A stretch of DNA of 64,000 bases from an uncultured Christensenella sp. (GTDB lineage Bacteria; Bacillota; Clostridia; Christensenellales; CAG-917), in contig CAJTYG010000002.1 of the NCBI GenBank assembly GCA_910584155.1, positions 141,381-205,380 of the forward strand, given 5' to 3'. Shown piece by piece: positions 1 to 64,000 of this stretch. The position numbers and the translations under genes were made by a program. The notes beneath the pieces are model-generated. The model saw only the letters and a program-made list of their open reading frames with translations. It did no database searches and was not told the origin of the DNA. Positions within the stretch are counted from its first letter, which is position 1. Each line of letters begins with the position of its first letter.

Positions 1-1
1 C

Positions 2-259
2 CCCGAGGAAGAGCTTTACGAAGTGCTCAACTTCTGCGACGAAGTAGGTCTGCCCGTCTGCCTTAAGGACCTCGGCACAGAGGAAATCGACGACGAGCTG
101 CTCACCGCTGTTGCAGAAAAGACCTGCATCCCCGATGAATCCATCCACAATATGCCTTTCCCCGTAACGGTGGACATGGTAAAAGCGGCTATCAAGACAG
201 CCGATAAGATCGGTCACGAGTTCAAATACGGCTGCGACTGCGATTGCGGCTGCTGCTAA
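2..259 (+). CDS. gldA: glycerol dehydrogenase, C-terminal fragment (5' end upstream of window)
   Basis: The frame is open from the window edge. VGLPVCLKDLG and DESIHNMPFPVT match the conserved C-terminal domain of GldA (E. coli has ...GETIHNMPGG...). A DHA kinase gene follows. The protein ends in an unusual GCDCDCGCC tail. Confidence 0.75.
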   Translation, partial: PEEELYEVLNFCDEVGLPVCLKDLGTEEIDDELLTAVAEKTCIPDESIHNMPFPVTVDMVKAAIKTADKIGHEFKYGCDCDCGCC

Positions 260-271
260 TACGATACTTTT

Positions 272-300
272 GATACTCTCCCACCATGTGGGAGAGTATC
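272..300 (+). terminator. stem-loop downstream of gldA (weak T tract)
   Basis: 12-bp perfect stem GATACTCTCCCA (272-283) / TGGGAGAGTATC (289-300) with a 5-nt loop. Only a short T-containing tail follows. Confidence 0.45.
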
Positions 301-430
301 TTGCTGATTATAGATCAAAAGTTCGTTTTAATAATCAAGTATTTTAAAAAACTTAAAAATCTATAATACTTTCATCAAAATTACGGCAAAATGAGCGCAA
401 AAACTCGTTTGCCCCGATAAGGAGATAATT

Positions 431-2257
431 ATGAAAAAAATTATGAACACCCCCGAGACCTTTGTATACGATATGTGTCACGGGCTTGCAGCGGCTCATC
501 CCGAGCTCGAGTTTGTAGAAAAATTTAAAATCGTAAAAAAGAAAGAGATCGACGACAATAAAGTAAGCCTTATCTCGGGCGGTGGCAGCGGTCACGAGCC
601 TGCACACGCAGGTTTTGTCGGCAAAGGTATGCTTGACGCAGCCGTTTGCGGCGACGTATTCGCCTCCCCTTCACAGGTACAGGTTTACAATTCCATTAAG
701 AAGTGCGCAACCGAAAAGGGCGTGCTGCTCATCATCAAAAACTATTCCGGCGACTGCATGAACTTCAACAATGCAATGAGCGACGCACAGGAAGACGGCA
801 TCAAGGTCGACGCCGTTTATGTAAACGACGATATCGCAGTTAAAGACTCTCTTTACACTGTCGGTCGCAGAGGCGTTGCGGGCACAGTGCTCGTACACAA
901 GTGCGCAGGCGCAGCAGCTCAGCAAGGCAAGGAGCTTGAAGAAGTAAAGCGTGTTGCAAACAAGGTCATCGACAACGTACGTTCGTTTGGCTTTGCATTT
1001 ACTTCCTGCACGGTTCCCGCAGCAGGTCACCCCACCTTTGAAATCGGCGACGATGAAATGGAATTCGGCGTAGGCATCCACGGCGAGCCCGGCCGTTTCC
1101 GTGAAAAAATCGACTATTCGAAGGGCACATTCTCCGATGATCTCTCACGCAGAATCGTCACCGACCTCGAAGAGGACCTCAAGCTCAAAAAAGGCGAGGA
1201 CGTCGTGTTGCTCATCAATGGATTCGGCGGCACACCTATGCAGGAGCTTTACATCCTCAACAACTCCGTCACAAAGGCACTTGCGGCAGACGGCGTAAAC
1301 ATCCACCGCACTATCGTCGGCAACTTTATGACCTCTATCGATATGGCAGGCGCATCTATTACGGTGCTGCGTGTTGACGACGAGCTCAAGGCACTTGTAG
1401 ACTACCCCGTATCAACGCCCGCACTCACTTGGGGCGCAGCAATGAGCGAGGAAGCAGACGCAGCACTCGAGGCAATAAAGGCTATCGGCAAGGCTCTCAA
1501 CATCACCCCTCAGGAAACTGTCAAAAAGTCAGCTAAAAAGGCTGCTGCGGCAGAGGAAGAGGACGCAAACGCCGTGTACGAAGTAGTCGGCGAGCCTGTT
1601 GTAACCGAAACTATCAACACTCCCGCTTTTGTCAAAATCGTTGACAAAATGGCTGACGTTATAATCGAAAACGAAGTCCCCTTCTGCGAAGCGGATAAGA
1701 TGGGCGACGGCGACTTCGGTATGTCTATCGCAAAGGGCTTCAAGCAGCTCAAGGCAGACTGGGCAACGAGAAAGAAAGGCGACATAGGTCAATTCCTCGT
1801 AAGCTGCTCTGAAATCATCAAGGAATACTGCGGCGGCGCATCCGGTCCTATCTGGGGCTCTGCATTCAAGTATGCGGGCAAGGCTATGCTCGGCAAGACG
1901 GAAGTGAACCTCACAGACGTTGCATTCCTCTTTATGGAAGCAAACAGAGGCGTATACGAAACAGGCAAAAAATCCTTCGGCAAGGGCGCAGATATCGGCG
2001 ACAAGACGTTGGTTGACGCACTTAAGCCCTGCGCATTGGCTCTCACCAAAGCCGCAGAGGAAGGCAAAAAGCTCAGAGAAGGTCTCGATCTCGGTGCAAA
2101 GGCAGCTCATGAGGGCGCAGAAGCAACCAAGACTCACGTTGCAACTCTCGGCAGAGCGGGCACAGTCGGCGAGCGCAGCATAGGATATCCCGATGCAGGC
2201 GCACACGGACTTGACGTCATCTTCAACGAACTTGCAAAGTTTGTGAAAACTCTGTAA
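431..2257 (+). CDS. dak: dihydroxyacetone kinase, fused DhaK-DhaL (ATP-dependent type)
   Basis: 608 aa. N-terminal DhaK motif ISGGGSGHEPAHAGFVGKGML and C-terminal DhaL motifs DGDFGMSIAKGF and GRAGTVGERSIGYPDAGA. AAGGAG RBS upstream of the ATG. Confidence 0.92.
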   Translation: MKKIMNTPETFVYDMCHGLAAAHPELEFVEKFKIVKKKEIDDNKVSLISGGGSGHEPAHAGFVGKGMLDAAVCGDVFASPSQVQVYNSIKKCATEKGVLLIIKNYSGDCMNFNNAMSDAQEDGIKVDAVYVNDDIAVKDSLYTVGRRGVAGTVLVHKCAGAAAQQGKELEEVKRVANKVIDNVRSFGFAFTSCTVPAAGHPTFEIGDDEMEFGVGIHGEPGRFREKIDYSKGTFSDDLSRRIVTDLEEDLKLKKGEDVVLLINGFGGTPMQELYILNNSVTKALAADGVNIHRTIVGNFMTSIDMAGASITVLRVDDELKALVDYPVSTPALTWGAAMSEEADAALEAIKAIGKALNITPQETVKKSAKKAAAAEEEDANAVYEVVGEPVVTETINTPAFVKIVDKMADVIIENEVPFCEADKMGDGDFGMSIAKGFKQLKADWATRKKGDIGQFLVSCSEIIKEYCGGASGPIWGSAFKYAGKAMLGKTEVNLTDVAFLFMEANRGVYETGKKSFGKGADIGDKTLVDALKPCALALTKAAEEGKKLREGLDLGAKAAHEGAEATKTHVATLGRAGTVGERSIGYPDAGAHGLDVIFNELAKFVKTL

Positions 2258-2276
2258 TTCAGTTTAACAACACTTA

Positions 2277-2308
2277 AGGGCATTGCAATCGCAATGCCCT
2301 TTCTTTTT
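2277..2308 (+). terminator. rho-independent terminator of the DHA kinase gene
   Basis: Stem AGGGCATTGC (2277-2286) / GCAATGCCCT (2291-2300), 4-nt loop, then TTCTTTTT. Confidence 0.8.
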
Positions 2309-2357
2309 GCAATGAAATTATTTGAAATACTGCACTTCATTTGACAATGATATTCTG

Positions 2358-3467
2358 CTAAAGTCTGAAAACCCTATTGCCGTTTATGTACTTTGCACTG
2401 CTTACTATTATGCTTTTAGCCTGCCTCGGCGTGATATTCCTATATTTCTGACACAGCAGACAGCAAGCCCCCGCAACGTAAGGCGCAGCGGCGGACGTGC
2501 CTGTCATAAGCGAGTATGTCCCTCCTGCCGCTATTCCCTTGACGTTTACGCCGTCTGCAAACACGTCGGGACGAAGGGCGCCCTGATAAATGCCTCTCGA
2601 CGTAAACTGCGCAAGCTTATCTTCCTCATCTACTGCGCCTACTGCAATGACTTCGTTGCTTATCGCAGGCGATTTAAGTGCGTTTTCGCCGCTGTTTCCC
2701 GAAGCCGCTACCACTATCAAGCCGCTTCTTGCCAACATTTCGGCGCCGATTTTCAATGGATCGGCGTAGCTTTGCGGCTCTGCGCCGAAGCTCATACACA
2801 CTACCCTTATCCCATATTGTCTGAAGTTGTCAAACAGCCACTGCATTCCGTCAAGTATTTTAAACGTGCCACTTTCGCCGTTTGCGCCTATCACCTTAAG
2901 TCCCACCACGTTTGCACGTGGAGCTACGCCCATAATGCGTCCGCCGGACAGCGTTCCGTTTCCGCAGGCTATGCCTGCCACAAACGTACCGTGTCCGTTG
3001 TCATCGTAGGGCTGCGCTTCGCCGTCTATCATATCCACAAAATGTACTATCCGCTCTTTGGGAATGGACAGATCGCTGTGCAAGGACACACCCGTATCCA
3101 TAACGCACATCGTGACGTCTTTGCCGTCAAGATCCGTAGGCAGACTAAGCATAGTGGTTGAGCCGCCGTCCTCTTCGACGCTACCGTTTAAGGCAAAAAC
3201 CTTGCTTTGAGCGGATACGTATTCCACTTCCTGCATTCTCTCAAGCTTGATTGCGTCCTTAAGAGCGCATTTTATGCCCACCGAGCGTATAAAAGGATAC
3301 AAAGCCGTCACTTCAAAATTGCGCTCGAGCATACTCAAATGCAAGGGGTTGCGCACTCTTACAAGCGCAGTTGCGCTTTCCTGCACGCCTAAAATATTGA
3401 CAAGCCTGCCGTCAAATTTGCTTTGCGAGCGTATCATATCGATGACGTTTTTATCAAGCTTATCCAT
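2358..3467 (-). CDS. S8 (subtilisin-family) serine peptidase, apparently intracellular, with an N-terminal pro-region
   Basis: Catalytic triad motifs VMDTGVSLHSDL (Asp), HGTFVAGIACG (His), GTSAAAPYVAG (Ser). No signal peptide is visible. Confidence 0.9.
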   Translation of the reverse strand: MDKLDKNVIDMIRSQSKFDGRLVNILGVQESATALVRVRNPLHLSMLERNFEVTALYPFIRSVGIKCALKDAIKLERMQEVEYVSAQSKVFALNGSVEEDGGSTTMLSLPTDLDGKDVTMCVMDTGVSLHSDLSIPKERIVHFVDMIDGEAQPYDDNGHGTFVAGIACGNGTLSGGRIMGVAPRANVVGLKVIGANGESGTFKILDGMQWLFDNFRQYGIRVVCMSFGAEPQSYADPLKIGAEMLARSGLIVVAASGNSGENALKSPAISNEVIAVGAVDEEDKLAQFTSRGIYQGALRPDVFADGVNVKGIAAGGTYSLMTGTSAAAPYVAGACCLLCQKYRNITPRQAKSIIVSSAKYINGNRVFRL

Positions 3468-3469
3468 AT

Positions 3470-3793
3470 TTAACCCTTCAACATATCTATGATAGAACGC
3501 ATACGGCGTCTTTGCTCGTCGTTTAAAAACGGAGAGGCTGTGGCAAACAGATTTTCCATTGCCGCCGCATCGAATGTGCCGTCGTTTTTCATGCGTGCCG
3601 CCATTGACATAAGCTCTCGCATAAGCTCGTCCTCGCTTTTGCCCTCATACTGAGCCATACGGTCACGCACGCTTTGCTCGGAGCAAGTTGCATTTATATC
3701 ATCTTTTTTGCTGTTTTCTGCATTATTTTGCGGGTTTTTGCGGTTTGCTCCGTTTTGAGCGTTGCACTGATCATAACGTTCCCAAAAATTCAT
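3470..3793 (-). CDS. hypothetical small protein (107 aa), translationally coupled to the S8 peptidase
   Basis: Internal ATG at 3793 is preceded by GGAGGA 6 nt upstream. The longer ORF-track start (3949) has no RBS and encodes an implausible N-terminus. The stop lies 2 nt from the peptidase ATG. Confidence 0.6.
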   Translation of the reverse strand: MNFWERYDQCNAQNGANRKNPQNNAENSKKDDINATCSEQSVRDRMAQYEGKSEDELMRELMSMAARMKNDGTFDAAAMENLFATASPFLNDEQRRRMRSIIDMLKG

Positions 3794-3851
3794 TCTGTCC
3801 TCCGTCACATTCAATATATGTCGGCATATTATGGTTGTGACAAGGTGGAAT

Positions 3852-4373
3852 ATGAATTTTGATATAAATATGCTCTCCACGCTTATGCAGATGTTGGGCG
3901 CACAAAAAAACAAAAACGAAAACACCTCGCATGAGGAAGCTGCCGACACTGGCGAAAGGACCGCAAATAAAAACGCTTCCGTTTTTGCTGCGCAAAACGG
4001 GCTCGGTCAAAGAGTGAGCTTCGGGGACAGCGAACCAAAGCCTAAGCGCAGTAATGCGCAGGCAAATCCCCTGTCCTCAATGCTTGAAATGATGACGGGC
4101 AACACATCGTCAGGCGGCGGCGACATGATGTCGAGCCTTATGCCTATGCTTTTAAATATGATGTCGGGCAATAAAACCGCAGCGGCGCAAAGTGCGCCTA
4201 AGCAGGAAAATAAAAAATCTGATACAAACGGCGATATGGCGGAAAAAACCGCCTCGCCGCCCAAAGGCAATATGAAAACGCAACCGCACTCGCAAGATAA
4301 ATACGAGCCGATTGCGTTTGCAGGTTACGCACTTATAAGCACGCTCAATAAGCTTTATACTTCTGTACGCTGA
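3852..4373 (+). CDS. hypothetical Met/Ser/Asn-rich low-complexity protein
   Basis: ATG at 3852 is preceded by AAGGTGG. The product contains MLSTLMQMLG and DMMSSLMPMLLNMMSG. No recognisable domain. Confidence 0.55.
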   Translation: MNFDINMLSTLMQMLGAQKNKNENTSHEEAADTGERTANKNASVFAAQNGLGQRVSFGDSEPKPKRSNAQANPLSSMLEMMTGNTSSGGGDMMSSLMPMLLNMMSGNKTAAAQSAPKQENKKSDTNGDMAEKTASPPKGNMKTQPHSQDKYEPIAFAGYALISTLNKLYTSVR

Positions 4374-4374
4374 A

Positions 4375-5628
4375 TTACATCAGAATGTCATTTTGATAGA
4401 TCGGGAATTTTTTGCACAGCTCGATGACCTTTGCCTTGACGTCCTCGATAGCATTTTCCTTTTCAAATATAACGTCCGCAATGCAATCGCCGATGATAGC
4501 CATTTCCGCCTCTTTCATTCCTCTTGTCGTGACGGCGGGAGTGCCTATGCGCACGCCGCTTGTGATAGACGGCTTCTGAGGATCGTTTGGAATAGCGTTT
4601 TTGTTGAGAGTGATGTGCGCCGCATCGAGTAACACTTCAAGCTCCTTGCCCGTCACGCCGTTATTTACAAGATTGAGCAGCATAAGATGATTGTCCGTGC
4701 CGCCGCTGATGAGGCTTAAGCCTCTTTCAAGCAATTTGTTTGCAAGCGCCTTAGCGTTGAGAACGATTTGATGCTGATACTGCTTAAACTCGGGCGAAAG
4801 AGCCTCTTTGAATGCGACAGCCTTTGCGGCAACTATGTGCATAAGAGGTCCGCCCTGCGTGCCGGGGAAATTTGCTTTGTCTATCGCCTTTGCAATTTCC
4901 TCGTCGTTTGTGAGGATGAGACCGCCTCTTGGTCCTCTCAAGGTCTTGTGCGTAGTGCTTGTGACGATATGAGCATAAGGCATCGGGCTCATATGCTCGC
5001 CTGCGGCAACAAGTCCCGCAATGTGCGCCATATCCACCATAAGGTATGCGCCTACCTCGTCGGCGATCTCACGGAAGCGTTTGAAGTCTATTGCACGGGG
5101 ATATGCGCTTGCACCCGCAACGATAAGCTTTGGCATACATTCCTTTGCGATGCGCAAAACGTCGTCATAGTCGATAAAGCCCTCATCGTTCACGCCGTAG
5201 GACACGGAGTTGAAAACCTTTCCGCTCATGCTGACCTTTGCGCCGTGCGTGAGATGTCCGCCTGCTGAAAGCGACATTCCGAGTATAGTATCGCCCGGCT
5301 TAAGCAAGCTGTAATACGCCGTGAAGTTTGCGTTTGAGCCGCTGTGCGCCTGCACGTTTGCATATTTTGCGTTAAATAGCTGCTTTGCACGCTCGATAGC
5401 AAGCACTTCCGCCTTATCCACAAACTGACAGCCGCCGTAATAGCGTCTGCCGGGATAGCCCTCGGCATATTTGTTGGTGTAATAGCTGCCTGCGACCGCA
5501 AGCACTGCGGGGCTGACGATGTTTTCGCTTGCGATAAGCTCCAAGTTGTACTGTTGACGGTGAAGCTCGTCCACCATAGAAGTATACAGCTCTTCGTCTG
5601 CGGCTTTGATCACTTTCAAATCAACCAT
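4375..5628 (-). CDS. glyA: serine hydroxymethyltransferase
   Basis: 417 aa with [15 protein letters not shown] and the PLP-lysine region [14 protein letters not shown]. Confidence 0.97.
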
Positions 5629-5705
5629 TTTATATCTCCTAAATTTTATTTCTTTTGTTATTCTATCAAAATTGTAGGCGCCCTGTCAAAGCAATAGCCA
5701 CAATA

Positions 5706-6017
5706 TCACAGATACTTGTCAATAATTTCTGCAAGCTGACTCTTTGCCCTGAAGCCGACAAGCCTCTCTTTGATTTCGCCGTCCTTAAAAATAAACACGG
5801 TCGGGATAGAAAATACGCCGAATTTTTGAGCGATATTGGGATAATCGTCAACGTCGACCTTGCCTACGGTCACCTTTCCGTCATAGTCGTGGCTAAGCTC
5901 CTCTATGATAGGCGCAAGCATTTTGCAGGGCGAGCACCACGTAGCCCAGAAATCGACCACGGCAACGCCGCTCGATACTGTTTCGTCAAAATTTTCCGAT
6001 GATAAAATTTTTGCCAT
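5706..6017 (-). CDS. trxA: thioredoxin (active site WCSPC)
   Basis: ATG at 6017 has an AAGGAG RBS 7 nt upstream. VVDFWATWCSPCKMLAP and the FKDGE region fit the thioredoxin fold. Confidence 0.9.
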   Translation of the reverse strand: MAKILSSENFDETVSSGVAVVDFWATWCSPCKMLAPIIEELSHDYDGKVTVGKVDVDDYPNIAQKFGVFSIPTVFIFKDGEIKERLVGFRAKSQLAEIIDKYL

Positions 6018-6051
6018 ATTACACTCCTTTTGCATATTGCAATTTATGTAT

Positions 6052-6492
6052 TTACTTTATTGGTTTATGAATGTTATTTATATAGTCGTTTTCCGTGCAC
6101 GCCTCGAGCATTTTAGGCTTGAAGCCGTCTCTTTTGCGGAAAACAAATACGTCGACCGGCACCGCAAACGCAAGTCCGACGATAAGCCCCAACACGGCGA
6201 GTATCGCACTTGCCGCCTTGCTTGCCAACACGCCCAAGCCTGCGCCGAGTGCTATCAGACACAGCGGAAGCAGATATATCAGCACCGAGCCGACACGCAG
6301 CTTGCGCTTAAAAATTTCCACCTTTACGTAGTCGTCCACGTTTAATTCAAGCGAGTTGTCAAGCGTAAGCTCAACTGCGCCGCCGTCCTTTGTGACGGAG
6401 CATATACCGCACCCGTCGCACATTCCGTGACGGGCAAACGCTACGGTGGCTTTGCCGTCTTTGACCTTTGAAACTCTGCCTATCTCGATCAT
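6052..6492 (-). CDS. RseC/MucC-family (SoxR-reducing system) membrane protein
   Basis: N-terminal GKATVAF...CDGCGIC Cys cluster followed by two TM helices. This is the typical RseC architecture. Confidence 0.7.
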   Translation of the reverse strand: MIEIGRVSKVKDGKATVAFARHGMCDGCGICSVTKDGGAVELTLDNSLELNVDDYVKVEIFKRKLRVGSVLIYLLPLCLIALGAGLGVLASKAASAILAVLGLIVGLAFAVPVDVFVFRKRDGFKPKMLEACTENDYINNIHKPIK

Positions 6493-7736
6493 TTTACAAC
6501 GGAAGCTATATCGGCAACGTCGCTCTCGATTTCGCTGCCGTCGCTCATATTCTTAATACGCACACGACCGCTGTTTATCTCGTCATCGCCCAAAACGATG
6601 ACGTATCCTACAGCGGATTTGTCCGCATACTTCATCTGCGCCTTGACACCTCTGTCCATAATGTCCGTCTCAACGCTGACGCCTTGCTCTCTCAGCGAGC
6701 CTGCAAGCTGCAACGCATAGTCCTTTGCGGCGTCGCCTATAGGCAGAATATAAAGCCTTGTGCACTCTTTAGGAGCGTTCAGCCTGCCCGTATTTTCAAG
6801 CACGAGCAGCAGTCTTTCAAGTCCTAAGCCGAAGCCGACCGCCGGCGTAGGCTTTCCGCCCACTTCCTCGACAAGATTGTTGTATCTTCCGCCGCCGCAG
6901 ACCGTGCCCTGTGCTCCTATATCCGTAGACACAAACTCAAACACGGTGCGTGTATAATAATCAAGCCCTCTTACTATGGACGGATTTATGCTAAACGGAA
7001 TGTTTTGCCGCTTTAGCAGCGACTGCACCTTTTCAAAATGCGCTTTGCAATCGTCGCACAAAAAGTCGGTTATCTTTGGCGCATTGGCGGTGATCGCCTT
7101 GCACTTTTCCTCCTTGCAATCGAGTATACGCAAAGGATTTTTGTCAAAGCGTGTCTGACACTGCGCACACATAGCGTGCAGGTTTTCGCCGATATACGCT
7201 TTGAGCGCCTTATTGTATTCCGCCCTGCAATTCGGGCAGCCTATACTGTTCAAATTGAGCTCGAGGCTTTCAAGCCCGACTTCCTTTAAAAAGGAATATG
7301 CAAGAGCGATGACCTCTGCGTCCGCATAGGGGCTGTCGCTTCCGTAACATTCCACGCCAAACTGATGATGCTCTCTGAGTCTGCCGTTTTGGGGCTTTTC
7401 GTATCTGAATACGGAAGCAATATAGTATGCCTTCATGGGCATTACGCCTTGAAACAGTGCATTTTCTATAAAGCACCTCGCCACTCCCGCAGTGCCCTCG
7501 GGACGCAGCGTCATACTTCTGCCGCCCTTATCCTCAAAGGTGTACATTTCCTTATTGACTATATCCGTCGTTTCGCCTACGCCACGCAAAAACAGCTCCG
7601 TATGCTCAAACATAGGGGTGCGGATTTCCTTAAAGCCGAATTTTGCTGCGACCTTGCGTGCGACGCTCTCGACATAGTGCCACTTATAAGCGTCCTGCGG
7701 CAGCATATCCTTTGTTCCCTTTGGAATGTTTATCAT
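6489..7736 (-). CDS. hisS: histidine--tRNA ligase
   Basis: 415 aa. KGTKDMLP, class II motifs (FRYEKPQNGRLREHHQFG) and the C-terminal anticodon-binding domain. Confidence 0.96.
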   Translation of the reverse strand: MINIPKGTKDMLPQDAYKWHYVESVARKVAAKFGFKEIRTPMFEHTELFLRGVGETTDIVNKEMYTFEDKGGRSMTLRPEGTAGVARCFIENALFQGVMPMKAYYIASVFRYEKPQNGRLREHHQFGVECYGSDSPYADAEVIALAYSFLKEVGLESLELNLNSIGCPNCRAEYNKALKAYIGENLHAMCAQCQTRFDKNPLRILDCKEEKCKAITANAPKITDFLCDDCKAHFEKVQSLLKRQNIPFSINPSIVRGLDYYTRTVFEFVSTDIGAQGTVCGGGRYNNLVEEVGGKPTPAVGFGLGLERLLLVLENTGRLNAPKECTRLYILPIGDAAKDYALQLAGSLREQGVSVETDIMDRGVKAQMKYADKSAVGYVIVLGDDEINSGRVRIKNMSDGSEIESDVADIASVVK

Positions 7737-7749
7737 AAGCCCTCGCCCG

Positions 7750-9099
7750 TCAGATAATAAATCTTCTCAAATTGCGCTCCTTGAGCGTTGTGGCTAAGTG
7801 CTCCTCAACGTAAGCCTTATCCACGTTTATCTCTTCCGTCTGATTGTCGTCCGCCTCATACAGCACGTCCTTAAGCAAAGCTTCGAGCACGGCGTGCAGA
7901 CGGCGTGCGCCGAGATTTTCGCTGCTTTCGTTTTGCTCGAAGGATACTCTTGCGATCTCGTCTATAGCCTCGTCCGTGAAATCGAGCTTTACGCCGTCGA
8001 CTGCAAGAAGCTCTTTATATTGCTTTAACACTGCGTTGTCTGGCTCTGTCAAAATCTTCACAAAATCGTCCTTTGTGAGGTTGTCAAGCTCAACCCTGAT
8101 GGGAAATCTGCCCTGAAGCTCTGGGATAAGGTCCTCCATACGGGATATATGGAATGCGCCCGCTGCGATAAACAGAATGAAGTCGGTACGGATTGCGCCG
8201 TGCTTTGTCTGCACCGTGCTGCCCTCTACGATGGGCAGGATATCACGCTGTACGCCCTCTCTCGACACGTCGTGTCCCTGCTGCATTCCGCCGTTGTTGT
8301 TTGCTATCTTGTCTATTTCGTCAAGGAACACAACGCCGTCCTGCTCCGCTCTTTGCAGGGCTTCGGTGACGATAGCGTCCTCGTCGACCATTTTTTCGGA
8401 CTCCCTTGCGATGATCATATCCATAGCCTGCTTGACGGTGACCTTGCGCTTCTTCACTGCGCCGCCGCCCATGCTGCTCTTCATACTCTCAAAAATGTTG
8501 CCGATATTGATAGAGTTGTCGCCGCCCACGCCTATGGGAATTTGCACGGGCTTTGGCTGTTGATGCATTTCCATTTCCACGACGAGCGTATCGAGGTGTC
8601 CCGCTTTAAGCTCACGCAAAATTTCCTCTCTCAGCTCTGCGTCGCTCTTATCCGTTTCCTGCGCAAGCGCCGCTTTACGCATAGGCAAAATGACCTTTAC
8701 AAGCTGATTTTCGGCAACCTCGGTGGCTTTGGGCAAAACCTCTTTATATTTTTCGTCACGCACCATTCTTATCGAAGCCTCTACAAGGTCACGTATGATG
8801 CTTTCCACGTCCCTGCCGACATAGCCGACTTCAGTAAACTTTGTTGCCTCAACCTTTACAAACGGAGCCTTGACCACCTTTGCGAGCCTGCGTGCGATTT
8901 CCGTCTTGCCGACGCCCGTAGGTCCCTTCATAATGATGTTTTTAGGGGTGATTTCCTCACGCATTTCTTCGGACAGCTTGCTGCGGCGATAGCGGTTGCG
9001 TAGCGCAATAGCCACTGCGACCTTTGCCTCGTGCTGACCTATGATATATCTGTCAAGCTCTGCAACTATTTGCTTTGGAGTCATAATCGAATTGTCCAT
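7750..9099 (-). CDS. hslU: ATP-dependent protease ATPase subunit HslU
   Basis: LDRYIIGQHEAKVAVAIALRNRYRR, Walker A GPTGVGKTEIARRLA and Walker B VFLDEIDK. Confidence 0.97.
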   Translation of the reverse strand: MDNSIMTPKQIVAELDRYIIGQHEAKVAVAIALRNRYRRSKLSEEMREEITPKNIIMKGPTGVGKTEIARRLAKVVKAPFVKVEATKFTEVGYVGRDVESIIRDLVEASIRMVRDEKYKEVLPKATEVAENQLVKVILPMRKAALAQETDKSDAELREEILRELKAGHLDTLVVEMEMHQQPKPVQIPIGVGGDNSINIGNIFESMKSSMGGGAVKKRKVTVKQAMDMIIARESEKMVDEDAIVTEALQRAEQDGVVFLDEIDKIANNNGGMQQGHDVSREGVQRDILPIVEGSTVQTKHGAIRTDFILFIAAGAFHISRMEDLIPELQGRFPIRVELDNLTKDDFVKILTEPDNAVLKQYKELLAVDGVKLDFTDEAIDEIARVSFEQNESSENLGARRLHAVLEALLKDVLYEADDNQTEEINVDKAYVEEHLATTLKERNLRRFII

Positions 9100-9110
9100 A
9101 TTTTCACCTC

Positions 9111-9647
9111 TTAAACGGTTTCGACCGTAATGTGGTCGTTCGTATAAACACAGATTTCGCTTGCAATCTTAAGCGCCGCCTGAGCAATGCTCTTTGCGTC
9201 CATATCCGTGTTGTTTGCAAGCGCACGTGCCGCAGCCAAGGCGTAGTTTCCGCCGCTGCCTATTGCACAGATGTCGTTTTCGGGCTCTATGACCTCGCCC
9301 GTGCCCGATATGATAAACAGCGACGTAGAATCTGCGGCTATCAAAAGCGCCTCAAGATGTCTACCGCCCTTGTCCGAGCGCCAAAGCTCTGCAAGCTCAA
9401 CTGCGGATCTCATAAGGTTTCCGCTGTACTTTTGCAGCATCGCCTCAAATTTTTCGGACAGCGCAAACGCATCTGAAACCGATCCCGCAAAGCCGATGAC
9501 GACCTTGTCGTTGTATATGCGCTTTACCTTTACGGCATTGCCCTTCATAATCACGCTTTCGCCCATAGTGACCTGTCCGTCGCCTGCTATCGCAGTGACT
9601 CCGTTACGCTTGACTGCGCAAATCGTAGTCCCTCTGAATTCCACCAT
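9111..9647 (-). CDS. hslV: ATP-dependent protease subunit HslV
   Basis: 178 aa. An N-terminal Thr nucleophile context ([11 protein letters not shown]) and an Ntn-hydrolase pattern. The gene lies directly upstream of hslU. Confidence 0.96.
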
Positions 9648-9692
9648 ATTTATACCTCCAAAATTTTCATATTTTATTGCACAATGTGCGTT

Positions 9693-10991
9693 TTATATCA
9701 TCATAGGGATGCTTGCCATTGCCCTTTCATAATAAGCTCTTTTTCTGTTTTTCTTATCCCTCACGTCCGTTATGGGCGGAAGTATGCCGAAGTTTGCGTT
9801 CATCGGTTTGAAGTCCGTAGGACAAGAGGATACATATCTACAAAGCGCCCCTGTTATCGTGATATCTCTCGGCACCTCGTAATCCTTGCCCGCAAGCTCG
9901 GATGCGAGCGCCTGTCCCGCTATAAGACCGCTCATTATGCTTTCAACGTAGCCCTCAACGCCCGAAAGCTGTCCTGCAATATAAAGCGGCCCGGTTGCCG
10001 TCTTTACTCTGAAGGTCTCGCTAAGCACGTTCGGAGCGTCGACATAGGTGTTGCGGTGCATTATCCCATAGCGCAAAAACTCGGCATTTTTTAGCGCAGG
10101 TATCATACTGAACACACGCTTTTGCTCGCCAAACGTAAGATTTGTCTGAAATCCTACGAGGTTGAAGCAATCGCCCGCCACGTTTTCACGTCTTAGCTGC
10201 ACAACCGCATACGCCTTTTCGCCCGTCCTCGGATCACGAAGTCCGACGGGCTTGAGCGGACCGAAGCGAATGGTGTCGCTGCCCCTCTTAGCCATTTCCT
10301 CAATGGGCATACAGCCGTCAAACAGCTCGCTCTTTTCAAAATCGTGTAGCACAACGGTCTGCGCCTTTACGAGCTCGCTATAAAATGCCTCGTACTCATC
10401 TCTCTGCATTGGCAGATTGAGATAATCGTCGCCGCCCTTGCCGTATCTTCCGCCGAAATACGCTCTGTCGTAATCTATGCTGTCCGACGACACGATAGGC
10501 GCTATAGCGTCATAAAAGAACAGTCTGTCCTTTCCGCTCAGTCTGCCGACGGTGTTTGCCATAGCCTCGGACGTAAGCGGTCCCGTAGCTATCACGGTAG
10601 GCACGTCGTCTATGTCCGTGACTTCTTCTCTGACGAGTCTGAAGCCGTCGTATGAAAACAGTGCGTTTTCAACCGCTTTACTGAATTTTTCTCTGTCCAC
10701 AGACAGCGCACTGCCCGACGGAACACGTACGCTCCTTGCAATGGGGATAAGCCTGCAGCCCAAAGCGCAAAGCTCGTCCTTGAGCAGCCCCGAAGCGGTC
10801 GTCTGCTCCTCCGACTTGAGCGAGTTTGAGCACACGAGCTCGGCAAGCATATCCGTCCTATGTGCACCCGTAGTCTTTGCGGGGCGCATTTCGTACATAT
10901 CCACCCTAAAGCCCGCTTCAAGTAGCTGTAAGGCACATTCCGAGCCTGCAAGCCCTCCGCCGATTATCTTTACGCAGCCCTTGTCTGTCAT
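9693..10991 (-). CDS. trmFO: methylenetetrahydrofolate--tRNA-(uracil54-C5)-methyltransferase TrmFO
   Basis: FAD-binding VKIIGGGLAGSECALQL, 432 aa. It has the conserved position between topA and hslV. Confidence 0.95.
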   Translation of the reverse strand: MTDKGCVKIIGGGLAGSECALQLLEAGFRVDMYEMRPAKTTGAHRTDMLAELVCSNSLKSEEQTTASGLLKDELCALGCRLIPIARSVRVPSGSALSVDREKFSKAVENALFSYDGFRLVREEVTDIDDVPTVIATGPLTSEAMANTVGRLSGKDRLFFYDAIAPIVSSDSIDYDRAYFGGRYGKGGDDYLNLPMQRDEYEAFYSELVKAQTVVLHDFEKSELFDGCMPIEEMAKRGSDTIRFGPLKPVGLRDPRTGEKAYAVVQLRRENVAGDCFNLVGFQTNLTFGEQKRVFSMIPALKNAEFLRYGIMHRNTYVDAPNVLSETFRVKTATGPLYIAGQLSGVEGYVESIMSGLIAGQALASELAGKDYEVPRDITITGALCRYVSSCPTDFKPMNANFGILPPITDVRDKKNRKRAYYERAMASIPMMI

Positions 10992-13099
10992 TCGTTATTG
11001 TCTTCTACAAGCTCTCTGTGCTTGCACTGTCTGTCCGTACAGACATAGTAGGTTTTTTCGTCTCGCTTTACGACCTTCATCGTATTGCCGCATTCGGGAC
11101 ACAGATAAGGCGCAGGTACGTCCCAGCTGATAAAATCGCAGTTGGGATAGTTTGTGCAGCCGTAGAATGTCTTTCCGTTTTTGGACACACGCTTGCTCAC
11201 GTCGCCGCCGCATTTGGGACATTTGCCCACGACCTCGACTATCTTTTTGATGTTTTTGCATCTCGGATAGTTGGGACACGCAAGGAAAGGACCGTATTTG
11301 CCGTGTCTTATAACCATTTTTGCGCCGCATTTATCACAGATAACGTCGCTTTCCTCATCGGGAACGTGTGCGCTTCCGCCCGACTTTGCCGCTCTGTCCA
11401 AAAACTTCTGAAGTCTGGGATAAAATGCGCCGATAAGCTCCTGCCACTGCTGATTGCCGTCGGCGACCTTATCCAACGCTCCCTCAAGTCTTGCGGTGAA
11501 ATCGAGGCTCATTATATCGGGGAAATTCTTTTCCATATACTCGCAGACAGTTTCACCGAGAGGCGTCGGAGCAATGGCTTTTTGCTGTTTTTCGGTATAC
11601 TGACGCTTAGCAAGCACGGATATGATAGACGCATATGTGGACGGTCTTCCTATGCCGTTTTCCTCAAGCGCCTTGACAAGCGTTGCGTCGTTGTATCTCG
11701 CAGGCGGCTTTGTAAACTTCTGCTCGCTCAAAATGTCCTCAAGCGAAAGCTTTTCGCCCTCGTTAAGATCGGGCAAGGTGTCGGATTCTCTGTCGTCCTC
11801 GTCCTCCTCGACGGTTGCGGAATACACTATCGTAAAGCCCTTGAATTTTACGCTCTTGCCCTTTACGACAAAGCCTATCCTTTCGCTGCCGCTCTCGCCG
11901 GTGATGTGCACACGCATAGTGTTGTACTCTGCGTTTGACATCTGCGAAGCCATGTATCTCTCGTAAATGAGCTTATAAAGACGGAATGCGTCTCTGTCCA
12001 TCTTGCCCTCGAGCGACTTCGGCGTGCGGCTGAGGTCGATAGGACGTATTGCCTCGTGAGCGTCCTGTGCGCTCTCGCTCGTCTTGTATACGTTTGGCGT
12101 TTTGGGAGCGTATTCGCTGCCGTAATTTTGCGCAATAAAGCCGAGCGTCGCCTTTGCAAAGTCGGGTGAAATGCGCACGCTGTCCGTCCTTATGTAGGTG
12201 ATGAGCGCATGCTGCCCCTCGCCCTCTATATTTACGCCCTCGTAAAGCTGTTGTGCGACACGGCTCGTGCGGTCTGCGGTAAAGCCTAACTTATGGCTTG
12301 CCTCCTGTTGCATAGTCGACGTGGTAAACGGCGGCGCAGGCTTAGAGGTGGATACGCTCTTTTTTACCTCGTCCACCGCATAGGCGCAGCGGCGCATAAG
12401 CTCGGTGACAGCGTTTGCGTCGTCCGCATTTGTGATTTTTATTTTCTTTCCGTTTCTGTCGTTCAATGCGGCGTTGAAAAGATTTGCTTTTGTCTTTCTT
12501 GCACCCATTTTCAGCAGAATTGCGTTGATATTCCAATATTCCTCGGGCTTGAAATCCCGTATTTCTTTTTCTCTGTCCACAATCATTTTAAGCGCTGCGG
12601 ACTGCACCCTACCTGCCGAAAGCCCCGGCTTGAGCTTCCTTGAAAGAATGGGCGATATCTTGTAGCCGACAAGTCTGTCAAGCACTCTGCGAGCCTGCTG
12701 ACTGTCCACAAGGTCCATATTTATCTCTCTCGGCTTTGCCATAGCGGCACGCACCGCCTTCGGCGAAATTTCGTTGAACTCTATACGCACCTTGTCGCCC
12801 TCGACGCCCAAAACGTTTTTGAGGTGCCAACTGATAGCCTCGCCCTCTCTGTCGGGGTCGGTTGCGAGATAAACCGTATCGTATTTTTTTACGGCCTGTG
12901 CAAGCTGCTTTATTGTTGCTTCCTTATCCTGCGACACGACGTACTGCGGTTTATACCCGTTTTCGATGTCAATGCCCAAGGAACGTGCAGGCAGGTCGCA
13001 AACGTGACCTTTTGACGCCAACACCTGTGCCTCGCCACCAAGGTATTTTTGGATAGTCTTGGCTTTGTGAGGTGACTCGACAATGATAAGCTGTTTCAT
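10988..13099 (-). CDS. topA: DNA topoisomerase I (type IA) with C-terminal zinc ribbons
   Basis: TOPRIM N-terminus LIIVESPHKAKTI, the active-site region, and repeated CPxCG zinc-finger motifs at the C-terminus. Confidence 0.97.
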   Translation of the reverse strand: MKQLIIVESPHKAKTIQKYLGGEAQVLASKGHVCDLPARSLGIDIENGYKPQYVVSQDKEATIKQLAQAVKKYDTVYLATDPDREGEAISWHLKNVLGVEGDKVRIEFNEISPKAVRAAMAKPREINMDLVDSQQARRVLDRLVGYKISPILSRKLKPGLSAGRVQSAALKMIVDREKEIRDFKPEEYWNINAILLKMGARKTKANLFNAALNDRNGKKIKITNADDANAVTELMRRCAYAVDEVKKSVSTSKPAPPFTTSTMQQEASHKLGFTADRTSRVAQQLYEGVNIEGEGQHALITYIRTDSVRISPDFAKATLGFIAQNYGSEYAPKTPNVYKTSESAQDAHEAIRPIDLSRTPKSLEGKMDRDAFRLYKLIYERYMASQMSNAEYNTMRVHITGESGSERIGFVVKGKSVKFKGFTIVYSATVEEDEDDRESDTLPDLNEGEKLSLEDILSEQKFTKPPARYNDATLVKALEENGIGRPSTYASIISVLAKRQYTEKQQKAIAPTPLGETVCEYMEKNFPDIMSLDFTARLEGALDKVADGNQQWQELIGAFYPRLQKFLDRAAKSGGSAHVPDEESDVICDKCGAKMVIRHGKYGPFLACPNYPRCKNIKKIVEVVGKCPKCGGDVSKRVSKNGKTFYGCTNYPNCDFISWDVPAPYLCPECGNTMKVVKRDEKTYYVCTDRQCKHRELVEDNNE

Positions 13100-13141
13100 T
13101 AAGTCTCCTATATTTATATAAATTTTCGATTATTCTATATC

Positions 13142-14224
13142 TTACACGCCCGCAAGCGCATAATAGTTTCCGCCCGTGTTTTGTATAAGCCCGTTCAGCT
13201 CCAAATCGAACAGCTCGTTTGTAAGCTCGCTCACACTGAGTTCCGTAAGCTCGAGCAGCTCTTCGAAATGCTGTTCGCCGTCCCGCAGTGCCTCGAGAAT
13301 TCTGCTGCCCGTTATGTTTATTTCCACGACCTGCGACTCGCTGCTTGCCCTTTTGACGTGCATTGAGTCAAGCACGTCGTCCGCACTTATCACAAGTGCG
13401 TCGGGTATCTCACGCAAAAGCTCGTTGCCGCCCTCGTTTTCTGCGGCATATATGTTGCCGGGCACTACAAACACGTCCTTACCCTGCTCGATAGCAAGCC
13501 TCATCGTGATGAGCGAGCCGCTGCGCTTTGCCGCCTGTGCGAGAAAAACGCCTCTGCTGAGCCCGCTTATTATGCGGTTGCGCTCGGGAAAATGATACTG
13601 CAGCGGCTTTGTTCCGAGAGGATATTCCGTCACCGCTGCGCCGCCGTTCATCAGAATGCCGTCAAGCAAGCCTCTGTGCTCGGCAGGATATATCACGTCT
13701 ATACCGCATGCAAACACCGCCACCGTCGGGCAGCCTATCGCAACGCAAGCCTTATGCGCTATAGAGTCTATGCCTCTTGCAAAGCCCGACACTACCGTAA
13801 GCCCCGCACGGGCAAATTCCCTTGCAAACTCGTCGGCGACCTTTTCGCCGTATCTCGTTGTGCGGCGTGAGCCGACTATCGCAATGCAGTCGCTGTTTAA
13901 CGCCTTTACGTTGCCCTTTACAAAAAGCACGTGCGGTCTATCCTCTATCTCACGCAGAGCGTCGGGATATTCGTCGTCAAGATAACTCAGCCAATGTATA
14001 TCCTTCTTTTCAAGCTCGTCGACGATTGCGTCTATCCTGTCTGTGTTTTTATAAAACTCGTCCGCCTTATCGTCGCTAAGAGCCTTGCGCACAAGCTCCT
14101 TTTTGCCAAAAAGCTCGGACGGATCGCCCACAGCCGAAAGCAGAGTCGCCTTCTTCTTGTAGCCGAGCTCGTCCACATATTGCAGCGCCAAAAGCGCTTT
14201 GGTTGTCAAATCCTTTAAGTCCAT
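13142..14224 (-). CDS. dprA: DNA-processing protein DprA (Smf)
   Basis: Rossmann-like DprA core IAIVGSRRTTRYG...VVSGFARGIDSIAHKA. 360 aa, located upstream of topA. Confidence 0.93.
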   Translation of the reverse strand: MDLKDLTTKALLALQYVDELGYKKKATLLSAVGDPSELFGKKELVRKALSDDKADEFYKNTDRIDAIVDELEKKDIHWLSYLDDEYPDALREIEDRPHVLFVKGNVKALNSDCIAIVGSRRTTRYGEKVADEFAREFARAGLTVVSGFARGIDSIAHKACVAIGCPTVAVFACGIDVIYPAEHRGLLDGILMNGGAAVTEYPLGTKPLQYHFPERNRIISGLSRGVFLAQAAKRSGSLITMRLAIEQGKDVFVVPGNIYAAENEGGNELLREIPDALVISADDVLDSMHVKRASSESQVVEINITGSRILEALRDGEQHFEELLELTELSVSELTNELFDLELNGLIQNTGGNYYALAGV

Positions 14225-15759
14225 CAGCTGTATTTCCTGTCAAGCCCTCTGTACTGTATCGCCTCTGCGATGTGAGCTGTCTCAATGTCCTTGCTGCCCT
14301 CGATGTCAGCTATCGTGCGTGCCACCTTAAGTATCCTTGTGGTTCCACGTGCGCTCAGATTTAGCTTTTCAAACGCCTTTTCAAGCAGACGTTCGCTGTT
14401 TTTGTCTATCTGGCAGTATTTGTTGAGCTCACGTGAGCCCATCTCGGAATTTGTCAGAATTCCGTCGTTTTTAAACCTTTCACGCTGTATCGCACGTGCG
14501 GCGTTTATGCGCTTCTTTATCTCGGCGGATGTCTCGCACTTCTGCTTGCTTTCCCTTCCTCGCAGCTCGCTGTATGAAATATTATCAACCTCGATCTGCA
14601 AATCTATTCTGTCCATAAGCGGTCCCGACAGCTTTGACACATAATTGTGTATCTGTGCGGGCGTGCAGCGGCAAACCTGTGTTTTGGAGCCGTAATTTCC
14701 GCACGGACACGGGTTCATACTTGCAAGCAGCATAAAGTTTGCGGGATATTCCACCGTATTTGCAACTCTTGCCACGGTGACCTTTCTGTCCTCGAGGGGT
14801 TGACGCAGCGTTTCGAGAGCACGGCGTGAATATTCGGGCATTTCGTCAAGAAACAGCACTCCGCTGTGAGCAAGGCTAACTTCGCCCGGCTTCGCCTTTG
14901 CGCCGCCTCCGACAAGCGTAGGCACTGTGGTGGTATGGTGCGGCGTTCTGAAAGGGCGTGTAGTCACTATACCCACACTGCTGTCAAGTATGCCCGAAAC
15001 GCTGTGTATCTTAGTCACCTCAACAGCCTCATCAAAGGTCATTTCGGGCATTATCGTCGGCACGCACTTTGCAAGCATCGTCTTGCCTGCGCCGGGAGGT
15101 CCTATCATCAGTGCGTTGTGCCCGCCTGCGACCGCTATTTCAAGCGCACGCTTTGCAACTGTCTGTCCCTTGACGTCAGCAAAATCGCAGCCGTAGCCGT
15201 GATTCTGGCAGCTCGCTTCGTAGCTTGACACGGGCACAGGCTCAAAAACGACGCCGCTCAAAAACTCTATGACCTCTCTGAGGTTGTTGAGCGCATACAC
15301 CTGTATGCCCTCTATAAAGCTTGCCTCACGGGCGTCTGCGGACGGAATGATAAACTTTTTGCAGCCGTCCTGCATTGCGGATATCAAAATAGACATAATG
15401 CCGTTTACGTGCCTTAGCTCGCCGTCAAGCGACAGCTCGCCCACAAAAACGTAGTCCTTGTAGGCTTTGTTTTCTATCTGCTCGGTAGCAACGAGTATGC
15501 CTATCGCCGTAGCAAGATCGAATACGGGACCTTCCTTTTTGGTGTCGGCAGGGGCAAGGTTCACAGTGATACGCTTTGCGGGATACTGTAAGCCGCTGTT
15601 TTTTATTGCGGAACGTACACGTTCCTTGCTCTCTTTTGTAGCAGTAGACGCAAGCCCCACCATTTCATATCCGGGTACGCCGCTGTTTATATCAAGCTCG
15701 ACGTCCACCGCATAACCCTTCAGTCCTTCAAGCGCATAGCTTTTTACTTTTGCTAACAT
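14224..15759 (-). CDS. comM: YifB/ComM-family Mg-chelatase-like AAA+ ATPase
   Basis: Lon-like N-domain, Walker A MIGPPGAGKTMLAK, GVLFLDEMPE and a C-terminal Mg-chelatase domain. Confidence 0.94.
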   Translation of the reverse strand: MLAKVKSYALEGLKGYAVDVELDINSGVPGYEMVGLASTATKESKERVRSAIKNSGLQYPAKRITVNLAPADTKKEGPVFDLATAIGILVATEQIENKAYKDYVFVGELSLDGELRHVNGIMSILISAMQDGCKKFIIPSADAREASFIEGIQVYALNNLREVIEFLSGVVFEPVPVSSYEASCQNHGYGCDFADVKGQTVAKRALEIAVAGGHNALMIGPPGAGKTMLAKCVPTIMPEMTFDEAVEVTKIHSVSGILDSSVGIVTTRPFRTPHHTTTVPTLVGGGAKAKPGEVSLAHSGVLFLDEMPEYSRRALETLRQPLEDRKVTVARVANTVEYPANFMLLASMNPCPCGNYGSKTQVCRCTPAQIHNYVSKLSGPLMDRIDLQIEVDNISYSELRGRESKQKCETSAEIKKRINAARAIQRERFKNDGILTNSEMGSRELNKYCQIDKNSERLLEKAFEKLNLSARGTTRILKVARTIADIEGSKDIETAHIAEAIQYRGLDRKYS

Positions 15760-15888
15760 TGTATACCGCCATTATTAAATTAAAGTTAATAAATTTTAGC
15801 ACATATCGCATCAAAACGCAAACGATATTACGCCCCGCAATATTCTCAAAAGCTTGCAAAATTTCACTTTTAAGCCGATTAGATATCT

Positions 15889-15921
15889 CAAAAATAAACA
15901 AAACAACGCATATAGCGTTGT
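15889..15921 (-). terminator. rho-independent terminator ending the SipW/McrB-like operon
   Basis: On the minus strand: ACAACGC-TATAT-GCGTTGT followed by TTTGTTTATTTTT. Confidence 0.7.
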
Positions 15922-15950
15922 CAAAATTTTTTTATAAATTTAAAAATTTT

Positions 15951-16682
15951 TCAATTCTCGCTCCTGCCGTCGCCGTCGGTATCGCTGTCGGCGTTTGTCT
16001 TTTTCAGCTCTTCGAGCAGTTGATTGCGCTGCTCTTCGGATAAGGTATCGACAGAATTCAATTTTTCCGTCCTCATCTTCTCCTTTTCAACGGCGAGCTT
16101 ATCACGCACAAAGCCCACGATGATAAGCACCCCCACCACCGTAAGCGGCAGCACGATTAGCACAACGTATCCGTACCACTTTGTCAAAAAGCTCCTGAGT
16201 CCGCCGATAAACTTCGCCTTGCGCACATATTTTGCCTTGACCTGCTCGGGCTTGAGCTGCCAATCGTCCTCGTCCGTTATGTCTGGATTATCGCCCTTTG
16301 TGCGGAAATAGTCTACGCTTCCGTCCTCTTTAAGCGCTATACCGACAATGCGGTGCGTAATGTTGTTGCCCGCAAGCCGTCCGCTCGGCGCAACGAACGT
16401 AATGATATCGCCCACTTTAAGGTCGTTTATGTCATCTATCTTTTTTGATAATATCACCTCGTGAGATTCAATAGTGCCCGACATGCTGTCAGTCAGCACG
16501 TCAAAAAGATAATAGCCGAAAATGCTTGTATCGCCGCCGCTCTTGCGCTGCCACAGCATAAGACCTACAACGACCACCAAAAATACAAAAATCGCTGCGA
16601 TGATAACCGTAGACACTATATTGTATATTTTTTTAGCTTTCGACTGAGTTTCTTTTGCCATATTTTTGTCAAACGGCACCAA
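15951..16682 (-). CDS. signal peptidase I, SipW/archaeal (S26B) type, with C-terminal TM helix and acidic tail (paralog 1)
   Basis: N-terminal TM. Ser motif LTDSMSGTI, His motif ITHRIVGI, and TKGDNP. A second TM (WYGYVVLIVLPLTVVGVLIIVGFV) is followed by an acidic tail. The start is uncertain (TTG at 16682 or ATG at 16661) and neither has a strong RBS. Confidence 0.85.
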   Translation of the reverse strand: MVPFDKNMAKETQSKAKKIYNIVSTVIIAAIFVFLVVVVGLMLWQRKSGGDTSIFGYYLFDVLTDSMSGTIESHEVILSKKIDDINDLKVGDIITFVAPSGRLAGNNITHRIVGIALKEDGSVDYFRTKGDNPDITDEDDWQLKPEQVKAKYVRKAKFIGGLRSFLTKWYGYVVLIVLPLTVVGVLIIVGFVRDKLAVEKEKMRTEKLNSVDTLSEEQRNQLLEELKKTNADSDTDGDGRSEN

Positions 16683-16703
16683 TCGCTTGATGCCGTACTG
16701 TCT

Positions 16704-19091
16704 TTACTCTGCACTTTCGCCGCCGTCTGAATCAGGTTTTTCATCATTCGGCTTTGCGGTGTTTTCTGCAGGCTCTTCCGCCTGCTGTGCGGTTTTGGTT
16801 TTTTGTTTCTTTGTCGTTGCGCCGTCTTCCGCAGGCTGTTTTACCGTTTTTGTCCTTTGTTTTTTTGACGCAGTTGCGTCCGCTTGCTGTTCGGGCGTTT
16901 TATCAGCCTTTGTTGCGCCTCTGTCTTCGGGCTTATCCGCTGCGGTGTGGTGTTTTTCCGCCTTGCTCTTTAGCGTCGTAGACGGTTTGGTTTTGTTTAT
17001 CTTTTTTACAAACATTGCGTCATAAGGCAATTCGCTGCCCTCTGCAAAGTGTATTGAGCCCACCGAAACCTTGTGCTCGTCAACAATCTCTATATCCTTT
17101 TTGCGCCTCGGTTTTTTAGCGGGCTTAGGTTCTGCGGGTTTTTCCTGCTCTATGGCTGATTCCTCTACACCGTCTACGGGCTTTTCCTGCTCTTTCGCAG
17201 ATTCTTCGGCTACGTTTTCGTCTTCGGGCTTGCTGTTTTCAACTGCTTCGCTATTTATTTCATCAGCCGCACCGTTGTCTTCAACTGCTTCCTTAATGAT
17301 GTCAGTCGCTTCATTTTCGGCGGTTGTAGCTTGCTCTTCCTGCGCAGCTTGCGCTTCTTCTATCGCCTGCTGCTCTGCCTGCTCTTTTGCAAGCCTGTTT
17401 GCTTCCTCAATTTCGGCAAGGCGCTTTTTACGCTCCTCGATTATCTCTGCCTCTCGCCTTTCGGTGGCTATCTTGGCACGCTGATACTCAAACGGGTCGA
17501 GCCCGAATTTCAGCCTGCTTCTGTCGCTTGCCGTAACCGTCTTTTCAAGCTCTTCACGCAGCTTGTTGAATGCGGCGGCACGCTTTGCCATATCTTCCTT
17601 GCGTCGGCGTATGCGATAATCTCTTTCCTTTTGGTCAAGTTCCTCTTGCTTTATCCTGCGATAGGAATTGAGGCAACGGTCGATTGCATCCTTGACCTTT
17701 GCGATATCCTCGGCGGTAAGCTTGTCGTCGGCGGGCTTTTTGTATAGCTTACGCACCTCAAACAGATGTTGATCGAATTTATCTGCGTCGGCGTCAAGGT
17801 CGACTTCCTCTTGATCTGCCTTTGGCGGAAGCTCCTTGATGATTTCCACCTCGACAAGCTTTTCGACCTCGACCTCCTGTACGATTTCCTTAGCGCTCTT
17901 ATCCTGCCCGTCGGGAGTGATGTCGGGTTCTTTTTCGGGGACTTTTTCTTTTTCCTGTTCCTCGTCGGGAAGCTCGTCGGGCAACGGTTCTTCGCTTTCG
18001 GGACGGTGGGTTTCCTCAATATTGTCCTCTTCTTCCTCGTTTTCCACCTTGTCGTCGGGCTTTTGAGCGTATTCGTCACGGTCAAGCTTATCCTTTTCAA
18101 AGTCCATTTCACCGACACGCATAAAGTCCGCAAATTCCTTGTCTTCCATATCGAGGTCGGTTTCGTGCTGATCGTACATACTCTCAAATAGCATAGTATT
18201 GAGGGTGACCATTTTTTTAAGCTCGTCCACGCTTTCCTGCTCGAGGTCGTAGTCTTCCACCTCGTCGGACGTAGAAAAACCGCCCGTGACATTGTACGTT
18301 TCGATAAACTGCCACAGCGTAAGCGCCTTTTTGAAGTTAGGCTCCTTCAAAATGACGTTTGTACGCATGATAGGCGGACGCACGGGCGCCGAGTTGCGCA
18401 TAGATTTTGCAAATGAAGAAGAAAGGAAGTCTGTAATAATTCGGTCGATTTTTGCGACTCTCTCTATCTTTGACAGCGTATCGGGATCAAGCCTCATCAC
18501 CTCGTCAAAGCTGAGCTGCGCAAAGTATTCCGTTCTGAACGTAACCTTTTTGCTTGGCAGGCTGAAGCGTGATTCTACGTCAAGCTCCAAAACGTCCTGC
18601 GTTGCGGACGCCTTTTTGATTTTGTCATAACGCATCGTAACAAAATCTTTAAGCTTTAAAAGCAACGTATAGATAAATCTGTTTTCGTAGATTTCAAAGG
18701 ATTCCTCTTTGGTTATGTTGAGGATCTTGCTGGGCGTAACCATTCCGTCCTTGTCGACCTTTGATATCATATTTGTGTGCTGTGCAAGAAATTTGACGGA
18801 CTCAGTAGAAATACTTCTTGCAAGCGACACGTCGACGATATCCTCCTCCTGCACGATGAATTTACGGGGATTGCGGACGATGGTGTCAAGGTTGGGCAAA
18901 ATTTCCTCTATGGTGTCTATCCAATCGATGGATATGTCCTGTATGAGGCGTTTTTTTGCCAACTTGAAGCTTGACGAGCCTTTGTCGACACGTTTTTTAT
19001 ACTGCTCGTAAAATTCCTCGTTTTGGAGGACGGATACGATTTTGCGTGCATATTGCTTATACACGTCTCTTGTGATAAGATTATCCGACAT
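16704..19091 (-). CDS. McrC/DUF2357-like N-terminal domain protein with ~490-aa charged low-complexity/coiled-coil tail; no nuclease motif seen
   Basis: 795 aa. The first ~305 aa contain PRKFIVQEEDIVDVSLARSISTESVKFLAQH and EIYENRFIYTLLLKL (cf. E. coli McrC ...EDTLANRIIKSTL...). The remainder is E/K/D/Q-rich with repeated EESA[KI]EQEKP units and a basic end. The gene lies immediately downstream of the McrB-like gene. Confidence 0.6.
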   Translation of the reverse strand: MSDNLITRDVYKQYARKIVSVLQNEEFYEQYKKRVDKGSSSFKLAKKRLIQDISIDWIDTIEEILPNLDTIVRNPRKFIVQEEDIVDVSLARSISTESVKFLAQHTNMISKVDKDGMVTPSKILNITKEESFEIYENRFIYTLLLKLKDFVTMRYDKIKKASATQDVLELDVESRFSLPSKKVTFRTEYFAQLSFDEVMRLDPDTLSKIERVAKIDRIITDFLSSSFAKSMRNSAPVRPPIMRTNVILKEPNFKKALTLWQFIETYNVTGGFSTSDEVEDYDLEQESVDELKKMVTLNTMLFESMYDQHETDLDMEDKEFADFMRVGEMDFEKDKLDRDEYAQKPDDKVENEEEEDNIEETHRPESEEPLPDELPDEEQEKEKVPEKEPDITPDGQDKSAKEIVQEVEVEKLVEVEIIKELPPKADQEEVDLDADADKFDQHLFEVRKLYKKPADDKLTAEDIAKVKDAIDRCLNSYRRIKQEELDQKERDYRIRRRKEDMAKRAAAFNKLREELEKTVTASDRSRLKFGLDPFEYQRAKIATERREAEIIEERKKRLAEIEEANRLAKEQAEQQAIEEAQAAQEEQATTAENEATDIIKEAVEDNGAADEINSEAVENSKPEDENVAEESAKEQEKPVDGVEESAIEQEKPAEPKPAKKPRRKKDIEIVDEHKVSVGSIHFAEGSELPYDAMFVKKINKTKPSTTLKSKAEKHHTAADKPEDRGATKADKTPEQQADATASKKQRTKTVKQPAEDGATTKKQKTKTAQQAEEPAENTAKPNDEKPDSDGGESAE

Positions 19092-19122
19092 ATTTTCTTA
19101 TTTTCAAAACAGTAAGCAGATA

Positions 19123-27152: not shown

Positions 27153-27164
27153 CGTTATAAAAAT

Positions 27165-27716
27165 TTATTTGTCCTGCGGATTATATCTTGTATAGCGTAT
27201 ATCTATCCCCTTTTCTTTGAGCATATTTTCTACAAGCTCCGTATCGCTGTCGTTTGCGCCTACCCAACACCGCTTTTTGCCGTTTTTTCCGTACAAAGTG
27301 ATAGAATTGTACATCGTTTCATTTTTTAAAACCATAGCATAGGCGAAGTCGCCGTAATCGAAGCTTTCAGTTTTAATAAAAAATCGATACACCGTCACTC
27401 CGTCCTGAGTGAATCGTATCTGCGCAAAGCTTAAAATACTGTAGCTTATCATCAAAATCACTGCAACGCACAGCGTCAAAGCATATAGTGCAATATTACG
27501 AATTAAAAGGTTTATCACAAAAAATATTATTGCACAAAAAAGCACCTCACAGCCAAACGCTATGCTTGTTTTAAAATCGCCTTCTATCTTAAAATCGTTT
27601 GGCTCTTTAGGCTTAGGCGACCTTTTATTTGCGCAAAAGCGAACGATTTTGTATGTCATAACAATAAGCGCATACAGCATTGTTACAGACAGTAATGTGA
27701 ACGCCGCTATCGTCAT
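27165..27716 (-). CDS. hypothetical membrane protein
   Basis: 183 aa with three predicted TM helices in the N-terminal half and a soluble C-terminal domain. No recognised motif. Confidence 0.6.
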   Translation of the reverse strand: MTIAAFTLLSVTMLYALIVMTYKIVRFCANKRSPKPKEPNDFKIEGDFKTSIAFGCEVLFCAIIFFVINLLIRNIALYALTLCVAVILMISYSILSFAQIRFTQDGVTVYRFFIKTESFDYGDFAYAMVLKNETMYNSITLYGKNGKKRCWVGANDSDTELVENMLKEKGIDIRYTRYNPQDK

Positions 27717-27731
27717 TGTTTCCCCCCCCTC

Positions 27732-29600
27732 TCAATGCGAGCGATTTTTGTGTTTTGACAAATGCTTTGCCAAAACCGTGATAACTACCGTAAGCACAAC
27801 AATAGCCAAAGCCGTTGCCACTACGATGGAAATGACATTGAGCACCGTCCTGCGATGAGTCTCTTCCGTCGGTTGCATAACCGTCAAAACCATTTCCTCG
27901 CTTGAAAAATTGTCTATCTTAAATTTTATTTTATAATCGCCGTTTCCCTGAGGAATGAAATCAAAGGACGGTCCCACGTGCAGCATCACATCGTTGACAT
28001 ACCATTTTACGGAAACAGCTTCGTCTGCGGACAAATTTTGCAAGCCGTCTATCTGCACATGATATGGCTTGCCTATCTCAAGCCCATTATTTAAAACCTT
28101 CTTGCCGCCCTCATCAAATGCTGATAGCTTCATGGACGAAACGTATTCGCCCGTCACTTTCGCATAATCTACGGTAATATTGACGGAGCTTGCAAGAGTA
28201 AAGCTCTCGCCCGATTCGTTGTGATAGTCCCAAACAGCGTCGATTTTTGTCGATCCGACCTTATTTTTGGGCGTATATTCTATATTGAAGCCGCTGCCTA
28301 TGAGCTCGTCGCCTATAAACCAACGCACGCTGCCTTTCCCTCTATACGTATTTGGCAGCACATTCAATTTGAGCTCGACGGGCTTTATTGAGCCTAATCT
28401 TTGCAATGAGAGAGATTCGTCAAATACGATAGAAGCTTCTGCCGACGTCACGCCGACCAAAGCATTGATATCAAATATCTTATGCTCGTCGCCGCCCTTT
28501 TTCAACGTATCCGTAAAAGCGTTGCGTACAAGCTCTGCAATCTCCTGCGGACTTTTGTGCTTTGCGCTATCGCCCGCAATCGCAGCATGCTTCATCGTGA
28601 CAAGCGCAGTGCCGAACGCCACTACAGGCGACGCCATGCTTGTGCCCGACAGCATCTTATATTTGTCGAAATCGTAAGTTTTATTGCTTGTATCATTGCC
28701 TGCCTTCGCACTGTAAATTGCGTCACCGGGTGCGCAAAGGTCATAGTAAGTGCCGAAATTTGACGAGTCGCTCAGCTTAAGCTCGGTTTCCCCGCTTCTC
28801 TTCTGCCGATAATTCATCACTCCGATTACGTTTGAGAGCGCAGCGGGATAGCGCTTCACGTTGCGCCAATCATTGCCTGCGGCAGCGACAAGCACCGTCT
28901 TTTCATGCATAGAGGAATATTTTATATCTGCGAAGCTCTCCTGCTCGGAGGACAGCGACAAATTTACCGCACTCGCACCCTTTGAAATGGCAAATTCGAT
29001 AGCTTTCTTTACACTGCTGCCTGTAAAATTTTTTCCGCTTGAAGCTTTTATCGGCAGAATTTTGATGTATTGCTCGAGGTCGAGACTGTGTATCAGCGTA
29101 GCTATTATCCCGCATACGTGAGTTCCGTGCTTGTCGGACGCATCGTCGACGACGTTGCTGTCGCTATATCCCGACGCCGTGTTTTTCACAATGGGGTTGC
29201 CAAGCGTGTCACGCAGTATAACGTCATATTTTCCAATGCCGTTTTCATCGACCTCGCCTTCGGAATAAACGCCGTTATCACCGTACTTTCCCGTAAACAG
29301 CTCGTGCGTAAGGTCTATACCGCTGTCGATGACGGCAACTATGATCGGGTGCTTCTTTAGATACTCAAAATCGTATGCTTCGTCCGCTTTCCAGCTTGCG
29401 ACCGTGCGCTTCAGAGTGCTCAGTCCAAGGTAGTCGTCGCCTGCCCACCAATCAAGTCCGTTGCCCGTCACATCCGTGACGTAATCGACCGGCAAAATAG
29501 CATTTGCAATGTCGGTCGGGCAAAACAGAATTGAAGACAGTATCAGCACAAAGGCAAACATCAATACGAAATTTGCCTGTGTCCTGCGCACTTTGGTCAT
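27732..29600 (-). CDS. secreted S8 serine peptidase with C-terminal Ig-like region and TM anchor
   Basis: ATG at 29600 has a GAGGTG RBS. Signal/TM sequence FVLMFAFVLILSSILF. Triad motifs VAVIDSGIDLTH, HGTHVCGIIAT, SGTSMASPVVAF. C-terminal TM plus a basic tail. Confidence 0.88.
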   Translation of the reverse strand: MTKVRRTQANFVLMFAFVLILSSILFCPTDIANAILPVDYVTDVTGNGLDWWAGDDYLGLSTLKRTVASWKADEAYDFEYLKKHPIIVAVIDSGIDLTHELFTGKYGDNGVYSEGEVDENGIGKYDVILRDTLGNPIVKNTASGYSDSNVVDDASDKHGTHVCGIIATLIHSLDLEQYIKILPIKASSGKNFTGSSVKKAIEFAISKGASAVNLSLSSEQESFADIKYSSMHEKTVLVAAAGNDWRNVKRYPAALSNVIGVMNYRQKRSGETELKLSDSSNFGTYYDLCAPGDAIYSAKAGNDTSNKTYDFDKYKMLSGTSMASPVVAFGTALVTMKHAAIAGDSAKHKSPQEIAELVRNAFTDTLKKGGDEHKIFDINALVGVTSAEASIVFDESLSLQRLGSIKPVELKLNVLPNTYRGKGSVRWFIGDELIGSGFNIEYTPKNKVGSTKIDAVWDYHNESGESFTLASSVNITVDYAKVTGEYVSSMKLSAFDEGGKKVLNNGLEIGKPYHVQIDGLQNLSADEAVSVKWYVNDVMLHVGPSFDFIPQGNGDYKIKFKIDNFSSEEMVLTVMQPTEETHRRTVLNVISIVVATALAIVVLTVVITVLAKHLSKHKNRSH

Positions 29601-29727
29601 ACGCACCTCATTTATAGTCATATAATAAATTATAATATATGATATATTATTTGTACATATATTTTGCAAATCTTAACTAAATCTTGACTAAAATTTGACA
29701 AAAATCGTTATTCTAAACGAATGAATT

Positions 29728-29760
29728 ATAAAAAATAATCTCGCCGCAGCGAGATTATTT
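29728..29760 (-). terminator. rho-independent terminator of the WG-repeat protein gene
   Basis: Stem ATAATCTCGC / GCGAGATTAT with a 4-nt loop. On the minus strand it is followed by TTTTTT. Confidence 0.8.
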
Positions 29761-29790
29761 ACACATTTTTTGCTCTTTTTATGTCCGAAA

Positions 29791-30675
29791 TCAGATCCAA
29801 GTAAGCTTGCCGTCTTTTGTGACAGTAGCCCACTTCCCGTCCTTTTTGACCTTTGCTTCTCCGTCCTCAAAGGGTGTGCCTGCAGAATATTCGAAGGCGA
29901 TCACCACTTCGTTATTTTTGTTGATATAGCCGCACTTTTCGCCCTTTGCCACCATTGCAAGCCCTTCCGAAAAGCTCATCGCAATATCATAGTCAAGCGG
30001 GATCACGACGTTGTTTTCGCTGTCGATATATCCGCACTTGCCGTCTATTTCCACAGAGGCAAGCCCCTCTTTAAAGCAAAACACCTCGTCGTACATTGCG
30101 GGTATGACGGTTTTAAAGCCGTCGCTGAAGCCCCACTTGCCGCCCTTCATTATTTTACGCCAATTATCCACCGAAAGAGGCTCGGTCAATTTTTCCTGTC
30201 TTTGCGTACGCTGCGGCGGCTGCTGTTGAGGCTTATTCTTTTCCGCCCGTCTGTCTGCAAGCCCGAATTTTGACGAGCGCTGCTCCTGCTTATCTAAGGC
30301 AGGCGCACTCCTTTGCGGCTTCTGAGAATTTGGGGCGCCGTCCTTTTGCTCGATTTGCTTTAATTGCTGAGAGGGCTTTTGAGGTTCCGCCCTCAATGCC
30401 ATATCCACCTTGCGCAAGGCGTCCTTTATCTCAAAAAGCATTTTTTTGTTGAAGCCCTGCACCTTGTACATATCCTTGTCTGTGCGCTTGATAAGATCGC
30501 CCGCAGTAGCTATCCTGCCTTTTGCAAGCAGCTCGCAGGTGGTCTCGCTTATGCCAAGCTCCGCAAGCGTATATGCAAGCTGCTCGGCGGTATATAAAGT
30601 ATCCGCAGCGGCGTCCTGCGACTGCGTTTGCGGCTTTTTATTTTTGTTGCGATAATAAAATTTTTTGTTTGCCAT
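29791..30675 (-). CDS. helix-hairpin-helix (RpoA-CTD-like) N-domain protein with C-terminal WG/KWG repeats
   Basis: The N-terminal ELGISETTCELLAKGRIATAGDLIKRT...GFNKKMLFEIKDAL resembles the RNAP alpha CTD HhH. A Q/P/K-rich linker follows. The C-terminus has repeated GKWGF / GKCGYID / EKCGYIN / DGKWATV units. Confidence 0.65.
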   Translation of the reverse strand: MANKKFYYRNKNKKPQTQSQDAAADTLYTAEQLAYTLAELGISETTCELLAKGRIATAGDLIKRTDKDMYKVQGFNKKMLFEIKDALRKVDMALRAEPQKPSQQLKQIEQKDGAPNSQKPQRSAPALDKQEQRSSKFGLADRRAEKNKPQQQPPQRTQRQEKLTEPLSVDNWRKIMKGGKWGFSDGFKTVIPAMYDEVFCFKEGLASVEIDGKCGYIDSENNVVIPLDYDIAMSFSEGLAMVAKGEKCGYINKNNEVVIAFEYSAGTPFEDGEAKVKKDGKWATVTKDGKLTWI

Positions 30676-30773
30676 AAATGTCCTTTGCTATATCTTAGCA
30701 TATTTATTATACTATTTCAAGTAATAAACCTATCAAAGTTGACTTTTGACTGCGCGGAAGTTATACTGTATTT

Positions 30774-33323
30774 ATGAAATTGTCGGTCAAATCATCAAAC
30801 AGTAAAATAAATAGCATTGTTGCCTTTGCCGTCCTGCTCGTCATATGTATGGCGGCGTTTTCGGTCGCACTTTTTAATACGTCACACGTGGCTTTGGCGG
30901 ACGACGCTCCCGTTCAGCCCGCAGACACCTTTTCCGTTGAATTTCCGACAGACTATATCCCGTCCGAAAACCCGACGCTAATCGCCGCAAACGCAAATTA
31001 TCTCGTCATCTACGACGAGGTTGCGTCCGCCCTGTACGTGCAGGGAAAGGGCATAAAGAACACTCGCACATATTTTGTGGATTTCGAGCTTGTTAAAACA
31101 ATAAAGGTCGTTGGCAATTCTGTATTTATTTATGCCGACGGCGATACGTTCACTGTCGATCTTACAAATGCGCTTGCGACGCCCGTACAGCATGAGCTGC
31201 CCTCGCCGCAGTCCGCCGACTACTTCAGAAGCGACGGCACGTATCTATATGCCCGCAACATCTACGGCGCATTTTCCGTCTACGACGAGCATATGCAGCT
31301 CGCCTCAATAGAAGTCAAGGACGAAAACGGCGACAATACCACCGTCACGATAGACAACTATACATATCTCGACAGCGAGGGCTATCCTATCTTTATGGGC
31401 AGAGAGATAGTGCTTGCAGTTTACGACCGCACGTTTTATCTGTTTAGCAGCGAAAGCAACAAAGCGCCCCTTTTCACCGTTTTCGATCCGTTTTTGCAAA
31501 CTAAAAGCGACGGCACCAAAACCGACTATATAACCGAAGCATACGTCGGCAACAACGTCGTTGTCGGTCAGCTTGCCGAAAGACCTAACGAGGCGGAGCG
31601 TGGCAAGCCCTTTCTCGTTGCGCTGAACAAGGTCACGGGACGTCAGATATTCAAATCGGAAATAGTACCTGACAGCTTCTGTGTATATGCGGACAGGCTG
31701 TTCACCATAGAGGGCAAGCAAATCATCACCTACTCTCTTGACGAGGTGGAAATCGACGGCGAGTTTTATTACACGGGCTTTAAAAAGCTTTCCACTGTGA
31801 GTATGGCGGGCAACGACGCCTATCACCTCGATACGCCGTCAGACATAATTCCGTTCGGAACGGGCTTTGCAGTAGCCGACACAAACAACGCACGCATAGC
31901 ATACATAGGCTCACAGCCCGCAATGACTTCGGTATCTCTCGGCACAGCGCCGCTGAAGCTCGCTGCGGATATGACGGGCGTATATGCTCTTTGCGCAAAC
32001 GATACGATAATAAAGGTAGAAAACAACAAAGCCGTGCAAACGCTTACTGTGCAAAATGCGGTGGATATAGCCTGCCTTGCAGGCAAGCTGTACATATTAA
32101 AAACCGACGGTCTTTACGCTTCAATCGGCACTGAGACCGTTAAGCTTGCCGCCGTCCAAAACGGCAGACGGCTTGCATGCGCAAAAGACGGCACTAATAT
32201 TTACGTTCTCAAGGACGACGGTATAGACGTATACTCGACAAGCGGCGAGCTCATAAATCAACTGCACGCAAACCTTGCCTCCGCAGTAGATTTTGCGGTG
32301 GACTACGCAGGACAGATAGTCATAATGCGCAGTGACGGCTACGATATTTACGAAAACGACGGCACGCTAACCTTAAAGCAATCTACCCCACTTAAGTGTG
32401 AGGCTGCTGCTAAAGCGACTGTAAACTCAGTCTGTATTTATAAAAACTCCGTTTACTTTTCTGCCAAGGAGTGTCTTATAGGAAAAGTCACCGCAAGCTT
32501 GGGGCTTATTTCAAAGGACGATTTTGTTCCGTCTACGTTTGAGCCGTCCGCCGATATGAGCTATCATTTTGCAAAGCTGAAGGACGAAGTAAAGTCATAT
32601 GTATTCCCTGCCGACGGCAACATAGAAGCGATATATCCTGCGCCTAAGCAAACTGTACTCGTTTTTGACAGCGACAGCGAAAACGCATATGCGCTGCTTG
32701 ACGGAAACTGCTTTGTAATACGCAAAGCGGACTATGAACAGGTGCAAATCAACGCTTTAAACGACGATTATGCGACAAAGCAGGACACCGAGCTGTTTGC
32801 TCTGCCAAGCGTTTCAAACGGCAAAATAAGCGTAAACAGCGGCGTCAGAGTGGAACTTGTGTCCGATTGCGCAGATTTTGAAAATGCCAAATGGCTGCGT
32901 GTGCGCTACAACTCTCATATTTATTTTGTAGCTGCAAGCGACGTTGAAAAATACGTTGAGATCATTCCCGAAGAAGAGAAAGTATTTGGAAAAGCAAAGG
33001 CGCACAGAGTCGGCGGTTTAGTAAATATTTATGCCGAAGCAAACGATAGCAGCGCCGCCCTCACCCAAATCGTAGACGGCACAAAGGTTGAAGTTTTGGA
33101 TACTCTTGATGGCTTTTATCTTGTCAGATATGAGGATATCGTCGGATATATGGTAGACAAGGAAGTGCAGCTTGACGGCTTGACCACCGTGCAAATCATT
33201 GCTATCGCAGTTGCCTGTTTCGTTGCCGTCGCAGGTATAGGCGTGTTTATAGCGATAGAGGTCACAAAGAAAAAAGCCGACCAAAACGCACATAAAGCGG
33301 AAAGGCGCAACGAGCGCAAATAG
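30774..33323 (+). CDS. large surface protein with repeat-rich ectodomain, C-terminal SH3b-like modules and TM anchor
   Basis: 849 aa. Signal peptide ending ...VALA/DDAP. SH3b-like segments (KWLRVRYNSHIYFVAASDV, GFYLVRYEDIVGYMVDKEV). C-terminal TM plus a K/R tail. Confidence 0.75.
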   Translation: MKLSVKSSNSKINSIVAFAVLLVICMAAFSVALFNTSHVALADDAPVQPADTFSVEFPTDYIPSENPTLIAANANYLVIYDEVASALYVQGKGIKNTRTYFVDFELVKTIKVVGNSVFIYADGDTFTVDLTNALATPVQHELPSPQSADYFRSDGTYLYARNIYGAFSVYDEHMQLASIEVKDENGDNTTVTIDNYTYLDSEGYPIFMGREIVLAVYDRTFYLFSSESNKAPLFTVFDPFLQTKSDGTKTDYITEAYVGNNVVVGQLAERPNEAERGKPFLVALNKVTGRQIFKSEIVPDSFCVYADRLFTIEGKQIITYSLDEVEIDGEFYYTGFKKLSTVSMAGNDAYHLDTPSDIIPFGTGFAVADTNNARIAYIGSQPAMTSVSLGTAPLKLAADMTGVYALCANDTIIKVENNKAVQTLTVQNAVDIACLAGKLYILKTDGLYASIGTETVKLAAVQNGRRLACAKDGTNIYVLKDDGIDVYSTSGELINQLHANLASAVDFAVDYAGQIVIMRSDGYDIYENDGTLTLKQSTPLKCEAAAKATVNSVCIYKNSVYFSAKECLIGKVTASLGLISKDDFVPSTFEPSADMSYHFAKLKDEVKSYVFPADGNIEAIYPAPKQTVLVFDSDSENAYALLDGNCFVIRKADYEQVQINALNDDYATKQDTELFALPSVSNGKISVNSGVRVELVSDCADFENAKWLRVRYNSHIYFVAASDVEKYVEIIPEEEKVFGKAKAHRVGGLVNIYAEANDSSAALTQIVDGTKVEVLDTLDGFYLVRYEDIVGYMVDKEVQLDGLTTVQIIAIAVACFVAVAGIGVFIAIEVTKKKADQNAHKAERRNERK

Positions 33324-33393
33324 TTGTAAACCGCCCCGATTTTATATGAAATTACAGGCATTTTCCTACAAACGGATATAAAATGTGATATTT

Positions 33394-33420
33394 AAAAAGC
33401 GGACTTGCAGTCCGCTTTTT
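33394..33420. terminator. bidirectional rho-independent terminator between convergent genes
   Basis: AAAAAGCGGACT-TGC-AGTCCGCTTTTT, with an A tract on one side and a T tract on the other. Confidence 0.85.
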
Positions 33421-33437
33421 AATTGCCGTTTTTGCTA

Positions 33438-34010
33438 TTATAGCTTATCTTTTATTCCGTGATGACAGTCGGTGTATTGGTCTATATATTTTTCCAAAAT
33501 AGCGATAGCCTCATCGGCATTTTTCACACCGTACACCTTGTCGTCCTCAATTTGCGGATAGCGCACACGGTAGTCAAGTCTTGTGCCTGCGACCTTTGCG
33601 CTCCAGCCGTCGCCGTCCTCAAACGCAAGTATGAGGCGCTTAAACGTCCACGCCGTAGACAGCTCGCACAGAGTGCCTGCCCCACCGCCGACTGCGATTA
33701 CTGCGTCAGAGTTTGCCACGATGATGTTGCGATATACGTCAAGCCCCGTTGCGATGACGATATCGGCAAAGCCGTTTGTTTTGGTGCGGTCAAACTGCGG
33801 CATTATTGCGATAGTGTCGCCGTCCTGATAAAACTTCGACGCCTTTGCGCCCTCGAAAGCGGCTTTCATCACGCCGCCCATTCCGCCGGAAACAACACGG
33901 TAGCCGTTGTCTACAAGCGCCTTGCCCATTTCATATGCGAACGCCCGCTTATTGCTGTCGTTGTCGACCACTGCGTCGCCGATTATTGATACGATTTTTT
34001 TCATATTCAC
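33438..34010 (-). CDS. TIGR00725/LOG-like (SLOG Rossmann-fold) family protein
   Basis: 190 aa. VVSGGMGGVMKAAFEGA and AVGGGAGTLCEL are typical of the LOG/TIGR00725 fold. Confidence 0.7.
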   Translation of the reverse strand: MNMKKIVSIIGDAVVDNDSNKRAFAYEMGKALVDNGYRVVSGGMGGVMKAAFEGAKASKFYQDGDTIAIMPQFDRTKTNGFADIVIATGLDVYRNIIVANSDAVIAVGGGAGTLCELSTAWTFKRLILAFEDGDGWSAKVAGTRLDYRVRYPQIEDDKVYGVKNADEAIAILEKYIDQYTDCHHGIKDKL

Positions 34011-34254
34011 CTCAGATATTCTCTCTTATTATACGTATTGCAGTGCGTTTTTGTATAAACATTTTAAACATATTATCACTCTTTTAAAGCATTTTCAATA
34101 TTATATGCCAAATTAAACTTCATTTTGCAGTCAAAATAATAAAAATTGTCCGTTTTTTAGCATATTGAAAAATTTGCAGTTGATATTTTGCCGCTTGTAT
34201 GATAAAATTTAAAAAATTTACATATAGTTAAACACCTAATAAAAGAGGCACGAT

Positions 34255-35439
34255 ATGATAGATTATTCGTCACTGTTGAACCCCGTAGCACAGCAAATCA
34301 AGCCGTCGGGGATAAGAAAGTTTTTCGGTATAGCCGCAACGAGAAAGGACTGCATATCTCTCGGCGTAGGCGAACCCGATTTTTCTACGCCTACTATTTT
34401 CAGTCAGGCAGGCATAAAAAGCATAAACGCAGGCAAAACGCACTACACCGCAAACGCAGGTCTGTTTGAGCTGAGAGATTTGATTGCAAAATATACAAAG
34501 CAGTTTTTAAACGTAGAATACGATCCAAACGATGAAATTCTGATAACCGTCGGAGCTTCCGAGGGTATCGACGTTGCGCTGAGATCCGTATGCGCCGCAG
34601 GCGACGAGATACTCATTCCCGAGCCGTGCTTTGTATGCTATGCGCCCTTGGTCTCGCTTTGCGGCGGCACGCCCGTGCCTATCGAGTGCACTATCGAGGA
34701 CGAATTTAAGCTTACGCCGGCACTGCTCGAGGCAAAGATAACGCCCAAAACCAAAGGACTTTTGCTTGCATATCCCAACAACCCAACGGGCGCCGTTATG
34801 GACGAGGAGGATTTGCTCAAAATAGTGCCTATCATAAAAGAACATAACCTCATCGTTTTGAGCGACGAAATTTACGGCGAGCTTGTATATGACGGACTTA
34901 AATTCACGTCGATCGCATCCCTAGAGGGGATGAGGGAACGCACAATAGTCATCAGCGGCTTTTCAAAATACTTTGCAATGACGGGCTGGCGACTCGGCTA
35001 TGTCTGCGCCCCGAGAGAAATCATCGAGGTGATGCACAAAATACATCAGTATGCCATTATGTGTGCGTCCACCGTTGCGCAATATACGGCGTATGAGGCG
35101 CTCAACACCTCGCTCAAAAACGGCTTCAAGGAAGTCCACGAAATGATGGAAATTTATGACGAGCGCCGCAGATACATATTGAAACGTCTTGACGAAATGG
35201 GGCTTGACTGCTTCAGACCGAGAGGTGCGTTTTATGTTTTCCCGAGCGTCAAATCAACGGGAATGGACGGCGAAGCTTTTGCCTATGCCCTGCTCGACGC
35301 CAAAAACGTGGCGGTCGTCCCCGGCGGCGCATTTGGAAAGAGCGGAAAGGACTTTATAAGGATAAGCTACGCTTATTCGCTTGAAGTCATCGAAAAAGCG
35401 TTTGACCTTATCGAAGAATTTTTAAAAGAAATAAGATAA
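34255..35439 (+). CDS. PLP-dependent aminotransferase, class I/II (AspC/PatA-like)
   Basis: 394 aa. NPTGAVM and the PLP-lysine region SGFSKYFAMTGWRLGY. Confidence 0.9.
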   Translation: MIDYSSLLNPVAQQIKPSGIRKFFGIAATRKDCISLGVGEPDFSTPTIFSQAGIKSINAGKTHYTANAGLFELRDLIAKYTKQFLNVEYDPNDEILITVGASEGIDVALRSVCAAGDEILIPEPCFVCYAPLVSLCGGTPVPIECTIEDEFKLTPALLEAKITPKTKGLLLAYPNNPTGAVMDEEDLLKIVPIIKEHNLIVLSDEIYGELVYDGLKFTSIASLEGMRERTIVISGFSKYFAMTGWRLGYVCAPREIIEVMHKIHQYAIMCASTVAQYTAYEALNTSLKNGFKEVHEMMEIYDERRRYILKRLDEMGLDCFRPRGAFYVFPSVKSTGMDGEAFAYALLDAKNVAVVPGGAFGKSGKDFIRISYAYSLEVIEKAFDLIEEFLKEIR

Positions 35440-35459
35440 TTAAATTTAGTCAAATATAT

Positions 35460-35487
35460 AAAACGGACGCTTGAAGCGTCCGTTTTG
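35460..35487 (+). terminator. rho-independent terminator of the aminotransferase gene
   Basis: AAAACGGACGC-TTGAA-GCGTCCGTTTT. Confidence 0.8.
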
Positions 35488-35496
35488 TATATATAA

Positions 35497-35625
35497 AGCC
35501 TATTTTCTGTTTACTTTAACCTGCTTTAATTTACTTAAACTTACTTTAGTTTGCTTGAGCTTATAAGTTTGTGCGAGCTTTATTTTCAGTTTGCTTTAGC
35601 TTACTTTAGTTTGCTTGCTTATATG
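35497..35625. repeat. degenerate ~9-10-bp periodic T-rich repeat tract (TTTRCTTWAG-like units)
   Basis: About 11 consecutive units, e.g. TTACTTTAA, CTGCTTTAA, TTTACTTAAA, CTTACTTTAG, TTTGCTTGAG. The 17-mer CTTACTTTAGTTTGCTT occurs twice, and the second copy overlaps the folD stop. Confidence 0.6.
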
Positions 35626-36454
35626 CCTTGAGCGTATTTGCTATGAGCATAGTCACCGTCATGGGACCTACGCCGCCGGGGACGGGCGTGATATACGAGC
35701 ATTTATCCGCAACGTCCGCAAAATCGACATCGCCGCAAAGCTTGCCGTTTTCGTCCCTGTCCATTCCGACGTCTATTACGACTGCGCCGTCCTTTACCAT
35801 ATTTGCCTTTAAAAACTTCGCCTTTCCTATCGCAACGACAACGATATCCGCCTGCGACGTGACCTCTGCAAGATTTTTTGTGCGTGAATGGCAAAGCGTG
35901 ACTGTGCAGTTTCTGTCAAGCAGAAGCTGCGCCATAGGCTTTCCAACAAGGTTTGAGCGACCTACCACGACCGCATTTTTGCCTTCGAGAGGAATATTGT
36001 AAAAATCGAGCAGCTTCATTACGCCAAACGGAGTACAGGCAATGAGGCTGTCACGTCCCGTCCAAAGCAAGCCCTTTTGCGCTGCCGTGCAACCGTCCAC
36101 GTCCTTTTCGGGCGCAATGAGGTCCACAAGCTTGTTTTCATCAAGATGCTTTGGAATGGGCAGCTGCAATATCATTCCAGTCACGTCGGGATCTTGATTT
36201 AACCGCTCTATTGTGCCTGCGACGTCCTCAAATGTGCTGTCCTCGGGCAGCTTGCACAGATACGATTTTATGCCCACTTCCTCGCACGCCTTGATTTTGT
36301 TGCGCACATAGACCTCTGACGCAGGGTTGTTGCCTACAAATATAACTGCAAGTCCTATTTCTCTTTTAAGACCACCTGCACGCATTGCTGCGACTTCCTG
36401 CGCTATCTGAGCACGTGTAGTTGCTGCGACAAGTTTTCCGTCGATTATCTGCAT
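35606..36454 (-). CDS. folD: bifunctional methylene-THF dehydrogenase / methenyl-THF cyclohydrolase
   Basis: 282 aa. MQIIDGKLVA, GLAVIFVGNNPASEVYVRNK, GRSNLVGKP, PVPGGVGPMTV. Confidence 0.96.
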   Translation of the reverse strand: MQIIDGKLVAATTRAQIAQEVAAMRAGGLKREIGLAVIFVGNNPASEVYVRNKIKACEEVGIKSYLCKLPEDSTFEDVAGTIERLNQDPDVTGMILQLPIPKHLDENKLVDLIAPEKDVDGCTAAQKGLLWTGRDSLIACTPFGVMKLLDFYNIPLEGKNAVVVGRSNLVGKPMAQLLLDRNCTVTLCHSRTKNLAEVTSQADIVVVAIGKAKFLKANMVKDGAVVIDVGMDRDENGKLCGDVDFADVADKCSYITPVPGGVGPMTVTMLIANTLKAYKQAN

Positions 36455-36462
36455 AGTCCCTC

Positions 36463-39400
36463 CTATTTGAAGTATTTTACGGCAGACTCAAATATCTTCA
36501 TATCGTAATTGCCGACCACGTTTTTGTAAAGTCCGTTGCCTATGCGCTCGCTGTGTCCCATTTTGCCGAACACTCTGCCGTCAAACGAAGTTATACCCTC
36601 TATCGCATATGCCGAGTTGTTTGGGTTGAACTGAATATCGCCTGTAGCGTTGCCGTCAAAATCGACGTACTGCGTAGCGATCTGTCCGTTTTCGGCAAGC
36701 TGCAATATCAGCTTTTCATCTGCAAAAAATCTGCCCTCGCCGTGCGAAATCGGCACGTTGTAGACCTCGCCGACCTCTGTGCCCGCAAGCCAAGGCGATT
36801 TGTTTGAAGCTATCCTTGTGCGCACTATCTTAGATTGGTGACGGGATATTGTGTTGAATGTGAGCGTCGGACAGCTTTCATCCGTATCGATTATCTTACC
36901 GTACGGCACAAGTCCGAGCTTGATGAGCGCCTGAAAACCGTTGCATATGCCGAGCATAAGTCCGTCTCTGTTGTCAAGCAGGTCTGTCACGCCCTCTTTG
37001 ATGAGTGCGTTGCGGAAGAACGCAGTGATAAATTTGCCGCTTCCGTCAGGCTCGTCGCCGCCCGAAAAACCGCCGGGTATAAACACTATCTGCGCAGTCT
37101 TGAGAGCCTTTGCAAACGCTTCCATACTGCGTGAAATTCCGCTTGCGCTGAGATTGTTTACTACGATTATCTCAGGCTCGGCACCTGCGTCACGCATTGC
37201 CTTTGCGCTGTCAAACTCGCAGTTGGTGCCCGGGAAAGCAGGTATGAGCACCTTTGGCTTTGCCACCTTGACGGCAGGCGCAACTCTCTGCCCCGCCTGA
37301 TATGAAAACGTCTTGAGGTTTCCGCAATTTTGACTGATATTGCAGGAATACACACTCTCAAGCTTGTTTTCATACACACTCTCTATCTCGTCAAACGGCA
37401 CCGCTTCGTCCGAAAGCGTAAGCTTTCCGTCACTTGTAATTATACCTATAAGCTTGCCGTCGTTGACATCGCCCTCGACCTCGAGCATGAATGAGCCGTA
37501 GTTATATTTAAATATATCCTCAACGCTGAGCGTGCCATCAAACCTAAAGCCGAAGCCGTTGCCCATACAGCACTTTATCACAGCCTCCGCAATGCCGCCG
37601 AGCGTAAGCGTATAACACGAAGCCACCTTTCCGCTTCGCATAAGCTTTGTCACCTTGTCAAAGGTTTCAATCAAAGATTTGGCGACAGGCAAACCGTCCT
37701 TATCCACATCGCAGGACAGCATTATCACCTTGTTTCCCGCCTTTTTATATTCGGGCGAGATGATATTTTGCACCTTCTCGGTGGTGACCGCAAAGGATAC
37801 GAGAGTCGGCGGAACGTGGATATCCTCAAACGAACCGCTCATCGAGTCCTTGCCGCCTATTGCGCCTATGCCGAGCTCTTTTTGCGCCTTGAATGCTCCG
37901 AGCAAAGCGGATAACGGCTTGCCCCAACGCTCGCTGTCCTTGTTTAAACGCTCAAAATACTCTTGGAAGGTGAGATAAACGTCCTTAAACTGCGCTCCCA
38001 TTGCGATAAGCTTGCAAACGGATTCCACAACGGCAAGATATGCGCCGTGATAGGGGCTCTGTTCGGATATAAACGGATTGTATCCCCACGCCATAAGAGA
38101 GCAGTCGTCGGTATGCTTTTTCTCAACGGATATCTTTTGCACCATTGCCTGTATTGGCGTGCGCTGACGCTTTCCGCCAAACGGCATAAGCACCGTGCCT
38201 GCGCCTATAGTTGCGTCAAAGGTTTCGGCAAGACCACGTTTTGAGCATATATTGAGGTCGCCCGCAAGAGAAAGGACATTTTCTTTGAATGTACCTTTTA
38301 TCTTTTTAGGCTCATACTGCGCTTTTTTTGCAATTACGTCGATGTGCTTTTCCGCACCGTTGGAATTTAAAAACTCTCGGCTGATATCCACTATCTTTTT
38401 GCCGTTCCATTTCATCACAAGTCTCGGCTCGTCCTGCACGACGGCGACCTTGCAAGCCTGCAAATTTTCCTGCTGAGCGAGCTGCAAAAATCTGTCTACG
38501 TCCTTAGCCTCGACAACGACAGCCATACGCTCCTGCGATTCGCTTATAGCAAGCTCCGTGCCGTCAAGTCCCTCGTATTTTTTAGGCACGGCATTCAAAT
38601 CTATGTCGAGTCCGTCCGCAAGCTCGCCGATAGCGACCGATACGCCGCCCGCACCGAAGTCGTTACAACGCTTTATCATTCTGCACGCTTCGCCGTTGCG
38701 GAAAAGCCTTTGCAGCTTGCGCTCTTCGGGGGCATTGCCCTTTTGCACTTCCGCACCGCACGCCTCAAGCGAATGAGCCGTGTGCGATTTGCTTGAGCCT
38801 GTCGCTCCGCCGCAGCCGTCTCTACCCGTGCTTCCGCCAAGCAGAATCACCACGTCGCCCGCAACGGGACGCTCTCTGCGCACATTCTCGGCAGGAGTTG
38901 CTGCGATGACTGCGCCGATTTCCATACGCTTTGCCGTATAGCCGTCGTGATATATCTCGTCGACAATGCCCGTTGCAAGACCTATCTGATTGCCGTATGA
39001 GGAATATCCTGCTGCGGCAGTCGTCACTATCTTGCGCTGCGGCAGCTTGCCCTTTATCGTTTCGCTGACAGGCGTCAAGGGGTTGCCTGCGCCCGTAACT
39101 CTCATAGCGCCGTAAACGTAGGACCTACCCGACAGCGGATCTCTTATTGCGCCGCCTATACAGGTCGCCGCTCCGCCGAAAGGCTCTATCTCGGTCGGGT
39201 GATTGTGCGTTTCGTTTTTAAACAGCAGCAGCCACTTTTCGGTCACGCCGTCAACGTCAACGTCGATTTTCACCGTACAGGCGTTTATTTCTTCCGACTC
39301 ATCAAGCTTATCAAGCTTACCCTCTTTTTTGAGATATTTGACGGCAAGCGTTGCAACATCCATAAGACAGACGGGCTTTGTTCTGCCAAGCTCCTTGCGT

Positions 39401-40152
39401 GTCGCAAGATATTCGTTCCACGCATCTTCAATAAGTTTGTCTTCAAACCTAACGCTGTCAATAGTGGTCAAAAATGTCGTATGACGGCAGTGGTCCGACC
39501 AATACGTGTCGATCATACGTATTTCCGTTATAGTAGGCTCACGCTTTTCGGATATAAAATACTGCTGACAGAATGCGATATCGTCTATATCCATAGCAAG
39601 CCCGTAGCTCTTTATAAAAGCGGCAAGTCCCTCTCTGTCAAGCGAAATAAACCCGTCGAGGGTAGCCACCTCGGTGGGAATGTCAAACTTTGCCTCGAGC
39701 GTTTGCGGCTTGTCGAGCGTAGCTTCTCTTGCCTCAACGGGGTTGATGACATACTTTTTTATTTCGGCAAGCTGCTCTGCGCTTAAATTGCCGTAAAGCA
39801 CGTATACCTTTGCGGTGCGCACCGTAGGGCGCTCGCCCTGCGAGATTATCTGTATACACTGCGAGGCGGAGTCCGCACGCTGATCGAACTGCCCCGGCAG
39901 ATATTCCACAGCAAACACCGTGCCGCCGTCTAAAGAAGGCTCGTCGTATACATTATCAAGCTGCGGCTCTGAAAAAACAGTATTTTTTGCATATTCAAAC
40001 AGGTCCTGCGAGATATTTTCCGCATCGTATCTGTTGAGTATACGCACCTTTTCAAGCGTCTTTATGCCAAGCAGACTTTGTACGTCGTTAAGCAACGACT
40101 TAGCCTCGTTTGCAAGCCCCTCTTTTTTTTCTACAAAAACTCTGTAGACCAT
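36463..40152 (-). CDS. purL: phosphoribosylformylglycinamidine synthase (large fused PurL/PurQ/PurS type)
   Basis: ~1229 aa. ATG at 40152 overlaps the purD stop (TAATG), with GGAGGG 6 nt upstream. AIR-synthase-like repeats and a C-terminal GATase (ICNGFQAL, ISHGEGRF). Confidence 0.95.
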   Translation of the reverse strand: MVYRVFVEKKEGLANEAKSLLNDVQSLLGIKTLEKVRILNRYDAENISQDLFEYAKNTVFSEPQLDNVYDEPSLDGGTVFAVEYLPGQFDQRADSASQCIQIISQGERPTVRTAKVYVLYGNLSAEQLAEIKKYVINPVEAREATLDKPQTLEAKFDIPTEVATLDGFISLDREGLAAFIKSYGLAMDIDDIAFCQQYFISEKREPTITEIRMIDTYWSDHCRHTTFLTTIDSVRFEDKLIEDAWNEYLATRKELGRTKPVCLMDVATLAVKYLKKEGKLDKLDESEEINACTVKIDVDVDGVTEKWLLLFKNETHNHPTEIEPFGGAATCIGGAIRDPLSGRSYVYGAMRVTGAGNPLTPVSETIKGKLPQRKIVTTAAAGYSSYGNQIGLATGIVDEIYHDGYTAKRMEIGAVIAATPAENVRRERPVAGDVVILLGGSTGRDGCGGATGSSKSHTAHSLEACGAEVQKGNAPEERKLQRLFRNGEACRMIKRCNDFGAGGVSVAIGELADGLDIDLNAVPKKYEGLDGTELAISESQERMAVVVEAKDVDRFLQLAQQENLQACKVAVVQDEPRLVMKWNGKKIVDISREFLNSNGAEKHIDVIAKKAQYEPKKIKGTFKENVLSLAGDLNICSKRGLAETFDATIGAGTVLMPFGGKRQRTPIQAMVQKISVEKKHTDDCSLMAWGYNPFISEQSPYHGAYLAVVESVCKLIAMGAQFKDVYLTFQEYFERLNKDSERWGKPLSALLGAFKAQKELGIGAIGGKDSMSGSFEDIHVPPTLVSFAVTTEKVQNIISPEYKKAGNKVIMLSCDVDKDGLPVAKSLIETFDKVTKLMRSGKVASCYTLTLGGIAEAVIKCCMGNGFGFRFDGTLSVEDIFKYNYGSFMLEVEGDVNDGKLIGIITSDGKLTLSDEAVPFDEIESVYENKLESVYSCNISQNCGNLKTFSYQAGQRVAPAVKVAKPKVLIPAFPGTNCEFDSAKAMRDAGAEPEIIVVNNLSASGISRSMEAFAKALKTAQIVFIPGGFSGGDEPDGSGKFITAFFRNALIKEGVTDLLDNRDGLMLGICNGFQALIKLGLVPYGKIIDTDESCPTLTFNTISRHQSKIVRTRIASNKSPWLAGTEVGEVYNVPISHGEGRFFADEKLILQLAENGQIATQYVDFDGNATGDIQFNPNNSAYAIEGITSFDGRVFGKMGHSERIGNGLYKNVVGNYDMKIFESAVKYFK

Positions 40153-41423
40153 TATTTTCCCTCCGTAGCGCAAATTGCACGCTTGCCTATATCCTTGCGA
40201 TAGTAGGCGTTTTCAAAACTGATTTTACGTACGTCCGCATACGCCTTATCTATTGCCGAAGCAAGCGTATCGGATATTTCCGTCACCCCGAGTACACGCC
40301 CGCCGTTGGTGATGAGCCTGTCGCCGTCCTTTGCTGCGCCCGCAACGTATACCTTATTTAAAAGCTCGTCGGGTATGCTTATCTCAAAGCCCTTTTCATA
40401 GTGCGACGGATAGCCTTTTGACGCCATAATGACGCAACAGGCGTGTGCGTCCTCAAACTCTACGTTTACGCTGTCAAGCCTCCCTTCCGTCACCGCACGC
40501 ATAATCGTGAGCAGGTCGGTTTTTAAAAGCGGCAGCACTACCTGAGTTTCGGGATCGCCGAAGCGGCAGTTGTACTCGATGACCTTAGGTCCGTCCTCGG
40601 TTATCATAAGTCCAAAATACAAACAGCCTTTGAACGTCCTACCCTCTGAATTCATAGCCTTTATCGTAGGCAAAAATATCTTTTGCATACACTCGCTTGC
40701 GACTTCCTTTGTGTAATACGGATTTGGCGCAACGGTGCCCATTCCGCCGGTATTGAGCCCCATATCGCCGTCAAGCGCACGTTTATGGTCCATTGACGAC
40801 ACCATAGGCACGACGGTTTTTCCGTCCGTAAACGCAAGCACAGACACCTCGGGACCTGTCAAAAATTCCTCTATGACTATGCAGTCGCCGCTTTTGCCAA
40901 ACGCCTTGTCCTGCATCATGCTCTTCACTGCCGCCTTTGCCTCGTCCTTGCTGTTTGCGATTATGACGCCCTTGCCGAGCGCAAGTCCGTCCGCCTTTAT
41001 AACTGTTGGCACAGGCGCAGTATCGAGATATTTAAGGGCGCTGTCGCAGTCGTTGAAAACCTCGTATTTTGCGGTCGGAATTCCGTATTTTTTCATAAGG
41101 TTTTTTGCAAAAGCCTTGCTGCCCTCGATTATTGCGGCGTTTGCACGTGGACCGAAGCACGCAATGCCTTTGCTCTCGAGTGCGTCCACAGCGCCGAGCA
41201 CAAGCGGATCGTCGGGTGCGACTACTGCGTAATCTATCGCATTTTTCACGGCGAAATCAACTATGCCGTCAATATCCTTTGCGCCTATGTTAACGCACTG
41301 CGCATCGGCGGCAATGCCTCCGTTGCCCGGCAATGCGTAAATTTTTTGCACGTCGGGATTTTGTTTCAGTTTTTTGATTATGGCATGCTCTCTGCCGCCT
41401 CCGCCAACTACCAAAATATTCAT
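40152..41423 (-). CDS. purD: phosphoribosylamine--glycine ligase
   Basis: MNILVVGGGGREHAI and an ATP-grasp core. 423 aa. Confidence 0.96.
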   Translation of the reverse strand: MNILVVGGGGREHAIIKKLKQNPDVQKIYALPGNGGIAADAQCVNIGAKDIDGIVDFAVKNAIDYAVVAPDDPLVLGAVDALESKGIACFGPRANAAIIEGSKAFAKNLMKKYGIPTAKYEVFNDCDSALKYLDTAPVPTVIKADGLALGKGVIIANSKDEAKAAVKSMMQDKAFGKSGDCIVIEEFLTGPEVSVLAFTDGKTVVPMVSSMDHKRALDGDMGLNTGGMGTVAPNPYYTKEVASECMQKIFLPTIKAMNSEGRTFKGCLYFGLMITEDGPKVIEYNCRFGDPETQVVLPLLKTDLLTIMRAVTEGRLDSVNVEFEDAHACCVIMASKGYPSHYEKGFEISIPDELLNKVYVAGAAKDGDRLITNGGRVLGVTEISDTLASAIDKAYADVRKISFENAYYRKDIGKRAICATEGK

Positions 41424-41480
41424 TTTGTACCTCGATAAAGTTTATATCAAACAGTTTTAGGCTATCTAAACGTGTGTTTA

Positions 41481-42665
41481 TCAATGATGGAACAGTCTCA
41501 TACCCGTAAACGCCATCACCATATCATACTTATCGCAGCACTCTATCACAAGGTCGTCTCTTATTGAGCCGCCCGGTTCCGCAATATATTTTACGCCGCT
41601 GCGCTTTGCTCTTTCGATGTTGTCGCTGAACGGGAAGAATGCGTCCGAGCCGAGCGCTACGCCGTCTATCGTGGCAAGGTACGCCCTCTTTTCCTCATCG
41701 GTAAACGGCTCGGGTTGAGACGTGAAATACTTTTGCCAATTACCGTCTGCGCATACGTCCTCTTCATTGTGATTTACGTATCCGTCCACAACGTTGTCTC
41801 TGTCAGCTCTGCCGAGCTCGGGCTTAAACGGCAGATTCAACACCTTGTCGTGCTGACGCAAAAACCACGTATCCGCCTTACCGCCCGCAAGGCGTGTGCA
41901 GTGTATTCTTGACTGCTGCCCTGCGCCCACGCCTATTGCCTGTCCGTCCACAGCGTAGCATACGGAGTTAGACTGCGTATATTTTAGCGTGATAAGTGCG
42001 ACTATCAAATCTCTGACAGCCGTTTCGGGCAGATTTTTGTTTGCAGTAACAACATTTTTGAGCAGCTCTGCGTTTATTTTAAAGTTGTTTCTGCCCTGCT
42101 CAAACGTGATGCCGTAAACCTGTTTGGTTTCCTTTTCGGCAGGCACGTAATCAGGATCTATTTTTACGATATTATAGGTGCCTTTGCGCTTTGATTTGAG
42201 TATTTCAAGTGCTTCGTCGTCGTAGTCGGGTGCGATAACGCCGTCCGATACCTCTCTTTTTATCATAAGCGCAGTCGTTACGTCGCATTTATCGGACAAC
42301 GCAACCCAATCGCCAAAGGAACACATTCTGTCCGCACCTCTTGCACGTGCATATGCGCAAGCGAGCGGCGAGCCGTCAAGTCCCTCTATATCGTCCACAA
42401 AGCAAGCTCTTTTCAGCTTATCCGAAAGCGGCACGCCCACCGCCGCAGACGTGGGACTGACGTGCTTAAATGACGTCACGCAAGGAAGTCCCGTCGCCTC
42501 TTTGAGCTCTTTGACAAGCTGCCAGCTGTTGAAAGCGTCCAAAAAGTTGATATAGCCGGGTCTGCCGTTCAAAATCTCGATAGGCAGCTCGGAGCCGTCC
42601 GCCATATAAATTTTTGACGGCTTTTGGTTGGGGTTGCAACCGTATTTAAGTTCAAAATCCTTCAT
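41481..42665 (-). CDS. purH: AICAR formyltransferase (PurH transformylase domain only)
   Basis: 394 aa. LKYGCNPNQ, SFKHVSPTSAAVG, AIGVGAGQQSRIHCTRLA. The N-terminal MGS-like IMP cyclohydrolase domain is absent. Confidence 0.9.
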   Translation of the reverse strand: MKDFELKYGCNPNQKPSKIYMADGSELPIEILNGRPGYINFLDAFNSWQLVKELKEATGLPCVTSFKHVSPTSAAVGVPLSDKLKRACFVDDIEGLDGSPLACAYARARGADRMCSFGDWVALSDKCDVTTALMIKREVSDGVIAPDYDDEALEILKSKRKGTYNIVKIDPDYVPAEKETKQVYGITFEQGRNNFKINAELLKNVVTANKNLPETAVRDLIVALITLKYTQSNSVCYAVDGQAIGVGAGQQSRIHCTRLAGGKADTWFLRQHDKVLNLPFKPELGRADRDNVVDGYVNHNEEDVCADGNWQKYFTSQPEPFTDEEKRAYLATIDGVALGSDAFFPFSDNIERAKRSGVKYIAEPGGSIRDDLVIECCDKYDMVMAFTGMRLFHH

Positions 42666-42675
42666 ACTTCCTCCG

Positions 42676-43398
42676 TTATTTAACGTTTTTGTTTATCATT
42701 CTGTTTTGCACGCTGCCGCTGTTTAAATCAATATAGCGTACGTAAAGCGAAATCTTGTTTTGCTCGTCAAGCGACGTCCAGATTTCGTTTGTAAACTCGT
42801 CGATATCGTTTGGAATATTCACTCTCTCGGGCTCGCCGCAGAATGTCGGAATAGGATTGCCGTCGCAGATGTATGTGTGTATAAAGTGTCCAAGCCCTGC
42901 CTTTGACGGATATGCGTAAGTGTATCGGCAGCAGTCGCTTCCGACCTCGTCAATACTCTTCAAAATGCTCATCTGATAAGTGAAATCGCCTTTGTCAAAG
43001 GTGAGCATTCCGCTTATTCTCGGTGTAAAGTTCGGTCCGTCGGGCTCAAACTCACGTGTTGCGAGAGCGTCGCTGAAAGTTCCCCCATTCGCTACTGCGT
43101 CATAAACGGTGTCCGTCTGATTGCCGTTTGTGACGATAAGCTTGTTGTCTATCTTCCTTATCGGGGAATAAATGATGAGGCTCGGGTCCTCGACCTTGCT
43201 TTCGTCAAAGGGATAGATCACAACCTCGTCGCCCTTTTCGACAAACACACGGTTGCGGCTGTTGACGCTTCTGCCCATAATAAAATAAGCTATGCACGCC
43301 TTTGAGCCGTCCTTACTTTTGCCGATGATGATGCCTCTTCCTACGTACGAATTGCCCTCGATGAGGCTGCGCACGTCGTCTTGCTTGTAGATGTTCAT
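42676..43398 (-). CDS. purO: IMP cyclohydrolase, PurO-like (archaeal type)
   Basis: YVGRGIIIGKSKDGSKACIAYFIMGRSVNSRNR and IVTNGNQTDTV parallel M. jannaschii PurO (YLGRILAVGRNSNGS..., VVSNGSHTDTI). Confidence 0.85.
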   Translation of the reverse strand: MNIYKQDDVRSLIEGNSYVGRGIIIGKSKDGSKACIAYFIMGRSVNSRNRVFVEKGDEVVIYPFDESKVEDPSLIIYSPIRKIDNKLIVTNGNQTDTVYDAVANGGTFSDALATREFEPDGPNFTPRISGMLTFDKGDFTYQMSILKSIDEVGSDCCRYTYAYPSKAGLGHFIHTYICDGNPIPTFCGEPERVNIPNDIDEFTNEIWTSLDEQNKISLYVRYIDLNSGSVQNRMINKNVK

Positions 43399-43415
43399 AT
43401 TATTCTCCTTTGTGT

Positions 43416-44030
43416 TTATCTATTTGATATCAATTCCGCACAAACCTTTTCCACTGCCGCAGGCAAAATTTTCCATTCCGCCATGCGCATAACACGCTTT
43501 TGCAGTATCTCGGGCGTATCGCCCTCTTTGACCGCAACCGCCTTTTGCATGATTATCCTGCCACCGTCGGGAATTTCGTTTACAAAATGTACAGTCGCAC
43601 CCGTAACTTTCACGCCGTATGCAAGCACTGCCTCGTGCACGTGCAAGCCGTAAAAGCCCTTTCCGCAAAATGACGGAATGAGCGACGGGTGGACGTTGAT
43701 AATTCTGTTTGGATAATCTCTTGTAAAGTTCTCGCTCAAAATGCACATAAAGCCTGCGAGAACGATAAAATCTATTTTGTTTTCAGTGATGAGCGCCTTG
43801 ATAGCGCTTTCAAAATCATCTGTGCTTGCAAACTGCTTTTTGCTTACGACGGCGGTTTTTATGCCTGCGTTTTTCGCACGCTGCAGCGCATATGCGTCGC
43901 TATTGTTGGATATGACTATCTCTATTTTACCGCTCTTTATTATGCCGCTCTTTTCTGCGTCGATAAGAGCTTGAAGATTCGTGCCTCCGCCCGAAACCAA
44001 AACGGCGATTTTTGCAAGGCTATTTCTCAT
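43416..44030 (-). CDS. purN: phosphoribosylglycinamide formyltransferase
   Basis: IAVLVSGGGTNLQALID, NVHPSLIP, TGATVHFV. Confidence 0.95.
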   Translation of the reverse strand: MRNSLAKIAVLVSGGGTNLQALIDAEKSGIIKSGKIEIVISNNSDAYALQRAKNAGIKTAVVSKKQFASTDDFESAIKALITENKIDFIVLAGFMCILSENFTRDYPNRIINVHPSLIPSFCGKGFYGLHVHEAVLAYGVKVTGATVHFVNEIPDGGRIIMQKAVAVKEGDTPEILQKRVMRMAEWKILPAAVEKVCAELISNR

Positions 44031-44796
44031 CGTTCACCTCTTGTATCTCGCAGGTTGCGCCGACAGCGTTTAAAACCTGTTCATCGGCTATAGCTATATC
44101 GGCTTTATCCTGCGAATTTTCATCGAATAATGCCATAGGCAAGTCGATACTCTCTTTACCCTGCGCCTTCTTTTTGATATCTTTGCCTACAAGCGCAAGC
44201 GCAGGCAGAATGAGCGCACCTACAGTATTGCCAAGTATCACAAGCCAAATAAACCCGAACGCCTTTGCACTGTAAACGCCGCCAATCGCAAAGTAGCCCA
44301 TATCCGCAATCGAGTGCTCGAAGCCGCTCAGAATAAACACAGGTATAGCAAACAGCACGCCGACAATGCTCTTTTTTTCCTTGTAGATAGCAACCGCAAC
44401 GTACATGAGCACGCCGCACATAATGCCTCTGATCAACGTCTGCCACCACTGCTGCTGCATAAGCTTTGCAGCACAAATAGCAGAGGCGGTCTCGTACAAA
44501 TCGGGTATGGCATATTGCACAGCAATGCCCACGACCGCCGTCGCTATGACGTTGCCGAGCAAGCCGAGCAAAAGCCCCGATATGTAATCCTTGTTGAAGT
44601 TTTCAAGGATAAAGCCTATCCTGCCCGTATAAAGCGAATAGCCCTTGTAACAGATCGTCAGCAGCGCAACGCTGAAAAGGATAGCCCCCACCCATTTGAT
44701 ATCCTTGCAAGCCAAAAACACACAGCAGCCTACGGTGATAAGCAATCCTGCGCAAATGCCGTCGCAGATCTGTTTTAGTATCTTCTTTATCAGCAT
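44020..44796 (-). CDS. formate/nitrite transporter (FNT) family protein embedded in the pur operon
   Basis: 258 aa, about 6 TM. FNT-like motifs [54 protein letters not shown]. It overlaps purM by 7 nt and purN by 11 nt. Confidence 0.75.
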
Positions 44797-45830
44797 ATGG
44801 TTATTTTATCTTCAGATTTGACGATCTCGCCTATGACGTAAGCGTCCTCACCGTTGTTCTTCAAAATATCGAGTGCCTTATCTGCGTCCTGCTTTGCAAC
44901 GATTACGCACATGCCAACGCCCATATTGAAGGTGTTGAACATGTCTCTCTCGCAAATGCCGCCTTTTTTGGCAATAAGGTCAAATATGGGTAGCACCTTT
45001 ACCGCAGACTTCTGCACCTTTGCGCCGAGTCCGTTGGGAATACTGCGGGGAATGTTCTCGTAAAAGCCTCCGCCCGTGATGTGCGAAATGCCCTTGACCG
45101 CAACCTCGTCGAGAAGCGCAAGCACAGGCTTGACGTATATTTTTGTAGGCGTAAGCAGAGTTTCGCCGATAGAACGGCCGCCAAGCTCTGCTACAGGCGA
45201 TTTGATGTCGGCATTTTCAACGTCAAACACCTTGCGCACAAGCGAGAAACCGTTGGAATGTACGCCGCTTGACGGCAACGCAATTATGACGTCACCCTCG
45301 CCCATCTTTGTGTTGTCAATTATCTTAGCCTTGTCGACTACGCCCGTGCAGTAGCCTGCAAGGTCATATTCTTCCACGGGATAAAAACCGGGCATTTCTG
45401 CGGTTTCACCGCCGATTAGCGCAGCGCCTGCCTGAACACAACCGTCGCAAACGCCCTTAACTATGTCGGCAATACGCTCGGGCACGTTTTTGCCGCAAGC
45501 TATGTAATCAAGGAAAAACAGCGGCTTTGCGCCCACGCAAATGACGTCGTTTACGCACATCGCCACGCAGTCGATACCTACAGTGTCATGCTTGTCCATA
45601 ATAAATGCAAGCTTGAGCTTTGTGCCTACGCCGTCGGTGCCGCTAACAAGCACGGGACGTGTAATGCCTGTCATATCAAGCTCAAACAGTCCGCCGAATC
45701 CGCCCACGCCCGAGCATACGCCCGCAGTCATAGTTTTTGCAATGTGCTTCTTCATAAGTTCCACTGCCTTGTAGCCCGCAGTGATGTCAACGCCTGCGCT
45801 TTTGTAACTTTCCGAAAAACTTTTTTCCAT
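44790..45830 (-). CDS. purM: phosphoribosylformylglycinamidine cyclo-ligase (AIR synthetase)
   Basis: 346 aa. [33 protein letters not shown]. Confidence 0.96.
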
Positions 45831-46174
45831 AATTTATCCTTGTTATTGTTATTTACAATTTTGTTCCTATTTTAGCGCATAGTCACGATAAAGACAAGGA
45901 AGGTGCGGATATGCGACGGGCGTGTACTGAGCGTACACAACCGAGCATAACGCAAAGCTGACGCTGTATTTAGCGATGAATATGCGCCGATTGATTTTAT
46001 CCACTTGCCCGACAGGGCTTCCACCAAGCAAAGTATCGTGCGGAACGAAACAAGAGTTTACAACGTCCATATGATTTGATAGCAAACGATACTTTGTGCG
46101 GTAGTAAGAATAAAATCAAGCTTAGGCTTTAGCAATGCTTGCAAGCAAGCGTTGCCGTGCCTATTGCGCTGATT

Positions 46175-47599
46175 TTATTCTTTGCCGTTCCAACAGTAGG
46201 TACACAGCTTGCACGGATCTATACCTATCGACTTTATTACGCCGTCAAGAGTTTGAAACTCAAGCGATGAAAAATGCAGCTTTTTACAAATCGCATCACG
46301 CAGTTTTTTGCCTCTTTCGGTAGTTCCGTCCGAATATTCGTCAATATGGTCGAAGCCCTGTTCGCCCTCAAGCTCCTTTATGGTGCTTCTTGCGATCAGT
46401 TCCATATCGCTTGTCGCACGTGAAAAATTGAGATACTTGCAGCCGTACATAATGGGCGGACAAGCCGAGCGGATATGCACCTCTTTTGCGCCGTGAGCGT
46501 ACAAGAATTCAACTGTTTCTCTCATCTGAGTGCCACGCACGATGGAATCGTCCACAAACAGCAGTTTTTTATCCTTGATGAGCTCGTGCACAGGCACCTG
46601 CTTCATCTTTGCGACCTTGTTGCGGTCACGCTGATTGTTTGGCATAAAGCTTCTCGGCCACGTAGGCGTATACTTTATAAACGGACGAGCAAACTTCAAG
46701 CCGCTTCTGTTTGAATAGCCTATAGCGTGCGGTGTACCCGAATCGGGGACGCCACCCACGTAGTCTATCTCGGGCTTATTGCCGTTGTCTATGTCGTTTT
46801 GCGCCATTATCTCGCCGTTGCGATAGCGCATAGTTTCGACGTTTACGCCCTCATAGTTTGACGTCGGATAGCCGTAGTACGTCCAAAGGAATGAGCAAAG
46901 CCGCATTTCCTTGCCGGGCTCGGCAAGCTGCTTTACCCCGTTCACGCTGAGTTCGACTATTTCACCGGGGCCAAGCTCACGCTCATCCTCGTAGCCGAGC
47001 TTTTTATATGCGAAGTCCTCAAAGCTTACGCAATAGCCGTCCTCTCGTTTGCCTATCGAAACAGGAGTACGCCCAAGTCTGTCACGTGCGGCGATAATGC
47101 TGCCGTCATCTTTCAAAATGAGTATTGTTGCGCTGCCGTCTATCACGCTTTGCGCAAACTTTATTCCGTCTGCAAAATCATTCTTTTGGTTGATGAGCGC
47201 AGCAACAAGCTCGGTGCGGTTTATTCCGCCTCCGCTCATCGCATCGAAATGCCCGCCCCAAAAGGAAAGAAAGCTGTCGATGAGCCTCTCGGCATTATTT
47301 ATTATGCCTACTATACATATTGCATACGTGCCGAGCTTTGAACGTATAAGCAGCGGCTGAGGGTCGGTATCGCTTATGCAGCCTATTGCCGACCTGCCCT
47401 TCATCTCGTCAAAAATGTTTTCAAATTTTGTTCTGAAAGGCGAATTTTGGATATTGTGTATCTTGCGCTGCAAGCCCTCATCCTCGTCATAAGCCGCCAT
47501 TCCGCCACGGTATGTGCCCAAATGCGAGTGATAGTCTGTGCCGAAAAACACATCGTAAATTGCGTCTTTATTTGTAACAGCTCCGAAAAAACCGCCCAT
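46175..47599 (-). CDS. purF: amidophosphoribosyltransferase-like protein lacking the N-terminal catalytic Cys
   Basis: 474 aa. PRPP-binding motif LLFVDDSIVRGTQ. The N-terminus is MGGFFGA... where canonical PurF has (M)CG[IV][FV]G. The ATG has a GGAGG RBS 5 nt upstream and starts 15 nt after the purC stop. Confidence 0.85.
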   Translation of the reverse strand: MGGFFGAVTNKDAIYDVFFGTDYHSHLGTYRGGMAAYDEDEGLQRKIHNIQNSPFRTKFENIFDEMKGRSAIGCISDTDPQPLLIRSKLGTYAICIVGIINNAERLIDSFLSFWGGHFDAMSGGGINRTELVAALINQKNDFADGIKFAQSVIDGSATILILKDDGSIIAARDRLGRTPVSIGKREDGYCVSFEDFAYKKLGYEDERELGPGEIVELSVNGVKQLAEPGKEMRLCSFLWTYYGYPTSNYEGVNVETMRYRNGEIMAQNDIDNGNKPEIDYVGGVPDSGTPHAIGYSNRSGLKFARPFIKYTPTWPRSFMPNNQRDRNKVAKMKQVPVHELIKDKKLLFVDDSIVRGTQMRETVEFLYAHGAKEVHIRSACPPIMYGCKYLNFSRATSDMELIARSTIKELEGEQGFDHIDEYSDGTTERGKKLRDAICKKLHFSSLEFQTLDGVIKSIGIDPCKLCTYCWNGKE

Positions 47600-47614
47600 A
47601 TGAGCCTCCGACCG

Positions 47615-48322
47615 TCAGCCGATAATTCTTTTCATCATCTCTTGATATGCGTCCTCGACGTTCCCGAGATCTCTGCGGAAACGGTCCTTATCAAGCTTTT
47701 CGTGCGTCTTGCTGTCCCAGAAACGGCAGGTATCGGGCGATATCTCGTCGGCAAGCACAATAGTACCGTCGCAGGTTTTGCCAAACTCGAGCTTGAAGTC
47801 AACAAGGTCGACGCCGACGTTTTTGAAAAATGCCTTCATCACTTCGTTTATCTTAAACGCCATAGACGTAATGGTTGCTATATCCTCTTTTGTGGCAATG
47901 CCCAGCGCAAGTGCGTGATAGCTGTTGATAAGTGGATCGCCGAGCTCGTCGTTTTTGTATGAAAACTCAATGGTGGGCTCTTTAAATACGATGCCTTCCT
48001 CAACGCCGTAGCGCTTTGCAAACGAGCCTGCCGATATGTTGCGGATTATCACCTCAAGCGGCACTATGCTCACCTTTTTTACAAGTGTTTCTCTGTCGGA
48101 AATTTCCTCAATGAAATGCGTAGGCACGCCTTCCTTTTCAAGCAACTGCATCATAAAGTTTGTGACCTTATTGTTTATGACGCCCTTGCCTGCGATAGTG
48201 CCCTTTTTCAAACCGTTAAATGCGGTAGCGTCGTCCTTGTAATCGACAAGCAGCACCTCTTTATTGTCGGTCGCATACACTTTTTTTGCTTTGCCTTCAT
48301 ACAGCATTTCTCTTTTTTCCAT
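47615..48322 (-). CDS. purC: phosphoribosylaminoimidazole-succinocarboxamide synthase
   Basis: ATG at 48322 with an [28 protein letters not shown]... matches SAICAR synthetase. The upstream extension in the ORF track was rejected. Confidence 0.94.
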
Positions 48323-48332
48323 AACTGCACTC

Positions 48333-48830
48333 CTATTGTTTTTTAAATTCGGACGCAACGGCTTCGTCTTTTTTGAGCACTGCCTCTGCGTCGGTTTTTC
48401 TTTTTTGGTCGAGCTTCTTTGTAAGCTCGCAATCCTCGACGGCAAGTATCTGCAAAGCGAGCAACGCCGCATTTGCGCCGCCGTTTATCGCAACGGTTGC
48501 AACGGGTATGCCGCTTGGCATCATAACTGTGGACAAAAGAGCGTCCATCCCGTCAAGCACGGACGATTTGCACGGGATACCTATGACGGGAAGCGTAGTG
48601 TTTGCGGCGATAGCTCCCGCAAGGTGCGCCGCCATGCCTGCCGCAGCGATCAATACGCCAAAGCCGTTTTCTCTCGCAGCTTCGGCAAATTGCTTTGCTT
48701 CTACGGGAGTGCGATGCGCCGAATACACGTGCACCTCGTACGGCGCTTCAAATGCCTCCAATACGTCTGTTGCTTTTCTGATGACGGGCAAGTCGCTGTC
48801 GCTGCCCATAACAATTCCAATCTTCTTCAT
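48333..48830 (-). CDS. purE: 5-(carboxyamino)imidazole ribonucleotide mutase / AIR carboxylase
   Basis: ATG at 48830 with a [41 protein letters not shown]. Confidence 0.94.
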
Positions 48831-48840
48831 ACAACACCTC

Positions 48841-49032
48841 AAAATAAAAACGGCACACTCTGCAAAACACGGCGCTGCGTGTCCTCTCAAAGTATGCCAC
48901 TTAGCGGACATACTTCTACACCCTTGCCCATAAGGCTTGGGAAATTATGCCCAGACGGTCGACAAGACATCAAGTCTTTATATTCCGCCTGCTCCACGTG
49001 GTTATCCACTTATCCGTCAGTCACAGGCGGTT
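48841..49032 (-). promoter_or_regulatory. ZTP (pfl-motif) riboswitch with intrinsic terminator, leader of the pur operon
   Basis: Minus strand 5' subdomain: CCGCCUGUGACUGACGGAUAAGUGGAUAACCACGUGGAGCAGGCGG (48985-49030). Compare the T. carboxydivorans ZTP aptamer GGGUCGUGACUGGCGAACAGGUGGGAAACCACCGGGGAGCGACCC. A linker is followed by the 3' element GACCGUCUGGGCA (48948-48960). A long hairpin GGCAUACUUU...AGAGUGUGCC followed by GUUUUUAUUUU occupies 48841-48898. Confidence 0.8.
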
Positions 49033-49067
49033 TTGCTATAATTTTATATCCCCAAAAGGATATTTGT

Positions 49068-49097
49068 ATATTATCATATACAACAAATCGATGTCAA
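49068..49097 (-). promoter_or_regulatory. putative sigma-A promoter of the pur operon
   Basis: Minus strand: TTGACA (49092-49097), 18 nt, then an extended -10 TGaTAATAT (-10 hexamer 49068-49073). It lies ~35 nt upstream of the riboswitch. Confidence 0.6.
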
Positions 49098-49193
49098 CAA
49101 ATCGGACTGCAGCGCACCCGTCAATTTGTCAAGTCCACGAAAAGTGTTTTAAGTGCCGAAACACGTCCCGTATTTTGCCGTATATAAAACTTA

Positions 49194-49221
49194 AAAACAC
49201 CCGCAATGCGGGTGCTTTTTA
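49194..49221 (-). terminator. rho-independent terminator of fhs
   Basis: Minus strand: AAAAAGCACCCGC-ATT-GCGGGTG followed by TTTTT. Confidence 0.8.
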
Positions 49222-50901
49222 TCAGAATAAGCCCGATATAACTCCGTTATCGTCAACGTCTATTCTCTCCGCCGCAGGCGATTTGGGCAGCCCCGGCATT
49301 GTAAGGATATCGCCCGTAAGCACAACTATAAAGCCTGCGCCTGCGGATATCTTCACATTTTTGACGGTCACCTTAAAGCCTGTCGGTGCGCCGAGCTTTG
49401 TCGGATCGTCCGAAAAGCTGTATTGTGTTTTTGCGATGCAAACGGGACATTTGTCAAACCCGAGCTGCGTGAGCTTTGCGATTTGAGCTTTTGCGTTCGG
49501 CATAAATATCACGCCGTCGCCGCCGTATATCTTTTTGACAACGGCTTCTATCTTTTCCTCTATTGAACAATCGTCTTCGTATGAGAAAGTAAAATTGCCC
49601 TTTTCCTCATCGCAAAGGCGTACAACCTCTTTTGCCAAGGCTTCGCCGCCCTTACCGCCTTCCGCCCAAACTGTCGAAAGCACGGTGTTTACGCCAAGCT
49701 CTCTGCACTTTGCAATGATAAAATCGATTTCTTTATCCGTATCTGTCGGGAAGCGGTTGACCGCAACCACGCAAGGCAGCTTGTATACGTTTTTGATGTT
49801 GGATACGTGGCGCAAAAGATTTGGCACGCCGTTTTCAAGCGCAACAAGGTTTTCGTTGTTAAGCTCGGTCTTTGCAAGTCCGCCGTGCATTTTCAGCGCA
49901 CGCACAGTCGCAACGACTACCACTGCAGAGGGGGTAAGCCCCGCCATACGGCACTTTATATCAAGGAATTTTTCCGCACCGAGGTCTGCGCCGAAGCCTG
50001 CCTCTGTCACCACATAATCACCGAGCTTCAAAGCAAGCTTTGTAGCCGTGACCGAATTGCAGCCGTGAGCGATATTTGCAAAAGGACCTCCGTGCACAAG
50101 AGCGGGCGTACCCTCAAGTGTCTGCACCAAATTTGGTTTTAGCGCATCCTTCAAAAGCGCCGCCATTGCGCCTGCCGCCTTAAGCTGTCCGCAAGTTACG
50201 GGCTCGTCGTTGAAGTTGTAGCCTACTATGATTTTTGAAAGTCTTTCCTTTAAATCGGCAATAGAGCTTGAAAGACAAAGCACCGCCATTATCTCGCTTG
50301 CGACCGTTATGTCGAAGCCGTCCTCACGTGGCACACCGTTAGCCTTTCCGCCCATTCCGTCCACCATGAAACGCAGCTGTCTGTCGTTCATATCCACACA
50401 GCGCTTCCACGTGATACGTCTTACGTCTATGTTCAGCTCGTTGCCCTGCTGAATATGATTGTCAAGCATTGCCGCAAGCAGATTGTTTGCTGCGCCTATT
50501 GCGTGAAAATCGCCCGTAAAATGCAGGTTTATATCTTCCATAGGCACGACCTGCGCATATCCGCCACCTGCCGCACCGCCTTTGACGCCGAATACGGGAC
50601 CCAAAGAGGGCTCACGCAATGCCACGATCACGTTTTTTCCTATGCGCTTTAAACCGTCCGCAAGCCCTATGGTTGTCGTTGTCTTTCCCTCGCCGGCGGG
50701 CGTGGGCGTGATAGCGGTGACAAGAATGAGCTTTCCGTCATTTTTTTTGGCATCCTTCAGCAAGGACAAATCTACCTTTGCCTTATACTTTCCATATTGC
50801 TCGATATATTTTTCGTCAATACCTGCAACCTTTGCGATATCGTTGATATGCTTCATTTTGCACTGCTGTGCGATTTCGATGTCGGACAAATATTTTGCCA
50901 T
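49222..50901 (-). CDS. fhs: formate--tetrahydrofolate ligase
   Basis: 559 aa. [12 protein letters not shown]..., [16 protein letters not shown], and a conserved FTHFS C-terminus. Confidence 0.96.
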
Positions 50902-50987
50902 TTTCTCTCCTATGGTTTAATATGTTCGGCTTTCTGCGCCGTGACGGGGACGATTTAAAATAAATCTGCGATACGGTTACTGTATTG

Positions 50988-52493
50988 TCACTCGTTGTGA
51001 TAAGTCGTCTTTTTGGTTATGACGTCGTGCGCTCCGCCCTCAACGATGCTCGTTGCGGATACGACGGTCATCTTTGCCGTCTTGTGTAGCTGCCATATCG
51101 TAGTCGAGCCGCAGTTGCACATTGTGGACTTCACTTTGTACAGGCTTCTGTTTACATTGTCCTTAAGTCTGCCCGCATACGGCACATAGCTGTCCACGCC
51201 CTCTTCAAAGGAAAGACCGCTCTTTCCGCCGAGGTCGTATCTCTGCCAGTTTCTCGCACGGTTGCTGCCCTCGCCCCAGTATTCCTTAACATAATTGCCG
51301 TTGATATTGAGCTTGTTTGTAGGGCTTTCGTCAAAGCGGGCGAAGTATCTGCCGAGCATAAGGAAATCGGCGCCCATAGCAAGCGCAAGCGTCATATGAT
51401 AGTCGTGTACTATGCCGCCGTCCGAGCAAATGGGGATATAAACGCCTGTCCTTTCAAAATATTCGTCACGGGCCTTAGCGACCTCGATAAGCGCAGTCGC
51501 CTGTCCTCTGCCTATGCCCTTTGTCTCTCTCGTAATACAAATCGAGCCGCCGCCGATACCGACCTTGATGAAGTCCGCACCGCAATCTGCAAGGAAATTG
51601 AAGCCGTCCTTGTCAACTACGTTGCCTGCGCCGACCTTTACACTGTCGCCGTATTTTGCACGGATAAACTCAAGCGTGCGCTTTTGCCATACGGTGTAGC
51701 CCTCGCTCGAATCTATGCAAAGCACGTCCGCACCCGCTTCTACAAGCGCCGGCACTCTCTTTTCGTAGTCAAGCGTATTTATGCCTGCGCCCACAAGATA
51801 TCTCTTCTGCGAGTCGAGCAGCTCGTTGGGATTTTCCTTGTGCTCGGAATAGTCCTTGCGGAAAATCAAATACATCAAATTGCCCTCGTCCGAAACAATG
51901 GGCAGCGAGTTGAGCTTATGCTCCCAGATTATGTCGTTTGCCTCGGCAAGCGTCGTATCCTGAGGCGCAGTGATAAGCTTTGAAAGCGGAGTCATAAACT
52001 CCTCCACCTTTGTATCGAGGCTCATTCGGCTTACACGGTAATCACGGCTTGTCACAATGCCCAAAAGCTTGCCGCCGCACTGCCCGTCGTGAGTTATGGC
52101 GATAGTATTGTGTCCCTTGCGTTCAACTATATCAAGCACGTCCGCAAGAGTTGCGTCGGGCGTCAGATTGCTGTCGGATACGACAAAGCCCGCCTTGTAG
52201 CTCTTGACCTTGCGCACCATTTCCGCCTCGTCCTCAATGGATTGCGAGCCGTATATAAAAGACAATCCGCCTTCCTTTGCAAGCGCAATTGCCATTGTGT
52301 CGTTGGAAACGGATTGCATTATCGCAGATACCATAGGTATATTGAGCGAAATCGCAGGCTCTTCACCCTGTCTGAACTTTGTAAGCGGAGTTTTAAGTGA
52401 TACGTTTGCAGGAATACAATTCTCGTCGGTATAGCCGGGTATCAGCAGATACTCGCTAAAAGTCCTCGACGGCTCTTCACAATATTTTGCCAT
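50988..52493 (-). CDS. guaB: IMP dehydrogenase (with CBS pair)
   Basis: ATG at 52493 with a [20 protein letters not shown], the catalytic loop [12 protein letters not shown], and a CBS insert. Confidence 0.94.
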
Positions 52494-52676
52494 ACTGACC
52501 TCCAAAGGATTAAAATTATCTATATAATCGCATATTTCGCTACCCTTTGTCAAAAGATTGACACAAAAAGTTTTTCTGTTTTGAATTTTAATATCTTTCT
52601 ATATAAAAGTTAGCTTATCATTAGCGTTATAAGCTTATAAAACATATGCGCTAAATGAATTAAGCCATTCTTATAC

Positions 52677-52704
52677 AAAATCCACCGATCGCTCGGTGGA
52701 TTTT
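52677..52704 (-). terminator. rho-independent terminator of the transglutaminase-like protein gene
   Basis: AAAATCCACCGA-TCGC-TCGGTGGATTTT, with symmetric A/T flanks. Confidence 0.8.
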
Positions 52705-52751
52705 GGTTGAAGTTTAAGCAATTTTGTTTGCTGTTGCTTAGTTTAATTTAC

Positions 52752-55700
52752 TTATGCTTTTTTCTTTTTGATCACTATCACTGCGACAACCGCTGCGATC
52801 GCTATAAATGCGACCACGCCGATGACGATACCGACTATAGCGCCTGCCGTCAACGGAGTATCTGTTGGCTCGGCAGTAAATACGTTGCCCTCGACAAACT
52901 CGTATTTTGATGAGGTATTGTCGGTTGACATAACGACCTTTACAGGCTCGACTATACCCTTTTCCTCAAAGCGAACGGCAGCTTCGTCTGAAATAAACTT
53001 CATTTCAAGCTCATTGTTTCTTGAGAGCTCGTCATAGGTCACCGTAAACTTGTTGTCAACCACTCTTGCTTTTACGTCCTTGCCGTTGAGCGTAATGCTG
53101 TAGAGCTTATAACCCGCATCGGGAACGATGCTGTACGTATAAGTTTTGCCGTTTTCGACAGTTTGTATCTGCCCGTCATCTTTGGTGAGCTTGCCGCCCT
53201 TGCCGTCTATTGAAGCGAGAACGGTTTTTTCCGTCGCTTTAGTTTCGGGCACGACCACTACGGTATACGGCGAAAAGCTCTTTACCGTTGCAACGATACC
53301 GAATTTTGTCACCACGCAAGGAATTTCCTCAATGATATAATTATCGTTTTCGATATGCTTGCGATGGAATATCTTGAATGTCACGCCCTCATCATCGGGA
53401 CCGAAGCCTTCGGGGAAACCAAGCGCTATTTTGACATAGCTTCCGTCGGGAATCGTTGCAAACTTGCCGCATATGGATAGCGAAATGTCGTATGTTTGGC
53501 TTGCCTTGATGTCGTTTTTGCTCACGTTGTTGGAAGAATCGCTGCTGATACCGTTTAAAATTTCGTTTTCCATTGTGGAAGGAACACCGTTGACGACAAG
53601 CATCATCTGGCTGCGCTCCTCCTCGGAGAAAGTGCTGTTGTTTTCGGCATCTTTAAAGTTCATAGCCGACAAATCGGAATTATCAACAAGAGTTGGCTGT
53701 GCGCAGCACTCCACCCAAAGTCTGCCGTCGCCGAAAACTTTCGGACAAGCAATGAACATACGGGCAAACTTATAGAATGCGTGGTTTGGAGCTTTATCCG
53801 ATGTTGTGCGAATAAGACCGCCGTTCTCATCTCTTTTATCCACAATTTTTGCGGAGCCTACGTTTTCAAAAGTAAATATATAACCCGTTGCATCGTGTTC
53901 ATACATAAGGCTGGGCTTAAACTTAAACTGCAGCGTATTCGGAACACCGTTAGCATCGTTTACAAGATGCACGTATGCACCGTCGTCAAAAGCAACAAAG
54001 CCCGCATACTGCCTTATATTTTCACGCTCGCCCGTAAAGTTGACTTTTATGGGCTGGTCGGGATCAAGCTTATGTAAAGGCTCGTCGTAAACAATACTGA
54101 ACAATATAGCCTTACTGTCGCTCATCAGATTGCTGTCTGCCGATGCTCTCATGCTGTCTGAAATGCTGTAGAAGCAACCGACATAAGGCTTTGTTTTATC
54201 CGTGGAAATGTACGGCGCAGGCGTATAAGTGCCATACGCATAGTTTTCTATATTAGCAGACATAAAGACGGCGTTTTTCTCAACTTTCTCGTTGGAGCTA
54301 TATTCGCAGTTTGGCTCGTATATCACAATATCGCCTATTTTGTAATTCATATCAGGTTCTATGCCCGACACGACCGCATACTGCGAATAGCGCACGTCGC
54401 TTGTAGTCACGGTCATAGTTTTAGAACCTACGTGTTGAATACCGCTTGCTTCAAAACCCGTGCTGTTAACCAAATCCTGCCATCGAGTCCAATTATATTC
54501 GCCGTTTTTCATGTAGCATTGGCGCATGATCAAACGAAGATTTTCGTTTTCCAAAAGCTGAACAGCATTGTATCCGTCATAGCTGACCATCTGTTTTGGA
54601 TAATCGTAATTTACACCGTCCGTTTTGGTAGCGACGCTTGAAAATTCAAAGCCGCCTATTCTGACAAAATCGTGAACAGCGTTGGGATCGCTTGCCTGCT
54701 CATAAGTAAGCAACGAAACGGACGGATATTTTAAGGAATAATTTGATGACGAAATCACTCCGTCGGCAATGTGCTGTGCCGTTTCCGAAAATGCTTCCAT
54801 GACAGAATACTTGTTTTTATCGCTGCTGAGGCTGTTCCAAGTAGTATCGAAAGCAAACCAAGCGCCATCAGTCTCCGAAGCGGTCACGGCAGTATTCTGC
54901 GTGGTAGCGGACGAGTCTTTATTTCCTGTCTGCAGATAGACGTAATTCCATGAGTGACCTACGTTCTGATCGGTGTTATTGCCGTCGCTGTCCTTGCCCT
55001 TGCTATAGCCGCTGACTATCACGCAAGGTATGTCAAAGGTATCCATCAGCGCTTTATATGCAAATGCAAAGCCTGAGCACACTGACTTATTCAAAACGAG
55101 CGCACCGTAAGCCGTATGCGTAAGCGAAGCCGTCGAAGCGCCGCCCTCGATAAAATCGTTATAAGCGCCGAAATCATAGCTCACACTGTTTGCTATCGCT
55201 ACGTTTGCCGCCTTTGCGGTGACATAATCGTTTTTATTGCCCGAGTTATCGGCAGCGACTGCCTGCAAAACGTCGTTGCGGATTTTAGTCAAAGCGGAAT
55301 TATAATCCGATATCGCCTTATTTACTGCCGCTTCGGTCGTAAAAGCATTGTCTCTGTATGCGTTTGCATATCTGCCGCTGTCGATAAACGCAGTATATTC
55401 GCCGGAATTGCGTGCAGCGCTTATCGTGAGCTTATAAAGATCGATATAAAACAACTCGGGATGGTCCATCAGAAATGAATCTCTTGCAGCGCTGAACGCT
55501 TTGGGAATTTCCAAATCGCCGTCGACAACCCAGCCCTCGATTTGATCGGAAGTCAAAATCGAGTTCAAACCATAGGAAACGTTGCCCGTTTTAAAATCAC
55601 CGGACGCTTCTATGCTCTCCAAAGCTCTGTAAAACTGCTTTGCGAGGACATAATCCACCTCGTCGCCATCGGAATTAAATGTGGTAAGATTATCATAATA

Positions 55701-55844
55701 GTAAGCATAAGTCGCCCCTGCGTCCTCCTGTGCAAATCCTACCGAGTTTGAATTCGCCAAAACAACCGTAGATCCCAACAATATCGAAAGCGTAAGAACA
55801 AACGCAGTCATAATTATCGAAATACGTTTTTTTGATGAAGTCAT
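52752..55844 (-). CDS. large secreted transglutaminase-like (Cys-protease fold) protein with Ig-like repeats and C-terminal TM anchor
   Basis: 1030 aa. Signal peptide. Transglutaminase core CSGFAFAYKALMD...GHSWNYVYL...FDTTWN. C-terminal AGAIVGIVIGVVAFIAIAAVVAVIVIKKKKA. Confidence 0.85.
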   Translation of the reverse strand: MTSSKKRISIIMTAFVLTLSILLGSTVVLANSNSVGFAQEDAGATYAYYYDNLTTFNSDGDEVDYVLAKQFYRALESIEASGDFKTGNVSYGLNSILTSDQIEGWVVDGDLEIPKAFSAARDSFLMDHPELFYIDLYKLTISAARNSGEYTAFIDSGRYANAYRDNAFTTEAAVNKAISDYNSALTKIRNDVLQAVAADNSGNKNDYVTAKAANVAIANSVSYDFGAYNDFIEGGASTASLTHTAYGALVLNKSVCSGFAFAYKALMDTFDIPCVIVSGYSKGKDSDGNNTDQNVGHSWNYVYLQTGNKDSSATTQNTAVTASETDGAWFAFDTTWNSLSSDKNKYSVMEAFSETAQHIADGVISSSNYSLKYPSVSLLTYEQASDPNAVHDFVRIGGFEFSSVATKTDGVNYDYPKQMVSYDGYNAVQLLENENLRLIMRQCYMKNGEYNWTRWQDLVNSTGFEASGIQHVGSKTMTVTTSDVRYSQYAVVSGIEPDMNYKIGDIVIYEPNCEYSSNEKVEKNAVFMSANIENYAYGTYTPAPYISTDKTKPYVGCFYSISDSMRASADSNLMSDSKAILFSIVYDEPLHKLDPDQPIKVNFTGERENIRQYAGFVAFDDGAYVHLVNDANGVPNTLQFKFKPSLMYEHDATGYIFTFENVGSAKIVDKRDENGGLIRTTSDKAPNHAFYKFARMFIACPKVFGDGRLWVECCAQPTLVDNSDLSAMNFKDAENNSTFSEEERSQMMLVVNGVPSTMENEILNGISSDSSNNVSKNDIKASQTYDISLSICGKFATIPDGSYVKIALGFPEGFGPDDEGVTFKIFHRKHIENDNYIIEEIPCVVTKFGIVATVKSFSPYTVVVVPETKATEKTVLASIDGKGGKLTKDDGQIQTVENGKTYTYSIVPDAGYKLYSITLNGKDVKARVVDNKFTVTYDELSRNNELEMKFISDEAAVRFEEKGIVEPVKVVMSTDNTSSKYEFVEGNVFTAEPTDTPLTAGAIVGIVIGVVAFIAIAAVVAVIVIKKKKA

Positions 55845-56092
55845 AAACTACCTCCTATACTATTTAATGTCGGCTTAAGGATATATCGCAATATCATATT
55901 GTTTGATTGCTATGTCTAAGCCGTACTTATAATATAAAATTAAAAAATTTTTGTCAAATCTTAACAAAAGAAAAATTTATATTTATTTGTAAAATAAATA
56001 TACTTATCAAACGTGTGTAAAAAAAACGAAGAATAATTTATTTTTCAATATCTCTGCTGAATTTAGATACGCTTTCCACTATAAATTAAAAA

Positions 56093-56878
56093 CTACAATT
56101 GTACCCATTTTGCATAGAGATTCAACTCTCCGTTTTCTGACATAATAAAACTGTCAAAACTAAACGGTGTTATACACTCTTCATCTAAAAACCATCCACC
56201 AAACTCATATCCTTCTCTCTGAGGTGCCATAGGAATGGTCTTTATACTATCACCTACGTCCAAATCATCTATCCAACAATATCCACCATTTGGCGAATCA
56301 ACATAATTGTAAAAATATGATACGTTTGCACCTTTAAATTCCCCATATGTGTATTCATTATATTTGCTTTCAAAAGCATCCAATGAAGTTTTTGGCACAT
56401 AATAAATCATACTTCGTTCATAAGGATAACGATTATCATTATTATTTCTCACATTAAACCCATATGAATACTGATCTGGCTCTGTACTCAAAAATATAAT
56501 TTTCTTATTAGGATAAGGAAAGTCTATTCCATTAGAAAATGTATAATTTACCCCCGGAATATACAATTTGTCAGGTATAAAATCATAACAAGATATTGTT
56601 AAAGAAATACCAATATTACGTTGTATATGTGTAATTTTATATCCTTTTATCATTGTTGGCAAAACTGCTTCACCATCGGTTACAGCGTTTTCTTTATTTC
56701 CTATCAATTTAGCAGTTTTGTATTCCTCAAAAGTAATCAAAGCTATCCAACCGTTTTCTTCTATATAATCTTCTCGATCCTCAAGTTTATCACAAGCTGT
56801 TAAACCAATAGCAAATGTAAGTATCAAAATAGATAACAATAATACAGTAATAATTTTTTTCACTCGCAAGTTTATCAT
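56093..56878 (-). CDS. lipoprotein with C-terminal Listeria/Bacteroides-type (Flg_new) repeat
   Basis: Lipobox AIGLTAC after an N-terminal TM. The C-terminal REGYEFGGWFLDEECITPF...LYAKW matches the repeat family. The coding sequence is AT-rich. Confidence 0.7.
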   Translation of the reverse strand: MINLRVKKIITVLLLSILILTFAIGLTACDKLEDREDYIEENGWIALITFEEYKTAKLIGNKENAVTDGEAVLPTMIKGYKITHIQRNIGISLTISCYDFIPDKLYIPGVNYTFSNGIDFPYPNKKIIFLSTEPDQYSYGFNVRNNNDNRYPYERSMIYYVPKTSLDAFESKYNEYTYGEFKGANVSYFYNYVDSPNGGYCWIDDLDVGDSIKTIPMAPQREGYEFGGWFLDEECITPFSFDSFIMSENGELNLYAKWVQL

Positions 56879-56994
56879 ATTATCACCTTTTTTCTATAAA
56901 TATACTATATCATACTTTTATACCACATTCAACTTATTATTGATTTTTCAAATATTGCAATAAAAAAATTTTAAACTTTTGCAAATTTAAAAAA

Positions 56995-57450
56995 CTAAAT
57001 ACTATCTTTTGTTTTTATCATTTCAAAGTTCTGCAATTTGATGCCCGACCTCTCCACCTCTTGTTGCTTTGATACAGTATAATGTCGCTTTTCAAAAAAA
57101 GGTTTTGCCGTAATAGAAGCATAAGTTTTTATGACCGAAAATTTTGCTTCCAACTCATCACATATTGCAGTTGCAATGCCCTGCCACTGAAAATCTTTAT
57201 GCACAAACAGCATATCTAAACAGCCAAATTTGTCAATACTGCCAAATCCGACTATTTTGCCGTCGATTTCGGCGATCACGGTATGCTGAGACATCAAAGT
57301 CTTATGCTTTGCTTGCAAGCTGTCCTCGCCGTGCGCCCAAGCACAAAGCTGCTCTGCCGTATAATCTTTGGCATTTACGGTATGCACGGTCTCGTAAAAC
57401 AGCTTTGACACTGCGTTGCAATCTTCATCTCTATAACGTCTCAAAATCAT
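56995..57450 (-). CDS. GNAT-family N-acetyltransferase
   Basis: 151 aa. The acetyl-CoA motif region LFVHKDFQWQGIATAICDELE (Q/RxxGxG/A). Confidence 0.8.
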   Translation of the reverse strand: MILRRYRDEDCNAVSKLFYETVHTVNAKDYTAEQLCAWAHGEDSLQAKHKTLMSQHTVIAEIDGKIVGFGSIDKFGCLDMLFVHKDFQWQGIATAICDELEAKFSVIKTYASITAKPFFEKRHYTVSKQQEVERSGIKLQNFEMIKTKDSI

Positions 57451-57959
57451 AAATTTATATCCACGTCGTAAACCTTGTCTATCAAAACATATGACAAACT
57501 GTATTTTTTACAAAGCCGCAAATTGCGTGCGTTGTCTATTATCAACTCGTTTTTATCTACAGTGTCTGCGCCAAACCGCTTTTCTATGACGTTTTCAAAT
57601 TTGAATATGTCGGACAAATTTTGTTCAATATACTCGGCTGTCATTATCAGACAGTAAAACTTGATTTGAGATAAATAGCTTTTTTCAAAATCTTTTTGCC
57701 AATCAAAAGGAATATAGCAGCCTTCTATTATCAGATTTTGCCCATTTTCTATTGCAGTCTTTATCATTTCCTTTACGATAGACCAAAGATACGGCACAAG
57801 CTCACTGTCATCGTTTGCGCTAAGCCCTGTCTGTCCGCTTCTTATCAGCCCCATCTTCAGATGATCGATAGAAAAATACGGCATTTTGTATCTTTCCATC
57901 AGCCGTTGAGCTAAAGCGGTCTTTCCCGTATGCGTTGTCCCCGAAATCAAAACTATCAT
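57447..57959 (-). CDS. P-loop NTPase/kinase-like protein (AAA_33 / 2-phosphoglycerate-kinase-like)
   Basis: 170 aa. Walker A GTTHTGKTALA at the N-terminus. A 4-nt ATGA overlap with the downstream GNAT gene. Confidence 0.65.
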   Translation of the reverse strand: MIVLISGTTHTGKTALAQRLMERYKMPYFSIDHLKMGLIRSGQTGLSANDDSELVPYLWSIVKEMIKTAIENGQNLIIEGCYIPFDWQKDFEKSYLSQIKFYCLIMTAEYIEQNLSDIFKFENVIEKRFGADTVDKNELIIDNARNLRLCKKYSLSYVLIDKVYDVDINL

Positions 57960-58234
57960 ATCAAAACTATATCACACTCTCCCGCCGTTTTCAACCGTCT
58001 TAATGCATAGTACAATTCGCAACATTTCTTGTGCTATCAACATCGATTTAAAACTACTATATTACTCTATAATAGATTAAAAGAATGCCCCCGCTTATTA
58101 CTTGCAAAGCACATCTTAAACAATTAGTACTTCTATAAATATCTTCTTAAAAGTAATTATATAACTAAAACCTAATCCATTGTTTAGATTAGGTTTTAAG
58201 TGTCTGTCTAGCACAAAATACCAAGTTTTTTTAT

Positions 58235-58915
58235 TTAAAGAATAATATTAGGAGGCATTTGAATATCTCTTATATGCTTGTACATATTTTTATAAACATC
58301 ATTATTAATATCATAAGCTTTTGCCGATCCTATATATTCTACAGTATAAGTACAAATCTCTCCTAAATTATTATCTAAATTCAGTTCACACTCAAAACTA
58401 TAATAAAAATTATAGATGGAACGACATATAATATAAAATTTAGTTTGAGGATAATATCCGACAAACTTATTATCTAAAAGCGTTATAACCTCGTTTTCTT
58501 TTGCAACTAATCCCAAATTTACAAGCTCAAAAGCTTCATTGTCATATTCAATATGACTAAAATACACCAAATTATTAGAAAGGTTTTGAATTGAAAAATC
58601 TTTTATTGCATAATATATTTCTTTACCAAACACTTGGCCATTATTATCACGAATATATTGAGGTTCTCTATATGGAGGAAAAATCTCCATACTATCGTCT
58701 GCTGTCATATTATGTACAATTCTAAAAGCAGGTATTGCCGCTTGTATTCTCATTTCTCTTTCGATGCGTCTATCTTCTTTTTGTATATACAATGGAATAA
58801 CAATGCCTGAAACTATCGAACTAATTACTGCTAAAATAGAAATTACAATCGCTATTATGTCCATCTTAATTTTAGAACTTAACTTTTCTTTCTTAGAGCT
58901 CAACTTTTCTTTCAT
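58235..58915 (-). CDS. hypothetical membrane-anchored protein
   Basis: 226 aa. The N-terminus has a tandem KEKLSSK duplication followed by one TM helix. Very AT-rich. No recognisable domain. Confidence 0.55.
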   Translation of the reverse strand: MKEKLSSKKEKLSSKIKMDIIAIVISILAVISSIVSGIVIPLYIQKEDRRIEREMRIQAAIPAFRIVHNMTADDSMEIFPPYREPQYIRDNNGQVFGKEIYYAIKDFSIQNLSNNLVYFSHIEYDNEAFELVNLGLVAKENEVITLLDNKFVGYYPQTKFYIICRSIYNFYYSFECELNLDNNLGEICTYTVEYIGSAKAYDINNDVYKNMYKHIRDIQMPPNIIL

Positions 58916-59144
58916 TTATTTTTATCTCCTATTTTTTAATTCTTCTAACTAATTTTATACTCTCACATTACTTCAATAAAGCATGTAGGAGCTTTATTGA
59001 TAAATATAGTTGCTGTTCTGTAAATTTAAGTTTATAGTTTTTAGGATGATGAGTTTTATTTCTAATATACACAGGCAAAGTAGAGTATTCTAATTCCCCA
59101 TTCTTCCCATAAGATTTATAAAAATATTTATCGTATTATAAATA

Positions 59145-59200
59145 TGGTGCCGCTGACCGGAGTCGAACCGGTACGATATTTCTACCGAGGGATTTTAAGT
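59145..59200 (-). pseudogene. 3' fragment of tRNA-Leu(UAA) (anticodon loop to CCA), putative att-site remnant
   Basis: Minus strand: ACUUAAAAUCCCU-CGGUAGAAAUAUCG-UA-CCGGUUCGACUCCGG-U-CAGCGGC-ACCA. These parts are the anticodon loop with UAA, a variable arm with a GAAA loop, the T arm, the acceptor 3' strand, and an encoded CCA. The 5' half (acceptor 5' strand, D arm) is absent from the adjacent sequence. Confidence 0.75.
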
Positions 59201-59326
59201 TAAATTAATCACTGTTTACATCTGTAAAATAGCATATTTTTCGGTAAAAAACAAGCAATTTAATATGTTTTAACTGTTTAATTATGTTAAGTTGAGAAAA
59301 CTTTGCGAGAAAAATGCGAGAAATTT

Positions 59327-59355
59327 TTGAATTTTTAATTTTCTTATGTTATAGT
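59327..59355 (+). promoter_or_regulatory. promoter of the DUF2971 gene
   Basis: TTGAAT (59327-59332), 17 nt, then TATAGT (59350-59355). It is preceded by a tandem TGCGAGAAA repeat. Confidence 0.55.
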
Positions 59356-59410
59356 ATTAGTGCTTTGTTTCTTATTGCAAATATCAATACTTAATTGTTG
59401 GAGATTTGAG

Positions 59411-60775
59411 ATGACAGATGATTGCGTAAAAGAGTTTATACATAAAATTGTTGAAGGCGATTTAGCTAAAACGGAATTGGAAATTAGAGATAGTAAGTTG
59501 CCGCACATCAATTTGCCACTCTATAAATATTGTGCGGTATGTGAAGACTCAAAACGAACACAAGATACCATAGACTACAATATAGATAATTTTGAAAACG
59601 ACGTTTTATACTTTCAAAATCCTGCAAACTTTAATGATCCATTTGATTGTTTTCTTGGCTTCTCACAATCTCAAATAGTTAAAGATTTATTAGCCCAAGA
59701 ATTAAGAAAAAAGCATCAATATACTCCCCAGAACAAACAGACTATCGACTCATTATTTGAGTATACAGGAAATATACAAGAAATAATAGATAATAACTAT
59801 GATAGTGTTATAGAAATAATTGAAGCCGCATTCGAAATAATGGAGTCAGATGATCCATTTCAAAAATTTGCACAAGAACTCGTTGTTTCTTTGGCTAAGA
59901 CTGATCAAAAATTATTTCAAAGAATAATAAATAATAAAATTACAATTATGGACAAAAAACATATAATAGACCTGTTTTTTGATAATCAGCAATTTCAAGA
60001 TTTATTAATCCAATCAATCGAATCTCATGATACTAACCTAATTGAAATAACACGTCGTGAAATGAAATTAAAGATTGAGAACGATCCTAATTTTTTGTAT
60101 TTTGAAAATGAAGATAGTGACTTCTCTATTCTATCATTTATATTCAATATAGCTTCATTTTTACATCCTGAACAAAAATCCAATGTTGAGTTAGATAATT
60201 TGAAATCGCAATTTGATAAATTATCAAAAGCAGCTTTGAATAAAGTCCGCCAAATCATATCCGAAACATTTAAAGTGACTTGTTTAAGCGAAAGAATGGA
60301 TTCGCCTTTAATGTGGTCTCACTATGCAAATAAACATTATGGATTTTGTCTTGAATACGATTTTACGTCCACTATAACTAATATACATAACGATTTATTA
60401 CTTGCACAGTTGATGCTATTTCCTGTTCATTATTCTAATGACAGACCTCTTATATCAAAAACATTTTTTAATACAAAAGCTAAACTTAATTACATAAAAC
60501 ACAAACAACTGCCACCACGTGCCATAGATGAACTAGTTTACGGTCTCTTGGGTAAGAGCTTGGACTGGGAATATGAGAAGGAATGGAGAATCTTTCAGTT
60601 AGGCGGTAAAGAAACAATGAAATTGCCAAAACCACAAAAATTGTTTCTTGGGGCAAATATTGAGGAAGCAGCTAAGCAACGCCTTATTAAAATAGCCAAA
60701 GGAAAGAAAATCCCTGTTTTTCAAATGTGTCTAAAACCTGACAACTATCAGTTCGACTATTATAGAATAGATTAA
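59411..60775 (+). CDS. DUF2971-family protein
   Basis: ATG at 59411 with a TGGAGA RBS. The hallmark SPLMWSHYANKHYGFCLEYDF and a later EKEWRIF match DUF2971. 454 aa. Confidence 0.75.
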   Translation: MTDDCVKEFIHKIVEGDLAKTELEIRDSKLPHINLPLYKYCAVCEDSKRTQDTIDYNIDNFENDVLYFQNPANFNDPFDCFLGFSQSQIVKDLLAQELRKKHQYTPQNKQTIDSLFEYTGNIQEIIDNNYDSVIEIIEAAFEIMESDDPFQKFAQELVVSLAKTDQKLFQRIINNKITIMDKKHIIDLFFDNQQFQDLLIQSIESHDTNLIEITRREMKLKIENDPNFLYFENEDSDFSILSFIFNIASFLHPEQKSNVELDNLKSQFDKLSKAALNKVRQIISETFKVTCLSERMDSPLMWSHYANKHYGFCLEYDFTSTITNIHNDLLLAQLMLFPVHYSNDRPLISKTFFNTKAKLNYIKHKQLPPRAIDELVYGLLGKSLDWEYEKEWRIFQLGGKETMKLPKPQKLFLGANIEEAAKQRLIKIAKGKKIPVFQMCLKPDNYQFDYYRID

Positions 60776-60802
60776 GTTACATCTAGATTTTGTCACACTC
60801 AC

Positions 60803-60831
60803 TTGATAGTATAAAATTTATATGCTATAAT
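60803..60831 (+). promoter_or_regulatory. promoter of the Mrr-like nuclease gene
   Basis: TTGATA (60803-60808), 17 nt, then an extended -10 TGcTATAAT (-10 hexamer 60826-60831). Confidence 0.6.
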
Positions 60832-60859
60832 TAAATAGTTTATAAATTTAGGAGTTACT

Positions 60860-61771
60860 ATGCCAAAGAAATTGTCGCCGCAAGCATTAATTGCATTAAA
60901 AGATGCTTTAATCGTTATTTATTGGAAGAAAACCGATCTAAGGTTATTTATAGAAAATAGTTTTGAAGATGTAGAAAAAGGTAGAAAGTTCTGTGCAACT
61001 TTGGATTTTAGCAATACCAAATATGTTATAGTTAATGAAGTTGTTGACAGAATGTATAAAAGACCTGATCTTTACAATAATGACCTAGTAAGTTTGTGTT
61101 ATAATACTTGCAATATGAATGATTTTAGTCATTTATTGATTTGGGATAATGGGAAAGAAAAAGCAAAAATAGCAAAAGAAAAAGTTGCAATATTGCAACA
61201 ACAATGTAAAGGATATTTTGATCTACAAGAAGAGCGAAAACTGGCAGAAAAAAGAAAACAAGAATATAATAAAGTTCAAGATACAATGAATGAACGAAAG
61301 CAACTAATTCAAAGTCTTAAAGACGAATTTAATGATGTAATTAGCAAAGATGAACAAGCACGTGGATATGCATTTGAAAAATTTCTAAACCATATTTTTG
61401 CTCATTATGATTTAGCTCCACGTGGTTCTTTTAAGACAAACGGTGAGCAAATAGACGGAGCATTTACACATAACTCTACTGACTATTTATTGGAGGCTAA
61501 GTGGCAAACAAAACTAATTTCCCTATCTGACTTATATATTTTTCAAGGCAAAATAGATTCTAAACTAAAAAATACAATTGGACTTTATGTGTCTTTTAAT
61601 GGGTACTCTAACGAAGTATTAGAAAATTTTCAAGCAAAAGCAATAATTCTTGTTGATGGACAAGATCTATGTCAAATATTAGAAGATAGAATTTCACTGC
61701 CCGATATGATAGAAGCTAAAAGAAAAGAAGCAGCTACCACAGGCAATGTAATGTATAGAATTAATTGTTAA
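60860..61771 (+). CDS. restriction-endonuclease-like (Mrr_cat, PD-(D/E)xK) protein with N-terminal unknown domain and central coiled coil
   Basis: 303 aa. AGGAG RBS. The C-terminal RGYAFEKFLNHIFAHYDL...GEQIDGAF...DYLLEAKWQ (D...ExK) matches the Mrr catalytic core. A K/E/Q-rich helical segment spans aa ~95-160. Confidence 0.75.
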   Translation: MPKKLSPQALIALKDALIVIYWKKTDLRLFIENSFEDVEKGRKFCATLDFSNTKYVIVNEVVDRMYKRPDLYNNDLVSLCYNTCNMNDFSHLLIWDNGKEKAKIAKEKVAILQQQCKGYFDLQEERKLAEKRKQEYNKVQDTMNERKQLIQSLKDEFNDVISKDEQARGYAFEKFLNHIFAHYDLAPRGSFKTNGEQIDGAFTHNSTDYLLEAKWQTKLISLSDLYIFQGKIDSKLKNTIGLYVSFNGYSNEVLENFQAKAIILVDGQDLCQILEDRISLPDMIEAKRKEAATTGNVMYRINC

Positions 61772-61783
61772 ATCCGCAATCTT

Positions 61784-61815
61784 AAATTAAGAGCCATACA
61801 AGGCTCTTTAATTTT
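61784..61815 (+). terminator. terminator-like hairpin after the nuclease gene
   Basis: AAGAGCC (61789-61795) / GGCTCTT (61802-61808), extended by A/T pairs and followed by TAATTTT. Confidence 0.55.
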
Positions 61816-61864
61816 ACACTACTCTGTCGATTTTGGTCGATATTTTTTCTATTGTCATAATTTA

Positions 61865-61893
61865 TTGAATTTTCATTTTTTATATGTTAGAAT
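61865..61893 (+). promoter_or_regulatory. promoter of candidate small RNA
   Basis: TTGAAT (61865-61870), 17 nt, then TAGAAT (61888-61893). Confidence 0.5.
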
Positions 61894-61899
61894 AAGCGT

Positions 61900-62057
61900 G
61901 CGACGTAACTTAATATTTTTTATTCCTAAAAGAGCCAAATCTTCATTTGGCAATTCTTGCTTAGCCTGAATTTTCTCTTTTAGGAAGAAAGTTACGTCGC
62001 AAACACGGGCGAAGCATGGTTGTAGTGCGTCGCCTATGGCGGCGCACTTTTTGTTTT
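61900..62057 (+). ncRNA. candidate structured small RNA (~155 nt) with its own promoter and terminator
   Basis: Outer stem TGCGACGTAACT (61899-61910) / AGTTACGTCGCA (61990-62001). Inner stem TTCCTAAAAGAG (61923-61934) / CTCTTTTAGGAA (61975-61986). Apical hairpin CCAAAT-CTTC-ATTTGG (61935-61950). A strong terminator follows: AGTGCGTCGCC-TAT-GGCGGCGCACT then TTTTGTTTT (62024-62057). No credible ORF. Confidence 0.5.
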
Positions 62058-62110
62058 ATTAGCATATTCTGCACTGCCACATTATAAAATCATACAAACT
62101 GTATAATATC

Positions 62111-62140
62111 TTGACATTATTGTGCGGAATGTGCTATATT
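62111..62140 (+). promoter_or_regulatory. promoter of the downstream lipoprotein gene
   Basis: TTGACA (62111-62116), 18 nt, then an extended -10 TGcTATATT (-10 hexamer 62135-62140). Confidence 0.55.
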
Positions 62141-62157
62141 GTCAACAAGGAGGAAAT

Positions 62158-63699
62158 ATGATAAAACAATCGCAAAATGCGAGTTTAGAAGTTGCTAAAA
62201 GGTTTTTCAAAAAGCTTCTCAAATGTGGAACAATCGGTGCAACGGGCTTTATAATGCTTGTAAATTTTACGTCTTGCAACAAGCCAACACAAAAACCGAG
62301 CGAAACTCCAAATCCAAAGCCACCTATTGAGCAACCGGACGATCCAACACCTATTGAAAAATCAATTAGCATAGATAAAATTTATAATGATAATTTTGCA
62401 GGCACTTCTTTTGCAGCAGATATATTAGCGGCACAAAATGCACTTGCAAATAGAGTTTTTGATAATCTAACCCCACAAATCGCAAATATTACATATGACG
62501 AAGGCACAAAACAATTGACCTTTGAAATCAACTACGTTGAAGACAACAAAGCTAAATCAGGTTCAATGACATTTACTGCTCCTGCGTTTTTCCAACAAAT
62601 AAGAGGAAAACAAGCGAAGGCACTGATTCTTGAATACGCTGAACTTTTAGCCAATAGCGAAGTCAAAGAAAGCAGCGTTGACGAAATAACCGCAAAAATT
62701 GAAAAAGCAATCGATGACATTGCCGAACAAATTGCAACGAGCTTTGCTGCCGTAAAAACTAACAACATAATCGTAGAAAAAGAGCAAGACCCTATCCCAG
62801 TTGAAACAATCTCTTTTGACGAGCTTATTGCAGACGAACTTGGCGACTATTTAGGCAATATTGCATTATTGCAAGAGCCAAGTAAACAAGCGATACAACA
62901 AAATAACCCAAGAGACCAGATTTTAGACGATTTTAAGATAGCCATTGAAAATAATGAATTGGTTTTCTACTATAATCTTACTATTGGAACTACTTCAACT
63001 GTTGATAAGAGATTGACTGCTTCTACATATAAAGGCTCTGCTAATGAGTTTGAAGATTTAATAAGAATTGCTACCGATCCACAAGCTCTCTTAAACGCAT
63101 ATTTTACAAATTCACAACAAAATAATATGGCTATTGAGCTTAATAGTGAAGAATATCGTGCAATTTTATCCATTTGTCAAACCATTCTTAGCAATGTTAG
63201 TGAGCAATCGGATAAATTGTCTGAATTAAACTACAAAAACTTTACAAACAAAGAGCTTGCCCGTCACAACAACGAGCTTAGTCAAGAAGAAGCATTGAAG
63301 TTTGCTACTAAACTGGGCTACGCTGAGGACGAAGTGCTTGGTGTGTATGTTGGTAAAAGTGGCAATCGTGGTTTTGATGAAACTTTTGGAACGGGATATT
63401 GCAATTCTTTCACTTTATCTGTGCTATCAAAGGACTACCACCTATACACTTGTGTGGTATATGTACCTCACTATTCCGATTCTACTCAAGCAGATTATTA
63501 TCGCTATTTTCTTAAAGGCGAAAACGGCAAACAACGCCATGAATTAAAAAATGAAACTACAACTGTGATTAACGGAATAATTGTTGATTTCGCAGATAAA
63601 GACTCAATAGCACAAAACTTATATGCAAAATACGCAAGTATAAATGATTTAGACTACTATTTGCCATTAAATTTGATTTTAGATATTTTGCCTCGATAA
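62158..63699 (+). CDS. hypothetical lipoprotein
   Basis: ATG at 62158 with an AAGGAGG RBS. Signal sequence with lipobox-like VNFTSC, followed by a P/T/K-rich linker. No recognised domain. Confidence 0.7.
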   Translation: MIKQSQNASLEVAKRFFKKLLKCGTIGATGFIMLVNFTSCNKPTQKPSETPNPKPPIEQPDDPTPIEKSISIDKIYNDNFAGTSFAADILAAQNALANRVFDNLTPQIANITYDEGTKQLTFEINYVEDNKAKSGSMTFTAPAFFQQIRGKQAKALILEYAELLANSEVKESSVDEITAKIEKAIDDIAEQIATSFAAVKTNNIIVEKEQDPIPVETISFDELIADELGDYLGNIALLQEPSKQAIQQNNPRDQILDDFKIAIENNELVFYYNLTIGTTSTVDKRLTASTYKGSANEFEDLIRIATDPQALLNAYFTNSQQNNMAIELNSEEYRAILSICQTILSNVSEQSDKLSELNYKNFTNKELARHNNELSQEEALKFATKLGYAEDEVLGVYVGKSGNRGFDETFGTGYCNSFTLSVLSKDYHLYTCVVYVPHYSDSTQADYYRYFLKGENGKQRHELKNETTTVINGIIVDFADKDSIAQNLYAKYASINDLDYYLPLNLILDILPR

Positions 63700-63759
63700 C
63701 ATCGAGGTAAAATTTTAACCTCTTACATAACAAACCGTAGATAAAAGGAGTTTTTCATT

Positions 63760-64000
63760 ATGCAACGAAAGATGTTTGTTTCCCATAGGTATATGGGAAA
63801 CACCTTGCTGTACAGCAAGGTCAAAATCTTTATCGCTACCGCCTTAATAATTATCTTAACTATGTTTACAACAGGTTGTTTTTATACGCCTGACGGTGCG
63901 GACGATGATTTTGATATAGACAATGATTTTGGCATAAGTTTGGACGGTGTGCTTGTCTTACGCAAACCTTTCTCATATGATTGGAGCGGTGCCGTTCCCG
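63760..64000 (+). CDS. hypothetical lipoprotein, N-terminal fragment (continues past window)
   Basis: ATG at 63760 with an AAAGGAG RBS 9 nt upstream. TM/signal IFIATALIIILTMFTTGC (lipobox). The frame stays open to the window end. Confidence 0.5.
   Translation, partial: MQRKMFVSHRYMGNTLLYSKVKIFIATALIIILTMFTTGCFYTPDGADDDFDIDNDFGISLDGVLVLRKPFSYDWSGAVP

What the first reader, a model, noticed from the sequence alone, without database searches (positions are those of the whole stretch)
61865..62057. Promoter-to-terminator unit encoding a highly structured ~155-nt RNA between the nuclease and lipoprotein genes
Seen in the sequence:
- The unit begins with a TTGAAT-17-TAGAAT promoter.
- Two perfect 12-bp helices are stacked across an asymmetric internal loop: 61899-61910 with 61990-62001, and 61923-61934 with 61975-61986.
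- An apical 6-bp hairpin sits at the tip.
- An 11-bp GC-rich terminator with a U tract follows.
- The downstream gene has its own TTGACA-18-TGcTATATT promoter after this terminator. The element therefore looks like an independent transcript rather than a leader.
- No plausible ORF is present. An 18-aa minus-strand frame and a 23-aa plus-strand frame both lack RBSs, and the plus-strand frame runs through the terminator.

Inference: this is a small regulatory or antitoxin-like RNA belonging to the island, possibly functionally tied to the adjacent nuclease module.
Basis: partly seen in the sequence, partly recalled or inferred. Interest (0 to 1): 0.6.

Follow-up and report, generated by a model that had tools for sequence, protein, structure and literature searches.

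The report
Hairpin leader RNA with terminator switch
The ~155-nt promoter-to-terminator unit is real and belongs to an uncatalogued RNA family of gut/rumen Clostridia that sits in front of a downstream gene. It can fold either into a terminator or into a competing antiterminator, so it is more likely a transcription-attenuating leader of the lipoprotein operon than an sRNA tied to the nuclease.

Summary

No Rfam family matches. I found 18 further distinct homologous units in Oscillospirales-type MAGs and metagenomes. All share a sigma-70-type promoter, a 5'-terminal three-helix hairpin, a 22-25-nt linker and a GUGCG...CGCAC terminator.

In 17 units a 40-aa ORF follows. In L226 the unit precedes a 66%-identical homologue of this window's lipoprotein, with a different upstream gene, so there is no link to the nuclease.

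The flanks are almost invariant, but the hairpin is unalignable between relatives, and two hairpin types are swapped between near-identical strains. Only pairing is kept.

The linker plus the 3' strand of P1 can pair with the terminator to form an antiterminator. That fold is within a few kcal/mol of the terminator fold, matches its own terminator best, and is the RNAalifold consensus for type B.

Best reading (about 0.5): a promoter-proximal attenuator whose hairpin acts as anti-antiterminator, with unknown signal. A stand-alone sRNA remains possible (about 0.25). This is a new variant of a known kind, of moderate interest.

The parts
61826..61859 (+). Upstream boxes: GTCGAT at 61826-61831 and 61836-61841 (10-bp period) and GTCATA at 61854-61859, just 5' of the -35. 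Possible regulator binding sites.
   Evidence: Read directly. Identical in L226 apart from one base next to the third box. The small-ORF units carry TTTTGTCGAA at the equivalent distance from their -35. A regulatory role is inference.
61865..61893 (+). Sigma-70-type promoter TTGAAT-17-TGtTAGAAT. The predicted start is about 61898-61900, so P1 begins at the very 5' end of the RNA.
   Evidence: Identical in L226. The positional equivalent TTGACG-17-TATCAT/TAATAT is present in the 16 small-ORF units picked up by the pattern. The start site is inferred, not measured.
61899..61911 (+). P1 5' strand (UGCGACGUAACUU).
   Evidence: In the family only UGCG...CGCA at the base is kept. The distal part covaries: 3 pairs each show 5 double-sided changes. 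L226 has UGCGCUACAUUU/AAAUGUAGCGCA.
61912..61922 (+). 5'-side asymmetric internal loop, A/U-rich.
   Evidence: An equivalent 5-12-nt loop is present in all type A units and in L226, without conserved sequence.
61923..61986 (+). P2 (61923-61933/4 with 61975/6-61986) encloses the P3 hairpin (61934-61951) and a 23-nt 3' joining segment (61952-61974).
   Evidence: The same P2/P3/joiner architecture with unrelated sequence is seen in L226, L008, L027, L078 and L088.
61989..62001 (+). P1 3' strand. Bases 61995-62000 (CGUCGC) can instead pair with 62039-62044 in the terminator 3' arm.
62002..62024 (+). Linker. GGGCGA (62007-62012) and GCAU (62014-62017) are the 5' strand of the antiterminator core.
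   Evidence: From GGGCGA (62007) on, the linker is identical in L226; 62003-62006 differ.
61995..62044 (+). Alternative extended antiterminator hairpin. Pairings: CGUCGC/GCGGCG, CA/UG, GGGCGA/UCGCCU, an A.G mismatch, GCAU/GUGC, and the loop GGUUGUA. It excludes both the base of P1 and the terminator.
   Evidence: As an isolated 3' domain it is the MFE (-24.5 kcal/mol). In the full RNA it lies 2.7 kcal/mol above the terminator fold. The cognate linker/terminator duplex is the best of 10. Function is inferred.
62024..62057 (+). Intrinsic terminator (stem 62024-62048, GUGCGUCGCC-UAU-GGCGGCGCAC) with its U tract.
   Evidence: The GUGCG...CGCAC base and the U tract are present in all units, and the upper stem covaries.
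62058..62157 (+). Spacer leading to the lipoprotein gene. It holds TGTATAAT (62100-62107), the TTGACA-18-TGcTATATT promoter (62111-62140) and an AGGAGG ribosome-binding site.
   Evidence: Apart from one base at 62069, changes against L226 are confined to the spacer of the TTGACA promoter and a few bases around the ribosome-binding site, although the lipoprotein is only 66% identical.
62158..63699 (+). Downstream co-oriented gene: a 513-aa predicted lipoprotein with no Pfam domain. It is the conserved partner of the unit in this lineage.

Best explanation
The segment 61865-62057 is a promoter-proximal transcription attenuator, that is, a 5' leader RNA. It belongs to a family absent from Rfam.

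**Proposed mechanism (inferred from sequence and folding; nothing was measured)**
1. A sigma-70-type promoter starts the RNA at the foot of a very stable three-helix hairpin (P1-P2-P3).
2. The linker that follows, together with the 3' strand of P1, is complementary to the 5' arm, the loop and most of the 3' arm of the intrinsic terminator.
3. Two exclusive folds therefore exist:
   - (i) full P1 plus terminator. Transcription stops and releases an RNA of about 155 nt.
   - (ii) P1 frayed or held open at its base, plus a roughly 50-nt antiterminator. RNA polymerase then reads on into the downstream gene: the lipoprotein operon here, a 40-aa helical protein in 17 other units.
4. P1 thus acts as the anti-antiterminator, and termination is probably the default.
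5. The signal that opens or blocks P1 is unknown. It could be a protein, a trans RNA, or the choice of start site.
6. The hairpin's sequence is free to change as long as it pairs, so it is not a metabolite pocket.
For: **Homologues share the same ordered parts**
- I found 18 further distinct units.
- All lie directly upstream of, and co-oriented with, a gene, in four unrelated genomic contexts.
- In L226 the unit sits in front of a 66%-identical lipoprotein homologue. The promoter region, most of the linker, the terminator and the spacer are nearly identical, while the hairpin is unalignable.

**The hairpin structure is selected**
- z = -5.7 to -9.1 in the four units tested against shuffles.
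- Compensatory changes: 6 double-sided changes between L068 and L069, and 8 between L068 and L082; 15 of 56 pairs covary in type B.
- In 11 of 11 small-ORF units the promoter-sense strand is the more stable one and has 2-6 G.U pairs, against 0-2 on the opposite strand.

**The antiterminator is supported**
- Linker plus terminator 5' half folds better than with a shuffled linker in every lineage (fraction of shuffles at least as good 0.002-0.14; window 0.018).
- The two whole-RNA states differ by -6 to +7 kcal/mol; for the window the difference is +2.7.
- The cognate linker/terminator pairing is the best of all combinations for the window, L008, L027 and L082.
- RNAalifold on type B returns the antiterminator, not the terminator, as the consensus.
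- In type B, 94.7% of antiterminator cells and 100% of terminator cells are paired, against 26-52% when the partners are slid. Column 196 covaries with both of its alternative partners.

**Small-ORF units lack a strong second promoter**
- No consistent strong promoter lies between terminator and ORF.
Against: - No experiment: the start site, termination and read-through are all inferred.
- The terminator is strong.
- In this lineage the lipoprotein gene keeps a near-consensus promoter of its own (conserved in L226), so read-through is not needed for expression.
- P1 is a perfect 13-bp helix. No mechanism that would open it is visible, and no effector is known.
- The antiterminator pairs in two different registers in different sub-lineages. 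Column-wise covariation could therefore be counted only within type B (n = 5), where 26-42 of 500 shuffles reach the observed score.
- Lineages are related, so the per-lineage shuffle tests are not independent.
- In the window and L226 the hairpin has 0-1 G.U pairs and folds equally well on both strands.
Confidence: 0.5

Rival explanations
1. A stand-alone small RNA. The terminated transcript of about 155 nt is the functional product. It would act in trans through the conserved single-stranded linker or by binding a protein, and the adjacent gene would merely be a neighbour.
For: - Own promoter and a strong terminator.
- The downstream lipoprotein gene has its own conserved promoter.
- This copy lacks the 40-aa ORF that follows most family members, yet is fully intact.
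- From GGGCGA on, the linker is identical in L226.
- Terminated leaders are known to act as sRNAs in other bacteria (my own knowledge: SreA in Listeria).
Against: - No target better than chance in the 64-kb window: best duplex -26.5 kcal/mol, against -24 to -31 for shuffled linkers.
- Across the family the linker is not conserved. It covaries with its own terminator loop and arm, which a trans seed would not need.
- The hairpin has no conserved sequence at all.
- The unit always sits upstream of a co-oriented gene.
Confidence: 0.25
2. A purely structural 5' element with no switch. The hairpin would stabilise or insulate the transcript, acting as a 5' stem-loop that protects against 5'-dependent RNases or as a leaky terminator that sets a fixed level. 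The antiterminator complementarity would be incidental.
For: - The hairpin starts at the predicted 5' end.
- Its sequence is unconstrained apart from pairing.
- No ligand-pocket-like conserved loop is present.
Against: - A three-helix hairpin of about 100 nt with a conserved architecture is far more than a 5' stabiliser needs.
- The antiterminator is kept in every lineage and matches its cognate terminator best.
- The two folds are near-isoenergetic.
Confidence: 0.13
3. A DNA-level palindrome: a recombination site, an attC-like site, a MITE remnant or a cruciform. The RNA-like features would be incidental.
For: - In the window and L226 the arms are perfect Watson-Crick with 0-1 G.U pairs, and both strands fold equally well.
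- The hairpin behaves as a replaceable cassette between conserved flanks.
- GTAAC/GTTAC in P1 recalls attC core sites (my own knowledge).
Against: - One copy in the 64-kb window and in each locus held.
- No recombinase lies next to it.
- GTAAC/GTTAC is absent from L226 and L027.
- The breakpoint with L226 is at 61822, not at the palindrome.
- In 11 of 11 other units G.U pairs favour the transcribed strand.
- Promoter, linker and terminator are conserved around it.
Confidence: 0.07
4. An antitoxin or regulatory RNA functionally tied to the adjacent Mrr-like nuclease.
For: Only adjacency to the Mrr_cat gene at 60860-61771.
Against: - The nuclease is absent next to all 18 homologous units, including L226, where the unit, the lipoprotein gene and the next gene are conserved.
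- No complementarity to the nuclease gene beyond 9-10-nt chance matches.
- No tandem repeats of the ToxI kind.
Confidence: 0.02

Closest known systems
Classical terminator/antiterminator/anti-antiterminator attenuators and riboswitch expression platforms of Firmicutes
   Same: - A promoter-proximal intrinsic terminator.
- A mutually exclusive antiterminator that uses the terminator's 5' arm.
- An upstream helix (P1) whose 3' strand is shared with the antiterminator.
- A co-oriented downstream gene.
   Different: - No leader peptide.
- No conserved ligand-binding core.
- The 'sensor' hairpin is hypervariable in sequence and is swapped as a cassette.
- The effector is unknown.
T-box leaders (Rfam RF00230)
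   Same: A long 5' hairpin with internal loops, followed by a linker and competing antiterminator and terminator. The specificity element varies between copies.
   Different: - No T-box match even at E <= 10.
- The antiterminator has no 7-nt UGGN bulge.
- No K-turn or specifier-loop motifs.
- The downstream genes are a lipoprotein or a 40-aa helix, not amino-acid genes.
Protein-dependent antiterminator RNAs (BglG/LicT RAT, ANTAR two-hairpin sites)
   Same: A weak antiterminator hairpin with an internal mismatch overlaps the terminator's 5' arm. It could be stabilised by a protein.
   Different: No RAT or ANTAR sequence signature, and no cognate regulator gene nearby. This resemblance rests on my own knowledge and was not tested further.
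Terminated leaders that double as sRNAs (for example SreA/SreB, Rli55/EutX)
   Same: Promoter plus structured RNA plus terminator upstream of a gene would give an abundant short transcript.
   Different: Those derive from known riboswitch classes, which this unit does not match. No trans target was found here.
Engineered toehold switches (strand-displacement riboregulators)
   Same: A long hairpin of arbitrary sequence with a single-stranded loop. Opening the hairpin would free a sequence that changes gene expression.
   Different: Toehold switches are synthetic, act on translation and have a defined trigger RNA. No trigger was found here. This is an analogy only.

Membership tests
Any Rfam 15 family (4227 covariance models) | Score at or above the family's gathering threshold | tested here: not met
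   Whole window: only a ZTP riboswitch at 48942-49034. Region 61700-62200 at E <= 10: best hit 18.4 bits against a threshold of 44, all chance-level. Nine homologous loci and L082: nothing at the unit.
T-box leader | Conserved T-box sequence or UGGN bulge in the antiterminator, and Stem I motifs | tested here: not met
   No RF00230 hit at E <= 10. The antiterminator has only an A.G mismatch and a 7-nt loop whose sequence is not conserved across lineages.
Metabolite riboswitch (generic) | Conserved unpaired nucleotides forming a binding core across homologues | tested here: not met
   The hairpin is unalignable between the window and L226 while the flanks are nearly identical. Loops are not conserved among type A units.
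Terminator/antiterminator attenuator (generic class) | Intrinsic terminator directly after a promoter and before a co-oriented gene | tested here: met
   for the window. The same holds in all 18 homologous units.
Terminator/antiterminator attenuator (generic class) | Mutually exclusive antiterminator kept across homologues | tested here: met
   The evidence is computational only, and the pairing register differs between sub-lineages.
Terminator/antiterminator attenuator (generic class) | Condition-dependent read-through | not testable with these tools
   Needs Term-seq, in vitro transcription or reporter assays.
Type I toxin-antitoxin | Small hydrophobic toxin ORF plus an antisense or complementary RNA | tested here: not met
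   No plausible ORF in or beside the unit. The family's 40-aa ORF is acidic and predicted to be a single soluble helix, and it is absent from the window.
Type III toxin-antitoxin (ToxI-like RNA) | Tandem RNA repeats next to an endoribonuclease toxin gene | tested here: not met
   No tandem repeats in 61500-62400.
MITE / REP-like repeat | Many copies per genome with terminal inverted repeats | tested here: not met
   A single copy in the 64-kb window plus 5.7 kb beyond it. One match each on the L008 and L009 genome records in the genome scan. The whole genome was not available.
Integron attC site | RYYYAAC / GTTRRRY core sites, a cassette array and an integron integrase | tested here: not met
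   GTAAC/GTTAC is present here and in L008, but absent in L226 and L027. No integrase among the neighbours.
Retron ncRNA | Adjacent reverse transcriptase gene | tested here: not met
   The Pfam domains of the neighbours are DUF2971 and Mrr_cat, and the lipoprotein has none. No reverse transcriptase is present in the homologous loci.

The most novel reading that the evidence does not exclude
The hypervariable hairpin could be a specificity module. Each allele would be opened by its own trans partner, either an RNA that invades through the A/U-rich internal loop in the manner of a toehold switch, or a co-evolving protein. Opening would free the 3' strand of P1 for the antiterminator. That would make this a natural, cassette-exchangeable, strand-displacement attenuator, kept polymorphic (types A and B between about 99%-identical flanks) by diversifying or balancing selection.
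Probability: 0.12. Interest if true: 0.85.

Novelty: new variant of a known kind. Interest (0 to 1): 0.55.

Why it matters
If the reading is right, this is an uncatalogued attenuator family in little-studied gut and rumen Clostridia.

- **Unusual design.** The regulatory frame (promoter, linker, terminator) is almost invariant. The large anti-antiterminator hairpin keeps only its pairing, and it can be replaced wholesale between near-identical strains.
- **A concrete test case.** It would let one ask how an attenuator is triggered without a leader peptide, a tRNA or a ligand pocket.
- **New gene targets.** It flags two regulated targets of unknown function: an island-borne lipoprotein operon and a 40-aa single-helix protein family with 112 clusters and no Pfam or NCBIfam entry.
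- **Annotation.** The unit should be attached to the lipoprotein operon, not to the nuclease.

Tried and rejected
- **Rfam.** Gathering and E <= 10 searches on the window and on homologous loci gave nothing at the unit.
- **BLAST against plasmids and phages.** No match.
- **Metagenome scan with the P1 arms.** Ten hits, all chance palindromes or coding sequence lacking the promoter and terminator. Nine of the 11 genome-scan hits were likewise chance.
- **Three viral-contig scans** (P1 arms, post-terminator box, promoter box). No family member, so there is no sign of phage carriage.
- **Coding hypothesis.** An ATG in the linker opens a frame through the terminator in the window and in L008. T-tract length and spacing differ between close relatives, so the frame is not kept.
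- **Small-ORF homologue in the window.** None by tblastn.
- **Trans target or trigger in the window.** Linker duplex scan and short-word BLAST gave only chance-level hits.
- **Column-wise covariation of the antiterminator across type A.** Not usable, because MAFFT columns and pairing registers differ between sub-lineages. I used shuffle, two-state and swap tests instead.
- **Taxonomy and literature.** Exact cluster look-up returned no names. A full-text search for the accessions and the small-ORF motif found no papers.
- **Structure of the 40-aa protein.** A single helix (pLDDT 89.5), so a fold search would be uninformative and was not run.

Full report
**1. Observation**

- Promoter TTGAAT-17-TAGAAT with an upstream TG at 61865-61893.
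- A perfect 13-nt inverted repeat, 61899-61911 with 61989-62001.
- A perfect 12-bp inner helix, 61923-61934 with 61975-61986.
- An apical hairpin at 61934-61951.
- An 11-pair GC-rich terminator at 62024-62048 followed by TTTTTGTTTT.

As RNA the plus strand folds to -62.3 kcal/mol, against -38.2 +/- 3.9 for shuffles (z = -6.1, 0 of 200 as good). The minus strand folds as well (z = -7.5). There is no credible ORF, no tandem repeat and no second copy in the window. The downstream promoter TTGACA-18-TGcTATATT at 62111-62140 is also real.

**2. Not a catalogued RNA**

Rfam 15 gives nothing at gathering thresholds, and only chance-level hits at E <= 10. The same holds for homologous loci. BLAST against plasmids and phages finds nothing.

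**3. Homologues**

The window comes from MAG GCA_949935765.1. The unit is identical in five other loci fetched from that MAG and related assemblies.

A genome-collection scan with the P1 arms returned two real relatives, in an Oscillospiraceae MAG and an Acutalibacteraceae MAG (L008, L009). They have the same order of parts but a different interior.

Walking out from their neighbouring genes, first LuxS and then a conserved 40-aa ORF, gave many more loci. A pattern search then counted 17 distinct units including the window. L083 and L226 were recognised separately. That makes 18 further distinct units in all.

Each unit has these parts in order:
- an upstream TTGTCGAA-like box;
- TTGACG-17-TATCAT/TAATAT with TG;
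- a long hairpin that starts 5-7 nt after the -10;
- a 22-25-nt linker;
- a terminator with an invariant GUGCG...CGCAC base and a U tract.

There are two hairpin types. Type A has UGCGAC.../...GUCGCA at its base and is about 105 nt long. Type B has UGCCAAA.../...UUUGGCG at its base, is about 150 nt long, and forms a three-way junction.

**4. What the unit is attached to**

In 17 units the terminator is followed, after about 60 nt, by a ribosome-binding site and a 40-42-aa ORF (MPDY..LLDGVEKA..ACE.IY.DT).
- The ORF family has 112 clusters.
- It has no Pfam or NCBIfam entry.
- It is predicted to be a single helix (pLDDT 89.5).

These modules sit in three housekeeping contexts. Each of the three can carry either hairpin type. 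In the one context where an empty site was seen (LuxS-EamA), some relatives lack the module, leaving a gap of only 133 nt.

The window has no such ORF. Instead, a homologue of its lipoprotein (P0242, 66% aa identity) in locus L226 carries the same unit directly upstream.
- DNA homology between the two loci begins at window 61822, after the nuclease gene.
- It continues through the unit, the lipoprotein gene and the next gene at 75-78% identity.
- The genes upstream in L226 are different.

The unit therefore belongs to the lipoprotein operon, not to the Mrr-like nuclease.

**5. Conserved frame, free hairpin**

Between the window and L226:
- the 77 nt upstream of P1 differ at about 5 positions;
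- from GGGCGA in the linker through the terminator and the spacer up to the -35 of the TTGACA promoter there are two differences;
- downstream of that, differences cluster in the spacer of the TTGACA promoter.

Yet the 103-nt hairpin is replaced by an unalignable 84-nt hairpin of the same architecture:
- P1 UGCGCUACAUUU/AAAUGUAGCGCA;
- an 8-nt 5' loop;
- P2 of 10 bp;
- a P3 hairpin and a joining segment.

This L226 hairpin gives z = -5.7.

In two near-identical strains (L088, L095), the flanks are about 99% identical over more than 200 nt on each side and encode the same 40-aa protein. The whole transcribed cassette, from the -10 to the terminator, is type A in one strain and type B in the other.

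Within each type, pairing is maintained by compensatory changes:
- 6 and 8 double-sided changes in two type B comparisons;
- 15 of 56 pairs covary in type B;
- the distal P1 pairs of type A each show 5 double-sided changes.

In all 11 small-ORF units tested, the promoter-sense strand is more stable by 2-15 kcal/mol. It holds 2-6 G.U pairs, against 0-2 on the other strand. This argues for an RNA structure on the plus strand. The window and L226 hairpins are perfect Watson-Crick and give no strand information.

**6. A second fold**

The linker and the 3' strand of P1 are complementary to the terminator. In the window the pairings are:
- CGUCGC (61995-62000) with GCGGCG (62039-62044);
- CA (62004-62005) with UG (62037-62038);
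- GGGCGA (62007-62012) with UCGCCU (62030-62035);
- GCAU (62014-62017) with GUGC (62025-62028).

As an isolated 3' domain this antiterminator is the MFE (-24.5 kcal/mol). In the whole RNA it lies only 2.7 kcal/mol above the P1-plus-terminator fold. Across the family the difference ranges from -6 to +7 kcal/mol.

Further support:
- Shuffling the linker weakens the alternative fold in every lineage (fraction of shuffles at least as good 0.002-0.14).
- In a swap test, the cognate linker/terminator combination is the best of ten for the window, L008, L027 and L082.
- RNAalifold on the five type B units returns the antiterminator as the consensus.
- On that alignment, terminator cells are 100% paired and antiterminator cells 94.7% paired. 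Slid controls give 26-52%. One terminator column covaries with both of its alternative partners.

Caveats:
- n is small.
- Lineages are related.
- The antiterminator register differs between sub-lineages.
- Nothing was measured.

**7. Mechanism proposed**

*Shown:*
- the parts and their conservation;
- two competing folds of similar predicted energy;
- association with a downstream gene.

*Inferred:*
- transcription starts at the foot of P1;
- P1 normally forms and sequesters the base of the antiterminator;
- the terminator then forms and an RNA of about 155 nt is released;
- when P1 is prevented from closing, the antiterminator forms and polymerase reads into the lipoprotein operon, adding to transcription from its own promoters.

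The trigger is unknown. The hypervariable hairpin rules out a conserved ligand pocket. Candidates are a protein, a trans RNA, or start-site choice.

**8. Rivals**

- A stand-alone sRNA is the main rival (0.25). It is favoured by the strong terminator, the downstream gene's own conserved promoter and the absence of the small ORF here. It is disfavoured by the linker-terminator covariation and the lack of any target.
- A non-switching structural 5' element (0.13) and a DNA-level palindrome (0.07) are less likely.
- A link to the nuclease is contradicted (0.02).

**9. Comparison and novelty**

The unit works like a classical terminator/antiterminator/anti-antiterminator attenuator. It fails the membership tests for T-box leaders, riboswitches, type I and type III toxin-antitoxin RNAs, MITEs, attC sites and retron RNAs.

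I rate it a new variant of a known kind: an uncatalogued family with an unusual, cassette-like, sequence-free sensor hairpin. Interest 0.55.

Noticed in passing
window 48942-49034 (-): ZMP/ZTP (pfl) riboswitch at 60 bits, just downstream of the formate-tetrahydrofolate ligase gene and upstream of the next minus-strand genes. A second one lies in L008 at 5885-5969.
   Followed up: no
window 59146-59200 (-); L226 1794-1850: The reverse complement reads ...ACCGGUUCGACUCCGGUCAGCGGCACCA: a T-arm, an acceptor 3' strand and CCA. ARAGORN calls no tRNA here. It looks like the 3' fragment of a tRNA or tmRNA gene, that is, an integration-site repeat. It lies within the AT-rich island-like stretch (27-37% GC from about 56 kb on) and is 80% conserved in L226.
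   Followed up: partly
window 59411-60775 (+): The DUF2971 protein matches the PADLOC candidate defence family PDC-S31 (E = 2.9e-47). Together with the Mrr_cat nuclease it forms variable cargo between the tRNA-like fragment and the conserved RNA-lipoprotein module. L226 carries other genes in that position.
   Followed up: partly
window 61826-61859: Two GTCGAT boxes 10 bp apart, plus GTCATA, lie just upstream of the -35. They are conserved in L226. A TTTTGTCGAA box sits at the equivalent place in all small-ORF units. These are possible binding sites of a transcription factor.
   Followed up: partly
window 62058-62157: In the spacer between terminator and lipoprotein start, differences from L226 are one base at 62069, the spacer of the TTGACA promoter and a few bases at the ribosome-binding site, although the protein is only 66% identical. 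It contains a perfect extended -10 (TGTATAAT, 62100-62107) and the inverted pair TTGACA (62111-62116) / TGTCAA (62140-62145). On the minus strand that pair scores as a promoter pointing back into the RNA unit.
   Followed up: partly
L008 1135-1260; L027 3437-3559; P0121-P0232: A family of 40-42-aa acidic proteins (MPDY..LLDGVEKA..ACE.IY.DT) with 112 clusters. It has no Pfam or NCBIfam entry and is predicted to be a single long helix. It always follows the RNA unit, except in the most distant member examined.
   Followed up: partly
L088 1770-1940 vs L095 735-946: Type A and type B RNA cassettes are exchanged between flanks that are about 99% identical and encode the same small protein. This is an allelic dimorphism confined to the transcribed leader.
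   Followed up: yes
L048 2700-3165: The most distant small-ORF relative (P0232, 54 aa) lacks the RNA unit. It has a perfect 16-bp palindrome before its ribosome-binding site and a divergent 61-aa gene instead.
   Followed up: no
L004 12501-13542 (about 5 kb beyond the window's 3' end): The genes after the lipoprotein operon include a polymorphic-toxin-type protein with PT-HINT and LHH nuclease domains.
   Followed up: no
L030-L037 vs L027/L058/L088: The whole module of about 480 bp (promoter, RNA, small ORF, terminator) is present or absent between the LuxS terminator and the EamA promoter in related genomes. No obvious flanking repeats were seen.
   Followed up: partly
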